A stretch of DNA of 55,986 nt from Prevotella sp. (lineage in GTDB: Bacteria; Bacteroidota; Bacteroidia; Bacteroidales; Bacteroidaceae): NCBI GenBank assembly GCA_017959365.1, contig JAGDAU010000109.1, positions 1 to 55,986 of the forward strand, written 5' to 3'. Positions 1-55,986 of this stretch are shown here, piece after piece. The notes beneath the pieces are model-generated. The model did no database searches. It was not told the DNA's origin and saw nothing but the letters and a program-made list of their open reading frames with translations. Position numbers and translations under genes: made by a program. The stretch's first letter is position 1. Each line of letters begins with the position of its first letter.

Positions 1-120
1 ATAGTGCTAATAGTGCTAATAGTGCAATAGTGCAATAGTGCTAATAGTGCTAATAGTGCTAATAGTGCAATAGTGCAATAGTGCTAATAGTGCAATAGTG
101 CTAATAGTGCAATAGTGCTA
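1..120. repeat. Tandem repeat of ATAGTGC(T)A, 14 units (eight 9-mers, six 8-mers), running off the window start
   Basis: Read directly. The last unit contains the TAG stop (cta, 118-120) of the minus-strand ftcD gene. Confidence 0.97.
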
Positions 121-1815
121 TTGTATTTTATTGTTAACGATTTTTATTATCTCTGTTTCCTTGATTGTGGCTTGAGCTATAATGGAATCGGCTGTTTGTT
201 TCAGTTCTGCCGCTTTTGACTTATCTGTGAGTGAGGCGGCGTTGATTTTGACGTTCATGCCGGCACCTATTATAGCGCTGCGTGCAGCGAGGGCTCCCAC
301 TCCTGCGTCGGTAACACTATTAGGATTACCATTTGTGGCCATCTCCTGGCAGATGTCCAGCACAGGAAGGGTTGCCTGCATGGTTCGTAGAGGCACCTCT
401 GCTGCGTATAGAGTGGCTGCTTGTATGGCTTTATTCCTTAACGCTTTCTCCTCGTCAGTTGTTTTGGGCATTGAGAAAGCAGCCATTACCTTATTGAAAG
501 CCTCTGTGTCTTCGTCAACTAAGTGAAGTAATTCCCGTTGGCATACCTGTCCGCGTTCAGCCCATTGGCTGAATATCTCCCATTGATCATCCCAGCCAGC
601 CTTGTGGCTTGAAAGATTGGCTACCATAGTAGCCAGGGCTGCACCGAGAGAGCCCATGAGGGCAGACACCGTACCACCTCCCGGCGCGGCGCTCTCACGT
701 CCCGTTTCTTCCACAAACTGTGTTACCGTCTTGCTGACCAGCTTGTCAGAGTCATTATCCTCAAGCATCATCTCAATTACTTTCTCTTTGGGATTAAAAG
801 GTTTGAGATCATCCAGTCCCATAGACTTTATCGCGATATTGATGATATCCTCCTCTGGCATGCCAGTAGATCGTTTTTGCATTTTAAGATAGTGTTTTCC
901 TGCGTCAATGAGCGTACGCTTGGGTGTCAGTCCGACGATCTCTGTACCCGTTACCCTCATGCCTCTTGCCTGTGCGCAACGGCTTACCTCATCAAAAGCC
1001 TTATGAAGGGGAGTGGCATTGATGTCGGTAATGTTCATCGATACTTGTGCTATGTGGTATTCGTCGATATACCATCCTATAGCCTTTACACCTTTTAGTG
1101 TTCCCGGTTTCATTACCGGATTGCCATCAGCGTCTCTTATAATCTTTCCTGTAATAGGATTTCCTTCCCTCACAGGTCGTCCTTTTTCCCTGACATCGAA
1201 AGCCACGGCGTTGGCTCTACGGGTGGAGGTGGTGTTTAGATTGAAATTGACAGCAATAAGGAAGTCGCGTGCCCCCACACATATCATGCCAGTACGTCTG
1301 ATGTCGTCATCAATGTCACGTCGTCCGAAGTCTGGTGCCAGTTTATCGTCGGCAAGTTTTTTCTCAATCGCCTCATATTCACCGCTTCTACATACTGCGA
1401 GGTTTTTCCTTTCCGGTGTATAGGCAGCTGCCTCGTAGCAGTAGCATGGTATGCGCAACTCTTCGGCAATACGTTGCGCGAGGTGGCGAGCCATGGCAGC
1501 ACATTCCTCTAATGTGACACCACTGACAGGTATCAGTGGCAGTACATCAGTTGCTCCCATCCTCGGGTGTGCTCCGTGATGGTTTCGCATGTCTATTACC
1601 TGTCCTGCTTTTCTCACTCCTCTGAATGCTGCTTCCACCACGTCTTCAGGTGATCCGACAAATGTTACGACAGTGCGGTTTGTTGCTTCTCCCGGATCTA
1701 CATTAAGCAGCCTCACTCCCTTTACGGATTGTATTTCATCGGTTATCTGTTTGATTACCTGCATGTCGCGTCCCTCGCTGAAATTGGGTACGCATTCAAT
1801 AATACGCTGTGTCAT
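118..1815 (-). CDS. ftcD: Bifunctional glutamate formimidoyltransferase / formiminotetrahydrofolate cyclodeaminase
   Basis: N-terminal IIECVPNFSEGRD, HPRMGATDVLP and QVSMN motifs; C-terminal cyclodeaminase motifs APGGGTVSA and GNPNSVTDAGVG; 565 aa. Confidence 0.93.
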   Translation of the reverse strand: MTQRIIECVPNFSEGRDMQVIKQITDEIQSVKGVRLLNVDPGEATNRTVVTFVGSPEDVVEAAFRGVRKAGQVIDMRNHHGAHPRMGATDVLPLIPVSGVTLEECAAMARHLAQRIAEELRIPCYCYEAAAYTPERKNLAVCRSGEYEAIEKKLADDKLAPDFGRRDIDDDIRRTGMICVGARDFLIAVNFNLNTTSTRRANAVAFDVREKGRPVREGNPITGKIIRDADGNPVMKPGTLKGVKAIGWYIDEYHIAQVSMNITDINATPLHKAFDEVSRCAQARGMRVTGTEIVGLTPKRTLIDAGKHYLKMQKRSTGMPEEDIINIAIKSMGLDDLKPFNPKEKVIEMMLEDNDSDKLVSKTVTQFVEETGRESAAPGGGTVSALMGSLGAALATMVANLSSHKAGWDDQWEIFSQWAERGQVCQRELLHLVDEDTEAFNKVMAAFSMPKTTDEEKALRNKAIQAATLYAAEVPLRTMQATLPVLDICQEMATNGNPNSVTDAGVGALAARSAIIGAGMNVKINAASLTDKSKAAELKQTADSIIAQATIKETEIIKIVNNKIQ

Positions 1816-1848
1816 GATGTTTTTATAGTATTTGTTTTATTTATGATG

Positions 1849-1969
1849 CAAAGTTAAGCATTATTTTTCTACTCCGTTATTTTTTTGCATAAAATTTGTA
1901 TATAATCTTTGTTGTTGATAAAAAAGTAGTCGTTTTTGTTTCTTACTTAGTGAGATTTTATTAATTTTG
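1849..1969. promoter_or_regulatory. Divergent Bacteroidetes -7 promoter elements (TAnnTTTG) for ftcD (minus, 1849-1856) and tamL (plus, 1962-1969)
   Basis: caaagtta and taattttg in an AT-rich intergenic region. Confidence 0.65.
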
Positions 1970-1973
1970 CACG

Positions 1974-4190
1974 ATGATGAAGAGAATGCGTTATACGATA
2001 CAACTGTTATTGGTGGTTGTTATGCTTGTGTTAGCAGGCTGTTCAACCACCAAATACGTGCCTGATGGCAGTTACCTGCTTGAGAAAGTAAAGGTTGAAA
2101 GTGATGACCCCAGCCTTGACGCTGCCACTATGCAACAGTATATACGCATGAAAGGTAACTCTAAATGGTTCTCGGTATTTAAGATACCTCTCGGCACATA
2201 TTCCCTGGCTGGTCGCGATACTACAAAATGGCTTAATCGAACACTTCGTAATGTGGGTGAGGAGCCCGTGGTATATGACACTCTCAAGGCTCTGCAAACC
2301 CAGGAAGACCTCAATAACGCCATGCGTAGTATGGGGTATATGCATTCAAGTGTCAGTCAGAATAATAAGGTTAAGGGTAAGAAACTGACTGTTGTGTACA
2401 CCCTACATCCCGGTGAACCGTATTATATTAGCAGCATGAGTTATGATATACAAGACTCTGCAGTGGCGGCAGTGCTTAATATGAGTGATACCACAAAATG
2501 GGGTCTGCATGCCGGCAGCCGTTTTGTTGTTAATGAGCTTGACGGAGAGCGTAAACGTATCACAAAGATCTTAAATGACAATGGCTTTTACCGTTTTCAT
2601 AAGGATTTTATATTATATACAGCAGACTCTTTGCGTGGTAGTAATAAGGTAAATCTCACATTGCATCTGTTGAAATACCGCCCAACCGGCAGTTCTCCTG
2701 AAATGCCGCATCCCAGGTATGTCATAGACAGTGTGAGGTTTGTGTCAGCCGACAGCTCTAAGGTTAATATCCGTCAGTCGGTGCTTGAGAGCAATACCCT
2801 TATAGAAAGTGGGAAATATTTCAGTTCCACTGATTTGCAGAAAACATACAACAACTTCGGCAGGTTGGGTGCTGTCAGATATACCAATATACGATTTGAC
2901 GAACGTCCAGAAGACGAGAAATTAAATACTACTATTCTGCTGTCGCCAAATAAGGTAAATACTATCTCTTTTCAGCCAGAGGGAACAAATACCTCCGGTG
3001 ACCTTGGAGCAGCACTTTCGTTGACTTATCAGAATAGGAATATCTTCAGGGGCTCAGAGTTGCTGTCAGTGCAATTCAGGGCTGCATACGAGGCTATAAC
3101 AGGTCTGGAAGGCTATGAGAATCAGGATTATATTGAGTATAATGTAGAGACCCGGTTGCAATTTCCTCATTTTGCCGCTCCCTTCCTTTCTCGTGAGTTC
3201 AAGCGTCACTCACAATCTACGTCTGAGTTATCTGTGAGCTATAATGTCCAAAACCGTCCTGAGTTCCACCGTATGGTTTTCTCGGCAGGATGGAGATACC
3301 GTTGGTCTATTCCATCGCGCAATATAGCTTACAGTTACGATGTTCTTGACCTAAACTATGTTTACATGCCTTGGATTTCCCCAACCTTTAAGGCAGACTA
3401 CCTTGACAATGCCACCAGTCGTAATGCCATATTGAGATATAACTATGAGGATCTATTCATTATGCGTATGGGTTTGGGCTTGTCGTGGAACAACGGTTCA
3501 TACGCGCTGAAGGGTAATGTTGAGACAGCCGGTAACCTGTTAAACCTTTCAACAGCTATTCTTGGAGGTAAAAGAAACGAAGAAGGACAACACACCTTGT
3601 TTAATATTGCATACGCACAGTATGCCAAGGCAGATATTGACTTTACAAAAGTTGTGGATTTTGACAAACATAACTCCTTGGCAATGCATTGTGGCCTTGG
3701 TATTGCCTATCCCTACGGCAACAGTGACATGCTGCCTTTTGAGAAGCGCTATTTCTCAGGTGGCGCCAATTCAGTGAGGGGTTGGAGTGTCAGAGGGCTT
3801 GGGCCTGGTAAATTCAAAGGAACAGACGGCAGGATAGACTTCATCAATCAGACGGGCGACATGAAACTCGATCTCAATATGGAATTCAGGACTTTCTTGT
3901 TCTGGAAATTCAATGGTGCCATCTTCGTTGATGCGGGTAATATATGGACGCTGCGCAACTATGAGGATCAGCCCGGTGGAAAGTTTGAGTTCAAGGACTT
4001 CTATAAGGAGATAGCCGTGGCGTATGGTGTCGGTCTGAGGCTCAATTTTGACTATTTTATCATACGTACAGACATGGGTATGAAGGCTATCAATCCTGCG
4101 TATGACAACAGCCATGAGCATTATGCCATTGTACATCCCAAATGGGGGCGTGATTTTGCATTCCATTTTGCTGTCGGTATGCCGTTTTAA
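1974..4190 (+). CDS. tamL: Omp85/BamA-TamA family lipoprotein (TamL-like)
   Basis: Lipobox LAGC, POTRA-like N-terminal region, YFSGGANSVRGW (VRGY-like) loop, FVDAGNIW, C-terminal FHFAVGMPF. Confidence 0.85.
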   Translation: MMKRMRYTIQLLLVVVMLVLAGCSTTKYVPDGSYLLEKVKVESDDPSLDAATMQQYIRMKGNSKWFSVFKIPLGTYSLAGRDTTKWLNRTLRNVGEEPVVYDTLKALQTQEDLNNAMRSMGYMHSSVSQNNKVKGKKLTVVYTLHPGEPYYISSMSYDIQDSAVAAVLNMSDTTKWGLHAGSRFVVNELDGERKRITKILNDNGFYRFHKDFILYTADSLRGSNKVNLTLHLLKYRPTGSSPEMPHPRYVIDSVRFVSADSSKVNIRQSVLESNTLIESGKYFSSTDLQKTYNNFGRLGAVRYTNIRFDERPEDEKLNTTILLSPNKVNTISFQPEGTNTSGDLGAALSLTYQNRNIFRGSELLSVQFRAAYEAITGLEGYENQDYIEYNVETRLQFPHFAAPFLSREFKRHSQSTSELSVSYNVQNRPEFHRMVFSAGWRYRWSIPSRNIAYSYDVLDLNYVYMPWISPTFKADYLDNATSRNAILRYNYEDLFIMRMGLGLSWNNGSYALKGNVETAGNLLNLSTAILGGKRNEEGQHTLFNIAYAQYAKADIDFTKVVDFDKHNSLAMHCGLGIAYPYGNSDMLPFEKRYFSGGANSVRGWSVRGLGPGKFKGTDGRIDFINQTGDMKLDLNMEFRTFLFWKFNGAIFVDAGNIWTLRNYEDQPGGKFEFKDFYKEIAVAYGVGLRLNFDYFIIRTDMGMKAINPAYDNSHEHYAIVHPKWGRDFAFHFAVGMPF

Positions 4191-4283
4191 AGATTTACTA
4201 TTTACGATTTTTGCGTGATTATTTACTTTTTATAGGTACTCAGGCGAGCAAAGCTCGGAGTCCTATTTACGATTTTGATTTCT
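4191..4283. repeat. Intergenic hairpin element flanked by 14-bp direct repeats CTATTTACGATTTT (4198-4211 and 4263-4276)
   Basis: Hairpin ataggtactc-agg-cgagc-aaa-gctcg-gagtcctat at 4232-4266, surrounded by degenerate (g/t)atttac heptamers. Confidence 0.6.
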
Positions 4284-4295
4284 TACTGAATTATA

Positions 4296-5102
4296 ATGTT
4301 GAAATTATTGTCATTAGGTAGTGGAAGCTGCGGCAACAGTTATCTGTTATATACCTCGACAGATGGTTTGCTTATTGATGCTGGCATCAGTTGCAGAAGG
4401 ATACGTAAGGCTTTGAGTGATTATGGTCTTAGTATTCATTATGTGCGTAATATCATCATTACCCACGATCATGCCGACCATATACAGCATGTCGGAATGC
4501 TGAGTGAAAAACTAAACGTGCCGGTATTCACGACATCGGCAATACATAATGGAATAGATAAGAATATCTGTGTTAAAAGGAAAATTCCCGAGAGTAATAA
4601 AAAATTCCTTCATAAAGGAGAGGCAATGTTAGTGGGTGAGTTTGAGGTTACACCCTTTACCGTACCTCACGACAGTACCGACTGTGTAGGTTATATTATA
4701 AAATGCCAGGATACCAACCTTGTCATCATGACTGATGTAGGGCATGTTACCGACGAGATGTGTGATATTCTTCATACTGCTGAAAATCTGATAATAGAGT
4801 CTAATTACGACCAGGAGATGCTTGCTCAAAGCCGTTATCCAGAGTATCTCAGAAAACGGATTTATGGTGACCGTGGCCATTTGTGTAATACAGAGTGTGC
4901 ACAGACTGTTGCGTCTTGCTATGGTACCGGTCTTCGAAATGTGTGGTTATGCCATCTCAGCGAGGAGAATAATCGTCCAGACATCGCTCTTCAGACATTT
5001 GAGGAAGTATTGCTCCAGCATGGTATATCCATTGGTGAACAATTTAGTGTTACAGCACTCAAAAGACGTATGCCAACAGGAATTTTTACCATAAAGAGTT
5101 AA
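4296..5102 (+). CDS. MBL-fold metallo-hydrolase (YycJ/WalJ-like exonuclease family)
   Basis: LGSGSCGN, THDHADH, PHD, TDVG, ESNYD, GHL and HLSEENN motifs. Confidence 0.85.
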   Translation: MLKLLSLGSGSCGNSYLLYTSTDGLLIDAGISCRRIRKALSDYGLSIHYVRNIIITHDHADHIQHVGMLSEKLNVPVFTTSAIHNGIDKNICVKRKIPESNKKFLHKGEAMLVGEFEVTPFTVPHDSTDCVGYIIKCQDTNLVIMTDVGHVTDEMCDILHTAENLIIESNYDQEMLAQSRYPEYLRKRIYGDRGHLCNTECAQTVASCYGTGLRNVWLCHLSEENNRPDIALQTFEEVLLQHGISIGEQFSVTALKRRMPTGIFTIKS

Positions 5103-5117
5103 ATAGTGTTAACAAAT

Positions 5118-5149
5118 TTTGATTTTATAAAATTTTATACTTACTTTTG
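5118..5149 (+). promoter_or_regulatory. Primary sigma promoter TTTG-N20-TACTTTTG
   Basis: Exact Bacteroidetes -33/-7 consensus and spacing upstream of the glucosaminidase gene. Confidence 0.7.
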
Positions 5150-5175
5150 CCCAAATTTCCATCTAAATCTATCAA

Positions 5176-6144
5176 ATGACTAAACTATTTGTATTTATTT
5201 GTTGTGTGTTTTACACCCTATCCGGCGTCGCAGGTCCAGTACAGGGCATGCGAGTAAACACCGCATTTCAGACCTACATCGAGAAATACAAGGATATAGC
5301 CATCCAGCAGATGAGGGAGTATAAGATACCTGCTTCCATAACATTAGCTCAAGGCTTGTTGGAGAGTGGGGCTGGCAGGAGTGAGTTGGCAACTAAGAGT
5401 AACAATCATTTTGGCATTAAATGTCATGGTTGGACCGGACGAAAGTCTTACCATGATGATGACGCCAGTAATGAATGTTTCAGGGCATACAACTCAGCCA
5501 ATGAGAGTTTTGTGGATCATAGTAAATTTCTTTCCCAAAACCGTCGTTACAGCAGTCTGTTTGAATTGAGCAGCAATGACTATAAGGGTTGGGCTAAGGG
5601 TTTGAAGGCATGTGGATATGCCACCAGTCCTGTTTATGCTCAAAAACTTATAGATATTATCGAGCTTTATCGCCTTTATGAATATGACAATGAGGCTGGA
5701 ACAAGCAGAAAGCACCATCACCAGCAGCATCAACAACAGCCGGTTGCACCACGTCAGAATACAGACAATAGGGTAGTGGCTGTTAACAACACCAATGCTT
5801 TGCATGTTATTAACGCATATAACAACAACTATTTCCTGCGTGTCCGTAAGGGTGACACTTTTGCGTCTTTGTCGCAGGAGGTTGGTGTCTCTGCATCTAA
5901 ATTGGCAAAGTATAATGAACGTGACAAGCGTGATGTGCTAAGTGAGGGTGAGGTTATCTTCTTAAAGAAGAAGCAGAAACATGCAGATCACAGATTTAAG
6001 AATCAGCCCCATATTGTAAAGCCGGGAGAGAGCATGTATATGATTTCCCAAATGTATGGAATACAACTGAAGGAATTGTATAAGAAAAATGATCTTTCAC
6101 CAGACTACCAGATTAAGGTTGGTGACAGAATAAGAATATATTAA
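5176..6144 (+). CDS. GH73 glucosaminidase (peptidoglycan hydrolase) with two LysM domains
   Basis: Signal peptide, IPASITLAQGLLESG, NNHFGIKC, GYATSP and two C-terminal LysM repeats. Confidence 0.9.
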   Translation: MTKLFVFICCVFYTLSGVAGPVQGMRVNTAFQTYIEKYKDIAIQQMREYKIPASITLAQGLLESGAGRSELATKSNNHFGIKCHGWTGRKSYHDDDASNECFRAYNSANESFVDHSKFLSQNRRYSSLFELSSNDYKGWAKGLKACGYATSPVYAQKLIDIIELYRLYEYDNEAGTSRKHHHQQHQQQPVAPRQNTDNRVVAVNNTNALHVINAYNNNYFLRVRKGDTFASLSQEVGVSASKLAKYNERDKRDVLSEGEVIFLKKKQKHADHRFKNQPHIVKPGESMYMISQMYGIQLKELYKKNDLSPDYQIKVGDRIRIY

Positions 6145-6225
6145 ATTTTCAGATAGATTTTATATATTTGGTATAATTTTTGCTGCCATAATAGTAAAGG
6201 ATAACATATTAAAAACTTTACTATT

Positions 6226-6876
6226 ATGGCATTTATAGATTACTACAAAATATTAGGCGTAAGCAAGGATATTCCTCAGGCTGATGTGCGTAAGGCATAT
6301 CTGAAGAGGGCGAAACAGTTTCATCCGGATTTGCATCCTGACGACCCAAAGGCAAAAGCCAAGTTTCAGGCTTTGGCTGAGGCTTTCGATGTGATAGGAG
6401 ATCCGGAGAAGCGTAGGAAGTATGATAAGTATGGTGAGCAATGGCGCAATGCTGAGGCATACGAGAATTTCGGAGGTGGTGCTGGTGGCGGATCTCCTTT
6501 TGAGGGATTTGATTTCAGTTCGTTCACTGGTGGCGGTGGCTTCAGTTCTTTCTTCGAGAACCTGTTTGGCAGGAGGCAGTCGCGTGGTTCCCGGCAATCT
6601 CGTCAGGCAACTGGTGAGATGAGTGCTACTGTTAACATTGATCTTTATACAGCGTTGTTAGGGGGAGATAAGGTTATTGTTTTGAGTAACGGTCAGAAGA
6701 TAAAACTCAAGATAAAGCCAGAGACACAGAATGGTACAAAGGTACGTTTGCGTGGTCGCGGCTATGACCGTGGTGACGGTACTTTTGGCGATTTGATTCT
6801 GACGTATAATGTTAAGTTGCCAACCAATCTCTCTGACAGGCAGAAAGAGTTGCTCATGCAAATGTCAAAAGGCTGA
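6226..6876 (+). CDS. J-domain protein (short CbpA/DnaJ class B-like)
   Basis: DYYKILGV, HPD motif, G/F-rich region and a single C-terminal domain with KVRLRGRG; no zinc finger. Confidence 0.85.
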   Translation: MAFIDYYKILGVSKDIPQADVRKAYLKRAKQFHPDLHPDDPKAKAKFQALAEAFDVIGDPEKRRKYDKYGEQWRNAEAYENFGGGAGGGSPFEGFDFSSFTGGGGFSSFFENLFGRRQSRGSRQSRQATGEMSATVNIDLYTALLGGDKVIVLSNGQKIKLKIKPETQNGTKVRLRGRGYDRGDGTFGDLILTYNVKLPTNLSDRQKELLMQMSKG

Positions 6877-6903
6877 TAACCAATGGTTACCAGCCTTTTG
6901 ACA
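6863..6903. terminator. Probable bidirectional intrinsic terminator between convergent genes
   Basis: tgtcaaaaggctg-ataacc-aat-ggttac-cagccttttgaca inverted repeat overlapping the J-protein stop codon. Confidence 0.75.
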
Positions 6904-6921
6904 AATATTTAACAGACCATT

Positions 6922-8367
6922 TTAGTTGGCCCTGCTTACTGAGAGTGATGTGATCTTACCATCGGCATTAAGTCTGCCGGAGACAACATATTTCAATGTA
7001 CTCTTGCCTTGCTCTTTACGTGTCACCTCCTGCGTGGCAGTAAAATTAGCAGTGTATTCATATTTGCCTTCTCCCACCTGACGTTTGGTAACCTTAAAAT
7101 CGTTGTTTAACCTCCAGAGCATATTTGTGATGTCGGCTTGATAGATGTCAGTCATATATTGGGCAGGGCTGCCACTCTTACCAGAATAATTAACGTTCAT
7201 ACCAGCACTTGTGGTGGACTGAAGGCGTCCCTTGTCTTTAGCGTTAATACCTCTGAAGAAACTGCTGAACTGAGATCTTACCTTCTCCACATCTTCTGGT
7301 TTTGCCTGAAGGGCGTTTAGGGACTTGATTTTCTCTTTTGCCTCTTCCGCGTGTTTGCCTTCCGGATGAGCTGTTAAATATGACTTATATGCCTCAATGG
7401 TGTTAGACATTCCTGCAGCTCCCCAGTCAAGTGCCTCAATAAGATCTTCTACTTCTTTTTTATGTGTGGTTTGAGGATATTTAGCCAGAAAACCCTTTAG
7501 TGCTTGAGTGTTTTTACTCTGAGAAGCAGCCTGCCAGTCGAGTTCCTCGCTGTTTTCCTCAGCTTTTTTCTCTTTGTCTTTATCGTTGGCATTCGTCTTC
7601 TTGTTCAGTGTGTCATTAGGATTATATTTCTTCTGTTGTTTCTCCAAGAGACTGTAGATGCTGTCAAGATGTTCACGTGGAGCGTTCTTGTTATTGTCAA
7701 GGTATGTCTGAAGAGCCATTGGGTCATCGGGACTTTTGAGGGCTTTCTCAAAATCCTTCTGCTCTCTTTGGTCATTAGCGTCCTTATAGAAATAAAACAG
7801 AACGGCACACAGTATAGCCGCTATAACGAATGAGATGATTAAAGCCGATGTGCGCCCAGACATGGGTTTCTCATCCTTATTTTCAGCGTCACTATCATTA
7901 TTGTTCTCTTCGTCCCCATTGTCGCTTTCGCTTTTTACCGTGTTTATCTGTTCGGTTTCAATGGCTTCATTTTCTTCCTCTGTGTTTGGGTCGATGACAT
8001 CTTCTTCTTCCAGTTCATCATTGAAATTATCATCATCGATAAATGCCGGACCTTCAGCCTCGTCCTCATTGTCCTCGTCGTCCTGAGTCTCGTTTATGGC
8101 ATTTTCTAATGTATCGGTTTCCGTTCCGTCGTTTGTTTGTTCTTTAGTTACTTTTTCCTGTTCAGTATTCTTTTTGTTCTTTTCTTCTTCTGTCTCTTCG
8201 TCTGCGTCAAAATGGCAGTTGGGGCATATATGCTCATCCTTGAGATACAGGTATCCACAATTCCTGCATCTTATGACATTTCCTGCTATGTGTATGCCGC
8301 ACGAGGGGCAGAGGGGTGCTTTGTCGCTGACTTGGTGTCCGCATTCCGGACATTTTATAATTGCCAT
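6922..8367 (-). CDS. Double zinc-ribbon, single-TM membrane protein with acidic linker, helical repeats and a C-terminal NTF2-like domain
   Basis: Four CxxC pairs, D/E-rich linker, TM segment ALIISFVIAAILCAVLFYFY and three YLxxxPxxxH-type repeats. The NTF2-like fold is inferred. Confidence 0.7.
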   Translation of the reverse strand: MAIIKCPECGHQVSDKAPLCPSCGIHIAGNVIRCRNCGYLYLKDEHICPNCHFDADEETEEEKNKKNTEQEKVTKEQTNDGTETDTLENAINETQDDEDNEDEAEGPAFIDDDNFNDELEEEDVIDPNTEEENEAIETEQINTVKSESDNGDEENNNDSDAENKDEKPMSGRTSALIISFVIAAILCAVLFYFYKDANDQREQKDFEKALKSPDDPMALQTYLDNNKNAPREHLDSIYSLLEKQQKKYNPNDTLNKKTNANDKDKEKKAEENSEELDWQAASQSKNTQALKGFLAKYPQTTHKKEVEDLIEALDWGAAGMSNTIEAYKSYLTAHPEGKHAEEAKEKIKSLNALQAKPEDVEKVRSQFSSFFRGINAKDKGRLQSTTSAGMNVNYSGKSGSPAQYMTDIYQADITNMLWRLNNDFKVTKRQVGEGKYEYTANFTATQEVTRKEQGKSTLKYVVSGRLNADGKITSLSVSRAN

Positions 8368-8430
8368 TGTTTGTTGTGTAATTATGTTGTTAAATCCTGT
8401 TTCCTTTTGTTATTGAATATCTTGTTGTAG

Positions 8431-9123
8431 CTAATGTCGCAATCGCAGTTCTCGTAAGGTGTGTTTTCCTACCAGTCTGCTTTTGTCAACAAGTCCGTTG
8501 ACTCCGTTTATCTTTCCTTTCCCTGTGTACTGCCATGCTGTATAGTCCCTACCGTCAGCCAGTTGTGGCTCTCTGTCGGTGTACTGCGCTATCATTAGCA
8601 GTTTGTAGTCATCCAGCTTGTGCTGGAAATGCTTGTTGTAGAAGTTCGTATAGGTATAGATAAGTGGCTTTGTATGATATGCCTGTTCAAACAGCTTAAG
8701 AAATTTCATCAGACTGTCGCATAAAGCCTGAGTGCTCAATCCTCCTGTAGATTCCACGTCAATCATGGGAATGAGATCTTGATCGTATGCCCGGCATTGT
8801 GTCATAAAATTCTTCAACTGTGTGGCTTGGCTGATTTTGGGTCTGTAGAAGTGGTATGAACCAACTTTCAGACCATAGCGTTTTGCCAGGTTGATATTTC
8901 GTTCATATCTCTGGTCTATTCTGTCGCCTCCTTCCGTTGCTTTTAGGTAAACGTATGACATCTTTGTGTTGTCGCCAACGGTCTCCCAAAACACCTGACC
9001 CTGATAATGACTCATGTCAAGACCATGGATATGGTTACAAGTATCCTCACATTGTATATGGTACTGTGCACTGATGGTCAGAGGCAGTAAAAGTCCTGTT
9101 ATAAAGAGTAGAATTTTTTTCAT
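8431..9123 (-). CDS. GH25 lysozyme/muramidase
   Basis: Signal peptide, GLDMSHYQG, KATEG, GSYHFY, DVE and WQYT motifs. Confidence 0.92.
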   Translation of the reverse strand: MKKILLFITGLLLPLTISAQYHIQCEDTCNHIHGLDMSHYQGQVFWETVGDNTKMSYVYLKATEGGDRIDQRYERNINLAKRYGLKVGSYHFYRPKISQATQLKNFMTQCRAYDQDLIPMIDVESTGGLSTQALCDSLMKFLKLFEQAYHTKPLIYTYTNFYNKHFQHKLDDYKLLMIAQYTDREPQLADGRDYTAWQYTGKGKINGVNGLVDKSRLVGKHTLRELRLRH

Positions 9124-9241
9124 AAATGCAAAGATACGGTTATTAAACCGTATCTCAAAATAATTTAAAAAAAATTATGAGTTTATGAGTTATTATTAAT
9201 GCGAGTTTATAAATATGTTTAGGGGTGTGGGGTGGAGATTG

Positions 9242-11683
9242 TTACATCTCCACCTCTACCTCATGTTGTCCTTGTAATGCGGGTACCACATTACCGTCTA
9301 TTTTCTTTCCGTCAAGAGTGATGCTCTTAACACCCTTGTTGCTACCGTTGGGATTCCTGATGTGAATGGTGTATTCCGCACCGCGGAATTTACGTTTTAC
9401 GGTATATTCCTTTGCGGTTGACGGCAGACACGGGTCTATGAGCAGTCCATCGTAGTCGGGTTTAATGCCAAGGATAAACTCGCTCACGGTGTACCACATC
9501 CATGCGGCAGTACCTGTTAACCAAGAGTTTTTACCCTCTCCGGGGCGGTAGGCGTCCTTGCCGGCTACCATTTGACAGTTAACGTAAGGTTCCACTTTGT
9601 GCAGTGTGGAGTATTTCTCCTCTACGTAACTGGGTAAAATCTTCCGATAGTGATTCCAGGCGTCGTCGCCGCGTCCAGCCAGTGTCTCGCCAATGATTAC
9701 CCATGGGTTGTTATGACAGAAAATACCGGCATTCTCTTTATATCCCTCTGGATAACTGCTTAGCTCGCCCATCTCCACATGATAAGTGGTGTATGCGGGA
9801 TTGTTGAGTACTATACCATGCTCACACTCTAAGCGCTCCTTAACAGAGTCAAGTGCTTTGGTGACCATGCCATCCTCACTGCCAATCTCTGCCATAGTAC
9901 ACCATCCCTGGCTTTCTATGAAGATTTTTCCTTCTTCATTCTCGTTGCTACCAATCTTATTGCCAAAGAAATCGTATGCTCTGAGATACCATTCACCGTC
10001 CCATCCATGTTTCTTGACGGCTTCGGTCATGTCATCCACAGCCTTTTGGGCGCGGTCAGCTTCGGTATGGTTACCTATCTTCTTGCACAACTCAACATAA
10101 TCCTTGCCTGTAACGACAAACAGACCGGCAATCATGAGACTCTCTGCTTTAGTTCCCTCGCTCTTATTCTCTGTTGTCTGGAAACTCTCGTTTGGATCCC
10201 AAGAGAAGCAGTTAAGGTTCAGACAGTCATTCCAGTCGGCACGACCTATTAATGGTAGTCGGTGAGGACCAAGATTGTTGATGACATGGTTGAAGCTGAC
10301 TTTCAGATGCTCAAATAGCGTCACCTCAGAACCTGGCTCATTGTCAAATGGAACCATTTCGTCAAGTATGCTAAAGTCGCCGGTCTCTTTGATATATGCT
10401 ACGGTACCGAAAATAAGCCAGCATGGGTCATCGTTAAATCCTCCACCTATGTCGTTGTTGCCACGTTTAGTAAGTGGCTGATACTGGTGATAACACCCGC
10501 CATCAGGAAATTGTGTTGAAGAAATGTCGATGATGCGCTCTCTTGCTCTTGCTGGTATCTGATGTACGAATCCCACAAGATCCTGATTGCTATCGCGGAA
10601 TCCCATTCCTCTGCCTATGCCGCTTTCAAAGAAACTGGCTGAGCGGGACATGTTGAATGTTACCATACACTGATACTGGTTCCATATATTAACCATACGG
10701 TCGAGTTTGTCGTTTCCTGTGGTTACACTATAGATGCTTAACAGTTCGTCCCAGTATTTACATAGTTCTTTGTATGCTTGGTCAACTTTCTCGGTGGTAT
10801 TGAAACGTTCTATTAACGCCTCTGCCTTTTCTTTGTTAATCACCTGTGGTGCAGCAAACTTCGTGTCCTGCTCATTCTCGATGTATCCCAGTAAGAATAT
10901 CAGGTTACGCTCCTCGCCTGGTGCGAGTGTTATCTCTATATAGTGTGATGCTATCGGGCTCCATCCGTGGGCGTGGCTGTTACGTGGTTTTCCCTCCATT
11001 ACAGCCTCTGGCTCATTAGTGCTGTTATATAGTCCCATAAATGTCTCACGGTCGGTGTCAAAACCGTCAACGGGCACGTTAACATTATAAAAGGCATAAT
11101 GGTTACGACGCTCACGGTATTCGGTTTTGTGGTATATGGTGCTGCCAACAATCTCTACCTCTCCTGTGGAGAAGTTACGCTGGAAATTCTCCATGTCTGT
11201 TGCGGCATTCCACAGACACCACTCTTCGTAGGAAAACAGCTTTATTACTTTTTCTTTGTCTGTTGTGTTCTTAATGGTCATCTTCTGCACTTCCGCCCAT
11301 GTCTTAAGAGGAATAAAGAACAATATGCTTGCCTCTATGCCGTCTTTGCGGCCAGTGATACGTGTATATCCCATGCCGTGGCGACACTCGTAAAAGTCGA
11401 GTGGTGTCTTCATGGGTTTCCATCCCGGACTCCACACTGTGTCGCCGTCTTTGATATAGAAGTATCTTCCGCCATTGTCCATCGGCACATTGTTGTAGCG
11501 GTAACGTGTCAGTCGGCGGAATTTTGCGTCTTTGTAGAACGAGTATCCACCTGCCGTATTGGAGATGAGTGAGAAAAAGTCCTCATTGCCAAGATAGTTG
11601 ATCCACGGCCACGGTGTCTTCGGGTCGGTTATCACATACTCCCTGTTAAGGTCGTCAAAATGACCATATTTCTTGTTTTCCAT
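9242..11683 (-). CDS. GH94 glycoside phosphorylase (cellobiose phosphorylase-like)
   Basis: [48 protein letters not shown] and SWLTGTAAW motifs; 813 aa. Confidence 0.9.
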
Positions 11684-11800
11684 TGTTGTAATATGTTATA
11701 TTTGATTATAATGTTATTATTTTTGTTATGACATTTTGTGTTATGCTCTAAAATGTTGCAAAGTTAGCTAATATTTAGATGAAATGCAAGAAATTTAACT

Positions 11801-13870
11801 TCATTTAGAAACAAAAATCCTTGCGTCAACAGCAGTCACGTTGTCAGAGTCGGCAAGCAACGGATTGAGGTCTATCTCTTTTATTTCAGTGGCAAAGCGG
11901 AGTAGGGTAGAGAGCCTGACGATAATCTCGGCATAGCGTTGTTCGTTGATACCCTTTTGGCCTCGTGTGCCTTTAATAATCTTATATCCTCTTAATGACC
12001 GTATCATAGAGTATGCCTCATTATAGGTGAGTGGGGCAAGACCGCTTTGTACATCTCTTAGCACTTCAACGAAGATTCCACCTAATCCGCATAATACCAC
12101 ATGTCCGAATTTCTCTTCGTATTTGGCACCGATAAACAGTTCCGTACCACTAAGCATCTTCTGTACCATTACAGCCGTAGCTCCATCTATAGCCATCATA
12201 CGCTCGTATTCAAGTAACAAGTGCTCACGGCTACGGATGTTGAGTGCTACACCACCGACATCACTCTTGTGAACAGGTCCTACCACCTTTGCCACTACAG
12301 GATAACCTACTTGTTCCGCAAAAGAACACAGTTTCTCCTTATCGTTACTGACCAATTCCGGCACTACGGGTATTCCTGCACATTGGAGAAGTTGGCGAAC
12401 AAGGTCGGGGCATATAAATCCTGTATCCTTAATACCGCTAATGATGTCTCTTATACGTGGTACGTTAACGCCAAACAGTTCTATCTCCGGCGCCGCGGGA
12501 GCTGGTGTCTTATTTATTTGTGTCATTGCGGTTGCCAATGTCACTTCGTCACTGAAATTGACATGACCGCGGCTTAGAAACTCTGCCACCTCTGGTCCGG
12601 CGGTGTGTACGCTTGGCAGTATGGGAAATATTGGTTTGCTGCATTCTTCTATTTTTTTATGTAGCACATCGTATGCCTCATATAAAGTTACAAGGCCGGG
12701 ACTTCCGAAGATCACAAAAATGCCGTCGATGTTGTCAAACTTCTTTTCGCAGTAGTCAATGGCAATGCCGAGATGTTCCGGTGTTCCCGTAGCCAGGATG
12801 TCAATAGGATTTGTCACGGCTGCTCCTGGATACAATTTGCTTTTCAGTTCGTCACAGGTGTCACCCTCAAGCTTGGGTACATTAAAACCACCTTTTGAGA
12901 GGGCGTCGGTGAGCATCACGCCAGGTCCTCCAGCATGTGTTACAATGGCGAAGTTGTTGAGCTTAAAAGGTTTGTCCCCTAATGTGGTGAAGATGCATCC
13001 CAAGGTTGTGAGTTCTTCTCTGGAGAAGCACCTTACAATACCGGCTTTCCTGAAAAGAGCCTCTACGGCACTGTCACTGGATGCTATGGCACCTGTATGG
13101 CTTGACGCTGCCCGGCTGCCGCTCTCACTGCTGCCAGCCTTTATTGCGGCTATCTTACACCCTTTCCTTATCAGAGAACTCGCGTGGAATAGTAATTTGT
13201 CAGGATTAGAGATGTTTTCTATATAGAGGAGTTTGACTTTTGGACTTGTCTTTGGGTCAAAGGTCTCGTCCATATATTGTAAAACATCTTCTATTCCAAT
13301 CAGTTTGCCGTTGCCAATAGACCATACGCTGTTAAAAGGTAGTCCCTTGCTTACGGCAGACTCCAGGATGAATACCACCGTCGCGCCACTTCCCGATATG
13401 AGGTCAGCCCCTTTTTCGCTCAGTTTTGGTATGGGCTTCGTGAATACGCTGTTATGCCAAGCGTTAAGCAAACCGATGCAATTAGGACCTATTAATGCGG
13501 CTTGATACTTTTGGCATGTTTCAATAATGCGTTCCTCCAACAAGGCTCCCTCTTTAGTCTCTTCGCTGAAGCCGGCACTTATTATGATAAATGCCCTTAC
13601 ACCCTTTTCGCTTGCTAAGTATTCCACATAGTCCGGGCAGTATTTAGCGGCTACAACAAGTATAGCCATGTCTGTTTTGGGTATTTCTTTCACGTCATGG
13701 TATGCTTTAATGCCTTGTATGCTGTCTTCTTTAGGGTTTACAATGCGAAGCATTCCTTTGTATCCGCCACCAACAATGTTTCTCACTATGGCTCCGCCAG
13801 GTTTGTGTGTGTTGTTAGAACCACCAATAACGACAATGCTCTCTGGACGAAGTAATTGTTTATTTATCAT
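11801..13870 (-). CDS. ADP-forming acetate/acyl-CoA synthetase, fused alpha-beta
   Basis: CoA-binding N-terminus, GPNCIG, AASSHTGAIA phospho-His motif, HKSDVGGV and EIDLNPL ATP-grasp motifs. Confidence 0.9.
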   Translation of the reverse strand: MINKQLLRPESIVVIGGSNNTHKPGGAIVRNIVGGGYKGMLRIVNPKEDSIQGIKAYHDVKEIPKTDMAILVVAAKYCPDYVEYLASEKGVRAFIIISAGFSEETKEGALLEERIIETCQKYQAALIGPNCIGLLNAWHNSVFTKPIPKLSEKGADLISGSGATVVFILESAVSKGLPFNSVWSIGNGKLIGIEDVLQYMDETFDPKTSPKVKLLYIENISNPDKLLFHASSLIRKGCKIAAIKAGSSESGSRAASSHTGAIASSDSAVEALFRKAGIVRCFSREELTTLGCIFTTLGDKPFKLNNFAIVTHAGGPGVMLTDALSKGGFNVPKLEGDTCDELKSKLYPGAAVTNPIDILATGTPEHLGIAIDYCEKKFDNIDGIFVIFGSPGLVTLYEAYDVLHKKIEECSKPIFPILPSVHTAGPEVAEFLSRGHVNFSDEVTLATAMTQINKTPAPAAPEIELFGVNVPRIRDIISGIKDTGFICPDLVRQLLQCAGIPVVPELVSNDKEKLCSFAEQVGYPVVAKVVGPVHKSDVGGVALNIRSREHLLLEYERMMAIDGATAVMVQKMLSGTELFIGAKYEEKFGHVVLCGLGGIFVEVLRDVQSGLAPLTYNEAYSMIRSLRGYKIIKGTRGQKGINEQRYAEIIVRLSTLLRFATEIKEIDLNPLLADSDNVTAVDARIFVSK

Positions 13871-13954
13871 GGTGTTAGTTTTGATTATATGTTTGATTGC
13901 GCAAAATTATAAATAAAAAACTAAACAGCCAAATATTTAATGTAATAAAAAACG

Positions 13955-13979
13955 AAAAAAGGTGGACGCTTTGTCCACC
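13955..13979 (-). terminator. Intrinsic terminator of rpoD
   Basis: ggtggac/gtccacc stem with an A6 tract that reads as a U tract on the minus strand. Confidence 0.75.
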
Positions 13980-14021
13980 AATGAAAAATAGAAAAGAGTG
14001 TAATAACACAGTCTCTTTATC

Positions 14022-14894
14022 TTATCCTAAATATTTCATAAGAATTTTTGCATTGCCGCTGTCGCGCAACTTGGCAATACTTTTCTCACGTATCTGGCGC
14101 ACACGCTCGCGCGTCAACCCTAATTGGTCGCCAATCTCCTCAAGGCCCTTCTCGTGACATCCTATGCCAAAGCACTCGAGGATTATGGTTATCTCCCTCT
14201 CTTTGAGTACTTTGTTGAGTACGGAGTTAAGTTCTAAGGCCATTGACTCATGATCCACCTGGCGGTCTGTGCGGCTGTCGTCACCGCTCGGCATAACGTC
14301 AAGCATACAATTGTCTTCACCGTCTTGGAATGGTGCGTCTATTGATACATGATGACCGTCAGCCATGAGGCTTTGAGAGATCTTGTCTTCATCGAGGTTG
14401 GTGCTTTCGCTTAACTCTGACACAGACGGGTGTCTTTGGTGCTCTTGCTCGAAGCGATTAATCTCATGATTGATTTTGTTAAGTGACCCAACCTGATTTA
14501 GTGGCAACCTGACGATTCGGCTTTGTTCGGCTATGGCTTGCAATATACTCTGGCGTATCCACCAGACGGCGTATGAGATAAATTTAAATCCCCTTGTCTC
14601 GTCAAATTTCTGTGCAGCCTTGATTAGTCCGATATTACCCTCGTCAATAAGGTCGGTAAGTGTGAGACCTTGATGTTGGTACTGTTTTGCAACAGATACC
14701 ACAAAACGCAGGTTGGCTGTAACCAACTTGTCTTTTGCCCTTTCGCCCTCAGGTCCTCCCTTTTTTATTTTCTGTGCTAACTCTATTTCTTCTTCAATAG
14801 AAATAAGTGGAGCACGTCCGATCTCAACAAGATACTTGTCAAGAGCCTCGCTGGAACGATTGGTGATACTTTTTTGAATTTTTAATTGCCTCAT
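14022..14894 (-). CDS. rpoD: Primary RNA polymerase sigma factor (Bacteroidetes type, no region 1.1)
   Basis: MRQLKIQKSITNR start, ANLRFVVSVAKQY, GFKFISYAVWWIRQ and TRERVRQI. Confidence 0.95.
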   Translation of the reverse strand: MRQLKIQKSITNRSSEALDKYLVEIGRAPLISIEEEIELAQKIKKGGPEGERAKDKLVTANLRFVVSVAKQYQHQGLTLTDLIDEGNIGLIKAAQKFDETRGFKFISYAVWWIRQSILQAIAEQSRIVRLPLNQVGSLNKINHEINRFEQEHQRHPSVSELSESTNLDEDKISQSLMADGHHVSIDAPFQDGEDNCMLDVMPSGDDSRTDRQVDHESMALELNSVLNKVLKEREITIILECFGIGCHEKGLEEIGDQLGLTRERVRQIREKSIAKLRDSGNAKILMKYLG

Positions 14895-15040
14895 CTTTTC
14901 TACCTTAATACCCTAAGTTGTTGATTATTAGGTTAATGCATTGGATTAACCGTAAAGTCTTGCAAAATTACACACTTTTTCGCAAACATTGTGTAAATAT
15001 TTACGAAAAAGTGTGTTAAATAAAGTTAATGTAAATATTG

Positions 15041-15556
15041 TTATTTATATTTCTTTTTAATATCTGCAAGTGCTTTTTCCCAATCTGTATTCAGTGAGAA
15101 ACGCGTCAGAAAATCATTGCGGTTGAAATATGCAAGGGTGAGTTCTGTATCTTGGTCAACAAAACGTGGATTCTTCAAACTTGCCTCAATGAAGTCTGCT
15201 TCAATTTTCTTTTTCTGCTTTTCTTTCTCTGCCTTGCCCAAGTTCTTTATATATAGGTTTACGAAGTCATACATTGCGTAAGCCTGAAATTCCAATATAT
15301 CAGAAGAGCTGTCTGGCATTTGTTCTAATGAACGTTGAAACATATAGTCAAGAGCGTCTACCTTGAATGTAAATACTTTCCTTAACTCTAAAGAGTTGCT
15401 TGTGTCGTTTGCACCCACTTCAGACAGTCTGCGTATCTCCAGCCATACAGACGGTCTGTTGTAAGCCTGTTGGGTACTGTCAATAACCATTGTTTGAGCC
15501 ATGCCGTCGGTCAGTGAGATGACCATCAGCGCGATCAATAAAATTGCTTTTTTCAT
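15041..15556 (-). CDS. Exported hypothetical protein
   Basis: Clear signal peptide (MKKAILL...GMAQ), 171 aa, no recognised domain. Confidence 0.7.
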   Translation of the reverse strand: MKKAILLIALMVISLTDGMAQTMVIDSTQQAYNRPSVWLEIRRLSEVGANDTSNSLELRKVFTFKVDALDYMFQRSLEQMPDSSSDILEFQAYAMYDFVNLYIKNLGKAEKEKQKKKIEADFIEASLKNPRFVDQDTELTLAYFNRNDFLTRFSLNTDWEKALADIKKKYK

Positions 15557-15609
15557 TTTTTTGTTTTTTCCTATTAACGTGCTAATTATATTATTATTAT
15601 ATATAGCTA

Positions 15610-17109
15610 TTATTTTAATGACGCATCTCTGCTTGTTTGGTTTAATGTCTTGACGTTTGTGATGCAGTTGGGTAACTCATCGTCATAATGAGTAACCATA
15701 ATGAGTGTTTTCTCTGGTCTGCTGAAAAAAAATTCTATAATTTCTTTCACTTTTGCCCTGTTGGGGATATCTAAACCGTGCAGTGGCTCATCAAGTATAA
15801 GCAGGTCTGGGTCTTTCACGAATGCTCTTGCAATGAGTGCTAACCGCTGTTCGCCGCTTGAAAGTTGTTGAAATGGTTTTTCTCTCAGTCCTTCTATTCC
15901 AAACACCTTCATCCAGGCAAGACATCTGTCAATTTCCTCTTCTGATGGTTTGAAATAAAGACCAATGGAGTCGCGTAAACCACTTGCTACAACCTTTAAG
16001 GCTGGTATATTCATTCTATAAGAGCGGTGCATCTCAGGCGACACATATCCTATGTTTTTCTTTATGTCCCATATGCTTTCGCCTTGTCCGCGTTGGTATC
16101 CGAACAGTCTGATGTCACAGGCATACCCTTGTGGGTTGTCAGCGCAAATAAGACTCAGCAGCGTCGATTTCCCTGAACCGTTGCGCCCTTTCAGCGCCCA
16201 TCGCTCTCCTTTTTTCACTTGCCAAGAGAGGTTGTCCAGTATAGTGTGATTGCCATAGCGTATAGTGACGTTATTGAAACACACCATTTCTTTTTTGTTA
16301 TCGATAGTGTCTTTTGATGACGGTAATGATAATAGCCATTGTCTTGTGGCTTCTGGAAGTGGCGTTTTATGCCATTCGTATAGATAACTCAGGGTGTCAT
16401 ATTCTGTTTTCTGTCCTACGCATCGGTCTTCCACTTCTACCACATGGGTGATGAATGGTGGTATCTCATCGGTTTTTGAAAGTACAAGTATTATTTGTAT
16501 TCTCATTTGCTTGACCAACAGTTCGAGCAGTTCGCATAATTGTTGGCGTGATGGTGCGTCAAGACCGATAAACGGACTCTCGATAATCAGGACTCTTGGT
16601 TTTGACAGTAAAGCTCTTGTCAGCTGGAATTTCCTTAGCTCGCCGCTTGACAGCATCAGGATGGGTTTTGTCAGCAGTTCGCTCATGTTAAACAACTCAG
16701 TGAGCTGATGACGTATTTTGTCGCTATCCTGTTTGTTTAACCCTGCCAAGTTGCATTCCTTGTCAAGCAGTTGTGAGGCTGTTGGCAAATCATCCTCTAT
16801 TTCATGCTGGTTCCATCGTTTCTGCAGATAGTAAGTGGAATCCCCCTCGCCATAGCTGTCGTACAAAGTGATATGGCGTATGTTCTCGGATGCGAGTTTT
16901 GATGTGGATGGTGAGAAGTCATATTTCACTTCTGATTGGCATAGTGGGTGTTTGCCCGTTATTATGTCAACAAGAAGACTCTTACCTCCACCGTTAGGGC
17001 CAAGTATAGCTATATGCTCACCGTCTGCAAGTGAGAAGTTTACCGGCTTGTTAAGGCTCCACTCCGGATTTCTTACAATCCCATTCCTTATCTCAATTAT
17101 CTTTTGCAT
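15610..17109 (-). CDS. ModF-like double ABC ATPase
   Basis: Two Walker A motifs (GPNGGGKS, GRNGSGKS), two LSSGE signatures, GESIWDIKKNIGYVSPE; no TM domain. Confidence 0.85.
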   Translation of the reverse strand: MQKIIEIRNGIVRNPEWSLNKPVNFSLADGEHIAILGPNGGGKSLLVDIITGKHPLCQSEVKYDFSPSTSKLASENIRHITLYDSYGEGDSTYYLQKRWNQHEIEDDLPTASQLLDKECNLAGLNKQDSDKIRHQLTELFNMSELLTKPILMLSSGELRKFQLTRALLSKPRVLIIESPFIGLDAPSRQQLCELLELLVKQMRIQIILVLSKTDEIPPFITHVVEVEDRCVGQKTEYDTLSYLYEWHKTPLPEATRQWLLSLPSSKDTIDNKKEMVCFNNVTIRYGNHTILDNLSWQVKKGERWALKGRNGSGKSTLLSLICADNPQGYACDIRLFGYQRGQGESIWDIKKNIGYVSPEMHRSYRMNIPALKVVASGLRDSIGLYFKPSEEEIDRCLAWMKVFGIEGLREKPFQQLSSGEQRLALIARAFVKDPDLLILDEPLHGLDIPNRAKVKEIIEFFFSRPEKTLIMVTHYDDELPNCITNVKTLNQTSRDASLK

Positions 17110-17118
17110 AATAGCACT

Positions 17119-17688
17119 TTATGTGTCTCCGTGTACACGCTTTTTGTTTTTTGTGACGAAGTCTTTCCATCCTCCATAGCTTTTTGCCCCTGTGTCTGGA
17201 ATGCCTTGTTGCAGAAAATGGCAGTAGGCGGCTCCCAAAGCGTCTGTGGCATCCATGAATTTTGGCATTTCTTTTTCTTCCAGGCATAAAAGGCGCTTTA
17301 GCATACCAGCCACCTGTTCCTTGCTTGCACTGCCATTGCCGGTGATAGCCATTTTTATTTTCAGTGGCGCATATTCGTGTATGGGCACCTGTCTGTTTAT
17401 TGCCGCGGCGATGGCGACACCTTGTGCCCTGCCTAATTTAAGCATCGACTGCACATTCTTGCCGAAGAAAGGTGCCTCGATGGCGAGTTCGTCTGGCAGG
17501 TATTCCTCAATCAGTCCAGTGACACGGTTGAAGACATGTCCGAGGCGCAGATATGGGTCATCTTGTCTTCTCATGTCTATGACTCCCATTGCCACCATTG
17601 ATGCTTTATTGCCGACGACGCTGATAACCCCATAGCCCATAACATTTGTACCGGGGTCTATTCCCATTATGATTTTCTCTGTAGGCAT
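17119..17688 (-). CDS. ruvC: Holliday junction resolvase RuvC
   Basis: [35 protein letters not shown] and DATDAL. Confidence 0.96.
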
Positions 17689-17704
17689 TACTGGTTATAA
17701 GGTC

Positions 17705-18349
17705 TTAACGTTCCATATATGGATTCTTGCTTAGTTCATAACCTATGCTTGTGGGTTCTCCGTGACCGGAATACACTTTTGTGTCATCTGGCAGTTGAGA
17801 CAGGAGTCTTAGGCTGTTGATCATCATAAACATAGAACCTCCAGGTAGATCGGTGCGTCCTATTGAGAGGCGGAATAGTGTATCACCGGTGAAAGCCACA
17901 CTCTCCTGTTCATCGTAGAAGGTCATGCTGCCCTGCGTATGTCCCGGGGTGTGTATGCACTGCAACTTATGAGTACCGTATGTGATTATCTCATTCTCTT
18001 CCAGCAGATGCACAGGAGCCGGAAAGTCGTTGTCTAATGTCATGGCAAAATAGTCTATGGCCTGTTGCTTGATGTCACATAGCAGTCTCTCATCTCCAGC
18101 CTGAACCTCCGGCCATAGTCCGTAAGCCTTGAATATGGTGTCTATGCCGAAGTTGTGGTCCAGATGGCCATGTGTACATAGCAGGTGTTTGGGCAGAAGT
18201 CCCTCTTGTGATATATATTCCGTTATAGCATTACGCTCGTTTTCATCAAATGCCCCACAGTCTATAATAACACACTCCTTAGTCTCGTCACTTACCACAT
18301 AACAGTTCTCCTGTAGCACATTGACACAAAATCTCTTTATATTTATCAT
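17705..18349 (-). CDS. MBL-fold metallo-hydrolase (glyoxalase II / GloC-like)
   Basis: ENCYVV, THGHLDH, TPGHTQGS, FTGDTLF, IGRTDLPGG and SGHG. Confidence 0.88.
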   Translation of the reverse strand: MINIKRFCVNVLQENCYVVSDETKECVIIDCGAFDENERNAITEYISQEGLLPKHLLCTHGHLDHNFGIDTIFKAYGLWPEVQAGDERLLCDIKQQAIDYFAMTLDNDFPAPVHLLEENEIITYGTHKLQCIHTPGHTQGSMTFYDEQESVAFTGDTLFRLSIGRTDLPGGSMFMMINSLRLLSQLPDDTKVYSGHGEPTSIGYELSKNPYMER

Positions 18350-18393
18350 GTTTCTTATTATTTATCATTGTTGAATCGTTGCGCACATAAATT

Positions 18394-19014
18394 TCATAAA
18401 GGCAAATAAATGATATTTTTCCCCTCAAACCAATCCTCACGGAAATAGTTGCTGATAGGCTCTGTCTCTACCTTTTTTCCTAAAGGGTTGAGCTCCTTGG
18501 CCAGTTCTCCGCCTTTAAGACATATAATACCGTTGAGTATGGAGTTGCGCTGGATAGGGGAAATGTTCTTGCGGCACAGTCTGACGAGATCAGGCATAGG
18601 CATTACGGCGCGGCTTACGATAAAGTCGTATTTGCCCTTTTCTTCCTCAGCGCGTTCATGCAATGCCTCAATATTTTTCAGTCCTATAGCCTCTGCCACA
18701 GCTTTTACCACGGTAATCTTCTTGTTTGTGCCGTCAATAAGTCGGAATTGACATTTCGGATTCATAATTGCCAATGGTATCCCTGGAAAACCTCCGCCTG
18801 TACCGATGTCTAATAATCTTGTTCCCGGTTGGAATGTCACAAACTTCTGTATTGCCAATGAGTGAAGCACGTGATGACAATACAGGTTATCTATATCCTT
18901 GCGGGATATGACATTTATCTTAGAGTTCCACTCACGGTAAAGAGTGTCAAGTGCGGCCATCTGATGCTCTTGCTCCTCTGTGAGGTGTGGAAAGTATTTC
19001 CTTATTTCTTCCAT
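18394..19014 (-). CDS. rsmG: 16S rRNA m7G527 methyltransferase
   Basis: WNSKINVISRK, HVLHSL, DIGTGGGFPGIPLAI, VSRAV and LKGG. Confidence 0.95.
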   Translation of the reverse strand: MEEIRKYFPHLTEEQEHQMAALDTLYREWNSKINVISRKDIDNLYCHHVLHSLAIQKFVTFQPGTRLLDIGTGGGFPGIPLAIMNPKCQFRLIDGTNKKITVVKAVAEAIGLKNIEALHERAEEEKGKYDFIVSRAVMPMPDLVRLCRKNISPIQRNSILNGIICLKGGELAKELNPLGKKVETEPISNYFREDWFEGKNIIYLPL

Positions 19015-19820
19015 GTTATGTTGCTTATAATAGTATTTGGTATGTTTAGGAGTATCTCGCCTTTGTCCATCGAGGCTATCTCGCCAGCTTGATAAATGAA
19101 TGTGATGTTGTTGTCATTGACAATGAAATTCTCTGGTGCGTAAGGTTCTGTGGCCACTAAGATACCTTCCTCCCTTAGTCCTTCTATATTGCTGGCGCCG
19201 AAGATGTCTTGTAGTCCTTGACAAATGATGTCGTTCAGCTGTTTTTCACTGCCGGGTACGAAGATATCCTCCAGATGCTGTTGTTCTCCTGTCTTAGGAT
19301 TGAAAATCCTCGCTATTGTCTGGGTTACTTCGTCAGTGCCACCCTGAAACATCGTTATTCGTGACACATAACATACAAAATCTCTGGCTCCCTTTGTCGT
19401 AGATGTCTCAACAGTGTATTTCCAGTCCAACATATCGCTTGTACCTGTTTGTCTATACATGTCCATAACATCCTGTTTATAATCAGCAGCGTATGCTTTT
19501 ATAAATTCCTTTATGGCAGACTGAGTATCTTTGATGTTTGTTAAAGCCAGATAATCCGGCACTAATATGCCAGATTTCAGTATGCTGTCGTTCAATTTCT
19601 TGTTATTTTGAGAATATTGTATGCTGAGATGTATTGTTGCCGTAGGACTGTCTGTGCTGTCATTGAATAACTTTATAATGGTGTCTGCTACACAAGTGGT
19701 GAAGCCAGAGATGGTGCCTCCTGATACAGTACCTTTAGTCGCCTTCTCTCTACAACCCGTTATAAGCAATGCCCCTGCCAGGGTAACTGCCATTATCGTA
19801 TTATATAAATACTTACTCAC
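19002..19820 (-). CDS. RsiV/DUF3298-like lipoprotein
   Basis: Lipobox LITGC; C-terminal FNPKTG..LEDIF, ENF and FIYQAGEIA..G pattern. The start (GTG) is uncertain. Confidence 0.65.
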   Translation of the reverse strand: MSKYLYNTIMAVTLAGALLITGCREKATKGTVSGGTISGFTTCVADTIIKLFNDSTDSPTATIHLSIQYSQNNKKLNDSILKSGILVPDYLALTNIKDTQSAIKEFIKAYAADYKQDVMDMYRQTGTSDMLDWKYTVETSTTKGARDFVCYVSRITMFQGGTDEVTQTIARIFNPKTGEQQHLEDIFVPGSEKQLNDIICQGLQDIFGASNIEGLREEGILVATEPYAPENFIVNDNNITFIYQAGEIASMDKGEILLNIPNTIISNITWKK

Positions 19821-20016
19821 TGGTCATTTGTCTTTAAATAATTACAATAATTGTTATCAGTTGGCAAAGGTAGTCATTATTTTCGACAAATCTCACAAAA
19901 GACGAAAAAAAACGGCATTTTCTCATTTATAATTGTTTCAATATGTTAAATGGCTGAATTTGTGGTATTTTATCGTAAACGTTTGCGTGTTTTTTTAGAA
20001 AAAAAGAAAGTTTTTT

Positions 20017-20048
20017 TTTGATGTGTGTTTTCTAAATTTGTAATTTTG
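20017..20048 (+). promoter_or_regulatory. Primary sigma promoter TTTG-N20-TAATTTTG
   Basis: Exact consensus and spacing, with no credible CDS before the next terminator. Confidence 0.7.
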
Positions 20049-20052
20049 CCGC

Positions 20053-20146
20053 GTAATAAAGATTTTCAGGACATAACTACGAGCTAATTGCTAAGTACAA
20101 ATGGAAATAAGCCCCGACAATGAGTCGGGGTCGTTTTCTTTTTTTT
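20053..20146 (+). ncRNA. Candidate small RNA of about 90 nt
   Basis: Bounded by a consensus promoter and a strong intrinsic terminator. The 5' end is approximate. Confidence 0.55.
20111..20146 (+). terminator. Intrinsic terminator
   Basis: gccccgac-aatga-gtcggggt stem-loop followed by a long T tract. Confidence 0.85.
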
Positions 20147-20409
20147 ACATTTTTTTTAAAAATATACCAATCTTACGATATGTGAAAAAAGCATATCAAA
20201 AGTTGTGAAATTTTCCACTTTTATTATAAAGTTGTAATTTTGCACCCAGAAAACAACAATGCAACGGTATGTACCGAAGCGTGAAATGCAGGTGATGAGT
20301 ACCTGCGACATTCAGTAAAAGAGCTCGCAACATACGCTTCACATTATTATATTAATTATAGCGTATGACACAATTAAAGATTATGAGAGCTCCGTAACTA
20401 AAACAATTA

Positions 20410-21195
20410 ATGATGAGTATTAAGACAAGAAATTTAAAAATTACATTATCAACACTCCTTTTAGGAGCAGTCATTAATGCATGCGCGCAGGATATTGCTC
20501 CAGACGCAATGCCCGTAGCAGCAAAACATGATGTTAAATCGGTGGCAACACCAGTGGTTGAGGTACCTGGAAACAATGATGTTGTTGAGTTTGTCAACAA
20601 CAGATTGACAAAGAAGCAGGATGCAAAGAAGCAGAAGGTACTTTTTATTGGCGACTCACTCACCGAGGGGCTGGCTCGCCGTTTCGCAGACTATTCCGAA
20701 CAGAACGGATATGAGCAGTTTTCTGTTATATGGTATGGCTCAACAACCAAGAGTTGGGCAACCACAAAGGATATGCAGTATTATATCGACAATGAGAAGC
20801 CAACATTCATAATCCTTTCACTTGGTACTAATGACCTTGGATACCATGACCTCTCACGCCGTGAGGAGTATGTTAAGGAGATAATCAGAAAATTCGGTGA
20901 TATACCGTTTGTGTGGGTTGGCCCCGTTAATCTCTTTAAGGATCCGGGTATCGGTGCTATCATCGAGCGTAATGTTGGTAAGGGACGTTTCTTTAAAAGC
21001 AATGATTTTACCTACGCCAAGGCATCCGATGGCATTCACCCGACATTGAAAGCATCTGCACAGTGGATGGACCGTATTGCCAACTGGCTTACCTCTGACG
21101 CCACAGATCATCCTCTCATGCTTGAGAAACCAACTCAGAGCACCGCATTCAAAAACTATGTGAGACGTACTCCCCGATATAAGGGAATGCTATAA
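20410..21195 (+). CDS. Exported SGNH/GDSL hydrolase family protein
   Basis: FIGDSL (block I), LGTND (block III), DGIHP (block V) and a signal peptide. Confidence 0.85.
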   Translation: MMSIKTRNLKITLSTLLLGAVINACAQDIAPDAMPVAAKHDVKSVATPVVEVPGNNDVVEFVNNRLTKKQDAKKQKVLFIGDSLTEGLARRFADYSEQNGYEQFSVIWYGSTTKSWATTKDMQYYIDNEKPTFIILSLGTNDLGYHDLSRREEYVKEIIRKFGDIPFVWVGPVNLFKDPGIGAIIERNVGKGRFFKSNDFTYAKASDGIHPTLKASAQWMDRIANWLTSDATDHPLMLEKPTQSTAFKNYVRRTPRYKGML

Positions 21196-21249
21196 TCCAC
21201 ACATCTTGAAATCATTATATAGAAACAACGAAATAAGAAATATAGTTTT

Positions 21250-21286
21250 AGACTGGAGAAAAAGTATTTTTTCCAGTCTTTTTTTT
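21250..21286 (+). terminator. Intrinsic terminator after the SGNH gene
   Basis: agactgga...tccagtct stem followed by a T tract. Confidence 0.75.
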
Positions 21287-21314
21287 GCTTAAATAAAAAT
21301 AATGATTAACTTTG
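21284..21314 (+). promoter_or_regulatory. Primary sigma promoter TTTG-N19-TAACTTTG
   Basis: Consensus and spacing upstream of the 21337-23492 gene trio. Confidence 0.65.
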
Positions 21315-21336
21315 CCTTCTGAAATAAAGAAAGAAT

Positions 21337-21753
21337 ATGAAGAAGATATTATTAATGCTTGTTGGGGTGATCACATTGTCTCTTGTTGCCTGTGGAGGTG
21401 ATGACGAGGTGATATATGTGAAGTTTGACTCAAAAACAGTGCTTGGAACGTGGCTCATCTCAAAGGTCACTTATAAGGCTAAGTCTTCCAAGGTGAATTA
21501 CGATGACTATATCGGTTCAAGAGTTACGTTTACTGAACCAAACTATACTGTTGTAGACGCTAAAGGTAATACAAAGGCCTCTGGCTCATACAGAGTACTA
21601 AAGTTCCGTATGGCTGTAGTGACATCAGAGGGTAAGAAAGACACCCTTGACATGGTGAATATAGACACAGAGGCACAGACATGGATGTGGCTGAGGAAAT
21701 TTTATGATGGTAATGACAATCATGCAACTTTCCATTTAGAAAAACAACAGTAG
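21337..21753 (+). CDS. Lipoprotein, lipocalin-like beta barrel
   Basis: Lipobox LVAC followed by acidic GGDDE (surface export signal-like) and an LGTW motif. Confidence 0.65.
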   Translation: MKKILLMLVGVITLSLVACGGDDEVIYVKFDSKTVLGTWLISKVTYKAKSSKVNYDDYIGSRVTFTEPNYTVVDAKGNTKASGSYRVLKFRMAVVTSEGKKDTLDMVNIDTEAQTWMWLRKFYDGNDNHATFHLEKQQ

Positions 21754-21768
21754 AATAAGGACTCAATT

Positions 21769-22671
21769 ATGGCAGGATTTTTAAATAAGCTAAAATCGTT
21801 TTTTGACAACCGCCAACCATCAACCCTTGTGCGCGAGTTTATCTCTGGTGATTTGAAATACAAGGTTATCAACAACGACACGGTTATGGTGTCGGGGTAT
21901 GTCAATCCCGTGATGGTAACAGCTTCAATACCCCGGCAGGTGGAGTATGATGGTGTGACGTTTCGTGTTGTCAGCATTGGCAATGAGGCATTTAATGGCT
22001 GTAGTAGGTTAGAGGAGATAACAATACCTTCTACGGTAACCATCATTGGACAGTTGGCGTTCTCTGAGTGTACGTCGTTGAAAAGCATAGACCTTCCTGA
22101 CTGTGTCAATTCAATAGGTTCAGAGGCTTTTGTTTATTGTCGTAGTCTTGAGCATGTCAAACTGAGTGCTAATCTGACAATGCTTGGTGTGGCTTCATTT
22201 CAGAATTGCCGTAGTTTAGAGGAGATAAGCATACCTGACAGTGTAACGTCTATAGGGCGTTTCACATTTTATGGATGCGCTAATCTTAAGACCGTGAACA
22301 TAGGGCAATCGGTTAAAAGTATAGGCAAGAGTGCCTTCTGTGGTTGTGGCGTTTTGCGTAATGTTATTATTCCTGATTCAGTAACAAAGATTGAGACTCA
22401 GGCATTTCAGAATTGCACATCGCTTACGACAGTGCTTATTGGTAGGGGTATGAAATTCATAGAGGATGAGACATTTAGTGGTTGTACTGCTCTTGAGAAA
22501 GTGTTTATCTCCCGTATCACACCACCATCTGCCACAAGTAAGGTTTTTGACACCATAGATGCTAAGCGTACAGTTCTCTATGTACCACAGGAGGGAGTGG
22601 GAGAGTACCGCCATACCGCTCCATGGTCTGATTTCGGCAATCTCCAGGAGTTTGACCCTAAGGGAATATGA
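21769..22671 (+). CDS. BspA-type leucine-rich repeat protein (LRR_5)
   Basis: About eight 23-aa repeats of IPxSVTxIGxxAFxxCxxL; C-terminal LYVP...Y...W cap; no evident signal peptide. Confidence 0.9.
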   Translation: MAGFLNKLKSFFDNRQPSTLVREFISGDLKYKVINNDTVMVSGYVNPVMVTASIPRQVEYDGVTFRVVSIGNEAFNGCSRLEEITIPSTVTIIGQLAFSECTSLKSIDLPDCVNSIGSEAFVYCRSLEHVKLSANLTMLGVASFQNCRSLEEISIPDSVTSIGRFTFYGCANLKTVNIGQSVKSIGKSAFCGCGVLRNVIIPDSVTKIETQAFQNCTSLTTVLIGRGMKFIEDETFSGCTALEKVFISRITPPSATSKVFDTIDAKRTVLYVPQEGVGEYRHTAPWSDFGNLQEFDPKGI

Positions 22672-23492
22672 GTAAGAAGACATTACCTCATATCATCATT
22701 GCCGCCGTCATAGTGTTGACTATGGCGGCTATTCTTCTTGTACGCAACTGTGGTCGCAAGGATAATGCCGGTGGTCATCTGCCAGAGGCTGTAAGCGTGT
22801 TGATAGATGATATGATAGATATAGAGGGTGGTCAGTATAAGATGGGTGCTACCAAGGAGCAGGGTGATACTGTTGACTTGGATGAGCAGCCGGTCCACAA
22901 AGTAAACGTGGAGGACTTCCTTATATGCCGTTATGAGGTGACCCAGAAACTATGGACAACCATTATGGACTATAATCCCTCTCGTTTCAAAGGCGATGAC
23001 TATCCTGTGGAAAATGTGTTATACGACTCTTGTCTTGTGTTTATAGAAAGACTTAATGAGTTGACAGGCATGAGTTTCCGCCTCCCAACAGAGGCAGAAT
23101 GGGAATACTGTGCGCGTGGAGGAAAGGATGTGGAGGTGCAATATCGCTTTTCAGGTGCTGATGATGCTGACAGTGTGGCATGGTATGTAGCCAACAGTCA
23201 GAAAACGACACATGCCGTAGGAGGGAAAAACCCGAATAGCCTTGGACTATATGATATGAGTGGCAATGTGTCGGAGTGGTGTTCTGATGATTATCAGGAA
23301 TATGAGAAGGGTGACCCCAATGTGGCCACCCTTCCCAAAACGGTAGGTTCAAAAGTTGTAAGAGGTGGTTCATGGCGCTCTTCACTTGACGACCTTCGTG
23401 TCGCCCGGCGTGCCTACCATTCCCCCGACACCACATTCCCGTATGTCGGTCTGCGTCTTGCATTGGAAGACCGCCGTGTCAGACGCCAATAA
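22668..23492 (+). CDS. FGE-sulfatase (SUMF1-like) domain protein with an N-terminal membrane anchor
   Basis: EVTQ, RLPTEAEWEY, GLYDMSGNVSEW, RGGSW and GLRL motifs; ATGA overlap with the LRR gene. Confidence 0.9.
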   Translation: MSKKTLPHIIIAAVIVLTMAAILLVRNCGRKDNAGGHLPEAVSVLIDDMIDIEGGQYKMGATKEQGDTVDLDEQPVHKVNVEDFLICRYEVTQKLWTTIMDYNPSRFKGDDYPVENVLYDSCLVFIERLNELTGMSFRLPTEAEWEYCARGGKDVEVQYRFSGADDADSVAWYVANSQKTTHAVGGKNPNSLGLYDMSGNVSEWCSDDYQEYEKGDPNVATLPKTVGSKVVRGGSWRSSLDDLRVARRAYHSPDTTFPYVGLRLALEDRRVRRQ

Positions 23493-23501
23493 CCGTTTTT
23501 C

Positions 23502-24299
23502 TTACTCCAATATATTGTTACGTTCCTTTTCCTTGAAGTATCTGAATGTGGATACCTTCAACTCATCACATGCTGCCTCATCGCAAACGATGATGCCGTG
23601 CTGATGCATTTGCAGAGCGCTGACAGTCCATATATGGTTTACGGAACCCTCTATGGCAGCCTGCAACGCGCGTGTCTTTGCGTGTCCGCTGCACAGTATC
23701 ATTACCTCGCGGGCATCCATCACGGTACCTACACCTACAGTTAGTGCAAATTGTGGCACGTTGTTGGGATCGCCACCGAAGAAACGACTGTTGGCGATGC
23801 GGGTGTCACTTGTCAGTGTCTTCATACGTGTGCGTGATGTAAGAGATGAGCCAGGCTCGTTGAAAGCGATATGACCATCTGGTCCTATACCACCCACAAA
23901 GAGGTCAATGCCACCGAAAGACTTAATCTTCTCCTCATATTCTTCGCACTCCTTTATCAAATCCTCAGCGTTGCCGTTTAGGATATGGATATTCTCATTT
24001 GGAATGTCTATATGGTTGAAGAAGTTGTTGTACATAAAAGAATGATAACTCTCCGGATGGCTCTCCGGCAGGTTAACATACTCATCCATATTGAATGTCA
24101 CCACGTTCTTAAAAGATACAATGCCATCCTCATTAGCTCGTATGAGTGCCTTGTACATTCCTAATGGTGACGAACCTGTTGGCAGACCTAACACAAATGG
24201 TTTTGCTTTTGTTGGTTTTGCCGCATTGATAAGACCAATAACCCTATTGGCTGCCCACTGTGACATAAGGTCGTAGTTGGCTTCGATAATTACTCTCAT
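23502..24299 (-). CDS. nagB: Glucosamine-6-phosphate deaminase
   Basis: [34 protein letters not shown] and ALTVGVGT. Confidence 0.96.
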
Positions 24300-24487
24300 A
24301 AATATAATGTGTTAGTTAATGATTTCAGAAAATGATAAATAATAATTTCAGACTGCAAAAATAGTAATATTGTTATAAAAGAAGAAAAAAAATAGAGAAA
24401 AAATTATCAAATATGCATTTTTTTTAATTTTATGATTAACTTTGCAGCCATATTAGTGTTGATAATTAAGGGTTGACACGTCCCAAA

Positions 24488-25030
24488 ATGGAATTTGTTA
24501 TGAAATGTAAGAATTGTAAGAAAGAAATAAGCAATGATGCTCCGTTTTGTCCGCATTGTGGAGCAAAGATAGCACGTAAGAACGGCAAGGAACCGCGTCT
24601 TAGTCTGCTCACAATAGTATTTATCGTATTAGCAACGATTTTTGTTGTCGCATATTCTTTCACGGCATATAATGGGTATATGGACAATCCCACAGACCAC
24701 AAGGGTGCTGTTGATCCTGACACCAATCGCATTAACGATGACCATATTGATACCCTTGGTCTTATGAAGGATGAAAAAATCAAGCAAGATACCCTTAAAA
24801 TAAAGACCACTAAGCCATATGACAGCGAGGCTGCCAATAAGAAACAGGAGTCAAGGAAAGAGCAGAAATCTACAGAAGTGAGTGGTGATGGCGAGAATAC
24901 GGGATCGGAAGGCGGTGCTGCCAAAACTGATGAGGGTGGAACAACAACAGCTCCAGCCAATACAGAGGCCACGGCTCCACAGCCAGCTGCTCCCTCTGCT
25001 CCACAGCCCCAGATAGAAAAGATTGAGTGA
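24488..25030 (+). CDS. Zinc-ribbon single-TM membrane protein with a low-complexity exported tail
   Basis: CKNC...FCPHCG, one TM segment and a disordered E/K/A/P tail. The start is ATG 24488 or 24500, and a TAACTTTG promoter element lies upstream. Confidence 0.7.
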   Translation: MEFVMKCKNCKKEISNDAPFCPHCGAKIARKNGKEPRLSLLTIVFIVLATIFVVAYSFTAYNGYMDNPTDHKGAVDPDTNRINDDHIDTLGLMKDEKIKQDTLKIKTTKPYDSEAANKKQESRKEQKSTEVSGDGENTGSEGGAAKTDEGGTTTAPANTEATAPQPAAPSAPQPQIEKIE

Positions 25031-25061
25031 CCATCATAAAGCATATAACAGTTACTTTATA

Positions 25062-25385
25062 ATGTTTATCATCCGGAATCGTTGGCTTCCACCGCGGCGT
25101 TATACAGCCATCAATCTTTTTGGTGTGCTCTTCTGTCGTAGGAATACAAAGATTTCGGATGATACTATTAATCATGAGCGTATCCATACAGCCCAGTTGC
25201 TTGAGATGGGTGTGGTGTTTTTTTATATCTGGTATGTCATAGAATGGCTTATCCGCCTTCCTATGCGAGGCAATGCCTACCGTAACATCTCTTTTGAGCG
25301 CGAGGCATATCTTAATATGTATAATGACCGGTATTTACGTCATCGTCGCCATTATTCGTGGCTCAAATACCTTCGAAGAAAGTGA
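25062..25385 (+). CDS. Small HExxH-containing membrane-associated hypothetical protein (zincin-like)
   Basis: AINLFG, INHERIHTAQ, FYIWY and AYRNISFEREAY; ATG at 25062. Confidence 0.7.
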   Translation: MFIIRNRWLPPRRYTAINLFGVLFCRRNTKISDDTINHERIHTAQLLEMGVVFFYIWYVIEWLIRLPMRGNAYRNISFEREAYLNMYNDRYLRHRRHYSWLKYLRRK

Positions 25386-25437
25386 GTATAGGTCTTATAT
25401 TGACATTTGAAAAAATATAGAAACAGGTGTTTTTACA

Positions 25438-26403
25438 ATGAGTAAAGTAATAGATATTATCAATAAATCAGAGAACCCTTTTGCCAGTTTTGAACTTGTA
25501 CCACCATTGAAGGGAAGTGACGTTAATCAGCTTTATGCACAGCTTGACCAGCTGATGCAATTTGAGCCACCGTTTGTCAATGTTACATGTCATCGTGATG
25601 AGGTGGAATATGTGCCCAATGCTGATGGTACATTTACCAAGATGACTCTTGCCAAGCGGCCAAGCACAACAGCTATAGTGGGTGCTATTATGCGACGTTA
25701 CCCCAAGTTGGAGATTGTGCCACATGTCATCTGTGGAGGTGCGTCAAAATCGAAGGTTGAGAGTGAGTTGCTCGATCTTCATTTCCTTGGTGTTAGGAAT
25801 GTTGTGGCATTGCGAGGTGACGCTATCCCGGGTCAGCGGTTTTTTATCCCTGAGAAAGACGGTTTCTGCCATAGTTCAGAGTTGGTTGAGGCTATCGCTA
25901 ATCTGAACAACGGCATATACCTTGACCCTACGGTAAAGAAAGGTCTGCCTACAGATTTCTGTGTAGGCGTGGCGGCGTACCCGGAAAAGCATTTTGAGGC
26001 AGCCAATATGAAGGTTGACATAGAGTATCTGAAACGCAAGGTGGATGCCGGAGCCGACTATATAGTAACGCAGTTGTTCTTTGACAACGACCGCTATTAC
26101 CGTTTTGTTGACCTTTTGCGTAAAGAGGGCATTACCGTACCAGTTATCCCTGGTCTGAAACCGATCTCAACCAAGAGACAGATAGGCCTCTTGCCACGCT
26201 CATTCCACATTGATATACCCCAACCGCTTGTTACAGCCCTCAATAAAGTCACCACATCGGAGGAGGCATATCAGCTTGGTATAGACTGGGCAATCAGACA
26301 GAGTACCGACCTGCTGACACACGGCGTACCTGCCATACATTATTATACAATGTCTAAAGCCGACAATGTATGCCAGATAGTGAGGTCTGTGTTTGGTGCT
26401 TGA
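25438..26403 (+). CDS. metF: 5,10-methylenetetrahydrofolate reductase
   Basis: SFELVPP, ALRGD, VAAYPEKH, KVDAGADYIVTQLFFD and HYYTM. Confidence 0.93.
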   Translation: MSKVIDIINKSENPFASFELVPPLKGSDVNQLYAQLDQLMQFEPPFVNVTCHRDEVEYVPNADGTFTKMTLAKRPSTTAIVGAIMRRYPKLEIVPHVICGGASKSKVESELLDLHFLGVRNVVALRGDAIPGQRFFIPEKDGFCHSSELVEAIANLNNGIYLDPTVKKGLPTDFCVGVAAYPEKHFEAANMKVDIEYLKRKVDAGADYIVTQLFFDNDRYYRFVDLLRKEGITVPVIPGLKPISTKRQIGLLPRSFHIDIPQPLVTALNKVTTSEEAYQLGIDWAIRQSTDLLTHGVPAIHYYTMSKADNVCQIVRSVFGA

Positions 26404-26435
26404 CAACTGGCTCTAAATTCGTTACACTGCTCAAC

Positions 26436-26467
26436 AAAAAACGAGGGCAACGCATATGTCGCCCTCG
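26436..26467 (-). terminator. Intrinsic terminator of cysK, possibly also serving metF
   Basis: cgagggc...gccctcg stem with an A6 tract on the left. Confidence 0.75.
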
Positions 26468-26491
26468 ATAAACTTGTATGAGGCAATTGGA

Positions 26492-27439
26492 TTATAGCGG
26501 ATATTCCTCAAAGGCATAGAGGATAGTACTTAGATAACGCTCTCCAGTGTCGGGAAGGAGTACCACAATTCTCTTGTTTTTGTTTTCCGGACGGAGGGCT
26601 ATCTGTGTGGCGGCATAGAGAGCAGCTCCAGCCGATATTCCAACTAACAGACCCTCTGACTGAGCAATCTCACGACCTGTACGTATGGCATCGTCATTGT
26701 CCACATCAAACACCTCGTCTATAACCTGAGGGTCGTAGGTGTTTGGTACAAATCCAGCACCGATGCCCTGTATCTTATGAGGTCCGCTCTTGCCGCCATT
26801 CAATACCGGTGATGATTTCGGCTCTACAGCAATAACCTTTATTTCCGGGTTCTGCTCTTTAAGATATTTACTAACACCGCTAACCGTTCCTCCTGTTCCT
26901 ACACCGGCAACGAAGATGTCCACTTTACCGTCTGTCTGCTGCCATATCTCCGGACCTGTTGTGGCATAGTGCTTGGCTGGGTTTGCCTTATTCTCAAACT
27001 GCTGGAGGATTATGCTCCCGGGTATGCTGTCACGTAAGTTCTCCGCAGCGCGTATGGCTCCGGGCATACCGTCCTTGCCGGGAGTGAGGCGCACATCCGC
27101 ACCGTATGCCTTTACGAGGTTGCGGCGTTCAATACTCATGGTGTCGGGCATGGTGAGAATCAGTTTATATCCCTTTACAGCGGATACGAGAGCCAGTCCC
27201 ACGCCTGTGTTGCCGCTTGTCGGTTCAATGATGGTGCCACCTGGTTTTAGCAGTCCTTTTTGCTCCGCATCCTCAATCATCGCGAGCGCGATACGGTCTT
27301 TTACGCTTCCTCCGGGGTTGAAAAACTCTACTTTGGCGATAATGGGTGTGTCAACACCTTTTATCACAGAAAAACGGTTAAGCTCTAATAGCGGCGTATT
27401 GCCGATAAGCTCTGTCAGTTGTTTTGCAATCTTAGCCAT
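26492..27439 (-). CDS. cysK: Cysteine synthase A
   Basis: IGNTPL, NPGGSVKDR, EPTSGNTG, GVGTGGT, HKIQGIG and DTGERYLST. Confidence 0.96.
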   Translation of the reverse strand: MAKIAKQLTELIGNTPLLELNRFSVIKGVDTPIIAKVEFFNPGGSVKDRIALAMIEDAEQKGLLKPGGTIIEPTSGNTGVGLALVSAVKGYKLILTMPDTMSIERRNLVKAYGADVRLTPGKDGMPGAIRAAENLRDSIPGSIILQQFENKANPAKHYATTGPEIWQQTDGKVDIFVAGVGTGGTVSGVSKYLKEQNPEIKVIAVEPKSSPVLNGGKSGPHKIQGIGAGFVPNTYDPQVIDEVFDVDNDDAIRTGREIAQSEGLLVGISAGAALYAATQIALRPENKNKRIVVLLPDTGERYLSTILYAFEEYPL

Positions 27440-27474
27440 ATCTTTAATGTTTTAATTGTTTGTATTTCCGGGTG

Positions 27475-27541
27475 CAAAGTTAAAGAGTTTGGAAATATCC
27501 TCCAAATTATTTTGTAAAATCGGAAAATATAACTAATTTTG
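27475..27541. promoter_or_regulatory. Back-to-back promoters for cysK (minus, 27475-27506) and the Lrp regulator (plus, 27511-27541)
   Basis: Both match TTTG-N19/20-TAnnTTTG exactly. Confidence 0.75.
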
Positions 27542-27610
27542 CATTTTGAAAAGAAAAAACATCTAATCAATGGGGTTAAAACGCCCTTTTAAAGAAAAAA
27601 TCACTACACT

Positions 27611-28075
27611 ATGGCAGATTTACTTGATGAAACCGACTTGCAGATATTGAAAACACTGCAAAAAAACGCGAAATTAACAACAAAAGAGTTGGCTGAGGCT
27701 GTTCATCTGACTCCGACACCTGTGTTTGAGCGTCAGAGGCGTTTGGAGCGCAAGGGATATATTAAGAAATATGTCGCTGTGCTTGACCCGGAAAAACTTG
27801 GTCAGGGGCTGTTGGTATTCTGTAAGGTAAAACTAAAGCAGATCAACCGTGAGATAGCCGAAGCGTTTACTCGTCGTATAATACGTCTTCCCGAGGTTAC
27901 AGAGTGTTATAACACTTCTGGCGCTTATGATTACCTTTTAAAGGTTCGTTCTCGTGACATGAGGCAGTACCAGGAGTTTGTACTCACTAAACTTGGTGAA
28001 ATAGAAAATGTGTCATCTATAGAAAGCACGTTTGTAATGAGTGAGGTAAAACAAATCTACGGAATATATATTTAA
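27611..28075 (+). CDS. Lrp/AsnC family transcriptional regulator
   Basis: LDETDLQILKTLQKNAK HTH region, ECYNTSGAYDYLLKV RAM domain and VMSEVK. Confidence 0.93.
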   Translation: MADLLDETDLQILKTLQKNAKLTTKELAEAVHLTPTPVFERQRRLERKGYIKKYVAVLDPEKLGQGLLVFCKVKLKQINREIAEAFTRRIIRLPEVTECYNTSGAYDYLLKVRSRDMRQYQEFVLTKLGEIENVSSIESTFVMSEVKQIYGIYI

Positions 28076-28079
28076 ATTG

Positions 28080-28790
28080 ATGTCAGGTTTTAGTTTTAAG
28101 CAATTTGAGGTGTGTCACGACAGGTGTGGCATGAAGGTCGGGACAGACGGATGCCTGCTCGGTGCATGGGCGTCAGGGGGAAGCCGTATCCTTGATGTTG
28201 GTACCGGTAGCGGTCTGATTGCCTTGATGATGGCTCAGCGCTTTCCCGGAAGTCGTGTTACTGCGATAGACATTGATGCTGACGCCGTCAGTCAGGCAAA
28301 GGAAAATGTGATTAACTCACCCTTTGCTGATAGGGTGGATGTTATAGAAGCTGACTTTAATAATTTCTTTATCGAGGCTAATACCGAAAAGCCTCTTTAT
28401 GACGCAATTGTCTCTAATCCGCCTTTTTTTGAGAATGCTCTGAAGACCCCTGATGCGCAGCGTAATATAGCTCGTCACTCAGACAGCCTTACTTACGCTT
28501 CTCTGATGCGTAATGCATATCGTCTTCTGTCTGCCGAGGGGACGTTGACGGTTGTCGTACCAGCTGATTATGAGAGTGTGGTGATGTCAGAGGCGGCCAT
28601 TGCCGGGTTCTTCCTTTCACAGCGCACCGCAATACGTACCAAGGAGAACAAGCCAATAAAAAGACTACTTCTCGCATTTACGAAAAGCAGTCCGTATGAA
28701 ATTGAAAATATAGAGTGCGCATTATTATCCTCCGATGGTATGCGCTCTGTATGGTATCAATCGCTTATGAGCGACTTCTATTTACGATAG
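28080..28790 (+). CDS. tRNA1(Val) A37 N6-methyltransferase (YfiC/TrmM)
   Basis: FSFKQF, MKVGTDGCLLGAW, LDVGTGSG, SNPPFF and ARH. Confidence 0.9.
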   Translation: MSGFSFKQFEVCHDRCGMKVGTDGCLLGAWASGGSRILDVGTGSGLIALMMAQRFPGSRVTAIDIDADAVSQAKENVINSPFADRVDVIEADFNNFFIEANTEKPLYDAIVSNPPFFENALKTPDAQRNIARHSDSLTYASLMRNAYRLLSAEGTLTVVVPADYESVVMSEAAIAGFFLSQRTAIRTKENKPIKRLLLAFTKSSPYEIENIECALLSSDGMRSVWYQSLMSDFYLR

Positions 28791-29275
28791 TATATGTCAA
28801 TGTAGTCAGTTGAGCTCTCACAGTTCTCGGTCTGTTGCATGCGCCAGTATTTTCGTCCTTCCTTGGTTACGAAGTCATATTGCCCGTCGCGCAGGCATTC
28901 ATCGCCATTGAAGAGATAGCTCACCTTGGTTCTTATCTGTCCGTTGAAGATAAGGTGATCGGCGTCAACGATAGTAATATAACCGTCAATACGCAGATAG
29001 TCATCGTTTTCTCTGGATTCCTGTCCACCCACGCAGTGCAGTCTGCCGTCGGCTTCCTTGGTGATGTTTACACTGCCGAAATAATCCCAAGAGATCCACT
29101 GTAGCGAAATCATGTGTCTCCCCAAAACGCGCCTTTCCGCAGGTGTGAGTGCCTGACTTTGTGTTGTGCGCTGTTGTGTGCGTTGTCTGTTGCCGTATCT
29201 CTGACCCTTCTGTGCCATGGTAGGTAATGCAAGTGTCATGCACAGCAACAAGGTAAATAACTTGATGTGTCTCAT
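28778..29275 (-). CDS. Exported hypothetical protein
   Basis: Signal peptide, Q/R-rich linker and a beta-rich domain (SLQWISW, RKYWRMQ, DYIDIY). Confidence 0.7.
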   Translation of the reverse strand: MRHIKLFTLLLCMTLALPTMAQKGQRYGNRQRTQQRTTQSQALTPAERRVLGRHMISLQWISWDYFGSVNITKEADGRLHCVGGQESRENDDYLRIDGYITIVDADHLIFNGQIRTKVSYLFNGDECLRDGQYDFVTKEGRKYWRMQQTENCESSTDYIDIYYRK

Positions 29276-29463
29276 AATACTTATTGTTTATGTTGTTATC
29301 ATTTCTTTTTATTAGACGTAAAACAATCATCATCGTTTAATAAGACAATCTGGTAATTAATATTACCAGACTTTAATTTTTTTTTTTTTGATATGTTTTT
29401 CTTGCATTTGGAAAATAATGTTTATTTTTGCAATTATAAAAATAACTATAAAACAATAAGGGT

Positions 29464-30009
29464 ATGAAAAATCTTTTTTATAATGCCATGATATGTGTGG
29501 CGATGGGAGTGTTTATAATTGGTTGCGGACAGAAAGCAGGGCAAGCCACTGCCACTGAGTCTGCCGACACGGTGGATACCGCAGCTGTCCCTGTGGAACA
29601 GATGGCAGAGGAAGTCGATTCTGTTGTCAGCGAGGTGGGTGACGTGGATGAGGCTCCGGCACCGGCACCGTCCGATGATGATGCTACGATATCATATATC
29701 AAGCAGCATTTCAAGGATATGCAACTCAGCCAGCATGCGTCTAAGATTATTGAACGTGAGCTTGATGACCCCAAAGCGGAAGAGGAGGGTGTCAACGAGT
29801 ATTACGATGACTTGTTCTATTATCTCAGCGAGGACTCTCCGAAGATGAGAATAAAGAATGTCACCCTCAATGGTTCGGATAAGGCTGTTGTAGAGGTATA
29901 TCCCTATGGTACAGCTTTCACCTGGCAGTTTTTTTATCTGATAAAAGAAAACGGCAAGTGGTGGATTGATAATCTCACCACTGCCGATGGTTCAAAGATG
30001 CGTGATTAA
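29464..30009 (+). CDS. Lipoprotein with an acidic linker and a C-terminal NTF2-like domain
   Basis: Lipobox IIGC and C-terminal YLIKENGKWWIDN pattern. The fold is inferred. Confidence 0.6.
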   Translation: MKNLFYNAMICVAMGVFIIGCGQKAGQATATESADTVDTAAVPVEQMAEEVDSVVSEVGDVDEAPAPAPSDDDATISYIKQHFKDMQLSQHASKIIERELDDPKAEEEGVNEYYDDLFYYLSEDSPKMRIKNVTLNGSDKAVVEVYPYGTAFTWQFFYLIKENGKWWIDNLTTADGSKMRD

Positions 30010-30212
30010 CAGTGTCGTGGTTGAAATACCACTGTCCAATCCTCTCATAGAGATATCAGTTTCGTTAGCTCTGGTTAAGTTAGGCTAATGTGAAACATAA
30101 ATATTTTTTTGCTTATTTCTTGTCGTATTGCGGATAAATATTTACCTTTGCCGCGGAAAAAGCGTTGTATATATTTTTTCAACCGTTTTGTGAGACAAAT
30201 ATTTTTTGAGTT

Positions 30213-31091
30213 ATGGATATAGGCATTCTGTTTTCCGCGGCATTGCTTCCGGCTTTTCTGCTTTTACTGTATATATGCAAGAAAGACCCGCATCCGGAGC
30301 CAACAGGCAAGTTGGTTAAGGCTTTCCTGTTTGGTGTAATGATATGTATTCCTGTTTCTTTTGTCGAAACGGTAATAGAGTCTGTGTTGTTTGGGGGAGA
30401 GGAGCCGACAACACTGTTCGGCACTACAGTGATGGCATTTTTTGTGGCTGCTATACCAGAAGAGACAGCCAAACTGATTGCCTTATGGTTGGTATTGCGT
30501 AAAAATCCGTATTTTGACGAGCATTTTGACGGTATAGTATATGCTGTATGCGTAAGCCTTGGCTTTGCGGCTATAGAGAATGTATTCTATATTGTAGGTG
30601 AGGAGTCTTGGATGTCTGTAGCCTTTTCCCGTGCTTTATTGTCCGTTCCGGGCCATTATGCCTTCGGCGTGTTGATGGGATACTATTACTCTATGTACCA
30701 CTTTGTTAATCGTTCCAGCAATAATGCTGTTTGCATCCTGCTCATGCCTGTGTTGGCACATGGTATCTATGACGCGCTCGCTATGAGCGGTATGGCTGAT
30801 CCCATGGTTGGAGCAGTCTGTTTCATCGTTCTTATTATCTTCTGTATATTGATGCATAAGTTCGCTTTCAGGAAAATCCTTGCTCATATCAACAAAGATA
30901 AAAACAGAGGAAATACGCCTAATTCCGGTTATCCCGGCAATTCATATACAGGCATTTCTGGCAATCCACGTTATCCCGGCAATCCACAATATCCCAACAA
31001 TCCACAATATCCCAACAATCCACAATATCCCAATAATCCACAAAATCCTGGCAATCCACGTTATCCCGGTAATTCAGGTTATCCAAGTTAA
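30213..31091 (+). CDS. PrsW family intramembrane glutamic/metalloprotease with a repeat tail
   Basis: KDPHPEP, PEETAK, DGIVYA...GFAAIEN, PGH and HGIYD motifs. Confidence 0.9.
   Translation: MDIGILFSAALLPAFLLLLYICKKDPHPEPTGKLVKAFLFGVMICIPVSFVETVIESVLFGGEEPTTLFGTTVMAFFVAAIPEETAKLIALWLVLRKNPYFDEHFDGIVYAVCVSLGFAAIENVFYIVGEESWMSVAFSRALLSVPGHYAFGVLMGYYYSMYHFVNRSSNNAVCILLMPVLAHGIYDALAMSGMADPMVGAVCFIVLIIFCILMHKFAFRKILAHINKDKNRGNTPNSGYPGNSYTGISGNPRYPGNPQYPNNPQYPNNPQYPNNPQNPGNPRYPGNSGYPS
30960..31085 (+). repeat. 18-bp coding tandem repeat, 7 units encoding (G/N)NP(Q/R)YP
   Basis: Units such as ggcaatccacaatatccc and aacaatccacaatatccc read directly; one further related unit at 30918-30935. Confidence 0.92.
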
Positions 31092-31111
31092 TTAGTTTAA
31101 ATTAGATAAGT

Positions 31112-32008
31112 ATGAAAAAAATAATTATTATTTGCCTGATGACTCTGATAGCTGTCATGGTGCAGGCGCAGGTTAAGATTGTGCCACAGTTAGCTGAGGG
31201 CATGAAGCAGGTTTACGAGTTGAAAGGTCAGGCGGAAATGGCCGGTGAAAACATCAATTTGAATAGTACTAATACGTATGTTGTGACAGGTGAGACTCCC
31301 GATGGATATACCATTGATATTACAAGTGCAATGAAAGTTGATGAGGATAATAACCTTATGGGTATCATGCTTAACATGGTACAGGTTATGCTCAAGGATA
31401 TTGTCATCAAGGTGGAGACCGACAAAGAGGGTGTCGTTAAGCGTATTATAAACTTTGATGAGGTAAAGACAAAGGCTTCTGCAAATTTCAAAGATTTGAT
31501 AGATGAACTCTATGAGCAATTCCCAGAGATGGCAAAGGGCATTTCTAAGGACCAGCTTTTCAAGCAGGGTGTTGATGCTATTAAGGAAGACCAACTCCTC
31601 AACGGTATATTGCTCACCCCCACCAGTCCGCTGTCTCTCAATGGCAAGACGATACAGACCCTCGTTCAGGAGCCTTATATCAACTCTCAGAATATCAAGA
31701 TGAAACGTGTTTATTTCCTTACCAATAATAATAAGACTATCACAGCCACATCAAAAGTTGACATGACAAAGGATGAGCTGAAGGACTTTATCATCAAGCA
31801 GGTGGAGGAGAGTGCCCCCGACCAGTTGGAGATGGTAAAGCAAAACATTGACATGATTATCAATAGTGGTATGATGACTATTGATGGTACTGAGAAAGTG
31901 ACATATCAGATGGGTGACAATGGGTGGTACCAGTCAGCAGACTACTCCTTGGATCTTGATGTCATGGGGCAGAAGATAAAAACAACCATGGAGGCTGTGT
32001 TGCAGTGA
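31112..32008 (+). CDS. Exported hypothetical protein
   Basis: Signal peptide ending VQA-Q; 298 aa; no recognised motif. Confidence 0.7.
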   Translation: MKKIIIICLMTLIAVMVQAQVKIVPQLAEGMKQVYELKGQAEMAGENINLNSTNTYVVTGETPDGYTIDITSAMKVDEDNNLMGIMLNMVQVMLKDIVIKVETDKEGVVKRIINFDEVKTKASANFKDLIDELYEQFPEMAKGISKDQLFKQGVDAIKEDQLLNGILLTPTSPLSLNGKTIQTLVQEPYINSQNIKMKRVYFLTNNNKTITATSKVDMTKDELKDFIIKQVEESAPDQLEMVKQNIDMIINSGMMTIDGTEKVTYQMGDNGWYQSADYSLDLDVMGQKIKTTMEAVLQ

Positions 32009-32012
32009 TGAA

Positions 32013-32813
32013 ATGTTGGATAGGCATTGTGTATTTAGGACTGTCGTTGTCATATCGTTGATGATGGCGTTTAACGCTCCGTCAAAGGCTCAGTCTGGAT
32101 GGTATGGTGCTCTGTCGAGCGTTGTTAAGGTCAGCAGGTCGATGACCATCACAGATGAGGAATTGTCAGAAGCGGTGAGTAGTAGTGTTAAGGTGATGGA
32201 TGCCTCTAACACGGTGTGCGGAGTAGCAAGTCCATATACCCGCAGACTGAATAAGCTTACCGCCAACATGAAGGATGCTAAGGGCATACGTCTTAATTTC
32301 AAGGTATATAAAACGACAGATTTCAATGCTTTTGCCTGTCCGGACGGCAGCGTGCGTATCTATTCTGCACTAATGGATCTCATGACCGATGATGAGCTGC
32401 TTGGTATCATCGGGCATGAGATTGGTTACGTGTCCCTACGTCACAGCAAGATAGCATGGCGCCAGGCACTGCTTTTCAGTGCCGCATCTGATGCCATTGG
32501 CTCAGTAAGTGAGACGTGGGATGATGTATCTAACACATTGATAGGCGACCTCTGCAGTGCTGCCCTGACAGCCCGGCACTCCAGGACTCAAGAGACGGAA
32601 GCAGATGACTATGGTTATGACTTCCTGAAAAAATGTAGCAAAAACCCATGGGCGATGGGTAAAGCATTTATTAAATTAAAGAAAATGTCACAACAGGGGA
32701 GTGACTCACGTTACGCCATGCTTCTAAAAGCCTTTTCATCTCATCCGGATTTTGATGAGCGGATTCAGAGGATGAGAGACAGGTCGAAACAAGACGGCTA
32801 TGCCACCCGGTAG
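32013..32813 (+). CDS. M48 family (LoiP/YfgC-like) metallopeptidase homolog with an altered zinc motif
   Basis: NAFACPDGSVRIYSALMD, DELLGIIGHEIGY, SRTQETEADDYG and FSSHP...RI. Confidence 0.85.
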   Translation: MLDRHCVFRTVVVISLMMAFNAPSKAQSGWYGALSSVVKVSRSMTITDEELSEAVSSSVKVMDASNTVCGVASPYTRRLNKLTANMKDAKGIRLNFKVYKTTDFNAFACPDGSVRIYSALMDLMTDDELLGIIGHEIGYVSLRHSKIAWRQALLFSAASDAIGSVSETWDDVSNTLIGDLCSAALTARHSRTQETEADDYGYDFLKKCSKNPWAMGKAFIKLKKMSQQGSDSRYAMLLKAFSSHPDFDERIQRMRDRSKQDGYATR

Positions 32814-32819
32814 TTGTTG

Positions 32820-33275
32820 TCAGTTAATAACAGCATTGGTACCATATATCAGCAGGGCATAGCGCAGTAGTTTACCTAACGTTATGCTGATAATAGATAT
32901 AAGGATATTAGCGCGCATGAGACCTAACACTATAGTTATGGCACTGCCAAGAATGGGTACAAAGGCAAAAAAGCCCATCCATGCGCCATGTCCGCTCATG
33001 AATCGTTGTGTACGTTCCAGCTTCTCTTTTTTCACATGCATGTGTTTCTCTATCCACTCCATCTTACCCATGCGGCCTATGGCATAGTTGAACATACCGC
33101 CAGCCACATTACCAGCAGTACCCCATATCACTAATTCCAATGGATCCACCCCTGCGGCAAAGAGGGCAATCATAACCGCCTCGCTGGAGAAAGGGAAGAA
33201 ACTGCCAGCCATAAATGCTGCAAGAAACATTCCCCAGCATCCGTAACCTATCAGAAAATCAATGATGGATTGCAT
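32820..33275 (-). CDS. YqaA / DedA (VTT domain) membrane protein
   Basis: AFMAGSFFPFSSE, GNVAGGMFNYAIGR, FVPILG and GKLLRY. Confidence 0.88.
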   Translation of the reverse strand: MQSIIDFLIGYGCWGMFLAAFMAGSFFPFSSEAVMIALFAAGVDPLELVIWGTAGNVAGGMFNYAIGRMGKMEWIEKHMHVKKEKLERTQRFMSGHGAWMGFFAFVPILGSAITIVLGLMRANILISIISITLGKLLRYALLIYGTNAVIN

Positions 33276-34192
33276 ATATTTAAGACTGTTAGTGTTGATA
33301 TGGCGAGAAAGAATAGCCAGAAAGCCAGATTAGTGAACCAAGTGTGGGTAAGAGCCAGGAAATGCGCTATCAAAGGCGATACGCTAACGATAATCATGGG
33401 AATCAGCTCGTTGTAGTGAAGCGGCTGTAGAACGAGGAATATTATTGTAGCCCAGCAGATGGTTATAAAAAAGCTGTAAAGCATACGTGTGCGTATCTTG
33501 TCATTATATCCGGTGCGGACATAGTGTATTGTACCCGTTAGGGCAAGTATCAGAATAAGTGCGAATGTTATCAACTCTCTCATACTCAGCCTGCTGATGT
33601 CACATAAAGGAGAGAATTGCCATAATGGTGAGAAATGGGTGCTTATCCTGTAAAACTCCTCTCTCATGATAAGCCATGGTAAGATAAACCAATAGGGTGT
33701 AAAAAGACCGAGCAACGATGCTACAAAGGTCTTGACATTGAGAGAATAAAATTTCAAAGTACACAATAACCATACTACAGGCACAAGATATAGTACCTTT
33801 ACAAAAACCAGACTCGCCATCGACAGACACAGGAAAGCATAATACATCCAACCGCTTGACTTGCGGTTCTGGTATGTGCGGAAAATACACATATAGAATG
33901 CGATAAGACACATCTGAAGCGTACATCCCCTGACACTGGTATAACGTATCATTGCCATTGTGGTGAGCAACAGGAAGGAACTTGACACCATGCGGCTGTA
34001 GATGCGTATCAGGGAGTTGGAGTTGTTGAGGGTTACCATGAGTAGGGTGGAGATGGTTACGAATGCCGTCTGGATCCACAGCTGTTGTGTCAATAAACCG
34101 AACCATATCCAAAGCACACCGCACAATACGGCAAGTAGGGGAAGCGTAAACCTTCCCTCTGCCACTATATTCTGTGTCCTCTTACTCGCCAT
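33251..34192 (-). CDS. Polytopic membrane protein, conserved hypothetical (DUF6427-like)
   Basis: About nine hydrophobic segments, LNN..LIR and DKIRTR motifs; lies downstream of purD. Confidence 0.65.
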   Translation of the reverse strand: MASKRTQNIVAEGRFTLPLLAVLCGVLWIWFGLLTQQLWIQTAFVTISTLLMVTLNNSNSLIRIYSRMVSSSFLLLTTMAMIRYTSVRGCTLQMCLIAFYMCIFRTYQNRKSSGWMYYAFLCLSMASLVFVKVLYLVPVVWLLCTLKFYSLNVKTFVASLLGLFTPYWFILPWLIMREEFYRISTHFSPLWQFSPLCDISRLSMRELITFALILILALTGTIHYVRTGYNDKIRTRMLYSFFITICWATIIFLVLQPLHYNELIPMIIVSVSPLIAHFLALTHTWFTNLAFWLFFLAISTLTVLNICNPSLIF

Positions 34193-34213
34193 TATTCTTC
34201 AAGTTGACAGGCT

Positions 34214-34248
34214 TTCAACCTTCAACCTTCAACCTTTAACCTTCAACT
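34214..34248. repeat. Heptamer tandem repeat (TTCAACC), 5 units, abutting the purD stop codon
   Basis: ttcaacc ttcaacc ttcaacc tttaacc ttcaact, then cta (TAG). Confidence 0.9.
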
Positions 34249-35541
34249 CTAAATATCTTTTCCTATATCGCTTCGGAAATACTTGTCGGTGAACTGTATC
34301 TTCTGGGCCTCGGTGAATGACTTTGCAAGAGCCTCGTCTTTGTCGGCGCCATAGCTGCTCACGGCTATCACCCTTCCGCCAGCGGTGACAACATTACCCT
34401 CAGCATCGAAAGCAGTGCCGCTATGGAACACAATAGCGTCTTCCACGTCATTGATGCCACTGATGATATAGCCTTTCTTGTAAGTAGCCGGGTAGCCGCC
34501 ACTGACAAGCATCACGCAGACAGCTGCCCGCTCGTCAAAAACCACCTCCCGCTGGGATAAGTCGCCATTAGCAACACCCTCAAACAAGTCAACGATGTCG
34601 CTCTTCAGCCTGAGCATCACGCTCTCTGTCTCCGGGTCGCCCATACGGCAGTTGTATTCTATTACCATCGGCTCACCGTCCACATTTATCAGACCGAAGA
34701 AGATGAAACCCTTGTAGTCAAGACCCTCTTCCGCCAGTCCGCTGACAGTTGGGCGTATAATGCGCTGCTCCACCTTATCCATCCATTCCTTGTCGGCAAA
34801 CGGTACAGGGGTAACAGACCCCATGCCGCCAGTGTTAAGACCGGTGTCACCCTCGCCGATACGCTTGTAGTCCTTTGCCTCAGGCAGTATCTTATAGTCT
34901 TTTCCGTCTGTGAGTACGAAGACTGAGCATTCTATGCCGCTGAGGAATTCCTCTATCACCACTTGTGCTGATGCGTTTCCGAACATACCGTCAAGCATGT
35001 TGCGCAATTCCTGTTCAGCATCCTTAAGAGTGGGTAATATCAACACACCTTTGCCGGCACACAGACCGTCGGCCTTCAGCACGTATGGTGCTTTTAGTGT
35101 TCTCAGGAATTTGATACCCTCTTCCACAGTTGTGCCGTCGAAGGTCTGGTATTTAGCAGTTGGTATGCCATGTCTCTGCATAAATCCCTTAGCAAAATCC
35201 TTGCTGCCTTCCAGCATGGCACCTTTTGCCGACGGACCAATCACAGGTATCGCTGCCGTGCGGCTGTCAGACTTGAAATCATCGTAGATGCCTTTCACCA
35301 ACGGGTCTTCCGGACCTACCACCACCATATCGATGGTATTGTCAATGGCAAAGGCTTTCAGTGCCTCAAAGTCATCGGCTTTGATTGCCACATTCTCACT
35401 TCGCGAGCCATTGGCGAGTGCGATGCCTTGAGTGCCGGCATTACCGGGTGCCACATAAAGGCTATCCACTTTCTTGCTCTGTGCTATCTTCCATGCTAAC
35501 GCATGCTCTCTTCCTCCGCTGCCTAATAGTAAAATATTCAT
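34249..35541 (-). CDS. purD: Phosphoribosylamine-glycine ligase
   Basis: [41 protein letters not shown] and [10 protein letters not shown]. Confidence 0.97.
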
Positions 35542-35563
35542 TTATCCAATATCATTTTATTTG

Positions 35564-37762
35564 TTACTTCAGGTAATCCTCAAAATACTGGGTGATGCGT
35601 TCATGCAGGTGGACACTCTGGTGTCCTCGCATGTTGTGAGGCTCACCGGGATAGACGAAGAAGTCGGGATGGGTGCCTGCCTCGATGCACGCCTCAATGA
35701 ATGACAGGCAATGCTGAGGTACTACCGTCTTATCATTGTATCCGGTGATAATCTGCAGTTTCCCTTCCAGGTCTGCTGCCTTATTGATGAGGCTTGTCTT
35801 CTCATATCCCTCCGGATTGGTCTGCGGGGTGTCCATATAACGCTCGCCGTACATCACCTCGTACCATTTCCAGTCTATCACCGGTCCGCCGGCAACACCT
35901 ACCTTAAATACCTCCGGGTGGGTGGTCATCATTGTTATGGTCATAAACCCTCCGAAGCTCCATCCATGCACACCGATGCGGTCAGTGTCAACGTATGGGA
36001 GGCTTTTGAGATATTCAATGCCTTTCATCTGGTCTTGCGTCTCTATCTGTCCGAGTTGGCGGAATGTAGCCTGCTCAAACTCCTTGCCGCGATGCTCGCT
36101 GCCCCTGTTGTCGAGGATAAAGAGGAGGTATCCTTTCTGTGCCATATATGTCTCCCAACCGCGGCTATAGTAATGCCAGCTGGCATGGACATTATGAGCG
36201 TGGGGACCTCCATAGACATATACTACAGTGGGATATTTCTTTGCCGGGTCGAAATCAACAGGCTTCACCATGCGATAATAGAGGTCGGTGATGCCATCGG
36301 CAGCCTTGATGGTGCCGCATGAGAACTCAGGAGCGTTATATTCCGCCCATGGGTTGGCTGCAGTGAGCCAGTTGAAGGTTTTCTTTTTCCTGATGTCGTA
36401 GATGTCAATCTTACGTGGCACGTCAGGCTCAGAGTAGTTATCAACGATGAAGTTGCCGCATCCGCTCAGTGTGGCGTTGTGCCATCCTCTGCCATTGTCC
36501 AGCAATTGTCTCTTACCTGTCGCCACCTCAACGGAATAGGTGTTAGCCTGTATGGGGTTACATTCATTGGAACTGATAATTACCGCCTTTCCCTTAGTGT
36601 CAAATCCTAAAACGTCGAGTACCACCCAAGTCCCGCTTGTCAGTTGCTTGACGGTGATATCTGTAGGTGTTTTATTAATAGTGCACAGATAAAGATGGTT
36701 ATATCCGTCTTTTTGGCTTTGCATAATGAATTTGCTGTCATCCCACGGCAGGAAGGCAATGGGATGTAACGGCTCTACATATTTCTCGTCTGTCTCACGG
36801 TATAGCTGTCCAATGTTCTCGCCCGTAGTAGCGTCATAGCATTGCAGTCTGCAGTCATTCTGGTCACGGTTGAGTTCCTGGATATACAGTTTCCTGGAGT
36901 CAGGACTCCATGCTATATTGGTGAAATACATATCGGTAGGATCGCAGGTATTCATATATGTTATGGTACCTTTCTCGATATCGTAAACGCCAACAGTCAC
37001 CTTATGTGATGTCTCGCCAGCCATGGGATATTTATCCGGCTCACAAGTGGCAATGCGTGTGTCAATATTCACCTGCGGATAATCGGTTACCATACTTTGG
37101 TCCATACGGTAGAATGCCAGTCTCTTGCCGTCTGGACTCCAGAAAGTGCCTTTCTCAATACCAAACTCATCTCTGTGGACACTCTGGCCGTAAACAATCT
37201 CTCGTGAGCCGTCGGTGGTCAGTTGTCTGGTGTTACCATCCGCTGTAGTGACATGGAGTTGATTGTCTTTGACGAAAGCCACAGCCCTTGACTCTTTCAC
37301 CCATTCCTCATTCTGCTCATCCTGGCATGACTGTCGCCATGCCACCGTGCCGTCCTTGAAATTGATAAGCATCCTTTCCTGTTGGTTCTGTACCAGAACG
37401 AGAGGCTCGTTGGGGTAGGGGAATTCAGCATAATACATATGGTATATCCTCAGACTGTCTGTAAGTCCTGCCCATGCGTTTATGTCCTCCGTGGAGAAGA
37501 GCTTTGTTTCCTTGCCGGTCTTTGGGTCAACGCTGGCGCATCCTAATGCGTCAAGGTTTACCAGAACATCGCCCCACCATGTGGTGTAGCGGTTTTCCGG
37601 TATCATCTGGAAGTACCGTGTTCCTCCGTAGTTCAGGTCTTCTAATGTGAATTCCTTTTTCTGTGCATTGGCAATCGTTGTTGTCAGCATACCAGTCAGA
37701 ATAAATAATAATATCATTGTCATACGACTATGACAAGCTCTGTTTACTTTAATCCTCATCAT
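35564..37762 (-). CDS. S9B family dipeptidyl/prolyl tripeptidyl peptidase
   Basis: GWSFGG nucleophile motif, YVYGGP, DNRGS, YGERYMDTP, D..V and H triad residues. The start was moved to the ATG overlapping the upstream stop, which precedes a signal peptide. Confidence 0.9.
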   Translation of the reverse strand: MMRIKVNRACHSRMTMILLFILTGMLTTTIANAQKKEFTLEDLNYGGTRYFQMIPENRYTTWWGDVLVNLDALGCASVDPKTGKETKLFSTEDINAWAGLTDSLRIYHMYYAEFPYPNEPLVLVQNQQERMLINFKDGTVAWRQSCQDEQNEEWVKESRAVAFVKDNQLHVTTADGNTRQLTTDGSREIVYGQSVHRDEFGIEKGTFWSPDGKRLAFYRMDQSMVTDYPQVNIDTRIATCEPDKYPMAGETSHKVTVGVYDIEKGTITYMNTCDPTDMYFTNIAWSPDSRKLYIQELNRDQNDCRLQCYDATTGENIGQLYRETDEKYVEPLHPIAFLPWDDSKFIMQSQKDGYNHLYLCTINKTPTDITVKQLTSGTWVVLDVLGFDTKGKAVIISSNECNPIQANTYSVEVATGKRQLLDNGRGWHNATLSGCGNFIVDNYSEPDVPRKIDIYDIRKKKTFNWLTAANPWAEYNAPEFSCGTIKAADGITDLYYRMVKPVDFDPAKKYPTVVYVYGGPHAHNVHASWHYYSRGWETYMAQKGYLLFILDNRGSEHRGKEFEQATFRQLGQIETQDQMKGIEYLKSLPYVDTDRIGVHGWSFGGFMTITMMTTHPEVFKVGVAGGPVIDWKWYEVMYGERYMDTPQTNPEGYEKTSLINKAADLEGKLQIITGYNDKTVVPQHCLSFIEACIEAGTHPDFFVYPGEPHNMRGHQSVHLHERITQYFEDYLK

Positions 37763-39269
37763 GTTGTCCTCCTTTTCTTCCATCACGTTTGAAATCCTTA
37801 CGTAACCTGCTGAAGCCTTTGCCTTTTTTGCCTTCTCTGCCAAACCTCTCATCTCTGTCAAATCTTCTTCCCCTGTCTTGCCTGTCGCCTTTTCCATAGT
37901 TTGTTTTGCGTTTGGGTTGTTGCTCATCGTCCCATCGACGGTGTTTCTTGGGTTTGTCATCATCCCTCATTATTCTCTCGAGGCTGTGGAATTTGAAAGA
38001 CCTGATGTCGTTTGTCTCATTCTCCTCCTGTTCTTCAAGACGTTTCTTAAACTCCCTGTTTTTCTTGAACCGGTGTTTCTCAGCCATTGCCTCTTTCTCT
38101 TCCTCTGTCTTGACGATGCCACCCTCAGCGCGGAAGTCGCTCATTTTCCCTCCAAACATCTGATACTTCCTGAACTCACATTCCAGGGAGCCATTAAACA
38201 AAGGTGTCTTTAGTGACGGTTTCAGTCCAATCTGGTCAAAACACTCCTCTTTATAACTTAGAATCCATGCGGTATTGCCGGCAAAGGCGTGTTTCAGCCT
38301 CTCGCCGATCATTTTGTATGTGGCAAGCAAATTCTGAGTTGAGATACGCTCGCCGTAAGGCGGGTTGGTAACAATGATGGCAGGCTCCTCTGGCTGTGTG
38401 AAGTCCTTGAAGTCACGCTGCTCAACGGTTATGTCTTTGGTGAAACCGGCAGCCTTGACATTAAGACGGGCCGTGTTGACTCCTTTCATGTCAATATCAT
38501 AACCATAGATATGGTGTTTGAACTCCCTCTCATTGCTGTCATCGTTATATATAGCATCAAAGAGGTCTTTGTCGAAATCGGGCCATTTCTCAAAGGCAAA
38601 TTCTTTTCTGAATATTCCGGGACTCATGTTATGTGCAATCAGCGCAGCCTCAATGAGCAGAGTGCCACTGCCGCACATCGGGTCTATAAAGTCCGTCTCT
38701 CCCCTCCATCCTGTCTGCAGGATCATGCCTGCAGCAAGAACCTCATTAAGGGGGGCCTCCACGCTTTCCTGCCTGTATCCACGTCGGTGTAGGCTTTCTC
38801 CCGAGGAATCAAGAGAGAGTGTTGCCCTGTCTTCGGCTATGTGGATGTTCAGTTGCATGTCAGGGTTGCTGACGCTGATGTTCGGTCTGTTGCCGTATTT
38901 CTCACGGAAATAGTCCACAATGGCGTCTTTTACCTTATATGTTACAAATCGACTGTTGCGGAACTCCTCTGAATATACAACGGAGTCAACAGAAAATGTC
39001 TTGTCAATGCTGAGGTAGTCTTCCCACTGCACTTTCTTAATCTGTTCGTAAACATCATCAGCGCTACGTGCTTTAAAGTGTCGTATTGGTTTTAGAATGC
39101 GTATCGCTGTATGAAGTTGGAAATTAGCCCGATACATCATCTCCTTGTCTCCTGTGAACGCCACCATTCTTCTTCCAATCTGTACATTGTTGGCTCCCAG
39201 GTTGGTCAATTCTTCCGCAAGCACATTTTCCAGACCCATGAAGGTCTTGGCAATAAGTTCAAATTCCAT
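37749..39269 (-). CDS. THUMP-domain rRNA methyltransferase (RlmL-like) with a charged C-terminal tail
   Basis: IAKTFMGLE, DSSGESLHRRGYR, APLNEVLAA, DPMCGSGT and NPPYGER. Confidence 0.9.
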   Translation of the reverse strand: MEFELIAKTFMGLENVLAEELTNLGANNVQIGRRMVAFTGDKEMMYRANFQLHTAIRILKPIRHFKARSADDVYEQIKKVQWEDYLSIDKTFSVDSVVYSEEFRNSRFVTYKVKDAIVDYFREKYGNRPNISVSNPDMQLNIHIAEDRATLSLDSSGESLHRRGYRQESVEAPLNEVLAAGMILQTGWRGETDFIDPMCGSGTLLIEAALIAHNMSPGIFRKEFAFEKWPDFDKDLFDAIYNDDSNEREFKHHIYGYDIDMKGVNTARLNVKAAGFTKDITVEQRDFKDFTQPEEPAIIVTNPPYGERISTQNLLATYKMIGERLKHAFAGNTAWILSYKEECFDQIGLKPSLKTPLFNGSLECEFRKYQMFGGKMSDFRAEGGIVKTEEEKEAMAEKHRFKKNREFKKRLEEQEENETNDIRSFKFHSLERIMRDDDKPKKHRRWDDEQQPKRKTNYGKGDRQDRGRRFDRDERFGREGKKGKGFSRLRKDFKRDGRKGGQHDED

Positions 39270-39291
39270 ATCTTATTTTTAATTCAGTCGT

Positions 39292-40173
39292 TTATATAAT
39301 TTTCTCTTCTGGTTTAGTGTCGTGGGTTATCCATTGGTTGGCGCCTATCACAGTACCCTTGCCAATTGTTACCCTTCCTAATACCGTGGCATTACTGTAC
39401 ACGATAACGTTGTCCTCTAATATCGGGTGACGTGGTATGCCCTTGATGGGATTGCCATTGTCGTCAAGTGGGAAACTCTTAGCTCCGAGTGTTACACCTT
39501 GATATAGTTTCACATTATTGCCGATGATACAGGTAGCCCCGATAACCACACCCGTGCCATGGTCAATGGTGAAATACTCTCCTATAGTGGCAGCCGGGTG
39601 AATGTCTATACCTGTCTCATTATGTGCCAGTTCGGTTATCATACGTGGAATAAGAGGCACCTGAAGGATGTATAGCTCATGTGCTATACGATAGCATGTC
39701 AGCGCCTTAATGGCGGGGTAGCAGCATATTATCTCCTCATAGCTTGTTGCCGCGGGGTCGCCGTTGAAAGCAGCCTTTACGTCTGTTGTCAGAATACGTC
39801 TTATCTCTGGCAGTCTGGCTATGAGTTGTGTTGAGAGCAGGTCTGCTTTCTGTCTTATGTCATCGCAATCCTTAACGTTGTCATCGCATGAGGCGAAGCA
39901 CAGTCCGGCAAGTATCTCGTGAGACAGCAGTTTGTTGAGTCTCTCAATGCCAACTCCTATATGATACTGTATGGTTTGCTGCTTTATGGTTGATTTGCCA
40001 TAATATCCAGGAAACAGTATAGACCTTGCGATGTCTATAACTTCTTGCAATGATTTTCCAGACGGTATAGGCATGCCATCGATATGCTGGTGGAAAATTT
40101 CCCTTAAAGACTCTTTTCTACTTAATGTCTCAACGGTGTCATTGAGTATCTGAGCCTTGCTTTTGTCGTTCAT
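39292..40173 (-). CDS. cysE: Serine O-acetyltransferase
   Basis: GDPAA, YRIAH, TGIDIHPAATIG, IDHGTGVVIG, YQGVTLGA and RHP. Confidence 0.93.
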   Translation of the reverse strand: MNDKSKAQILNDTVETLSRKESLREIFHQHIDGMPIPSGKSLQEVIDIARSILFPGYYGKSTIKQQTIQYHIGVGIERLNKLLSHEILAGLCFASCDDNVKDCDDIRQKADLLSTQLIARLPEIRRILTTDVKAAFNGDPAATSYEEIICCYPAIKALTCYRIAHELYILQVPLIPRMITELAHNETGIDIHPAATIGEYFTIDHGTGVVIGATCIIGNNVKLYQGVTLGAKSFPLDDNGNPIKGIPRHPILEDNVIVYSNATVLGRVTIGKGTVIGANQWITHDTKPEEKII

Positions 40174-40234
40174 CTTTGTTGTGTCAATAAATAAAAAGGC
40201 AGGTCGTAAAATGACCTATTATCCAAAATCGTTG

Positions 40235-40265
40235 CAAAATTACGAATAATAGATAAAAATACAAA
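40235..40265 (-). promoter_or_regulatory. Primary sigma promoter for cysE, possibly driving the downstream minus-strand run
   Basis: TTTG-N19-TAATTTTG on the minus strand. Confidence 0.65.
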
Positions 40266-40343
40266 AAGAAAAGCGCTTTTTTTCTATTATAAATTTACTA
40301 ATTTATATAATAGGGTGAATTATGTGTATTTTTGTTAATGTTC

Positions 40344-40374
40344 TTTGGTATTAGGGATTTTATGCGTACCTTTG
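40344..40374 (+). promoter_or_regulatory. Primary sigma promoter for the inositol operon, TTTG-N19-TACCTTTG
   Basis: Exact consensus about 80 nt upstream of ATG 40456. Confidence 0.72.
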
Positions 40375-40455
40375 CACCGTTTTTTTAAAAACAATCCGCC
40401 ATCTCATCCGTTAATACAGATTTTGGTGGAGTGTTTGACAATCATAATTATACAG

Positions 40456-41244
40456 ATGAAATTTGCTATCATTGCGGCTGGTGACGGGTCGCGTTTAGAG
40501 CAAGAGGGAATAAGAGTACCCAAACCGCTCATAGAGGTGGGCCATGAACGGCTCATCGACCGCTTGATAAGGCTATATACTGATATGGGTGCGAGTGAGA
40601 TAGATGTGATATGTAATGATAAGACCATTCATGTGGGTTCACATCTGGCAAGAATCCAGAATCAGGGTCTGCATGGTCGTCCTGTTCCATTACGTTTCAT
40701 GATAAAAAGTACTCCAAGTTCGATGCATAGCCTACATGAGCTGCATAGGTATTTAGGCGACGAGCCGTTTATACTGTCCACTGTTGACACAATTTTCGAT
40801 GAGGATGATTTATGTCGTTATGTGGATGCTTTCCGTAATAGTAACGGAGAGTGTCTGATGGGAGTGACAAGATATGTTGACGATGAGAAACCTTTGTATG
40901 TGTCTGTGGGGGAGGGTATGCGTATTAATGGCTTTCTTGACAAGTCTGACTGCTGTGAGTATGTAAGTGCGGGCATCTATGGATTGCAGCCTCAGGTGTG
41001 GCAGGTCTTGGATGAGTGTGTGCGTCGTGGTGAGAGTAGAATGAGAAATTTCCAGCGTGCGTTGCTTTCTTCAGATGGCGTTGGATCACGTCTGCGTGCT
41101 TTTGCTTTTGGAAAGGTCTTTGATGTTGACCATAAGGAGGATATTTATAAGGCAGAAGCCTTTCTCTTGGGTAAAGATGAAATGGTGGATGATGACAGAT
41201 ATCATTTTGCCAAGGATGAATTGATGGAGAGTGATGATGAATGA
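40456..41244 (+). CDS. Nucleotidyltransferase (NTP_transferase), putative inositol-phosphate cytidylyltransferase
   Basis: MKFAIIAAGDGSRL...PKPL signature and C-terminal DVD...D. The substrate is inferred from gene context. Confidence 0.8.
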   Translation: MKFAIIAAGDGSRLEQEGIRVPKPLIEVGHERLIDRLIRLYTDMGASEIDVICNDKTIHVGSHLARIQNQGLHGRPVPLRFMIKSTPSSMHSLHELHRYLGDEPFILSTVDTIFDEDDLCRYVDAFRNSNGECLMGVTRYVDDEKPLYVSVGEGMRINGFLDKSDCCEYVSAGIYGLQPQVWQVLDECVRRGESRMRNFQRALLSSDGVGSRLRAFAFGKVFDVDHKEDIYKAEAFLLGKDEMVDDDRYHFAKDELMESDDE

Positions 41245-42100
41245 ATATAAGGCTCTAATTATACGCCGCGCCCCCAAATTCTCTCCTAATTCAGTAGAAA
41301 AGGATTGCGCCATCATAGAGGCTGTTGCCGATATTTTATCTTCTTCGGGAATAAGCGTAAGGATGACAGACGAAGACCTGCTGACAAGTGACGATATGGT
41401 AAATATCGACATGGTGCTTACGATGTGTCGCAGCAGGCGAGCCTTAGACATTCTTACCCCTTTTGAGGACAAGGTCGCCATGATTAATGTTCCATCCTCT
41501 ATAATGGCGTGTAACCGCAAAGATATCCGTAAGGTGATGAGACGCAACAATTTACCTTATCCTACCCCAGGCAAGATATACGGCAACAGTGCGGTATGGA
41601 TCAAGAGGGCTGACGGGCACACAATGGTAGAACACGATGTGGTGTTCTGTGAGAGCGGGGCGGACAAGACGGCTGCTGTCAGATATTTTAAATCCATTGG
41701 ATCTGAGTATATCACTCAAGCCCATGTGGAGGGAGACCTTGTGAAATTCTATGGTGTAGGGTCGGATTTCTTCCGGACTTTTTATCCAGGAGATGATGGT
41801 GACGTGAAATACACCAAAGACTTGTGCCAAGACAAGCCGCGACATTATGCATATGGGTCAGAGTCTTTACGGGAGGCTGCTGAGACCATTGCCCGTGAAA
41901 TCGGTATAGATGTCTGGGGCGGTGATGCTATCATAACACCAGATGGTGATTATTACATAATAGATTTCAACGACTGGCCCAGTTTCTCCCGCTGCCGTGA
42001 TGACGCTGCCAAGGCTATTGCCCAAAGAATCATATTGAGGATTACAGGAATGTATCTGTTACGGAACAAGGAAATTAAGGAAAGGAGTAATGGAAGATAA
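41231..42100 (+). CDS. ATP-grasp fold protein of unknown function
   Basis: INVPSSI, VWIKR, YITQAHVEGDLVKFYGV and GGDAII...YIIDFNDWPSF. Confidence 0.7.
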   Translation: MMMNEYKALIIRRAPKFSPNSVEKDCAIIEAVADILSSSGISVRMTDEDLLTSDDMVNIDMVLTMCRSRRALDILTPFEDKVAMINVPSSIMACNRKDIRKVMRRNNLPYPTPGKIYGNSAVWIKRADGHTMVEHDVVFCESGADKTAAVRYFKSIGSEYITQAHVEGDLVKFYGVGSDFFRTFYPGDDGDVKYTKDLCQDKPRHYAYGSESLREAAETIAREIGIDVWGGDAIITPDGDYYIIDFNDWPSFSRCRDDAAKAIAQRIILRITGMYLLRNKEIKERSNGR

Positions 42101-43040
42101 CCGCACATTTAAGGAATTGCTACAAGCCTCTTTTAAGTCGGAGGATACAGAGGAGTGGCTTGACGTATGGTTTACCCGTCCCATAGGTCTTGCCTTTGCC
42201 TTGCTGTGGCGTAGGCTTGGTGTGCATCCAAACACAATAACCATATTGTCTATATTCCTTGGTATGGGCGCTGGTGCTATGTTTTATTTCTCTGATTTCT
42301 GGCATAACCTGGCAGGTATCATTCTGTTGATGTTTGCCAATTTCTGCGACTCTACCGATGGACAGTTAGCCCGCTTGACGGGTCAGAAGACCATGATAGG
42401 CCGTATGCTTGACGGTTTTGCGGGTGATGTGTGGTTCTTTTGCATCTATCTTGCTATTTTGCTTCGCTTGTGGCACCAGCCGATACCGTTTACAGATGAT
42501 ATAGAGTGGGGTATAGGTGCTTTTGTGCTGTGTGCCGTGGCAAGTTTGCTGTGTCACTCGCCTCAGAGCTCCCTCGCCGACTATTACCGTCAGATCCATT
42601 TGTTCTTCCTCTCCGGTAAGGATGGTAGTGAGTTTAGTACCTGGAAACAGAACAAGGATTATTATGATAGTCTGCCAAAAGAAGCACGTCTTGATCGTGC
42701 TTTCTATTATAATTATTGCAACTACTGTAAGAGTCAGGAACGTAGGACTCCGGCATTTCAGCGTTTTATGTCGTTATGGACTACGGAGGCTATTGATAAT
42801 GAACAGCGGGAGCAGATCCGTCAGGAATTTCTTTACGGCCGTCGGCCGCTGATGAAATACACCAATATCCTGACATTTAATACCCGTGCTATCTGTCTGT
42901 ATGTCAGTTGTCTCGCTGATGTTCCATGGCTTTATCCCGTGATAGAGATAACAGTTTTTTCAGTGTTGTACGTTTATATGAAATATAGCCATGAGAGTCT
43001 TTCTGCATTGATGGCAAAAAAAATACAAGAAAAAAAATAA
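42090..43040 (+). CDS. CDP-alcohol phosphotransferase family protein
   Basis: HPNTIT and the full DxxDGxxAR...GxxxDxxxD signature (DSTDGQLAR...GRMLDGFAGD). Confidence 0.92.
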   Translation: MEDNRTFKELLQASFKSEDTEEWLDVWFTRPIGLAFALLWRRLGVHPNTITILSIFLGMGAGAMFYFSDFWHNLAGIILLMFANFCDSTDGQLARLTGQKTMIGRMLDGFAGDVWFFCIYLAILLRLWHQPIPFTDDIEWGIGAFVLCAVASLLCHSPQSSLADYYRQIHLFFLSGKDGSEFSTWKQNKDYYDSLPKEARLDRAFYYNYCNYCKSQERRTPAFQRFMSLWTTEAIDNEQREQIRQEFLYGRRPLMKYTNILTFNTRAICLYVSCLADVPWLYPVIEITVFSVLYVYMKYSHESLSALMAKKIQEKK

Positions 43041-43072
43041 TAAATTGATAGTATTTACGATATATAATAAAC

Positions 43073-43792
43073 ATGTGGAATAAAATAAAGGCCATAATAT
43101 TCGATTACGGCGGTACCATTGACACCGGAGGCGTGCATTGGAGCGTCGTCTTTTGGCGTGCCTATCAAGAGCATAGTGTACCAATCACGGAGGAAGACTT
43201 CCGTGAGGCATACGTGTTTACAGAGCGTACGCTGGGCAAGAATCCTATTATCCAGCCAAACTATACGTTCCGCAAGACATTGGAAATAAAGGTGCGTATT
43301 CAGACTGAATACCTTGTTTCTCAGGGTGTATGGAACTGCACCGATTTTGAGCGTCTGAGCCGTGTTGCCCAGATTGTCGAGACAGCCTACTCAACGGTTG
43401 TTGCAACTATTGCACGCATCCGTCCTGCTGTAGAGTCACTCTCCAAGCAGTTGCCTTTGGCTTTGGTGAGTAATTTCTACGGTAATATGAGTGTTGTGCT
43501 TGAGGAGTTCGGTCTCAGTGATCTCTTTACCACAGTAGTGGAATCAGCTGTGGTGGGTGTGCGTAAGCCGGATGCGCGGATTTTCCTTATTGCCTCAGAG
43601 CGATTAGGCGTACGTCCGGATGAGATACTTGTGGTAGGCGACAGTTATGATAAGGATATCTGCCCTGCCCGTAAGGCTGGCATGCATACGGCATGGCTGA
43701 GAGTGGAAGGCTGGATAAAGGCAGAACCGGATAGTCCAGAGTGTGACGTGATTATTGATGAAATAGATAATTTATTGAAAACAAATACTTGA
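43073..43792 (+). CDS. HAD family hydrolase (phosphatase)
   Basis: FDYGGTID motif I, VSNF, RKPD and VGDSYDKD. Confidence 0.9.
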   Translation: MWNKIKAIIFDYGGTIDTGGVHWSVVFWRAYQEHSVPITEEDFREAYVFTERTLGKNPIIQPNYTFRKTLEIKVRIQTEYLVSQGVWNCTDFERLSRVAQIVETAYSTVVATIARIRPAVESLSKQLPLALVSNFYGNMSVVLEEFGLSDLFTTVVESAVVGVRKPDARIFLIASERLGVRPDEILVVGDSYDKDICPARKAGMHTAWLRVEGWIKAEPDSPECDVIIDEIDNLLKTNT

Positions 43793-43826
43793 AGTGTAAT
43801 ATTAATTGAAAAATACACGTAAAATC

Positions 43827-45134
43827 ATGATAAATGAAAATGTAAAACCGGCAAACGGTAAATTAGGCATATTGGTGGTTGGTTGCGGAGCTGTAGCCAC
43901 CACATTCTTCACTGGCGTGATGATGGCGCGCAGAGGATTGGCAAAACCAGTCGGTTCCCTGACTCAGTATGATAAAATACGTATTGGAAAAGGGGACAAT
44001 AAGAAATATTCAGGTTATTATGACATAGTTCCCTTAGCAGAGCTTAAGGATTTAGAGTTTGGCACTTGGGATGTCTATCCTCAGGATGCCTTCCGTGCGG
44101 CTATGTATGCCAAGGTGCTGGAGGAAAAAGATATTTTACCAGTGAGAGAAGAGTTGGAGCGTATCGTTCCGATGCCCGCTGCCTTTGACAAGAATTATGC
44201 CAAGCGTATAGACGGCGACAATGTGATGGTTGGCAAGACGCGTTGGGAAATGGTGGAACAGTTGCGTGACGACATCCGTCGTTTCAAGCATGAGCATGGC
44301 TGTGACCGTATCGTTGTTGTCTGGGCTGCCTCAACAGAAATTTATCTTCCAATAGACAAGGATGTCCATTACTCCCTGTCAGCTCTCGAGGCAGCTATGA
44401 AAGCTGATGATCGTGAGCACATAGCACCATCCATGTGTTATGCATACGCGGCTCTTTCAGAAGGAGCCCCATTTGTCATGGGTGCGCCTAACACCACTGT
44501 TGACATACCGGCTATATGGGAGTTGGCAGAGAAAACCCGTATGCCAATAGCCGGCAAAGACTTTAAGAGTGGCCAGACCCTTGTCAAATCCGGTTTCGCA
44601 CCTATCATCGGCACTCGTTGCATGGGATTGTCTGGATGGTTCTCCACAAATATCCTCGGCAACAGAGACGGCATGGTATTGGATGAGCCGGATAATTTCC
44701 GTACCAAGGAGGTGAGCAAGCTTTCTACATTGGAGACAATACTTAAGTCCACAGACCAACCAGACCTCTATAAGGACTATTATCATAAGGTAAGGATTAA
44801 CTACTATCCTCCCCGTAATGACAATAAGGAGAGTTGGGATAATATTGACATTTTCGGCTGGATGGGTTATCCTATGCAGATAAAGATTAATTTCCTTTGT
44901 CGTGACTCTATACTTGCAGCGCCCTTACTTCTTGACCTTGCACTGCTCATTGACCTTGCCATGCGTGCCGGACGTTATGGAATACAACGTTTTCTGAGTT
45001 TCTATCTTAAGAGTCCGATGCATGACTATACTCAGGGTGAGGAGGCGGTCAACAATCTTTATCAACAATATACAATGTTAAAAAATGCCCTTCGTGAGAT
45101 GGGTGGATATGATGCAGATGAGGAAATCGATTAA
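43827..45134 (+). CDS. ino1: myo-Inositol-1-phosphate synthase (MIPS)
   Basis: GCGAVATT, WAASTE, GKDFKSGQT, STNILGNRDG, DNKESWD, CRDSILAAPL and FYLKSP. Confidence 0.95.
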   Translation: MINENVKPANGKLGILVVGCGAVATTFFTGVMMARRGLAKPVGSLTQYDKIRIGKGDNKKYSGYYDIVPLAELKDLEFGTWDVYPQDAFRAAMYAKVLEEKDILPVREELERIVPMPAAFDKNYAKRIDGDNVMVGKTRWEMVEQLRDDIRRFKHEHGCDRIVVVWAASTEIYLPIDKDVHYSLSALEAAMKADDREHIAPSMCYAYAALSEGAPFVMGAPNTTVDIPAIWELAEKTRMPIAGKDFKSGQTLVKSGFAPIIGTRCMGLSGWFSTNILGNRDGMVLDEPDNFRTKEVSKLSTLETILKSTDQPDLYKDYYHKVRINYYPPRNDNKESWDNIDIFGWMGYPMQIKINFLCRDSILAAPLLLDLALLIDLAMRAGRYGIQRFLSFYLKSPMHDYTQGEEAVNNLYQQYTMLKNALREMGGYDADEEID

Positions 45135-47721
45135 ATATCTGCTTACTTTGCTGTTGTGTGTGCTTACCCAAACAGTGTTAGCGCAGATTAACGGCAAGGT
45201 GGTGGATTCAGTTACCGGTGAGACAATACCATTCCCGTCATTGTTATATAAAGGACATGGTGTTGCGGTGGCAGGTGATGTTGACGGCAATTTTAAGATT
45301 GAGCGTCATAATGGTTGGTATCTCACTATTAAGTCTGTGGGATATCAAGACAGGCGTATACTCATTAACGAGAAGACATCGCGCAACATCACTGTGAAAC
45401 TCATACCAGATACACGTGCCCTTGACGAGGTTGTGGTAAAGGCAAAGCGCCGCACCCGTTATACTCGTAAGAACAACCCCGCCGTTGAGTTGATGCAGCG
45501 CGTTATAGCCGCCAAGAAGAAGACGGATTTGGAGAATTATCCTTTTTATCAGTTTAACAAGTATCAGAAGATAACTTTAGCCGTTAATGATATCAAGCCG
45601 GAGGATATGGAAAAAGGCTTGTTTAAGAATGCCCCTTGGCTTGTTAATCAGGTGGAGCAATGCGAGTTTACTCAGAAACTCATATTGCCTTTGTCTGTTG
45701 ATGAGACAGTTACCCAGCACTTATACCGTAAAGATCCCCGTACAGAAAAGGATGTTATTATGGGTCAGCAGTCAACAGGTGTCAATAAAGTGATACAGAC
45801 TGGTGAGACCGTAAACACCATGCTCAAGGAGATATTTACAGACATAGACATCTATGATGACCATGTGAAATTATTGCAGTATCATTTCCCAAGCCCTATA
45901 GGACGTACAGCGATATCATTCTACCGCTATTATATTCAGGATACAGTGTTTGTGGGTAATGACAAGTGTTACCATTTGCAGTTCCTGCCCAACAACCAGC
46001 AGGACTTCGGTTTCCGTGGTGAGTTGTACATCCTGTGTGACTCATCGCTGCATGTAAAGCGTTGTGATATGACAGTACCCCGCAGGAGTGGTGTTAACTT
46101 CGTTGATAATATCCGTATGCAGCAGGAGTACACTCGCCTTGACAATGGTGAGTGGGTGCTTACCGTTGACAATATGGTAGCGGAGATGCAAATAGCCAAT
46201 ATCTTCACCAAAGCCATTGTGATACGAAACACCAGATTGTCGGATTATGACTTCTCAGAGATATCTGACAAGAAATTCAGGGGTAAGGCAAAGAAGCGTA
46301 CCGAGGCAGATGCTCAAATACGCGATCAGGCATTCTGGGACCGTTATCGTACCATCGGCCTGACAAAGAGTGAGGAGAATATGGGTTCGTTTATCAAGAG
46401 CATGGAACAGTCGAAGAATTTCAAATGGATGCTGATTGCCGCTAAGGTGCTCATAGAGAATTTTGTGGAGACCCATCCGGATAAAGACAAGAGTAAGTTT
46501 GATATTGGACCCGTTAACACCTTTATATCTTATAATTTTGTGGACAAGTGGCGTTTCCGTCTGAGTGGCAGAACTACAGCCCGCCTTAATCCTCATCTCT
46601 TTTGGGATGGTTATTATGCCTACGGTACAAAGTCGAGGAAGCATTATTATGGTACCAACTTCACTTATTCGTTTAACAAGAAGAAAAACCAGCCGTTTGA
46701 ATACCCTCAGCGCACACTGTCTTTTGAGTCGTCATTTGATGTGATGTCGCCGTCAGATAAGTTTATTATCCATAATAAGGATAATGCTTTCATGGCATTT
46801 AAGACACAGAAGGTGGAGCAGATGTATTTCTACAACCGCCAGAAACTGGATTTTGTCTATGAGACGGATTGGGGATTCCGTTTACATTCCGACATAAAGC
46901 TGGAGAGTAATGATGCCACAGGTGATTTGGAGTTCCGCCACATGCCAGGCTATAAAGCCGCTGACCCATCAGACCCGGGTTATTCAGCTGACATGCCTGT
47001 AGGAGCCCTGGCTGGCAAGATACGCACCTCTGAGATTACGCTGGGAATGAAATACAGCCCCGGACAGACCTTTATCAACACCAAACAGCAGCGCATACCC
47101 ACCAACTACGATTCTCCGGAGTTTTCGTTGAGTCATACCATCGGTTTTGATGGATTGATGGGCGGACAATATAAGTACAACTTTACAGAGGCTGAAATAT
47201 ATAAGCGATTCTGGTTAGGCAGTTGGGGATATATCAACAGCCGTGTCAAGGCAGGCGCTCAATGGAATAAGGTGCCATTCCCATTGCTTATCATGCCACC
47301 TGTCAACCTGTCGTATTGGGAGCACGAGGAGACATTCTCACTGATGAACAATATGGAGTTCCTCAACGACCGTTATGTGTTCTGGAGTGCAGCATGGGAT
47401 ATGAATGGAAAACTTCTTAACCGTATTCCTCTTTTAAAGAAACTGAAGTGGAGGGAGTATTTTGCCGTTAAGGGCATGATAGGTAAGCTGACAGACAAAA
47501 ACAATCCATACCTGCCGGAGAATTACAATGATCCCATATTATTCCAATTTCCTGATAATGTGAATATTATGGATGCAGGAAAGCCTTATTGGGAGATTGT
47601 GGTCGGTGTGCATAATATCTTCAAGTTGTTTGAGGTTGACTATGTCCACCGTCTGAGTTACAACAACCTCTCGACAGCTTCCCGTAATGGTATCCGCTTT
47701 GGATTTAAAGTGTCATTCTGA
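45118..47721 (+). CDS. Outer-membrane protein with an N-terminal carboxypeptidase-regulatory-like domain and a DUF5686-type barrel
   Basis: Signal peptide, INGKVVDSVTGETIPF...SVGY...LDEVVV, NPAVELM, EFLNDRY and a terminal Phe. The start overlaps the MIPS 3' end. Confidence 0.8.
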   Translation: MRKSIKYLLTLLLCVLTQTVLAQINGKVVDSVTGETIPFPSLLYKGHGVAVAGDVDGNFKIERHNGWYLTIKSVGYQDRRILINEKTSRNITVKLIPDTRALDEVVVKAKRRTRYTRKNNPAVELMQRVIAAKKKTDLENYPFYQFNKYQKITLAVNDIKPEDMEKGLFKNAPWLVNQVEQCEFTQKLILPLSVDETVTQHLYRKDPRTEKDVIMGQQSTGVNKVIQTGETVNTMLKEIFTDIDIYDDHVKLLQYHFPSPIGRTAISFYRYYIQDTVFVGNDKCYHLQFLPNNQQDFGFRGELYILCDSSLHVKRCDMTVPRRSGVNFVDNIRMQQEYTRLDNGEWVLTVDNMVAEMQIANIFTKAIVIRNTRLSDYDFSEISDKKFRGKAKKRTEADAQIRDQAFWDRYRTIGLTKSEENMGSFIKSMEQSKNFKWMLIAAKVLIENFVETHPDKDKSKFDIGPVNTFISYNFVDKWRFRLSGRTTARLNPHLFWDGYYAYGTKSRKHYYGTNFTYSFNKKKNQPFEYPQRTLSFESSFDVMSPSDKFIIHNKDNAFMAFKTQKVEQMYFYNRQKLDFVYETDWGFRLHSDIKLESNDATGDLEFRHMPGYKAADPSDPGYSADMPVGALAGKIRTSEITLGMKYSPGQTFINTKQQRIPTNYDSPEFSLSHTIGFDGLMGGQYKYNFTEAEIYKRFWLGSWGYINSRVKAGAQWNKVPFPLLIMPPVNLSYWEHEETFSLMNNMEFLNDRYVFWSAAWDMNGKLLNRIPLLKKLKWREYFAVKGMIGKLTDKNNPYLPENYNDPILFQFPDNVNIMDAGKPYWEIVVGVHNIFKLFEVDYVHRLSYNNLSTASRNGIRFGFKVSF

Positions 47722-47756
47722 TGCTATCTGTATGATTCATAAGATAGTCACAGGGC

Positions 47757-48170
47757 TTAATTTTCCGGTGTGAATGTCATCTTTGACGGTAGTTTGACCC
47801 ATTTCTTGTTGACTGCTATTTTGATGGTGCTTCCTTTCTCCTGACGCAGGGTATAGGTACCGTCGTTCTCAGCTGTTAGGGTTGCCGTAAGGTCTTCACT
47901 GCCATAATCATTGGTTATGGTGAGTGTTGCAATGTTGCCGTTAATCTCGGCGTTGGTGATAATCCATACCCTTCCGTCTTTTCTGTAATACAGGTATCCT
48001 CCCACTTCTCCGAATAGTTCCTGTCCGGGTATTATGAGATTGTTATACAGGTCTATTTTCATTACCACGTCGTGCTCTTTGTTGACGATTGTCTTACGGA
48101 ACGGCTCATCAGCCAGTACGTTGCCAATGAAACATATAATCAGTGTGATTAAACAAATTGTTTTCTTCAT
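47757..48170 (-). CDS. Exported hypothetical protein
   Basis: Signal peptide, PGQELFG and NDYGSEDL motifs; 137 aa. Confidence 0.7.
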   Translation of the reverse strand: MKKTICLITLIICFIGNVLADEPFRKTIVNKEHDVVMKIDLYNNLIIPGQELFGEVGGYLYYRKDGRVWIITNAEINGNIATLTITNDYGSEDLTATLTAENDGTYTLRQEKGSTIKIAVNKKWVKLPSKMTFTPEN

Positions 48171-48325
48171 AATTAATGTGTTCTTAAAAGAAAAGAAAAA
48201 TACAATGATTTGACAAAGTTACTATTTTAAATCATTAAATTGACGTTTCATTCAAAAAAAAGTAACACAAAATTATGTTTTTTTAATTATTATGGTTAAT
48301 TTTGCGCATCATTTTAGGTATTAAC

Positions 48326-49990
48326 ATGGGAAAAGAACGTTTGCTTCCTGACATTATATTTGAGTCAAGCTGGGAAGTATGTAACAAAGTCGGTGGTATT
48401 TACACCGTATTATCAACACGTGCAAAGACATTACAGGATGCAATGAGAGACCGTATATTCTTCATTGGTCCGGATTGTTGGCACGAAAAACCAAGTCCAT
48501 TCTTCATTGTTGATGACAGCCTGATGGCTGAATGGAGAGAGCAGGCTGCCACGGATGGTCTGCACTTCAAGGTGGGCCGCTGGGATATCCCCGGCAATCC
48601 TATTGCCATATTAGTGGAATTTGAGCAGTATTATGAGCATAAGAATGAAATTTATGCCTCTCTGTGGGAGCATTATCAGGTTGACAGCCTTCATGCCTAC
48701 GGAGATTATGATGAGGCGTCAATGTTCTCGTATGCCGCAGCACTCGTAGTGGAGAGTTATTATAACTATTACCTTTGTGAAGAAGATAAAGTGATTTATC
48801 ATGGCAATGAGTGGATGACGGGTCTTGGACTTCTGTATATCAACCACCGTCTGCCTCAGATTGCCACACTCTTTACAACTCATGCAACGAGCATCGGCCG
48901 AAGCATATCGGGTAACAACAAACCACTGTATGATTACTTATTCGCTTACAATGGCGACCAGATGGCTGAAGAGCTGAATATGCAGAGCAAGCATTCCATA
49001 GAAAAGCAGACAGCTCACAATGTTGACTGTTTCACTACTGTAAGCGATATTACCGCCAATGAGTGTAAAGAGTTGCTTGACCGTCCTGTTGACTGTGTAC
49101 TGCCAAATGGTTTTGAGAATAACTTTGTTCCCAAAGGTGCCCAGTTCACTCAGAAGCGTCGTGCCGCCCGTCGTCGTCTCTTGGATGTGGCTAATGCCCT
49201 GATGGGTACCGATCTGGGTGATGATACGCTAATAGTGTCAACCAGTGGTAGATATGAGTTCCGAAATAAAGGCGTTGACGTATATATTGAGGCAATGAAC
49301 CGTCTGTTGCGAGACAAGGAGTTGTCAAAGACTGTTTTGGCATTTATAGAAGTGCCGGGATGGGTTGGCGACCCTCGTTCCGACCTTGTCAGCCGTCTTA
49401 ACAGTGGTAAGAAATACGACACTCCGTTAGAGGTTCCTATGCTAACCCATTGGCTTCATAATATGACCCATGATAATGTGTTGGGAATGCTTAAATACCT
49501 AAACATGAAAAATCTCCCGGAGGATAAGGTGAAACTGATTTTCCTTCCGTGCTACCTTACGGGTGATGATGGAGTGATAAACATGACCTATTATGATTTG
49601 ATCTTGGGAAATGATATGTGTATCTATCCGTCTTATTATGAGCCTTGGGGCTATACACCACTTGAGGCTATAGCATTTAAGGTGCCTTGCGTCACAACCG
49701 ATCTTGCCGGTTTTGGCCTTTGGGTAAATAAGGCTCTTGGGCATAATGGTGAGATAGAGGATGGAGTAAAGGTTATTCATCGCACAGACTATAATTATTC
49801 AGAGGTTGCTGACGGCATCAAGGAAATCGTTTCAGAATTTTCCAATATGAGCGATGAGGATATCAAGAAATGCCGTAAGAATGCTGACGCTCTCTCAAAG
49901 AAAGCCCTTTGGAGCAAGTTTATAGAATATTATTACGATGCATACGACATTGCGTTGCGTAATGCCATTAAGAGAAACGAAAACAAATAA
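48326..49990 (+). CDS. Glycogen synthase, GT3 family
   Basis: FESSWEVCNKVGGIYTV, FTTHAT, SGRYEFRNKG and PSYYEPWGYTPLE; ATG at 48326. Confidence 0.92.
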   Translation: MGKERLLPDIIFESSWEVCNKVGGIYTVLSTRAKTLQDAMRDRIFFIGPDCWHEKPSPFFIVDDSLMAEWREQAATDGLHFKVGRWDIPGNPIAILVEFEQYYEHKNEIYASLWEHYQVDSLHAYGDYDEASMFSYAAALVVESYYNYYLCEEDKVIYHGNEWMTGLGLLYINHRLPQIATLFTTHATSIGRSISGNNKPLYDYLFAYNGDQMAEELNMQSKHSIEKQTAHNVDCFTTVSDITANECKELLDRPVDCVLPNGFENNFVPKGAQFTQKRRAARRRLLDVANALMGTDLGDDTLIVSTSGRYEFRNKGVDVYIEAMNRLLRDKELSKTVLAFIEVPGWVGDPRSDLVSRLNSGKKYDTPLEVPMLTHWLHNMTHDNVLGMLKYLNMKNLPEDKVKLIFLPCYLTGDDGVINMTYYDLILGNDMCIYPSYYEPWGYTPLEAIAFKVPCVTTDLAGFGLWVNKALGHNGEIEDGVKVIHRTDYNYSEVADGIKEIVSEFSNMSDEDIKKCRKNADALSKKALWSKFIEYYYDAYDIALRNAIKRNENK

Positions 49991-50014
49991 TACAAATAAC
50001 ATATTATATTTATT

Positions 50015-52573
50015 ATGAAAATAAAAGCAGATTACTCTAATTCACCATCATGGAAAGAGGTGATTGTTAAGTCGCGTCTGCCAGAACAGCTGGCATGCTT
50101 AGATGAGCTGGCTCATAACATGTGGTGGGCATGGAACTATGATGCCCGTAACATGTGGAAGAGCTTGGATGAAGACCTTTACGAGAAAGTAGGCCACAAT
50201 CCCGTTGCTCTGCTCGAGCGCTTGAGTTATGAGCGCAAGGAGGCCATTGTCAAGGATAAGGCTGTGATGAAGAAAGTTAAGGATGTGTATGCCCGTTTCA
50301 AGGAATACATGAATGTGAAGCCAGACAAGAGCCGTCCGTCAGTAGCATATTTCTGTATGGAGTATGGTATCAACCAGTCTCTTAAGATTTACTCTGGTGG
50401 CCTTGGCATGCTTGCCGGTGACTATGTTAAGGAGGCTTCGGACTCTAATGTGGATATGTGCGCCATCGGCTTCCTCTACAGAATGGGTTATTTCCGTCAG
50501 AGTCTCAGCATGGATGGTCAGCAGATTGCCAATTATGATGCCCAGAACTTCAACAGCCTGCCTATCGTGCGTCAGTTAGATAAGGATGGCAACCCAATGG
50601 TTGTTGATGTGCCGTATATGAACTATCAGGTTCATGCTTATGTATGGTGTGTTAATGTGGGTCGTGTGAAACTTTATCTGCTTGACACCGACAATGAGAT
50701 GAACTCTGAGTTTGATAAGCCAATCACACACGCTCTCTATGGCGGTGACTGGGAAAACAGACTAAAGCAGGAGATTTTGCTTGGTATCGGTGGTATGCTG
50801 ACACTTAAGAAGCTTGGAATCAAGAAGGATATATCTCACTGCAATGAAGGTCATGCCGCACTCTGCAACCTGCAGCGCCTGTGTGACTATGTTCAGGAGG
50901 GAATGACTTTCAATCAGGCTCTCGAGCTTGTAAGGGCATCTGGTCTTTACACATGTCACACACCTGTTCCCGCTGGTCATGACTATTTTGATGCTGACCT
51001 CTTTGGCAAGTATATGGGTGGTTACCCTCAGATGCTTGGCATTACATGGGATGAGTTTATAGGTATGGGACGTGTCAACCCAGATGACCACGGTGAGAAA
51101 TTCAGCATGAGCACATTCGCCATCAATACTTGTCAGGAGGTTAATGGTGTTAGTAAACTGCACGGCTGGGTTAGTCAGAAGATGTTTGCTCCTATCTGGA
51201 AGGGCTATTATCCAGAGGAGAACGCCGTCGGTTATGTAACTAATGGTGTACACTTCCCGACATGGACAGCTACAGAGTGGCGTAAGTTGTATGATAAATA
51301 CTTCGATAAGAACTTTATGAGTGACCAGAGCAATGAGGATATATGGCACGCTATTTATGATGTGCCCGATGCAGAGATTTGGTCAACCCGTATGGCATTG
51401 AAGGAGAAGCTTATAAAGTATATCCGTGAGAAGTTTACAGAGATGTGGCTTAAGAACCAGGGCGACCCGTCAAGGGTAGTGTCACTTCTTGAGCGTATCA
51501 ATCCCAATGCACTGATGATAGGCTTCTGCCGCAGGTTTGCCACTTACAAACGTGCCCACCTGCTCTTTACTGATCTTGACCGTCTGTCAAAGATTGTAAA
51601 TAACCCGGAGCGTCCGGTATTGTTCTTCTTCTCTGGTAAGGCACATCCTGCTGATGGTGCTGGTCAGGGTCTTATAAAGAAGATCTTTGAGATCAGTCAG
51701 CGTCCAGAGTTCCTCGGTAAGATTATCTTCCTTGAGGACTACGATATGCAGCTTGCCCGTCGTCTTGTGAGTGGTGTGGATATCTGGATGAACACACCGA
51801 CCCGTCCTCTTGAGGCTTCCGGTACATCAGGCGAGAAGGCAGAGATGAATGGTGTTGTCAACCTCTCTGTGCTTGATGGCTGGTGGGTTGAGGGTTATCG
51901 CAAGGGTGCCGGTTGGGCTCTTCCCCAGAAACGCACATATCAGAACCAAGGCTACCAAGACCAGCTTGACGCTGCTACAATCTACTCACTCCTTGAGAAT
52001 GAGATTATCCCTCTCTATTATAATAAAGATAAGAAGAAGGGCTACAGCGCCGGTTGGATTAAAGTGGTTAAGAACTCTATCGCCACGATTGCTCCACACT
52101 ATACAATGAAGCGTCAGTTGGATGACTATTACAACAAGTTCTATATTAAGGAGGCTAAACGCTTTAAGGAACTTTCAGCCAATAACAACCAGCTCGCAAA
52201 AGAAATAGCTTCTTGGAAGGAGACCGTTGCCGAGCGTTGGGATGCTATTAAGGTGGTTGACAAGGACGATACCGCTTTCAGCGTTTCAGAGACAGGACTT
52301 GAGTTCGCTCTGAGATATACCATTGATGAGCAGGGTCTTAACGACGCTATTGGTCTTGAGCTTGTTACTATTAATAATGAGCCAGAGGAGGAAATCTCTA
52401 TCCATACAGTAAGACCATTTAAGCTGATAAAGCAAGAAGGCAATCTCTACACATTTGAGTGTAAGTTCATTCCTGATCATGCCGGTCCGTATAAGTGTTG
52501 CGTGAGAATGTTCCCAAAGAATGATAAACTGCCTCACCGTCAGGACTTCGCATACGTTAAGTGGCTTGACTAA
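50015..52573 (+). CDS. glgP: Alpha-glucan (glycogen) phosphorylase
   Basis: [31 protein letters not shown] and the [12 protein letters not shown] site. Confidence 0.96.
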
Positions 52574-52591
52574 GAAATTGATATTATAATA

Positions 52592-52626
52592 AATAAATGC
52601 TCCCTCATAAAGAGGGAGCATTTATT
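52592..52626. terminator. Bidirectional intrinsic terminator between glgP and prs
   Basis: Perfect 15-bp inverted repeat aataaatgctccctc / gagggagcatttatt. Confidence 0.88.
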
Positions 52627-52650
52627 ATGTCTTTATTGTTACCAAAGTTT

Positions 52651-53595
52651 CTAAATCAGGTAATAAGACTGATCAGAAATACTCTCATTGTTGAGTATTC
52701 GGCGTATAGTCTCCGCAAACATGTCTGCTACTGATATCTGCTTCACTTTATCACACCGCTTTGTGTAAGGTATGGAGTCGGTGAATACAATTTCCTCAAG
52801 GGCAGACTCCTGTACCCTTTCACTTGCCGGACCACTCATAACACAGTGCGATGCGCACGCCCTGACGCTCTTGGCCCCTGCTTTTTTCATAAGGTCGGCA
52901 GCCTTAGTGATTGTACCGGCTGTGTCAACCATATCATCAACGATGATTACATTCTTGCCTTTTACATCACCGATAATCTGCATGCTTGCCACCACATTGG
53001 CTCTTGCTCTGGTCTTATAGCACAGAACAAGAGGACATCTGAGATACTTGGCGTATGTGTTAGCCCTCTTGCTGCCGCCCACATCAGGTGAGGCAATGAC
53101 CAGGTCCTCAAGGTTGAGGGTCTTAATATATGGCAACAGTACCCCTGAGGCATAGAGATGGTCAACGGGCACATCGAAGAAGCCTTGTATCTGGTCGGCA
53201 TGTAAGTCCATTGTTATAAGCCTGTCTATACCCGCCACTCCGAGAATGTCGGCAATAAGTTTAGCGCCGATGCTTACGCGAGGCTTGTCTTTCCTGTCTT
53301 GGCGTGCCCAACCGAAATAAGGCATTACAGCAATAATATGTCTTGCCGATGCCCTTTTGGCAGCGTCAATCATAAGTAGCAGTTCCATAAGATTGTCAGA
53401 GTTAGGGAATGTGCTTTGGACAAGGAAAACATCTCTGCCTCGTATAGACTCTTCGTATGAAACGGAAAATTCACCGTCAGAGAAGTGTGTGATTTGCAGG
53501 TTGCCTAACTGACAACCCAAACTGTTGCAAATTTTCTCAGCAAGGTACCTTGAGTTGGTACCAGAGAACACAAAGAAAGAGTTACTGTTAACCAT
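52651..53595 (-). CDS. prs: Ribose-phosphate pyrophosphokinase
   Basis: FSDGE, PYFGWARQDRK, DLHADQIQGFF and IVDDMVDTAGT. Confidence 0.97.
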   Translation of the reverse strand: MVNSNSFFVFSGTNSRYLAEKICNSLGCQLGNLQITHFSDGEFSVSYEESIRGRDVFLVQSTFPNSDNLMELLLMIDAAKRASARHIIAVMPYFGWARQDRKDKPRVSIGAKLIADILGVAGIDRLITMDLHADQIQGFFDVPVDHLYASGVLLPYIKTLNLEDLVIASPDVGGSKRANTYAKYLRCPLVLCYKTRARANVVASMQIIGDVKGKNVIIVDDMVDTAGTITKAADLMKKAGAKSVRACASHCVMSGPASERVQESALEEIVFTDSIPYTKRCDKVKQISVADMFAETIRRILNNESISDQSYYLI

Positions 53596-53623
53596 TTTAT
53601 ATATATTTGTTGAACAATATATT

Positions 53624-54232
53624 TTATTCTACAGCTTTTTTTAATTTTTCAAAATGGCTCAGCAGAGCCTTGAAATCTTGTTCGTGATGGATATCAAATC
53701 TGTTCCAAATATCACCACAGATAACCACACCTCCAAAACCTAACTCACGGGCAATCTTAACATTCTCCAACGATAAACCGCCTTGGGCATACACCTTGCG
53801 GTCAATGAGTCCTTGTTTGGCTGCATCGTGCAGCTGGTTGTATGAAAATGTTATCTTTTCTGTGGGGTTGGATACACTGTCGAAGATATTTCTCAAGAAG
53901 ATGTAGTCAGATTTTTTCCTTATAGCCTTAATATCACTGATGCTTCGACAAGTCATGCCCACCTTGCCCTTGTAGTGCTGTGGTGTTCCTGTTTCCGGCT
54001 TATCTATATGAATACCCGCCAGGTTAAACTCATCTTTCAGGTAGTAATGGTTGTGTACTATGGTCTTCTTGAGGATCTGTTCCGGCAACAATGACAGCAG
54101 CCTTTCAGAGTATATGGGTTCCGTGTCCGGTTTGTAGAGATGCAGACTGTCAAGTCCTCTCTCAAACAGGGCAGAGAGTATTTTATCTTCTTCAACGAAA
54201 AATGTCGGTCTTGTCAATAAAATGAGTCTCAT
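53624..54232 (-). CDS. Thiamine phosphate synthase-like (ThiE/TenI family) protein
   Basis: LHLYKP, GIH, DYIFL..IFDSVS and VYAQGG...GFGGV. The motifs are divergent, so activity is uncertain. Confidence 0.7.
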   Translation of the reverse strand: MRLILLTRPTFFVEEDKILSALFERGLDSLHLYKPDTEPIYSERLLSLLPEQILKKTIVHNHYYLKDEFNLAGIHIDKPETGTPQHYKGKVGMTCRSISDIKAIRKKSDYIFLRNIFDSVSNPTEKITFSYNQLHDAAKQGLIDRKVYAQGGLSLENVKIARELGFGGVVICGDIWNRFDIHHEQDFKALLSHFEKLKKAVE

Positions 54233-54335
54233 TGATCCAGTTTGTTGAAATCACTTGCAAAATTATGAATTTTTTGTCAAACACACAACTTTATCCAAAC
54301 AAAATAAATACCTTTGCAGAAAATTTTGATTTATT

Positions 54336-55472
54336 ATGATAAAAACACCTTTTTATATAATGGACGAAACTCTCCTCAGGAGAAATCTCAGTTTAATAAG
54401 AAGTGTAGCGCAAGAGGCTGATGTAGAGATAATTCTCGCGTTTAAGGCTTTTGCATTATGGAAGACCTTCCCGATATTTCGCGAGTATATCAATGCCACG
54501 ACAGCCAGCTCGCCTTGGGAGGCTCGTCTGGCATACGAGGAGTTTGGCAGTCCGGCACATACCTATTCACCGGCATACGAGGACAGTAGTATTGATGACG
54601 TAGCCCGATGGTCGTCACACTTGACATTTAATTCCTTGAGCCAATATGCGGCTTTCCATGAGAGGGTAAACAAGGCAAATCCGGATATATGTCTGGGATT
54701 GCGTATTAATCCAGGATATTCGGAGGTGGAGACAGATATTTACAATCCTTGTGCCGCCGGCACCCGTTTTGGTGTTCGTGCTGACAGATTGCCAAGACTG
54801 CTTCCGTCTGATATCAGCGGTTTTCACTGTCATTGTCATTGCGAAAGCGGTTCTGATGTTTTTGCCCGTACTCTTACTCATATTGAGGAGCAGTTTGCCC
54901 CATGGTTCAATCAGTTGAAGTGGATAAACTTCGGAGGTGGTCATCTGATGACCCGTTCCGATTATGACGTTCCTCTTCTGATTAGCCTTTTGAGAGGATT
55001 CCATAACCGCTATCCGCACTTGAAAATTATACTTGAGCCAGGTAGTGCCTTTGCCTGGCAGACTGGCGACCTGCATGTTTCTGTTGTTGATGTCGTGGAA
55101 GACTGTGGTATCCGTACTGCAATCATCAATTCCAGTTTCACCTGTCACATGCCCGATTGTCTTGAGATGCCATACCAGCCTGTGATATAAGGTGCGGAGA
55201 TAGTAAATGACACCATGGATAATGATGGCTATATATATAGAATAGGTGGCAATAGTTGCCTAAGTGGCGATTTTGTCGGTTATTGGAGATTTGACCATGA
55301 ATTGAGGGTAGGGGAGACGCTTATATTGAAAGATATGATTCATTATACAACGGTAAAGACCAGTATGTTTAATGGTATCTGCCACCCATCCATATTGTTG
55401 CGTCATACTGACGGTAGTATAGAAACACTGCGTGAATATAGTTATGATGATTACAAATCTCGTATGGATTGA
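54336..55472 (+). pseudogene. nspC: Carboxynorspermidine decarboxylase interrupted by one in-frame TAA (55188-55190)
   Basis: LAFKAF, LRINP, NFGGGH, ILEPG and CHMPDCLEMPY before the stop; GGNSCLSGD and HYTTVKTSMFNG after it in the same frame. Confidence 0.85.
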
Positions 55473-55500
55473 TTTTTTTTGAAAAAAAAATCTCAAATAA

Positions 55501-55532
55501 TTTGGTGGAATAAAAAAAACATATTACCTTTG
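55501..55532 (+). promoter_or_regulatory. tRNA operon promoter TTTG-N20-TACCTTTG
   Basis: Exact consensus about 30 nt upstream of the first tRNA. Confidence 0.8.
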
Positions 55533-55563
55533 CAACCGCATTTGGAGAAATGCCTTATGAAAT

Positions 55564-55636
<73 letters not shown>

Positions 55637-55663
55637 CATAAGAAGTTGATATTTTGTTTTTTT

Positions 55664-55745
55664 GCCCAGGTGGCGGAATTGGTAGACGCGCACGTTTCAG
55701 GTGCGTGTGCCGCGAGGCGTGCAGGTTCGAGTCCTGTTCTGGGCA
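55664..55745 (+). tRNA. tRNA-Leu (CAG)
   Basis: gcccagg/tctgggc acceptor, ggcggaattggtagacgc D arm, ttCAGgt loop and a long variable arm. Confidence 0.95.
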
Positions 55746-55762
55746 CAGCAATTAAGATTGTT

Positions 55763-55846
55763 GGAGAGGTGGCGGAATTGGTAGACGCGCTACTTTGAGG
55801 GGGTAGTGTCAATTGCGACGTGGGAGTTCGAGTCTCCTCCTCTTCA
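55763..55846 (+). tRNA. tRNA-Leu (GAG)
   Basis: ggagagg/cctcttc acceptor, ttGAGgg loop, long variable arm and GTTCGA. Confidence 0.95.
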
Positions 55847-55858
55847 CAATTTTTTTTT

Positions 55859-55931
<73 letters not shown>

Positions 55932-55986
55932 CTTTTTTTATTCTGAGAAACATATTCTTTTTTTTTACTCATTATTTTTTTAATGA

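Follow-up and report, generated by a model that had tools for sequence, protein, structure and literature searches.

The question raised by this locus is what a run of closely packed genes, among them one for an ATP-grasp protein and one for a myo-inositol-phosphate synthase (MIPS), is built to make, and which of its products phosphorylates inositol. Inositol sphingolipids influence the fitness of Bacteroides and its resistance to antimicrobial peptides (Heaver et al., 2022; PMC9246714), and the alternative route to inositol lipids, which is common in Prevotella, has yet to be reconstituted. The assignment of the ATP-grasp protein (gene 2) bears on what completes this alternative pathway and on how Tannerella forsythia phosphorylates the inositol that it scavenges. 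As argued below, gene 2 is likely the missing inositol-phosphorylating enzyme of the alternative inositol lipid cluster.

The operon and its transcription unit

The window, that is, the whole stretch of Prevotella sp. DNA analysed (55,986 nucleotides), holds the following features:

40344..40374, + strand: Bacteroidetes-type promoter (-33 TTTG at 40344, 19-nt spacer, -7 TACCTTTG at 40367)
40456..41244, + strand: gene 1, NTP transferase (nucleotidyltransferase; PF12804 and PF00483 over cut-off), predicted CTP:inositol-phosphate cytidylyltransferase
41237..42100, + strand: gene 2, ATP-grasp protein with an ITPK-type G-x-D...I-D-x-N-x-x-P motif, predicted inositol (phosphate) kinase
42090..43040, + strand: gene 3, membrane CDP-alcohol phosphotransferase (CDP-AP; PF01066), predicted CDP-inositol:dihydroceramide inositolphosphotransferase
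43073..43792, + strand: gene 4, soluble HAD-family phosphatase (PF00702, PF13419; motif I DYGGTID)
43827..45134, + strand: gene 5, myo-inositol-phosphate synthase, MIPS/Ino1 (PF07994, PF01658)
45109..47721, + strand: DUF5686 + CarboxypepD_reg protein (Pfam), overlapping the MIPS stop, probably co-transcribed

The preliminary description of this DNA listed five overlapping or closely spaced genes behind one promoter. All five ORFs are indeed found on the + strand; overlaps of 8 nt (genes 1 and 2) and 11 nt (genes 2 and 3) are followed by gaps of 32 nt (genes 3 and 4) and 34 nt (genes 4 and 5), and alternative starts exist for gene 2 (GTG 41231, ATG 41234) and MIPS (TTG 43806). The promoter was identified with the Bacteroidetes-type consensus; a sigma-70 scan is ill-suited to the phylum Bacteroidota. 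TTTG-19 nt-TACCTTTG is the sole full match on the + strand between 40001 and 48300, and when the intergenic sequence was shuffled 5000 times, a full match arose in 48 cases. The size of the unit has to be revised, since the DUF5686 gene overlaps the MIPS stop and the scan lists no terminator-like site between the MIPS end and the start of that gene, so that the transcription unit probably comprises six genes. A DUF5686-type gene occurs in 67 of 153 related loci, and this protein type is the "BT_1527 homologue" of the alternative cluster of Heaver et al. (2022).

Genes 1, 3, 4 and 5 all exceed their Pfam cut-offs. The NTP transferase has the invariant residues R13, K23 and D111 and matches the profiles of RmlA, HddC, T. 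maritima 4jd0, LicC and A. fulgidus IPCT; the best of these are sugar-1-phosphate enzymes, and the substrate assignment therefore rests on context. In the CDP-AP, which scores over the PF01066 cut-off and has the first three motif Asp, the motif reads D87-x2-D90-G-x2-A-R...G104-x3-D108 and is followed by an Asp at +5; this position of the fourth catalytic Asp is shared by 120 of 153 sequences, and the canonical +4 is found in 2. The protein is most similar to enzymes whose donor is a CDP-polar head group: by fold, DIPPS comes first (Z 16.2, against 14.0 for PIPS), and AF2299, CEPT1 and CPT1 rank ahead of PIPS in profile searches. Its score with the model of the BT_1523-type PIP synthase (NF052561) is 17.1 bits against a cut-off of 350. 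The HAD protein carries the four HAD motifs, lacks a hydrophobic segment and is similar to soluble nucleotidases and to phosphatases of sugar phosphates; it is predicted to be a soluble phosphatase, not a ceramide synthase. MIPS matches PDB 7nwr with an E of 1.6e-179, and enzymes of its family convert glucose-6-phosphate to inositol-3-phosphate.

In short, this Prevotella sp. is a gut/oral-type bacterium with an intact copy of the cluster proposed in 2022, an assignment made from gene content and from cluster relatives in named Prevotella genomes rather than from BVU_RS13095/13105/13115 themselves. A serine palmitoyltransferase-like gene is present in the source genome, and an LPG-synthase-like gene lies on another contig; neither tblastn nor the NF052609 model found BT_1522/23/25-like genes in this assembly, which is 77% complete.

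The ATP-grasp protein, kinase or ligase

The protein encoded by gene 2 has zero matches in Pfam and NCBIfam. Its AlphaFold model (pLDDT 93.6) has an ATP-grasp fold, and the label given to it earlier therefore holds. RimK (Z 19.8), ITPK1 (2qb5; Z 19.1, rmsd 3.2, 252 aligned, ~14% identity) and ArgX (Z 19.0) are tied as fold matches, and Foldseek ranks Ddl first, so that searches with the model settle the fold and fail to rank kinase against ligase.

More is learned from profiles. Searched against 177,635 PDB sequences, the gene-2 profile gave seven matches with E<0.003, six of which are ITPK chains; these represent three different proteins (Arabidopsis ITPK4, Entamoeba ITPK, human ITPK1) and align with gene 2 at the G-x-D...I-D-x-N-x-x-P motif. 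LysX and GshB were at E>=0.4, and a narrower profile had a similar outcome. With the single sequence, ITPK4 alone was found (E 0.12). Among the named Atlas clusters for a gene-2 homologue, the Asgard ITPK cluster comes fifth, and RimK-like clusters score as high. The ITPK1 family model PF05770 (cut-off 23 bits) has no match to the operon's gene 2 protein; three of 82 gene-2 family members match it weakly (best E 0.046), it exceeds the cut-off in 0 of 301 genomes of the phylum, and the source genome is without any match.

The conserved residues, numbered from 41240 and compared across 529 sequences, include the metal site D229, D242 and N244 as well as K122, K169 and D245 (all ~100%), and D22 and D133 (99%). 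The metal motif is thus D242-x-N244 in ~100% of the family, not the E-x-N of RimK and other ligases; D-x-N-P also occurs in CDC123. R10, R64 and K169 are conserved and may correspond to the basic pocket of human ITPK1 (K18, K59, H167, K199, R212), and the pocket has three conserved Asp beyond the metal ligands.

An alternative is that gene 2 encodes an ATP-grasp ligase of the RimK type, which would attach an amino acid or an acyl group either to the head group or to some protein, while another enzyme phosphorylates inositol. The tie with RimK and ArgX, the ligase PsnB as the top PDB match of the profile, and the database labels of homologues ('glutathione synthase/RimK-type') speak for this, as does the presence in related operons of an aminotransferase that could provide the amine. 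PsnB, however, carries E-x-N in the profile alignment where gene 2 has D-x-N-D-x-P, the lipid head group of T. forsythia is plain 1-phospho-myo-inositol by NMR, and the Prevotella sp. operon has no amine-making gene, all of which makes a ligase improbable. An aminotransferase gene is a feature of related operons, not of the source genome's. Gene 2 is probably an inositol or inositol-phosphate kinase; its family comprises 1,490 clusters at 50% identity, and no published function for it was found in the literature searched (subscription journals mostly outside reach).

The preliminary description left the ATP-grasp protein without a role in the operon. The counts across loci and genomes place it at the core and make MIPS optional. 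Gene 2 is never alone: among 153 loci with enough flank, the NTP transferase accompanies it in 139, the CDP-AP in 139, the HAD in 146 and MIPS in 63. Natural fusions of gene 2 are known with each of the first three partners (among 18 long homologues, NTP transferase 9, HAD 3, CDP-AP 2). A locus with no more than the NTP transferase and ATP-grasp genes turned out, in the single complete genome inspected (G673), to be part of an operon that is split. Genomes that have the ATP-grasp gene but lack MIPS number 22 of 81 in one family (f131) and 7 of 151 in the source genome's family. The ATP-grasp protein is probably an obligatory enzyme of the pathway; MIPS is dispensable.

The HAD was considered as a gene lost together with MIPS, and this was rejected: it is kept in 29/29 MIPS-less ATP-grasp genomes and in 46/46 of the ATP-grasp genomes tested; at locus L064 an ATG-only ORF scan misses it. 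The B. thetaiotaomicron (BT)-type PIP synthase is present in 3 of these 46, all three MIPS-less, and in 32 of the 34 genomes that have MIPS but lack the ATP-grasp gene. These counts come from genomes that are kin rather than independent. Only 2 of the 34 have the HAD, and both copies are degenerate, with family-invariant residues lost; a role as PgpA substitute in BT-type clusters was rejected, both genomes having PgpA. The ATP-grasp cluster and the BT-type route are nearly mutually exclusive.

The proposed route and its acceptor

Taken together, the gene content, folds, motifs, fusions and phyletic pattern observed here very probably reflect an inositol-lipid head-group pathway that runs through CDP-inositol. 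This part of the preliminary description was supported, and it matches the proposal of Heaver et al. (2022). The alternative that the preliminary description left open, a di-inositol-phosphate-type solute, is disfavoured because the cluster and the B. thetaiotaomicron lipid route replace each other genome by genome. Formation of such a solute from CDP-inositol and inositol phosphate, with the HAD taking the last phosphate, would give each of the four core genes a part; by fold the CDP-AP matches DIPPS best, and the labelling of T. forsythia covered the organic phase only (Megson et al., 2015; PMC4587543). Nonetheless, it would leave PI-dihydroceramide producers that lack BT-type genes without a synthase, and genes 1 and 3 score 37.4 and 23.4 bits with the IPCT/DIPPS model NF041135 (cut-off 580), each taken alone against a fused-protein model; we regard it as very unlikely.

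For the acceptor, left open before between DAG and dihydroceramide, published work on other species supplies what is known of lipid products and of the use made of outside inositol. By analogy, dihydroceramide is the likely acceptor, because B. vulgatus has Cer-PI and no diacyl PI (Ryan et al., 2023), and because inositol label in T. forsythia was reported in dihydroceramide lipids only and in no glycerolipid (Megson et al., 2015). Also counted in favour of this acceptor are the likeness of the CDP-AP to enzymes with a CDP-polar head group as donor, the serine palmitoyltransferase-like gene of the source genome, and the fact that tblastn found no BT_1522/23/25-like genes in that 77% complete assembly.

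The following scheme is proposed, in which all enzyme activities, the position on the ring and the lipid that receives the head group are inferred. Myo-inositol would be phosphorylated by the ATP-grasp protein, the NTP transferase would turn phosphorylated inositol into CDP-inositol, and the membrane CDP-AP would move inositol-phosphate straight onto dihydroceramide, a direct transfer that we consider reasonably probable. MIPS would be an optional source of inositol-3-phosphate, imported inositol feeding the kinase where MIPS is missing. More tentatively, the soluble HAD may strip off the 3-phosphate that stems from MIPS, acting either on Ins3P or on Ins(1,3)P2 as an intermediate; together, kinase and phosphatase would thereby shift the phosphate to the position of the lipid linkage, presumably 1D-1; mere clearing of the MIPS product would leave its retention in all MIPS-less genomes unexplained. 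That the operon builds inositol-phosphoryl-dihydroceramide by this Kennedy-type route as a whole (kinase, CDP-inositol, direct transfer) is about an even call.

In the scheme published by Heaver et al. (2022), the MIPS product would instead pass through CDP-inositol to PI-DAG, the HAD would move the head group to dihydroceramide, and the ATP-grasp protein could at most be a salvage kinase making the same isomer as MIPS. In keeping with it, CDP-AP+HAD fusions exist (3 of 80 loci), the DAG users CPT1 and CEPT1 are among the best profile matches of the CDP-AP, and the three MIPS-less genomes with both ATP-grasp and a BT-type PIP synthase fit an Ins3P-making salvage kinase. It agrees poorly with a HAD without a hydrophobic segment and with the absence of diacyl PI and of labelled glycerolipid in the species cited above; moreover, a salvage enzyme should often be lost where MIPS is present, whereas nearly all genomes with MIPS and no ATP-grasp gene use the BT route. 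This scheme is unlikely. Less likely still is a variant with the same kinase and direct transfer in which the extra phosphate is retained as far as the lipid: the ATP-grasp protein would make an inositol bisphosphate, PIP-dihydroceramide would be formed, and the HAD would dephosphorylate it at the membrane, as BT_1525 does in B. thetaiotaomicron. That would account for the HAD in every ATP-grasp genome regardless of MIPS and for its fusions in relatives to membrane proteins (CDP-AP, LPG-synthase-like), and ITPK1 does work on InsP1 (PMC6900528); yet the parts of Megson et al. (2015) covered report no phosphorylated inositol lipid in T. forsythia, and the three extra Asp set the gene 2 pocket apart from the basic one described for ITPKs.

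The gum pathogen T. forsythia makes its PI-dihydroceramide solely from exogenous inositol, these lipids amounting to roughly one quarter of the lipid in its membranes, and no candidate for a kinase or an IPCT was reported in the sections covered (Megson et al., 2015; PMC4587543). A locus with the order NTP transferase-ATP-grasp-CDP-AP-HAD (L175), three proteins of which carry a T. forsythia label in their sources, lies in a genome in which no MIPS, BT_1522-type synthase, BT_1523-type PIP synthase or IMPase family was found; six PfkB-family proteins are present, and the kinase acting on inositol could be one of these instead. A gene-2 kinase would explain the route from outside inositol to sphingolipids in this species. 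If true, it predicts which species of gut and mouth are able to build inositol lipids from host or dietary inositol, and ITPK-type kinase chemistry, so far known from eukaryotes and Asgard archaea, would reach bacteria. In its fullest form the idea is a possibility that we put somewhat below even: gene 2 would found a large bacterial family of ITPK-like ATP-grasp kinases acting on free myo-inositol, sister to the eukaryotic/Asgard ITPK1 lineage, with a HAD relay that sets 1D-1 and direct transfer from CDP-inositol to dihydroceramide, and it would supply the kinase missing in T. forsythia since 2015.

Comparison with known systems

The cluster of this type mentioned in the preliminary description is the 'alternative inositol lipid cluster' proposed for Phocaeicola (Bacteroides) vulgatus and Prevotella (Heaver et al., 2022; PMC9246714), and, as had been stated, no full reconstitution was found in the literature searched (subscription journals mostly outside reach). 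The two share the NTP transferase, CDP-AP and HAD beside MIPS and a carboxypeptidase-regulatory-domain gene. They differ in that the paper has MIPS as the entry point and the HAD as ceramide synthase, whereas here the ATP-grasp protein is core, MIPS optional and the HAD soluble; a term search of the main text and eight supplement files, figures not covered, gave 0 mentions of ATP-grasp.

BT_1522-1526 of B. thetaiotaomicron share the MIPS type and the reported end product, PI-dihydroceramide, but work through CDP-DAG, with PIP as intermediate, and employ PgpA together with an AUR1-like synthase; that route makes scarcely any use of outside inositol. IPCT/BEPIS of Rhodothermus marinus (PMC4587543, PMC10191378) and IPCT/DIPPS of hyperthermophiles resemble the operon in their CDP-inositol donor and in the pairing of cytidylyltransferase and CDP-alcohol phosphotransferase; they differ in using the MIPS product directly and in their acceptors, dialkylether glycerol or inositol phosphate.

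The ITPK1 family (PF05770; human ITPK1, Arabidopsis ITPK4, Entamoeba ITPK, Lokiarchaeum LcIKA-D) has in common with gene 2 the ATP-grasp fold, the D...D-x-N motif and the linkage to MIPS, Lokiarchaeum ITPKs adjoining MIPS genes (Desfougeres et al., 2019; PMC6900528). HAD-kinase fusions are found both in ITPK4 and in gene-2 relatives, in opposite domain order. ITPK1 phosphorylates Ins3P, the substrate in the section covered being InsP1 and not free inositol (PMC6900528). Gene 2, in contrast, is only ~14% identical to ITPK1, falls under the Pfam cut-off and has an extra invariant Asp after the Asn; it is predicted to supply a lipid head group rather than InsP6, and it may use free inositol.

Operon layout and host genome

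The five genes that the preliminary description had called overlapping or closely spaced do lie together on the forward strand; the first two junctions are overlaps (8 and 11 nt), and the next two are spaced by 32 and 34 nt. Pfam agrees with the labels that the description had given to genes 1, 3, 4 and 5 (nucleotidyltransferase, CDP-alcohol phosphotransferase, HAD hydrolase and MIPS, respectively). The single promoter that it had claimed is likewise borne out, since only one full Bacteroidetes-type match occurs on this strand within 40001-48300:

40344-40374, + strand, putative Bacteroidetes-type promoter (consensus match)

A full match to the consensus arises in about 1% of shuffled sequences. 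The DUF5686 gene, which overlaps the MIPS stop codon, is probably part of the same unit. A second full match (40235-40265, - strand) stands back to back with the operon promoter and faces a divergent cysE-like gene (39292-40173).

The host genome (77% complete) contains a serine palmitoyltransferase-like gene, whose partial match scores 597 bits against a cut-off of 640, and tblastn found no genes like BT_1522, BT_1523 or BT_1525 of B. thetaiotaomicron in this 77% of the genome. An LPG-synthase-like gene lies behind a pdxA-like gene on a different contig from the operon (G000:C147:14835-15869); in 44 of 153 related loci such a gene is found within the operon. A separate cluster with a PLP enzyme and a nucleotidyltransferase (G000:C154:26000-30600), one gene of which we presume to resemble LicD, is probably another CDP-head-group system.

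Gene 2: fold, motif and genomic company

Gene 2 has no match in Pfam or NCBIfam, its nearest named relatives come mostly from Prevotella-group genomes (35-46% identity), and its family amounts to 1,490 clusters at 50% identity. The ATP-grasp label of the preliminary description is supported by the predicted fold (model built from an 82-sequence alignment; pLDDT 93.6). Comparison of this predicted model with known folds ended in a tie between RimK (Z 19.8), human ITPK1 (19.1) and ArgX (19.0), and Foldseek ranked Ddl first and human ITPK1 second. When a profile made from 60 sequences was searched against the PDB, seven sequences were found at E<0.003: the ligase PsnB at the top, and six that represent three ITPK proteins. 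The ITPK matches align across the motif G-x-D...I-D-x-N-x-x-P, where PsnB has E-x-N. Residues D229, D242, N244, D245, P247, K122 and K169 (counted from 41240; counting from the Met at 41237 adds one) are essentially invariant across 529 family sequences, and the window's protein retains them all. For one homologue, an Asgard ITPK cluster came fifth among the named Atlas clusters and tied with RimK-like ones, and the family does not reach the PF05770 cut-off. The D-x-N alignment and the invariant residues, set against the tied fold and the cut-off, make gene 2 look ITPK-like at its catalytic motif but not a formal member of that family. Its predicted activity is that of a probable inositol kinase. 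According to the available text of Desfougeres 2019 (PMC6900528), ITPK1 phosphorylates Ins1P and Ins3P, and the MIPS genes of Lokiarchaeum are flanked by ITPKs.

Gene 2 belongs to the core of the pathway. The survey covered 170 loci, 153 of them with enough flank, and in none of the 153 does gene 2 stand alone; the NTP transferase, CDP-alcohol phosphotransferase and HAD genes all accompany it in 130, and MIPS in 63. It lies directly behind the NTP transferase gene, or is fused to it, in 134 of the 163 loci with upstream flank. Of 18 long homologues, nine are fused to the NTP transferase, three to HAD, two to the CDP-alcohol phosphotransferase and one to a histidine kinase, while three gave no Pfam match; a further 12 are fused to the NTP transferase (four), CDP-alcohol phosphotransferase (five) or a histidine kinase (three). 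P0134, P0426 and P0427 are putative fusions of PAS/histidine-kinase proteins to a complete gene-2 domain (691 aa).

Several relatives carry additional genes. At four loci (L033, L034, L051 and L132) the BT-type genes for PgpA, a GtrA-like protein, PIP synthase and PI-dihydroceramide (PI-DHC) synthase are inserted within the operon, directly after the ATP-grasp gene, an arrangement that probably captures the exchange of one route for the other in progress. Directly upstream of the operon at L061 (1033-3705) and L062 lie a second CDP-alcohol phosphotransferase and a second NTP transferase, together with a PLP enzyme; these are candidates for a route via CDP-ethanolamine to an ethanolamine sphingolipid. 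Operons from other classes of the phylum (L215-L227, e.g., L215:933-11344; close homologues are labelled Ignavibacteria) gain MlaE/F/D, a class-III aminotransferase, a Gfo/Idh/MocA dehydrogenase and an LPG-synthase-like gene, additions that suggest an amino-inositol head group; two of these genomes have tandem ATP-grasp copies. Finally, a paralogue of the same CDP-alcohol phosphotransferase family lies with a TagD-like cytidylyltransferase and a short-chain dehydrogenase (L229:5674-7838), a candidate for phosphoglycerol-dihydroceramide synthesis; Table S5 of Heaver 2022 (PMC9246714) lists a CDP-alcohol phosphotransferase homologue in P. gingivalis at E 2e-68.

Across 301 genomes of the order, gene 2 occurs in 37 and MIPS in 45, and 36 of the 37 gene-2 carriers have both. 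Of the 151 genomes in the window's family, both genes are present in 95, only the ATP-grasp gene in 7, only MIPS in 21 and neither in 28; the corresponding figures for a second family (81 genomes) are 35, 22, 13 and 11. A follow-up search took in 80 genomes: all 34 with MIPS only, all 29 with the ATP-grasp gene only, and 17 hand-picked from the 130 with both. The BT-type PIP synthase was found in 32/34, 3/29 and 0/17 of these, respectively, and the operon HAD in 2/34, 29/29 and 17/17, counts that are patterns rather than statistics, given the kinship among the genomes and the incompleteness of some. Both orphan HADs of MIPS-only genomes have changes at family-invariant residues, and PgpA is present in their genomes. 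The pattern is that the cluster takes the place of the BT lipid route, that no intact copy was seen to lack gene 2, not even where MIPS is present, and that the cluster does not need MIPS.

Probable lipid acceptor and proposed roles of HAD and the kinase

In the available text of Heaver 2022 (PMC9246714), the cluster is a putative, unconfirmed alternative route, in which CDP-inositol leads to PI-DAG and then to PI-DHC, the last step by HAD. The model of the CDP-alcohol phosphotransferase (pLDDT 94.8) has DIPPS as its best fold match (Z 16.2, rmsd 2.7, 189 aligned; mycobacterial PIPS, Z 14.0), and AF2299 ranked first both by Foldseek and by profile search, which fits a CDP-head-group as the donor. 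The fourth catalytic Asp is displaced to +5 in 120 of 153 sequences. As regards the acceptor, direct transfer of the head group to dihydroceramide would be more economical than a PI-DAG intermediate, given that B. vulgatus, in the available text of Ryan 2023 (PMC10056535), has Cer-PI without diacyl PI, and that T. forsythia, in that of Megson 2015 (PMC4587543), has dihydroceramide lipids only.

The HAD has all four motifs and no hydrophobic segment, and it is similar to soluble nucleotidases and sugar-phosphate phosphatases; it is therefore unlikely to act as a ceramide synthase. Its retention without MIPS suggests that it does more than clear Ins3P; its substrate assignment is the weakest link.

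The NTP transferase retains R13, K23 and D111, which correspond by motif position to the residues that PMC12275187, in its available text, names for T. maritima IPCT. Its profile ranked sugar-1-phosphate enzymes first. The product of MIPS is 1D-Ins3P, and its direct cytidylylation would give a lipid linked via the mirror-image position relative to ordinary PI. A kinase beside MIPS would make sense for this reason, as kinase and phosphatase together could shift the inositol phosphate to 1D-1; the kinase would also let free inositol enter the pathway.

Tannerella forsythia and the published cluster

As far as the available text of Megson 2015 (PMC4587543) goes, T. forsythia lacks MIPS and IMPase, and makes two 1-phospho-myo-inositol dihydroceramides with inositol taken solely from outside; no other lipid becomes labelled, and neither an inositol kinase nor an IPCT can be recognised. 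Locus L175, whose ATP-grasp, CDP-alcohol phosphotransferase and HAD proteins are labelled T. forsythia in the source databases, has the four core genes in the same order as the window, and no MIPS, IMPase-family, BT_1522-type or BT_1523-type gene was found in its genome (99% complete). The two steps that were missing could thus both be supplied by this four-gene core, gene 2 being the candidate kinase. The genome also encodes six proteins of the PfkB family, which includes known free-inositol kinases, and the assignment thus falls short of proof. B. thetaiotaomicron has only weak matches to the cluster and, in the available text of Heaver 2022 (PMC9246714), barely uses outside inositol.

By MS, the same study confirmed that B. 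vulgatus and P. veroralis contain PI-DHC, and its Table S5 lists many Prevotella with the NTP transferase, CDP-alcohol phosphotransferase and HAD but without MIPS, an independent sign that the cluster occurs without it. The term "ATP-grasp" is absent from its main text and supplement files as available, and BVU_RS13100 from the latter. A 2023 review (PMC10191378) still terms the route predicted in its available text, and our literature search, mostly outside subscription journals, found no publication that reconstitutes the cluster or assigns gene 2. The operon is a real, intact copy of this published but putative cluster, to which the present analysis adds the probable role of gene 2 as an inositol kinase, the link to T. 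forsythia and arguments that the head group goes directly to dihydroceramide.

What the first reader, a model, noticed from the sequence alone, without database searches (positions are those of the whole stretch)
41231..42100. ATP-grasp enzyme in the inositol operon resembles an ITPK1-type inositol phosphate kinase
Seen: the gene overlaps both neighbours (14 and 11 nt), suggesting translational coupling, and carries TQAHVEGDLVKFYGVG and GGDAII...YYIIDFNDWPSF. Established: ITPK1 inositol-trisphosphate 5/6-kinases are ATP-grasp proteins with, as I recall the consensus, Q.F..H....KV(Y/F)V.G and ID(I)N.FPG(Y/F) motifs, whereas RimK-type ligases usually have E-x-N at that site. Inositol polyphosphate synthesis is regarded as largely eukaryotic. 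Inference: this could be a bacterial inositol-phosphate kinase feeding a phosphorylated headgroup, with the HAD enzyme as counter-phosphatase, giving phosphoinositide-like lipids or soluble inositol polyphosphates. The alternative is an amino-acid ligase that decorates the headgroup. This is the top candidate for an undescribed system in the window.
Basis: partly seen in the sequence, partly recalled or inferred. Interest (0 to 1): 0.85.

Follow-up and report, generated by a model that had tools for sequence, protein, structure and literature searches.

The report
Orphan inositol-phosphate kinase of Bacteroidota
This gene is a constant, unstudied member of a gene set proposed to build inositol membrane lipids in many gut and oral Bacteroidota, and it likely adds a phosphate to inositol 3-phosphate so that the head group would be attached the same way round as in host lipids, rather than making eukaryote-style inositol polyphosphate signals.

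Summary
The ORF, motifs and overlaps are real (likelier start 41234/41237). It is an ATP-grasp enzyme (two AlphaFold models) inside the untested 'alternative' inositol-lipid cluster of Heaver 2022, whose text never mentions it. It is core: 48 of 50 Bacteroidales genomes with it have MIPS, all 46 loci fetched carry the nucleotidyltransferase, and it fuses to three partners. It fails ITPK membership (no Pfam hit; backbone closer to RimK/LysX, Z 22 vs 20), yet has a kinase-like site: Lys instead of the ligase Arg (232 of 232) and DxN-D-W-P-S-F. Genomes without MIPS, including Tannerella forsythia, keep this gene and the HAD and mostly carry a separate TM0415-like inositol kinase (18 of 21, against 24 of 59). 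The cassette therefore likely starts from an inositol monophosphate. Best model (0.42): Ins3P 1-kinase giving Ins(1,3)P2, then CDP activation, transfer to lipid, and 3-phosphate removal by the HAD, the CDP-inositol counterpart of the PIP route. Kinase of any kind about 0.7; ligase 0.15; polyphosphate signalling 0.07. No biochemistry exists. The scan noted this gene family before on other DNA.

The parts
41231..42100 (+). ATP-grasp enzyme (the finding); start GTG 41231 or, more likely, ATG 41234/41237; predicted inositol-monophosphate kinase
40456..41244 (+). Nucleotidyltransferase (PF00483/PF12804); putative CTP:inositol-phosphate cytidylyltransferase; most frequent fusion partner of the ATP-grasp domain
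42090..43040 (+). CDP-alcohol phosphotransferase (PF01066); far from the BT_1523 PIP-synthase model (17 bits, cut-off 350)
43073..43792 (+). HAD-superfamily hydrolase (motif I D-Y-G-G-T); predicted 3-phosphatase of the pathway (Heaver 2022 proposed a PI-DHC synthase instead)
43806..45134 (+). myo-inositol-phosphate synthase (PF07994 + PF01658); first ATG at 43827
45085..47721 (+). CarboxypepD_reg + DUF5686 outer-membrane-type protein (probably BT_1527-like); frequent but not constant neighbour
41714..41761 (+). Hinge and first C-domain strand, with G168-D169-L170-V171-K172-F-Y; K172 sits where amide ligases have Arg and AtITPK4 has Lys
41918..41986 (+). Metal-binding D232 and D245-x-N247-D-W-P-S-F motif (D-x-N rather than E-x-N)

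Best explanation
The protein is likely an ATP-dependent inositol-monophosphate kinase that would phosphorylate the 1-OH of D-myo-inositol 3-phosphate to give Ins(1,3)P2 as the first step of a CDP-inositol lipid pathway. Proposed route: Ins3P comes from MIPS, or in MIPS-less species from imported inositol through a separate PfkB/TM0415-like kinase. The ATP-grasp enzyme adds the 1-phosphate. The nucleotidyltransferase turns that phosphate into a CDP-inositol. The CDP-alcohol phosphotransferase moves it onto dihydroceramide or diacylglycerol. The HAD removes the original 3-phosphate, before or after transfer (order unknown). The net result would be a D-1-linked head group, as in the mycobacterial and B. 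thetaiotaomicron PIP route, whereas direct cytidylylation of the MIPS product would give the mirror-image D-3 link. Shown: fold, motifs, gene linkage, fusions, the distribution of MIPS, PfkB and HAD. Inferred: kinase activity, substrate, position, order, stereochemistry.
For: (1) Core member: 48 of 50 carrier genomes have MIPS, against 13 of 301 non-carriers. The nucleotidyltransferase is in 46 of 46 loci and was not found in 13 of 13 MIPS-positive non-carriers (that call had no positive control), 11 of which have the BT-type PIPS + PgpA beside MIPS. Of the 17 long proteins among the 150 listed representatives, 10 are fused to the nucleotidyltransferase, 4 to a HAD and 2 to the CDP-alcohol transferase. 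(2) Kinase-like site: K172 in 232 of 232 and never an acidic residue at 170 among the listed residue types. It aligns to the Arg of the ligase PsnB and to K-F-Y of AtITPK4 in a low-scoring stretch. Burroughs 2015 (PMC4431377, passages) names that Arg as the mark of the amide-ligase clade. D-x-N in 231 of 232, whereas 10 of 11 other ATP-grasp proteins taken from Bacteroidota genomes show E-x-N. The C-terminal strand and loop match ITPKs in every profile search (E 4e-4 to 4e-3), and AtITPK4 has the highest identity (22%) of 50 structural matches. (3) ITPK1 uses I(3)P1, and Lokiarchaeal ITPK genes flank MIPS genes (Desfougeres 2019, PMC6900528, sections 6 and 9). (4) MIPS-less carriers keep an intact ATP-grasp gene (20 of 21; one MAG copy split) and a HAD (21 of 21; 20 match all four motifs). 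18 of 21 have a TM0415-like kinase, against 24 of 59 MIPS-positive carriers (Fisher p 4e-4, kin not independent). In the 351-genome sample both MIPS-less carriers have it, and all 11 genomes with it have an inositol-lipid cluster. (5) T. forsythia has the four-gene cassette, no MIPS and no BT-type PIPS, and makes unmodified inositol-phospho-dihydroceramides from medium inositol (Megson 2015, PMC4587543, passages). (6) The other route ends the same way: the 1-OH of Ins3P is linked and the 3-phosphate is removed (PMC6506517 passages; PMC9246714).
Against: No enzyme assay exists. The backbone is closer to RimK/LysX than to ITPK1 (a tie), and the best full-length profile match is the ligase PsnB (1.3e-6). 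D-x-N is also found in CDC123 (PMC4431377), so it is not diagnostic. Of the three best-conserved ITPK inositol-phosphate contacts only the K199 equivalent is kept: the position 13 residues after K172, basic in AtITPK4, is Tyr (220 of 232), and no conserved H167 equivalent was found by spacing from recall. A less basic pocket fits free inositol as well. The position phosphorylated by the PfkB kinase is untested (S89Q as in a homologue whose product is not Ins1P, PMC5931981). HAD retention proves little if the HAD is a transferase, as Heaver proposed. Three of 21 MIPS-less MAGs lack the PfkB gene. Operons with a dehydrogenase and an aminotransferase suit a free-cyclitol substrate better. The D/L configuration of the lipids of cassette-bearing species was not determined in the passages read.
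Confidence: 0.42

Rival explanations
1. Free myo-inositol (or inosamine) 1-kinase in a strict Kennedy order: MIPS, HAD to free inositol, ATP-grasp kinase to Ins1P, cytidylyltransferase, phosphotransferase. It would double as the salvage kinase.
For: Same kinase-like site. Only two or three conserved basic residues beyond the ATP site (R13, R67, K172, R256). Kept in MIPS-less T. forsythia, where Megson 2015 found no kinase candidate. In 14 of 14 loci with a Gfo/Idh dehydrogenase and a class III aminotransferase one copy has Q instead of R67, and both two-copy loci have one R and one Q copy, as expected if the pocket reads the cyclitol ring.
Against: MIPS-less carriers are enriched for a separate TM0415-like inositol kinase (18 of 21 vs 24 of 59), which this model does not need, and they keep the HAD (21 of 21), which would have no Ins3P to act on. 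Three Q copies lack a close aminotransferase orthologue, and the R/Q pattern needs only about 3 changes on the tree.
Confidence: 0.25
2. RimK-like carboxylate-amine or ester ligase that decorates the head group or makes another precursor.
For: Top structural matches are LysX, RimK, ArgX and D-Ala ligases. Best profile match PsnB. Weak NCBIfam RimK/MptN hits for some members (E 5e-8 to 2e-5, far below cut-off). JGI labels relatives 'glutathione synthase/RimK-type ligase-like'. An amine acceptor exists in the aminotransferase operons.
Against: The ligase-clade Arg is Lys in 232 of 232 and E-x-N is D-x-N. Most operons have no amine-forming gene (aminotransferase in 14 of 229 loci). T. forsythia incorporated labelled inositol into two unmodified inositol-phospho-dihydroceramides only (Megson 2015), and P. 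vulgatus makes PI-DHC (Heaver 2022).
Confidence: 0.15
3. Processive ITPK-type kinase making soluble inositol polyphosphates or polyphosphoinositide signals, with the HAD as counter-phosphatase.
For: ITPK-like motifs; ITPK1 takes InsP1 to InsP5 in vitro (PMC6900528); kinase-HAD fusions (4 of 17); the neutral extractions used in the lipid studies would miss PIPs (PMC9246714).
Against: The pocket lacks the second phosphate-binding basic residue (Y185). No PF05770 match. The gene tracks the nucleotidyltransferase, not MIPS alone: it is absent from 13 MIPS-positive genomes of the sample, 11 of which use the BT route.
Confidence: 0.07
4. ADP/ATP-coupled phosphotransferase acting as a net Ins3P-to-Ins1P mutase, or another non-ligase use of ATP; the HAD has a separate role such as PI-DHC synthase.
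For: ITPK1 can also remove the 1-phosphate (PMC6900528, discussion passage). Heaver 2022 assigns the HAD to transfer, and its motif I lacks the second Asp.
Against: No direct support; it needs catalytic rather than stoichiometric nucleotide use.
Confidence: 0.08

Closest known systems
Putative 'alternative' inositol-lipid cluster of Phocaeicola (Bacteroides) vulgatus and Prevotella (Heaver et al. 2022, PMC9246714; BVU_RS13095, 13105, 13115)
   Same: Nucleotidyltransferase, CDP-alcohol phosphotransferase, HAD and MIPS in one cluster; the P. vulgatus ATCC 8482 locus (L131) has the ATP-grasp gene between the first two, as here.
   Different: The paper's main text has no 'ATP-grasp' and its 8 readable supplements gave no hit (figures not seen). 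It proposes direct CDP-inositol formation with no phosphorylated intermediate and the HAD as PI-DHC synthase; the model here adds a kinase step and makes the HAD a 3-phosphatase.
ITPK family (PF05770; human ITPK1 2qb5/2q7d, EhITPK 1z2n, AtITPK4 7pup, StITPK1 8oxe; Lokiarchaeal LcIKA-D)
   Same: ATP-grasp fold (Z 16-20), D-x-N followed by aromatic-P-[GS]-[YF], Lys on the first C-domain strand, genes beside MIPS, predicted use of Ins3P.
   Different: No Pfam match at cut-off, 14-22% identity, backbone nearer RimK/LysX, Tyr in place of the second basic contact, and a setting in lipid head-group activation rather than InsP6 synthesis.
RimK/LysX/ArgX and PsnB amide or ester ligases (PF08443)
   Same: Best backbone match (Z 21.6-22.3 with the better model), size and three-domain layout.
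   Different: Ligase Arg replaced by Lys, E-x-N by D-x-N, the glycine-rich loop by W-x-K-R-G-D; no constant amine or carboxylate partner gene.
PIP route of mycobacteria and B. thetaiotaomicron (PIPS BT_1523 + PgpA-like BT_1525 + AUR1-like BT_1522)
   Same: Starts from Ins3P, links through the 1-OH, removes the 3-phosphate; mostly occupies the same place beside MIPS in genomes that lack this cassette (11 of 13).
   Different: Activates the lipid (CDP-DAG), so it needs no kinase; different enzymes.
IPCT/DIPPS and IPCT/BEPIS CDP-inositol routes (Thermococcales, Rhodothermus marinus)
   Same: CDP-activated inositol passed to a CDP-alcohol phosphotransferase.
   Different: They cytidylylate L-Ins1P (= D-Ins3P) directly. 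The window's enzymes score only 37 and 23 bits on the IPCT/DIPPS model (cut-off 580). Rhodothermus is known to me only from Megson's summary and was not searched for the ATP-grasp gene.

Membership tests
ATP-grasp superfamily | Three-domain ATP-grasp fold | tested here: met
   VIA Z up to 19.7 (rmsd 3.5, 248 aligned) and 22.3 (rmsd 2.8, 252 aligned); the listed rows are ATP-grasp-fold proteins
ATP-grasp superfamily | Two basic ATP-binding residues, a strand-4 Asp and an [ED]-x-N motif (PMC4431377) | tested here: met
   R96 231 of 232, K125 232, D232 232, D245 231, N247 232
ITPK (PF05770) | Match to PF05770 at the curated cut-off (23 bits) | tested here: not met
   Window protein 11.6 bits, E 0.2; best member E 0.01-0.03; no match in 5 of 5 genomes
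ITPK (PF05770) | ITPKs are the closest structural neighbours | tested here: not met
   Tie (RimK 19.7, ITPK1 18.8, ArgX 18.7); with the better model LysX 22.3, RimK 22.2, ITPK1 19.8; Foldseek top rows are ligases
ITPK (PF05770) | D-x-N-x-aromatic-P-[GS]-[YF] C-terminal motif | tested here: met
   D-F-N-D-W-P-S-F aligns to D-L-N-Y-L-P-S-F (AtITPK4), D-I-N-A-F-P-G-Y (human) and D-V-N-V-F-P-S-Y (Entamoeba)
ITPK (PF05770) | Conserved inositol-phosphate contacts H167, K199, R212 (PMC6900528) | tested here: inconclusive
   K199 equivalent present (K172; low-scoring alignment to AtITPK4); position +13 is Tyr in 220 of 232; the H167 register rests on recalled spacing and is mostly Glu; no coordinates were available for superposition
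ITPK (PF05770) | ATP-dependent phosphorylation of inositol phosphates | not testable with these tools
   needs an assay
RimK/LysX/GshB amide-ligase clade | [quoted passage not shown] | tested here: not met
   Lys in 232 of 232; register from the PsnB alignment; an hhalign run against three RimK-like proteins was gapped at this site and neither confirms nor contradicts it
RimK/LysX/GshB amide-ligase clade | E-x-N motif | tested here: not met
   D-x-N in 231 of 232; control proteins E-x-N in 10 of 11. CDC123 also has D-x-N
RimK/LysX/GshB amide-ligase clade | Match to PF08443 or TIGR00768 at cut-off | tested here: not met
   TIGR00768 12.5 bits for the window protein and at most 30 for relatives, cut-off 143; PF08443 best E 0.003; one member 20.4 bits against 21
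Heaver 2022 alternative inositol-lipid cluster | Nucleotidyltransferase, CDP-alcohol phosphotransferase and HAD near MIPS | tested here: met
   (same order in P. vulgatus ATCC 8482, L131)
Heaver 2022 alternative inositol-lipid cluster | No BT-type PIPS/PgpA/AUR1 cluster in the genome | tested here: inconclusive
   None found in the own genome, which is 77% complete
Heaver 2022 alternative inositol-lipid cluster | Produces PI-DHC or PI-DAG | not testable with these tools
   Reported for P. vulgatus, P. veroralis and T. forsythia in the papers; the link to the cluster is untested there too

The most novel reading that the evidence does not exclude
A phylum-wide family of bacterial ATP-grasp inositol-phosphate kinases, a sister group or convergent twin of ITPK1, makes Ins(1,3)P2 in common gut and oral bacteria and defines a third route to host-type D-1 inositol (sphingo)lipids through CDP-inositol-3-phosphate and PI3P-like intermediates. 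A single R-to-Q change retunes it for amino-inositol lipids in Ignavibacteria-like lineages, and a PfkB kinase, not this enzyme, is the missing salvage kinase of Tannerella and Parabacteroides.
Probability: 0.35. Interest if true: 0.82.

Novelty: new variant of a known kind. Interest (0 to 1): 0.62.

Why it matters
Inositol-phosphate kinases of the ATP-grasp fold are described from eukaryotes and Asgard archaea (PMC6900528, PMC8024741). A bacterial one, in 50 of 351 sampled Bacteroidales genomes including P. vulgatus, P. distasonis and T. forsythia, would extend that chemistry to Bacteria. It would complete and revise the untested second route to inositol sphingolipids, which affect gut fitness and antimicrobial-peptide resistance in B. 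thetaiotaomicron. It also turns two open questions into simple assays: how the alternative cluster works, and how T. forsythia activates scavenged inositol (a candidate PfkB kinase is named here).

Tried and rejected
Pfam and NCBIfam gave no family for the protein. The ESM Atlas returned only unnamed Bacteroidota clusters and one with 16% RimK; a follow-up limited to named clusters did not complete. I first took the gene for the salvage kinase of T. forsythia and lowered that reading after finding the TM0415-like PfkB gene in 4 of 4 MIPS-less genomes. G469 and G608 looked MIPS-less by protein search but have a divergent MIPS, so they count as MIPS-positive. G243 and G135 were weak partial matches to other ATP-grasp proteins and were dropped. 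No ITPK sequence could be fetched for a profile-profile comparison or tree (motif scan of viral contigs: 0 hits), so common ancestry with ITPKs is untested. The profile search from divergent members returned 96 proteins, all family members by score and none with a Pfam label. A regex count of the R/Q site was unreliable and was replaced by an alignment column. The careful tree did not finish; the quick tree is quoted. Promoter and terminator scans showed nothing usable. No complex prediction or read mapping was run. Literature searches listed no paper that, by title or abstract opening, characterises this gene; subscription journals are not covered, and Jorge 2015 and Iyer 2009 were not read.
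Full report
Observation. The ORF is at 41231-42100 (+) and holds the three quoted motifs at residues 162, 230 and 241 (residues are numbered from GTG 41231). The downstream overlap is 11 nt. The upstream overlap is 14 nt from the GTG, or 11 or 8 nt from the two ATGs that follow; the database form starts at 41237. The neighbours are a nucleotidyltransferase, a CDP-alcohol phosphotransferase, a HAD hydrolase, MIPS and a DUF5686 protein. The gene has no Pfam hit at E 0.1 and one NCBIfam hit at E 0.07. GC content matches the window (0.46 against 0.44).

The cluster is known, the gene is not. Heaver et al. 2022 (PMC9246714; passages, section 10, and a term search of 8 supplement files) proposed an untested 'alternative' inositol-lipid cluster of nucleotidyltransferase, phosphotransferase and HAD beside MIPS, and found PI-DHC in B. 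vulgatus and P. veroralis, which lack the B. thetaiotaomicron genes. 'ATP-grasp' does not occur in the text or readable supplements; figures were not seen. The P. vulgatus ATCC 8482 locus has this gene between the nucleotidyltransferase and the phosphotransferase (L131). Nine literature searches listed no characterisation.

It is a core gene. The family is large (1979 relatives; 892 representatives at 50% identity), and the named relatives are Bacteroidota, including Ignavibacteria-like lineages, apart from two odd MAG labels. In one sample of 351 Bacteroidales genomes, 50 carry it, 61 carry MIPS and 48 carry both. All 46 loci newly fetched from that sample hold the nucleotidyltransferase. Over 160 loci of at least 12 kb from all sources, which overlap in part, 151 hold the nucleotidyltransferase, 153 the phosphotransferase, 153 the HAD and 102 MIPS. 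In the 13 MIPS-positive genomes without the gene, the nucleotidyltransferase was not found in any (no positive control in the call), and 11 have the BT-type PIP synthase and PgpA-like phosphatase beside MIPS. All 17 proteins of 490 aa or more among the 150 listed representatives were scanned: 10 are fused to the nucleotidyltransferase, 4 to a HAD, 2 to the phosphotransferase and 1 to a histidine kinase. Some may be read-through artefacts, but nucleotidyltransferase fusions also occur in genome loci (L073, L074, L081, L082, L100, L113, L135).

Fold and family. Both models are confident (pLDDT 89.8, window protein; 95.7, T. forsythia protein). With the first, RimK (Z 19.7), ITPK1 (18.8) and ArgX (18.7) tie. 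With the second, LysX (22.3) and RimK (22.2) lead ITPK1 (19.8) and AtITPK4 (18.7), although AtITPK4 has the highest identity of the 50 rows (22%; RimK and LysX 14-15%). Foldseek ranks D-Ala ligases first. Profile searches of the PDB put the ligase PsnB first over a long stretch (E 1e-6 to 4e-4), the ITPKs next, mainly over the C-terminal motif (E 4e-4 to 4e-3), and RimK-like, LysX and GshB entries at E 0.1 or worse. PF05770 finds nothing in 5 of 5 genomes. The protein is therefore not an ITPK by membership; it is a separate bacterial clade.

Active site. In 232 aligned copies (window plus 231 from loci) the ATP and metal residues are kept (R96, K125, D232, D245, N247). Burroughs et al. [quoted passage not shown] Here that position is Lys (K172, 232 of 232), aligned to the Arg of PsnB and, in a low-scoring stretch, to K-F-Y of AtITPK4; the residue two before it is L, V, T or I. 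The motif is D-x-N-D-W-P-S-F, close to the ITPK motifs printed, while 10 of 11 other ATP-grasp proteins from Bacteroidota genomes show E-x-N. Against this: CDC123 also has D-x-N, an hhalign run against RimK-like proteins was gapped at K172, and of the ITPK contacts H167, K199 and R212 (Desfougeres 2019, PMC6900528, sections 6 and 9 and passages) only the Lys is matched. The position 13 residues on is Tyr in 220 of 232, and the H167 register rests on recalled spacing. Other conserved basic residues are R13, R67, R126 and R256. This suits a substrate with one phosphate or none better than a polyphosphate (inference; no coordinates were available).

A natural experiment on the substrate. T. forsythia ATCC 43037 has the four-gene cassette, no MIPS and no BT-type PIP synthase (L087). 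Megson et al. 2015 (PMC4587543, passages) showed that it builds inositol-phospho-dihydroceramides from medium inositol only, that no other lipid was labelled (neutral extraction), and that no inositol kinase candidate was evident. That first suggested that this gene is the salvage kinase. However, the P. vulgatus cluster contains a PfkB gene whose best PDB match is the inositol kinase TM0415 (E 9e-33). It keeps D11, N78, L116, Q141 and R145, has S89Q as in a homologue whose product is not Ins1P, and has an ATP-type G-C-G-D (Nagata 2018, PMC5931981, section 9 and passages). Orthologues at 58-71% identity are in all 4 MIPS-less genomes first tested. Among the 80 named carrier genomes, MIPS was not found in 21 (43 have it in the locus; 16 of 33 elsewhere; 4 negative). 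The PfkB gene is in 18 of those 21 and in 24 of the other 59 (Fisher p 4e-4; relatives are not independent and many are MAGs of unknown completeness). In the 351 sample it is in 11 genomes: 10 carriers, including both MIPS-less ones, and one BT-type genome. All 21 MIPS-less loci keep the HAD, 20 with all four motifs matched, and 20 keep an intact ATP-grasp gene. The simplest reading is that the cassette takes an inositol monophosphate, from MIPS or from the PfkB kinase, and needs both the ATP-grasp enzyme and the HAD after that point.

Mechanism (inferred). MIPS makes D-Ins3P (= L-Ins1P; established nomenclature). Cytidylylating it directly, as IPCT does, would give a D-3-linked lipid and needs neither kinase nor phosphatase. 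The mycobacterial route links the 1-OH of D-Ins3P and then removes the 3-phosphate (PMC6506517, passages), and B. thetaiotaomicron uses the same PIP intermediate (PMC9246714). A CDP-inositol route can reach that product only by putting a phosphate on O-1 and taking it off O-3, which are the two functions left unassigned in this cassette. ITPK1 accepts I(3)P1 and is named a 1-kinase (PMC6900528). I give 0.42 to Ins3P to Ins(1,3)P2, 0.25 to a free-inositol kinase, 0.15 to a ligase, 0.08 to a mutase-like transfer and 0.07 to polyphosphate synthesis. Whether the HAD acts on Ins(1,3)P2, CDP-Ins3P or the lipid is open, and if it is a transferase, as Heaver proposed, its retention does not separate the first two models.

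A variant. Fourteen loci from non-Bacteroidia lineages add a class III aminotransferase and a Gfo/Idh dehydrogenase. All 14 have a copy with Q at position 67, both two-copy loci have one R and one Q copy, and 211 of 215 locus copies without the module have R. Three Q copies have no close aminotransferase orthologue in their genome (33-35% against 77%), and the quick tree of 64 of the 232 rows needs about 3 changes. This suggests, but does not show, that the pocket reads the cyclitol ring.

Verdict. The feature is real. It is an overlooked core enzyme of a published but untested pathway, likely a kinase, not an ITPK family member, and probably not a maker of polyphosphate signals. Earlier notes of this scan, read after most of this analysis, reached the same core-gene conclusion on other genomes; they are not counted as support.

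Noticed in passing
L131:10795-11691 (-) P. vulgatus; L168 T. forsythia; L167 P. distasonis; L210: TM0415-like PfkB kinase with an ATP-type donor site, beside an MFS sugar transporter inside the P. vulgatus cluster; a candidate for the inositol salvage kinase that Megson 2015 could not find in T. forsythia. The MFS gene has a 56% homologue in T. forsythia.
   Followed up: partly
L027, L030-L039, L201-L203: Class III aminotransferase plus Gfo/Idh dehydrogenase, mostly with MlaE/F/D ABC genes, inside the cassette in non-Bacteroidia lineages; suggests an amino-inositol lipid.
   Followed up: partly
L061, L064, L068, L111, L112, L161: BT-type PgpA/GtrA/PIPS/AUR1 genes inserted within the ATP-grasp cassette, so both routes coexist in some Muribaculaceae-like and Dysgonomonas genomes.
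   Followed up: no
L207 (T. forsythia), L208, L209: Stand-alone paralogue of the cassette's CDP-alcohol phosphotransferase, in two cases next to the PdxA-like gene that often precedes the cassette; function unknown.
   Followed up: no
L195:7200-8354, L196:7121-8272: Two small-genome carriers have a short, divergent MIPS (about 384 aa) away from the cassette, and a fused nucleotidyltransferase-ATP-grasp protein.
   Followed up: partly
L062, L063, L065, L067, L069, L070, L072: A TetR-family regulator lies between the nucleotidyltransferase and ATP-grasp genes; L062, L069, L070 and L072 have a second CDP-alcohol transferase upstream, in L062 with a second nucleotidyltransferase and a class I/II aminotransferase.
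   Followed up: no
window 41231-42100: The window's copy sits on a long branch (1.34) and lacks about 15 residues of the central domain, as Prevotella-like copies do, but keeps all 15 key residues checked.
   Followed up: partly
L120:6001-6854; P0122: One MAG copy is split into two ORFs; one representative is joined to a PAS-histidine kinase, possibly a read-through artefact.
   Followed up: no
window 30213-31091: Membrane protein resembling PrsW-type proteases (from recall; not searched) with a C-terminal run of short Asn-Pro-Gln-Tyr-Pro repeats.
   Followed up: no
window 48302-52573: Glycogen-synthase-like and glucan-phosphorylase-like gene pair (from the translations; not searched).
   Followed up: no
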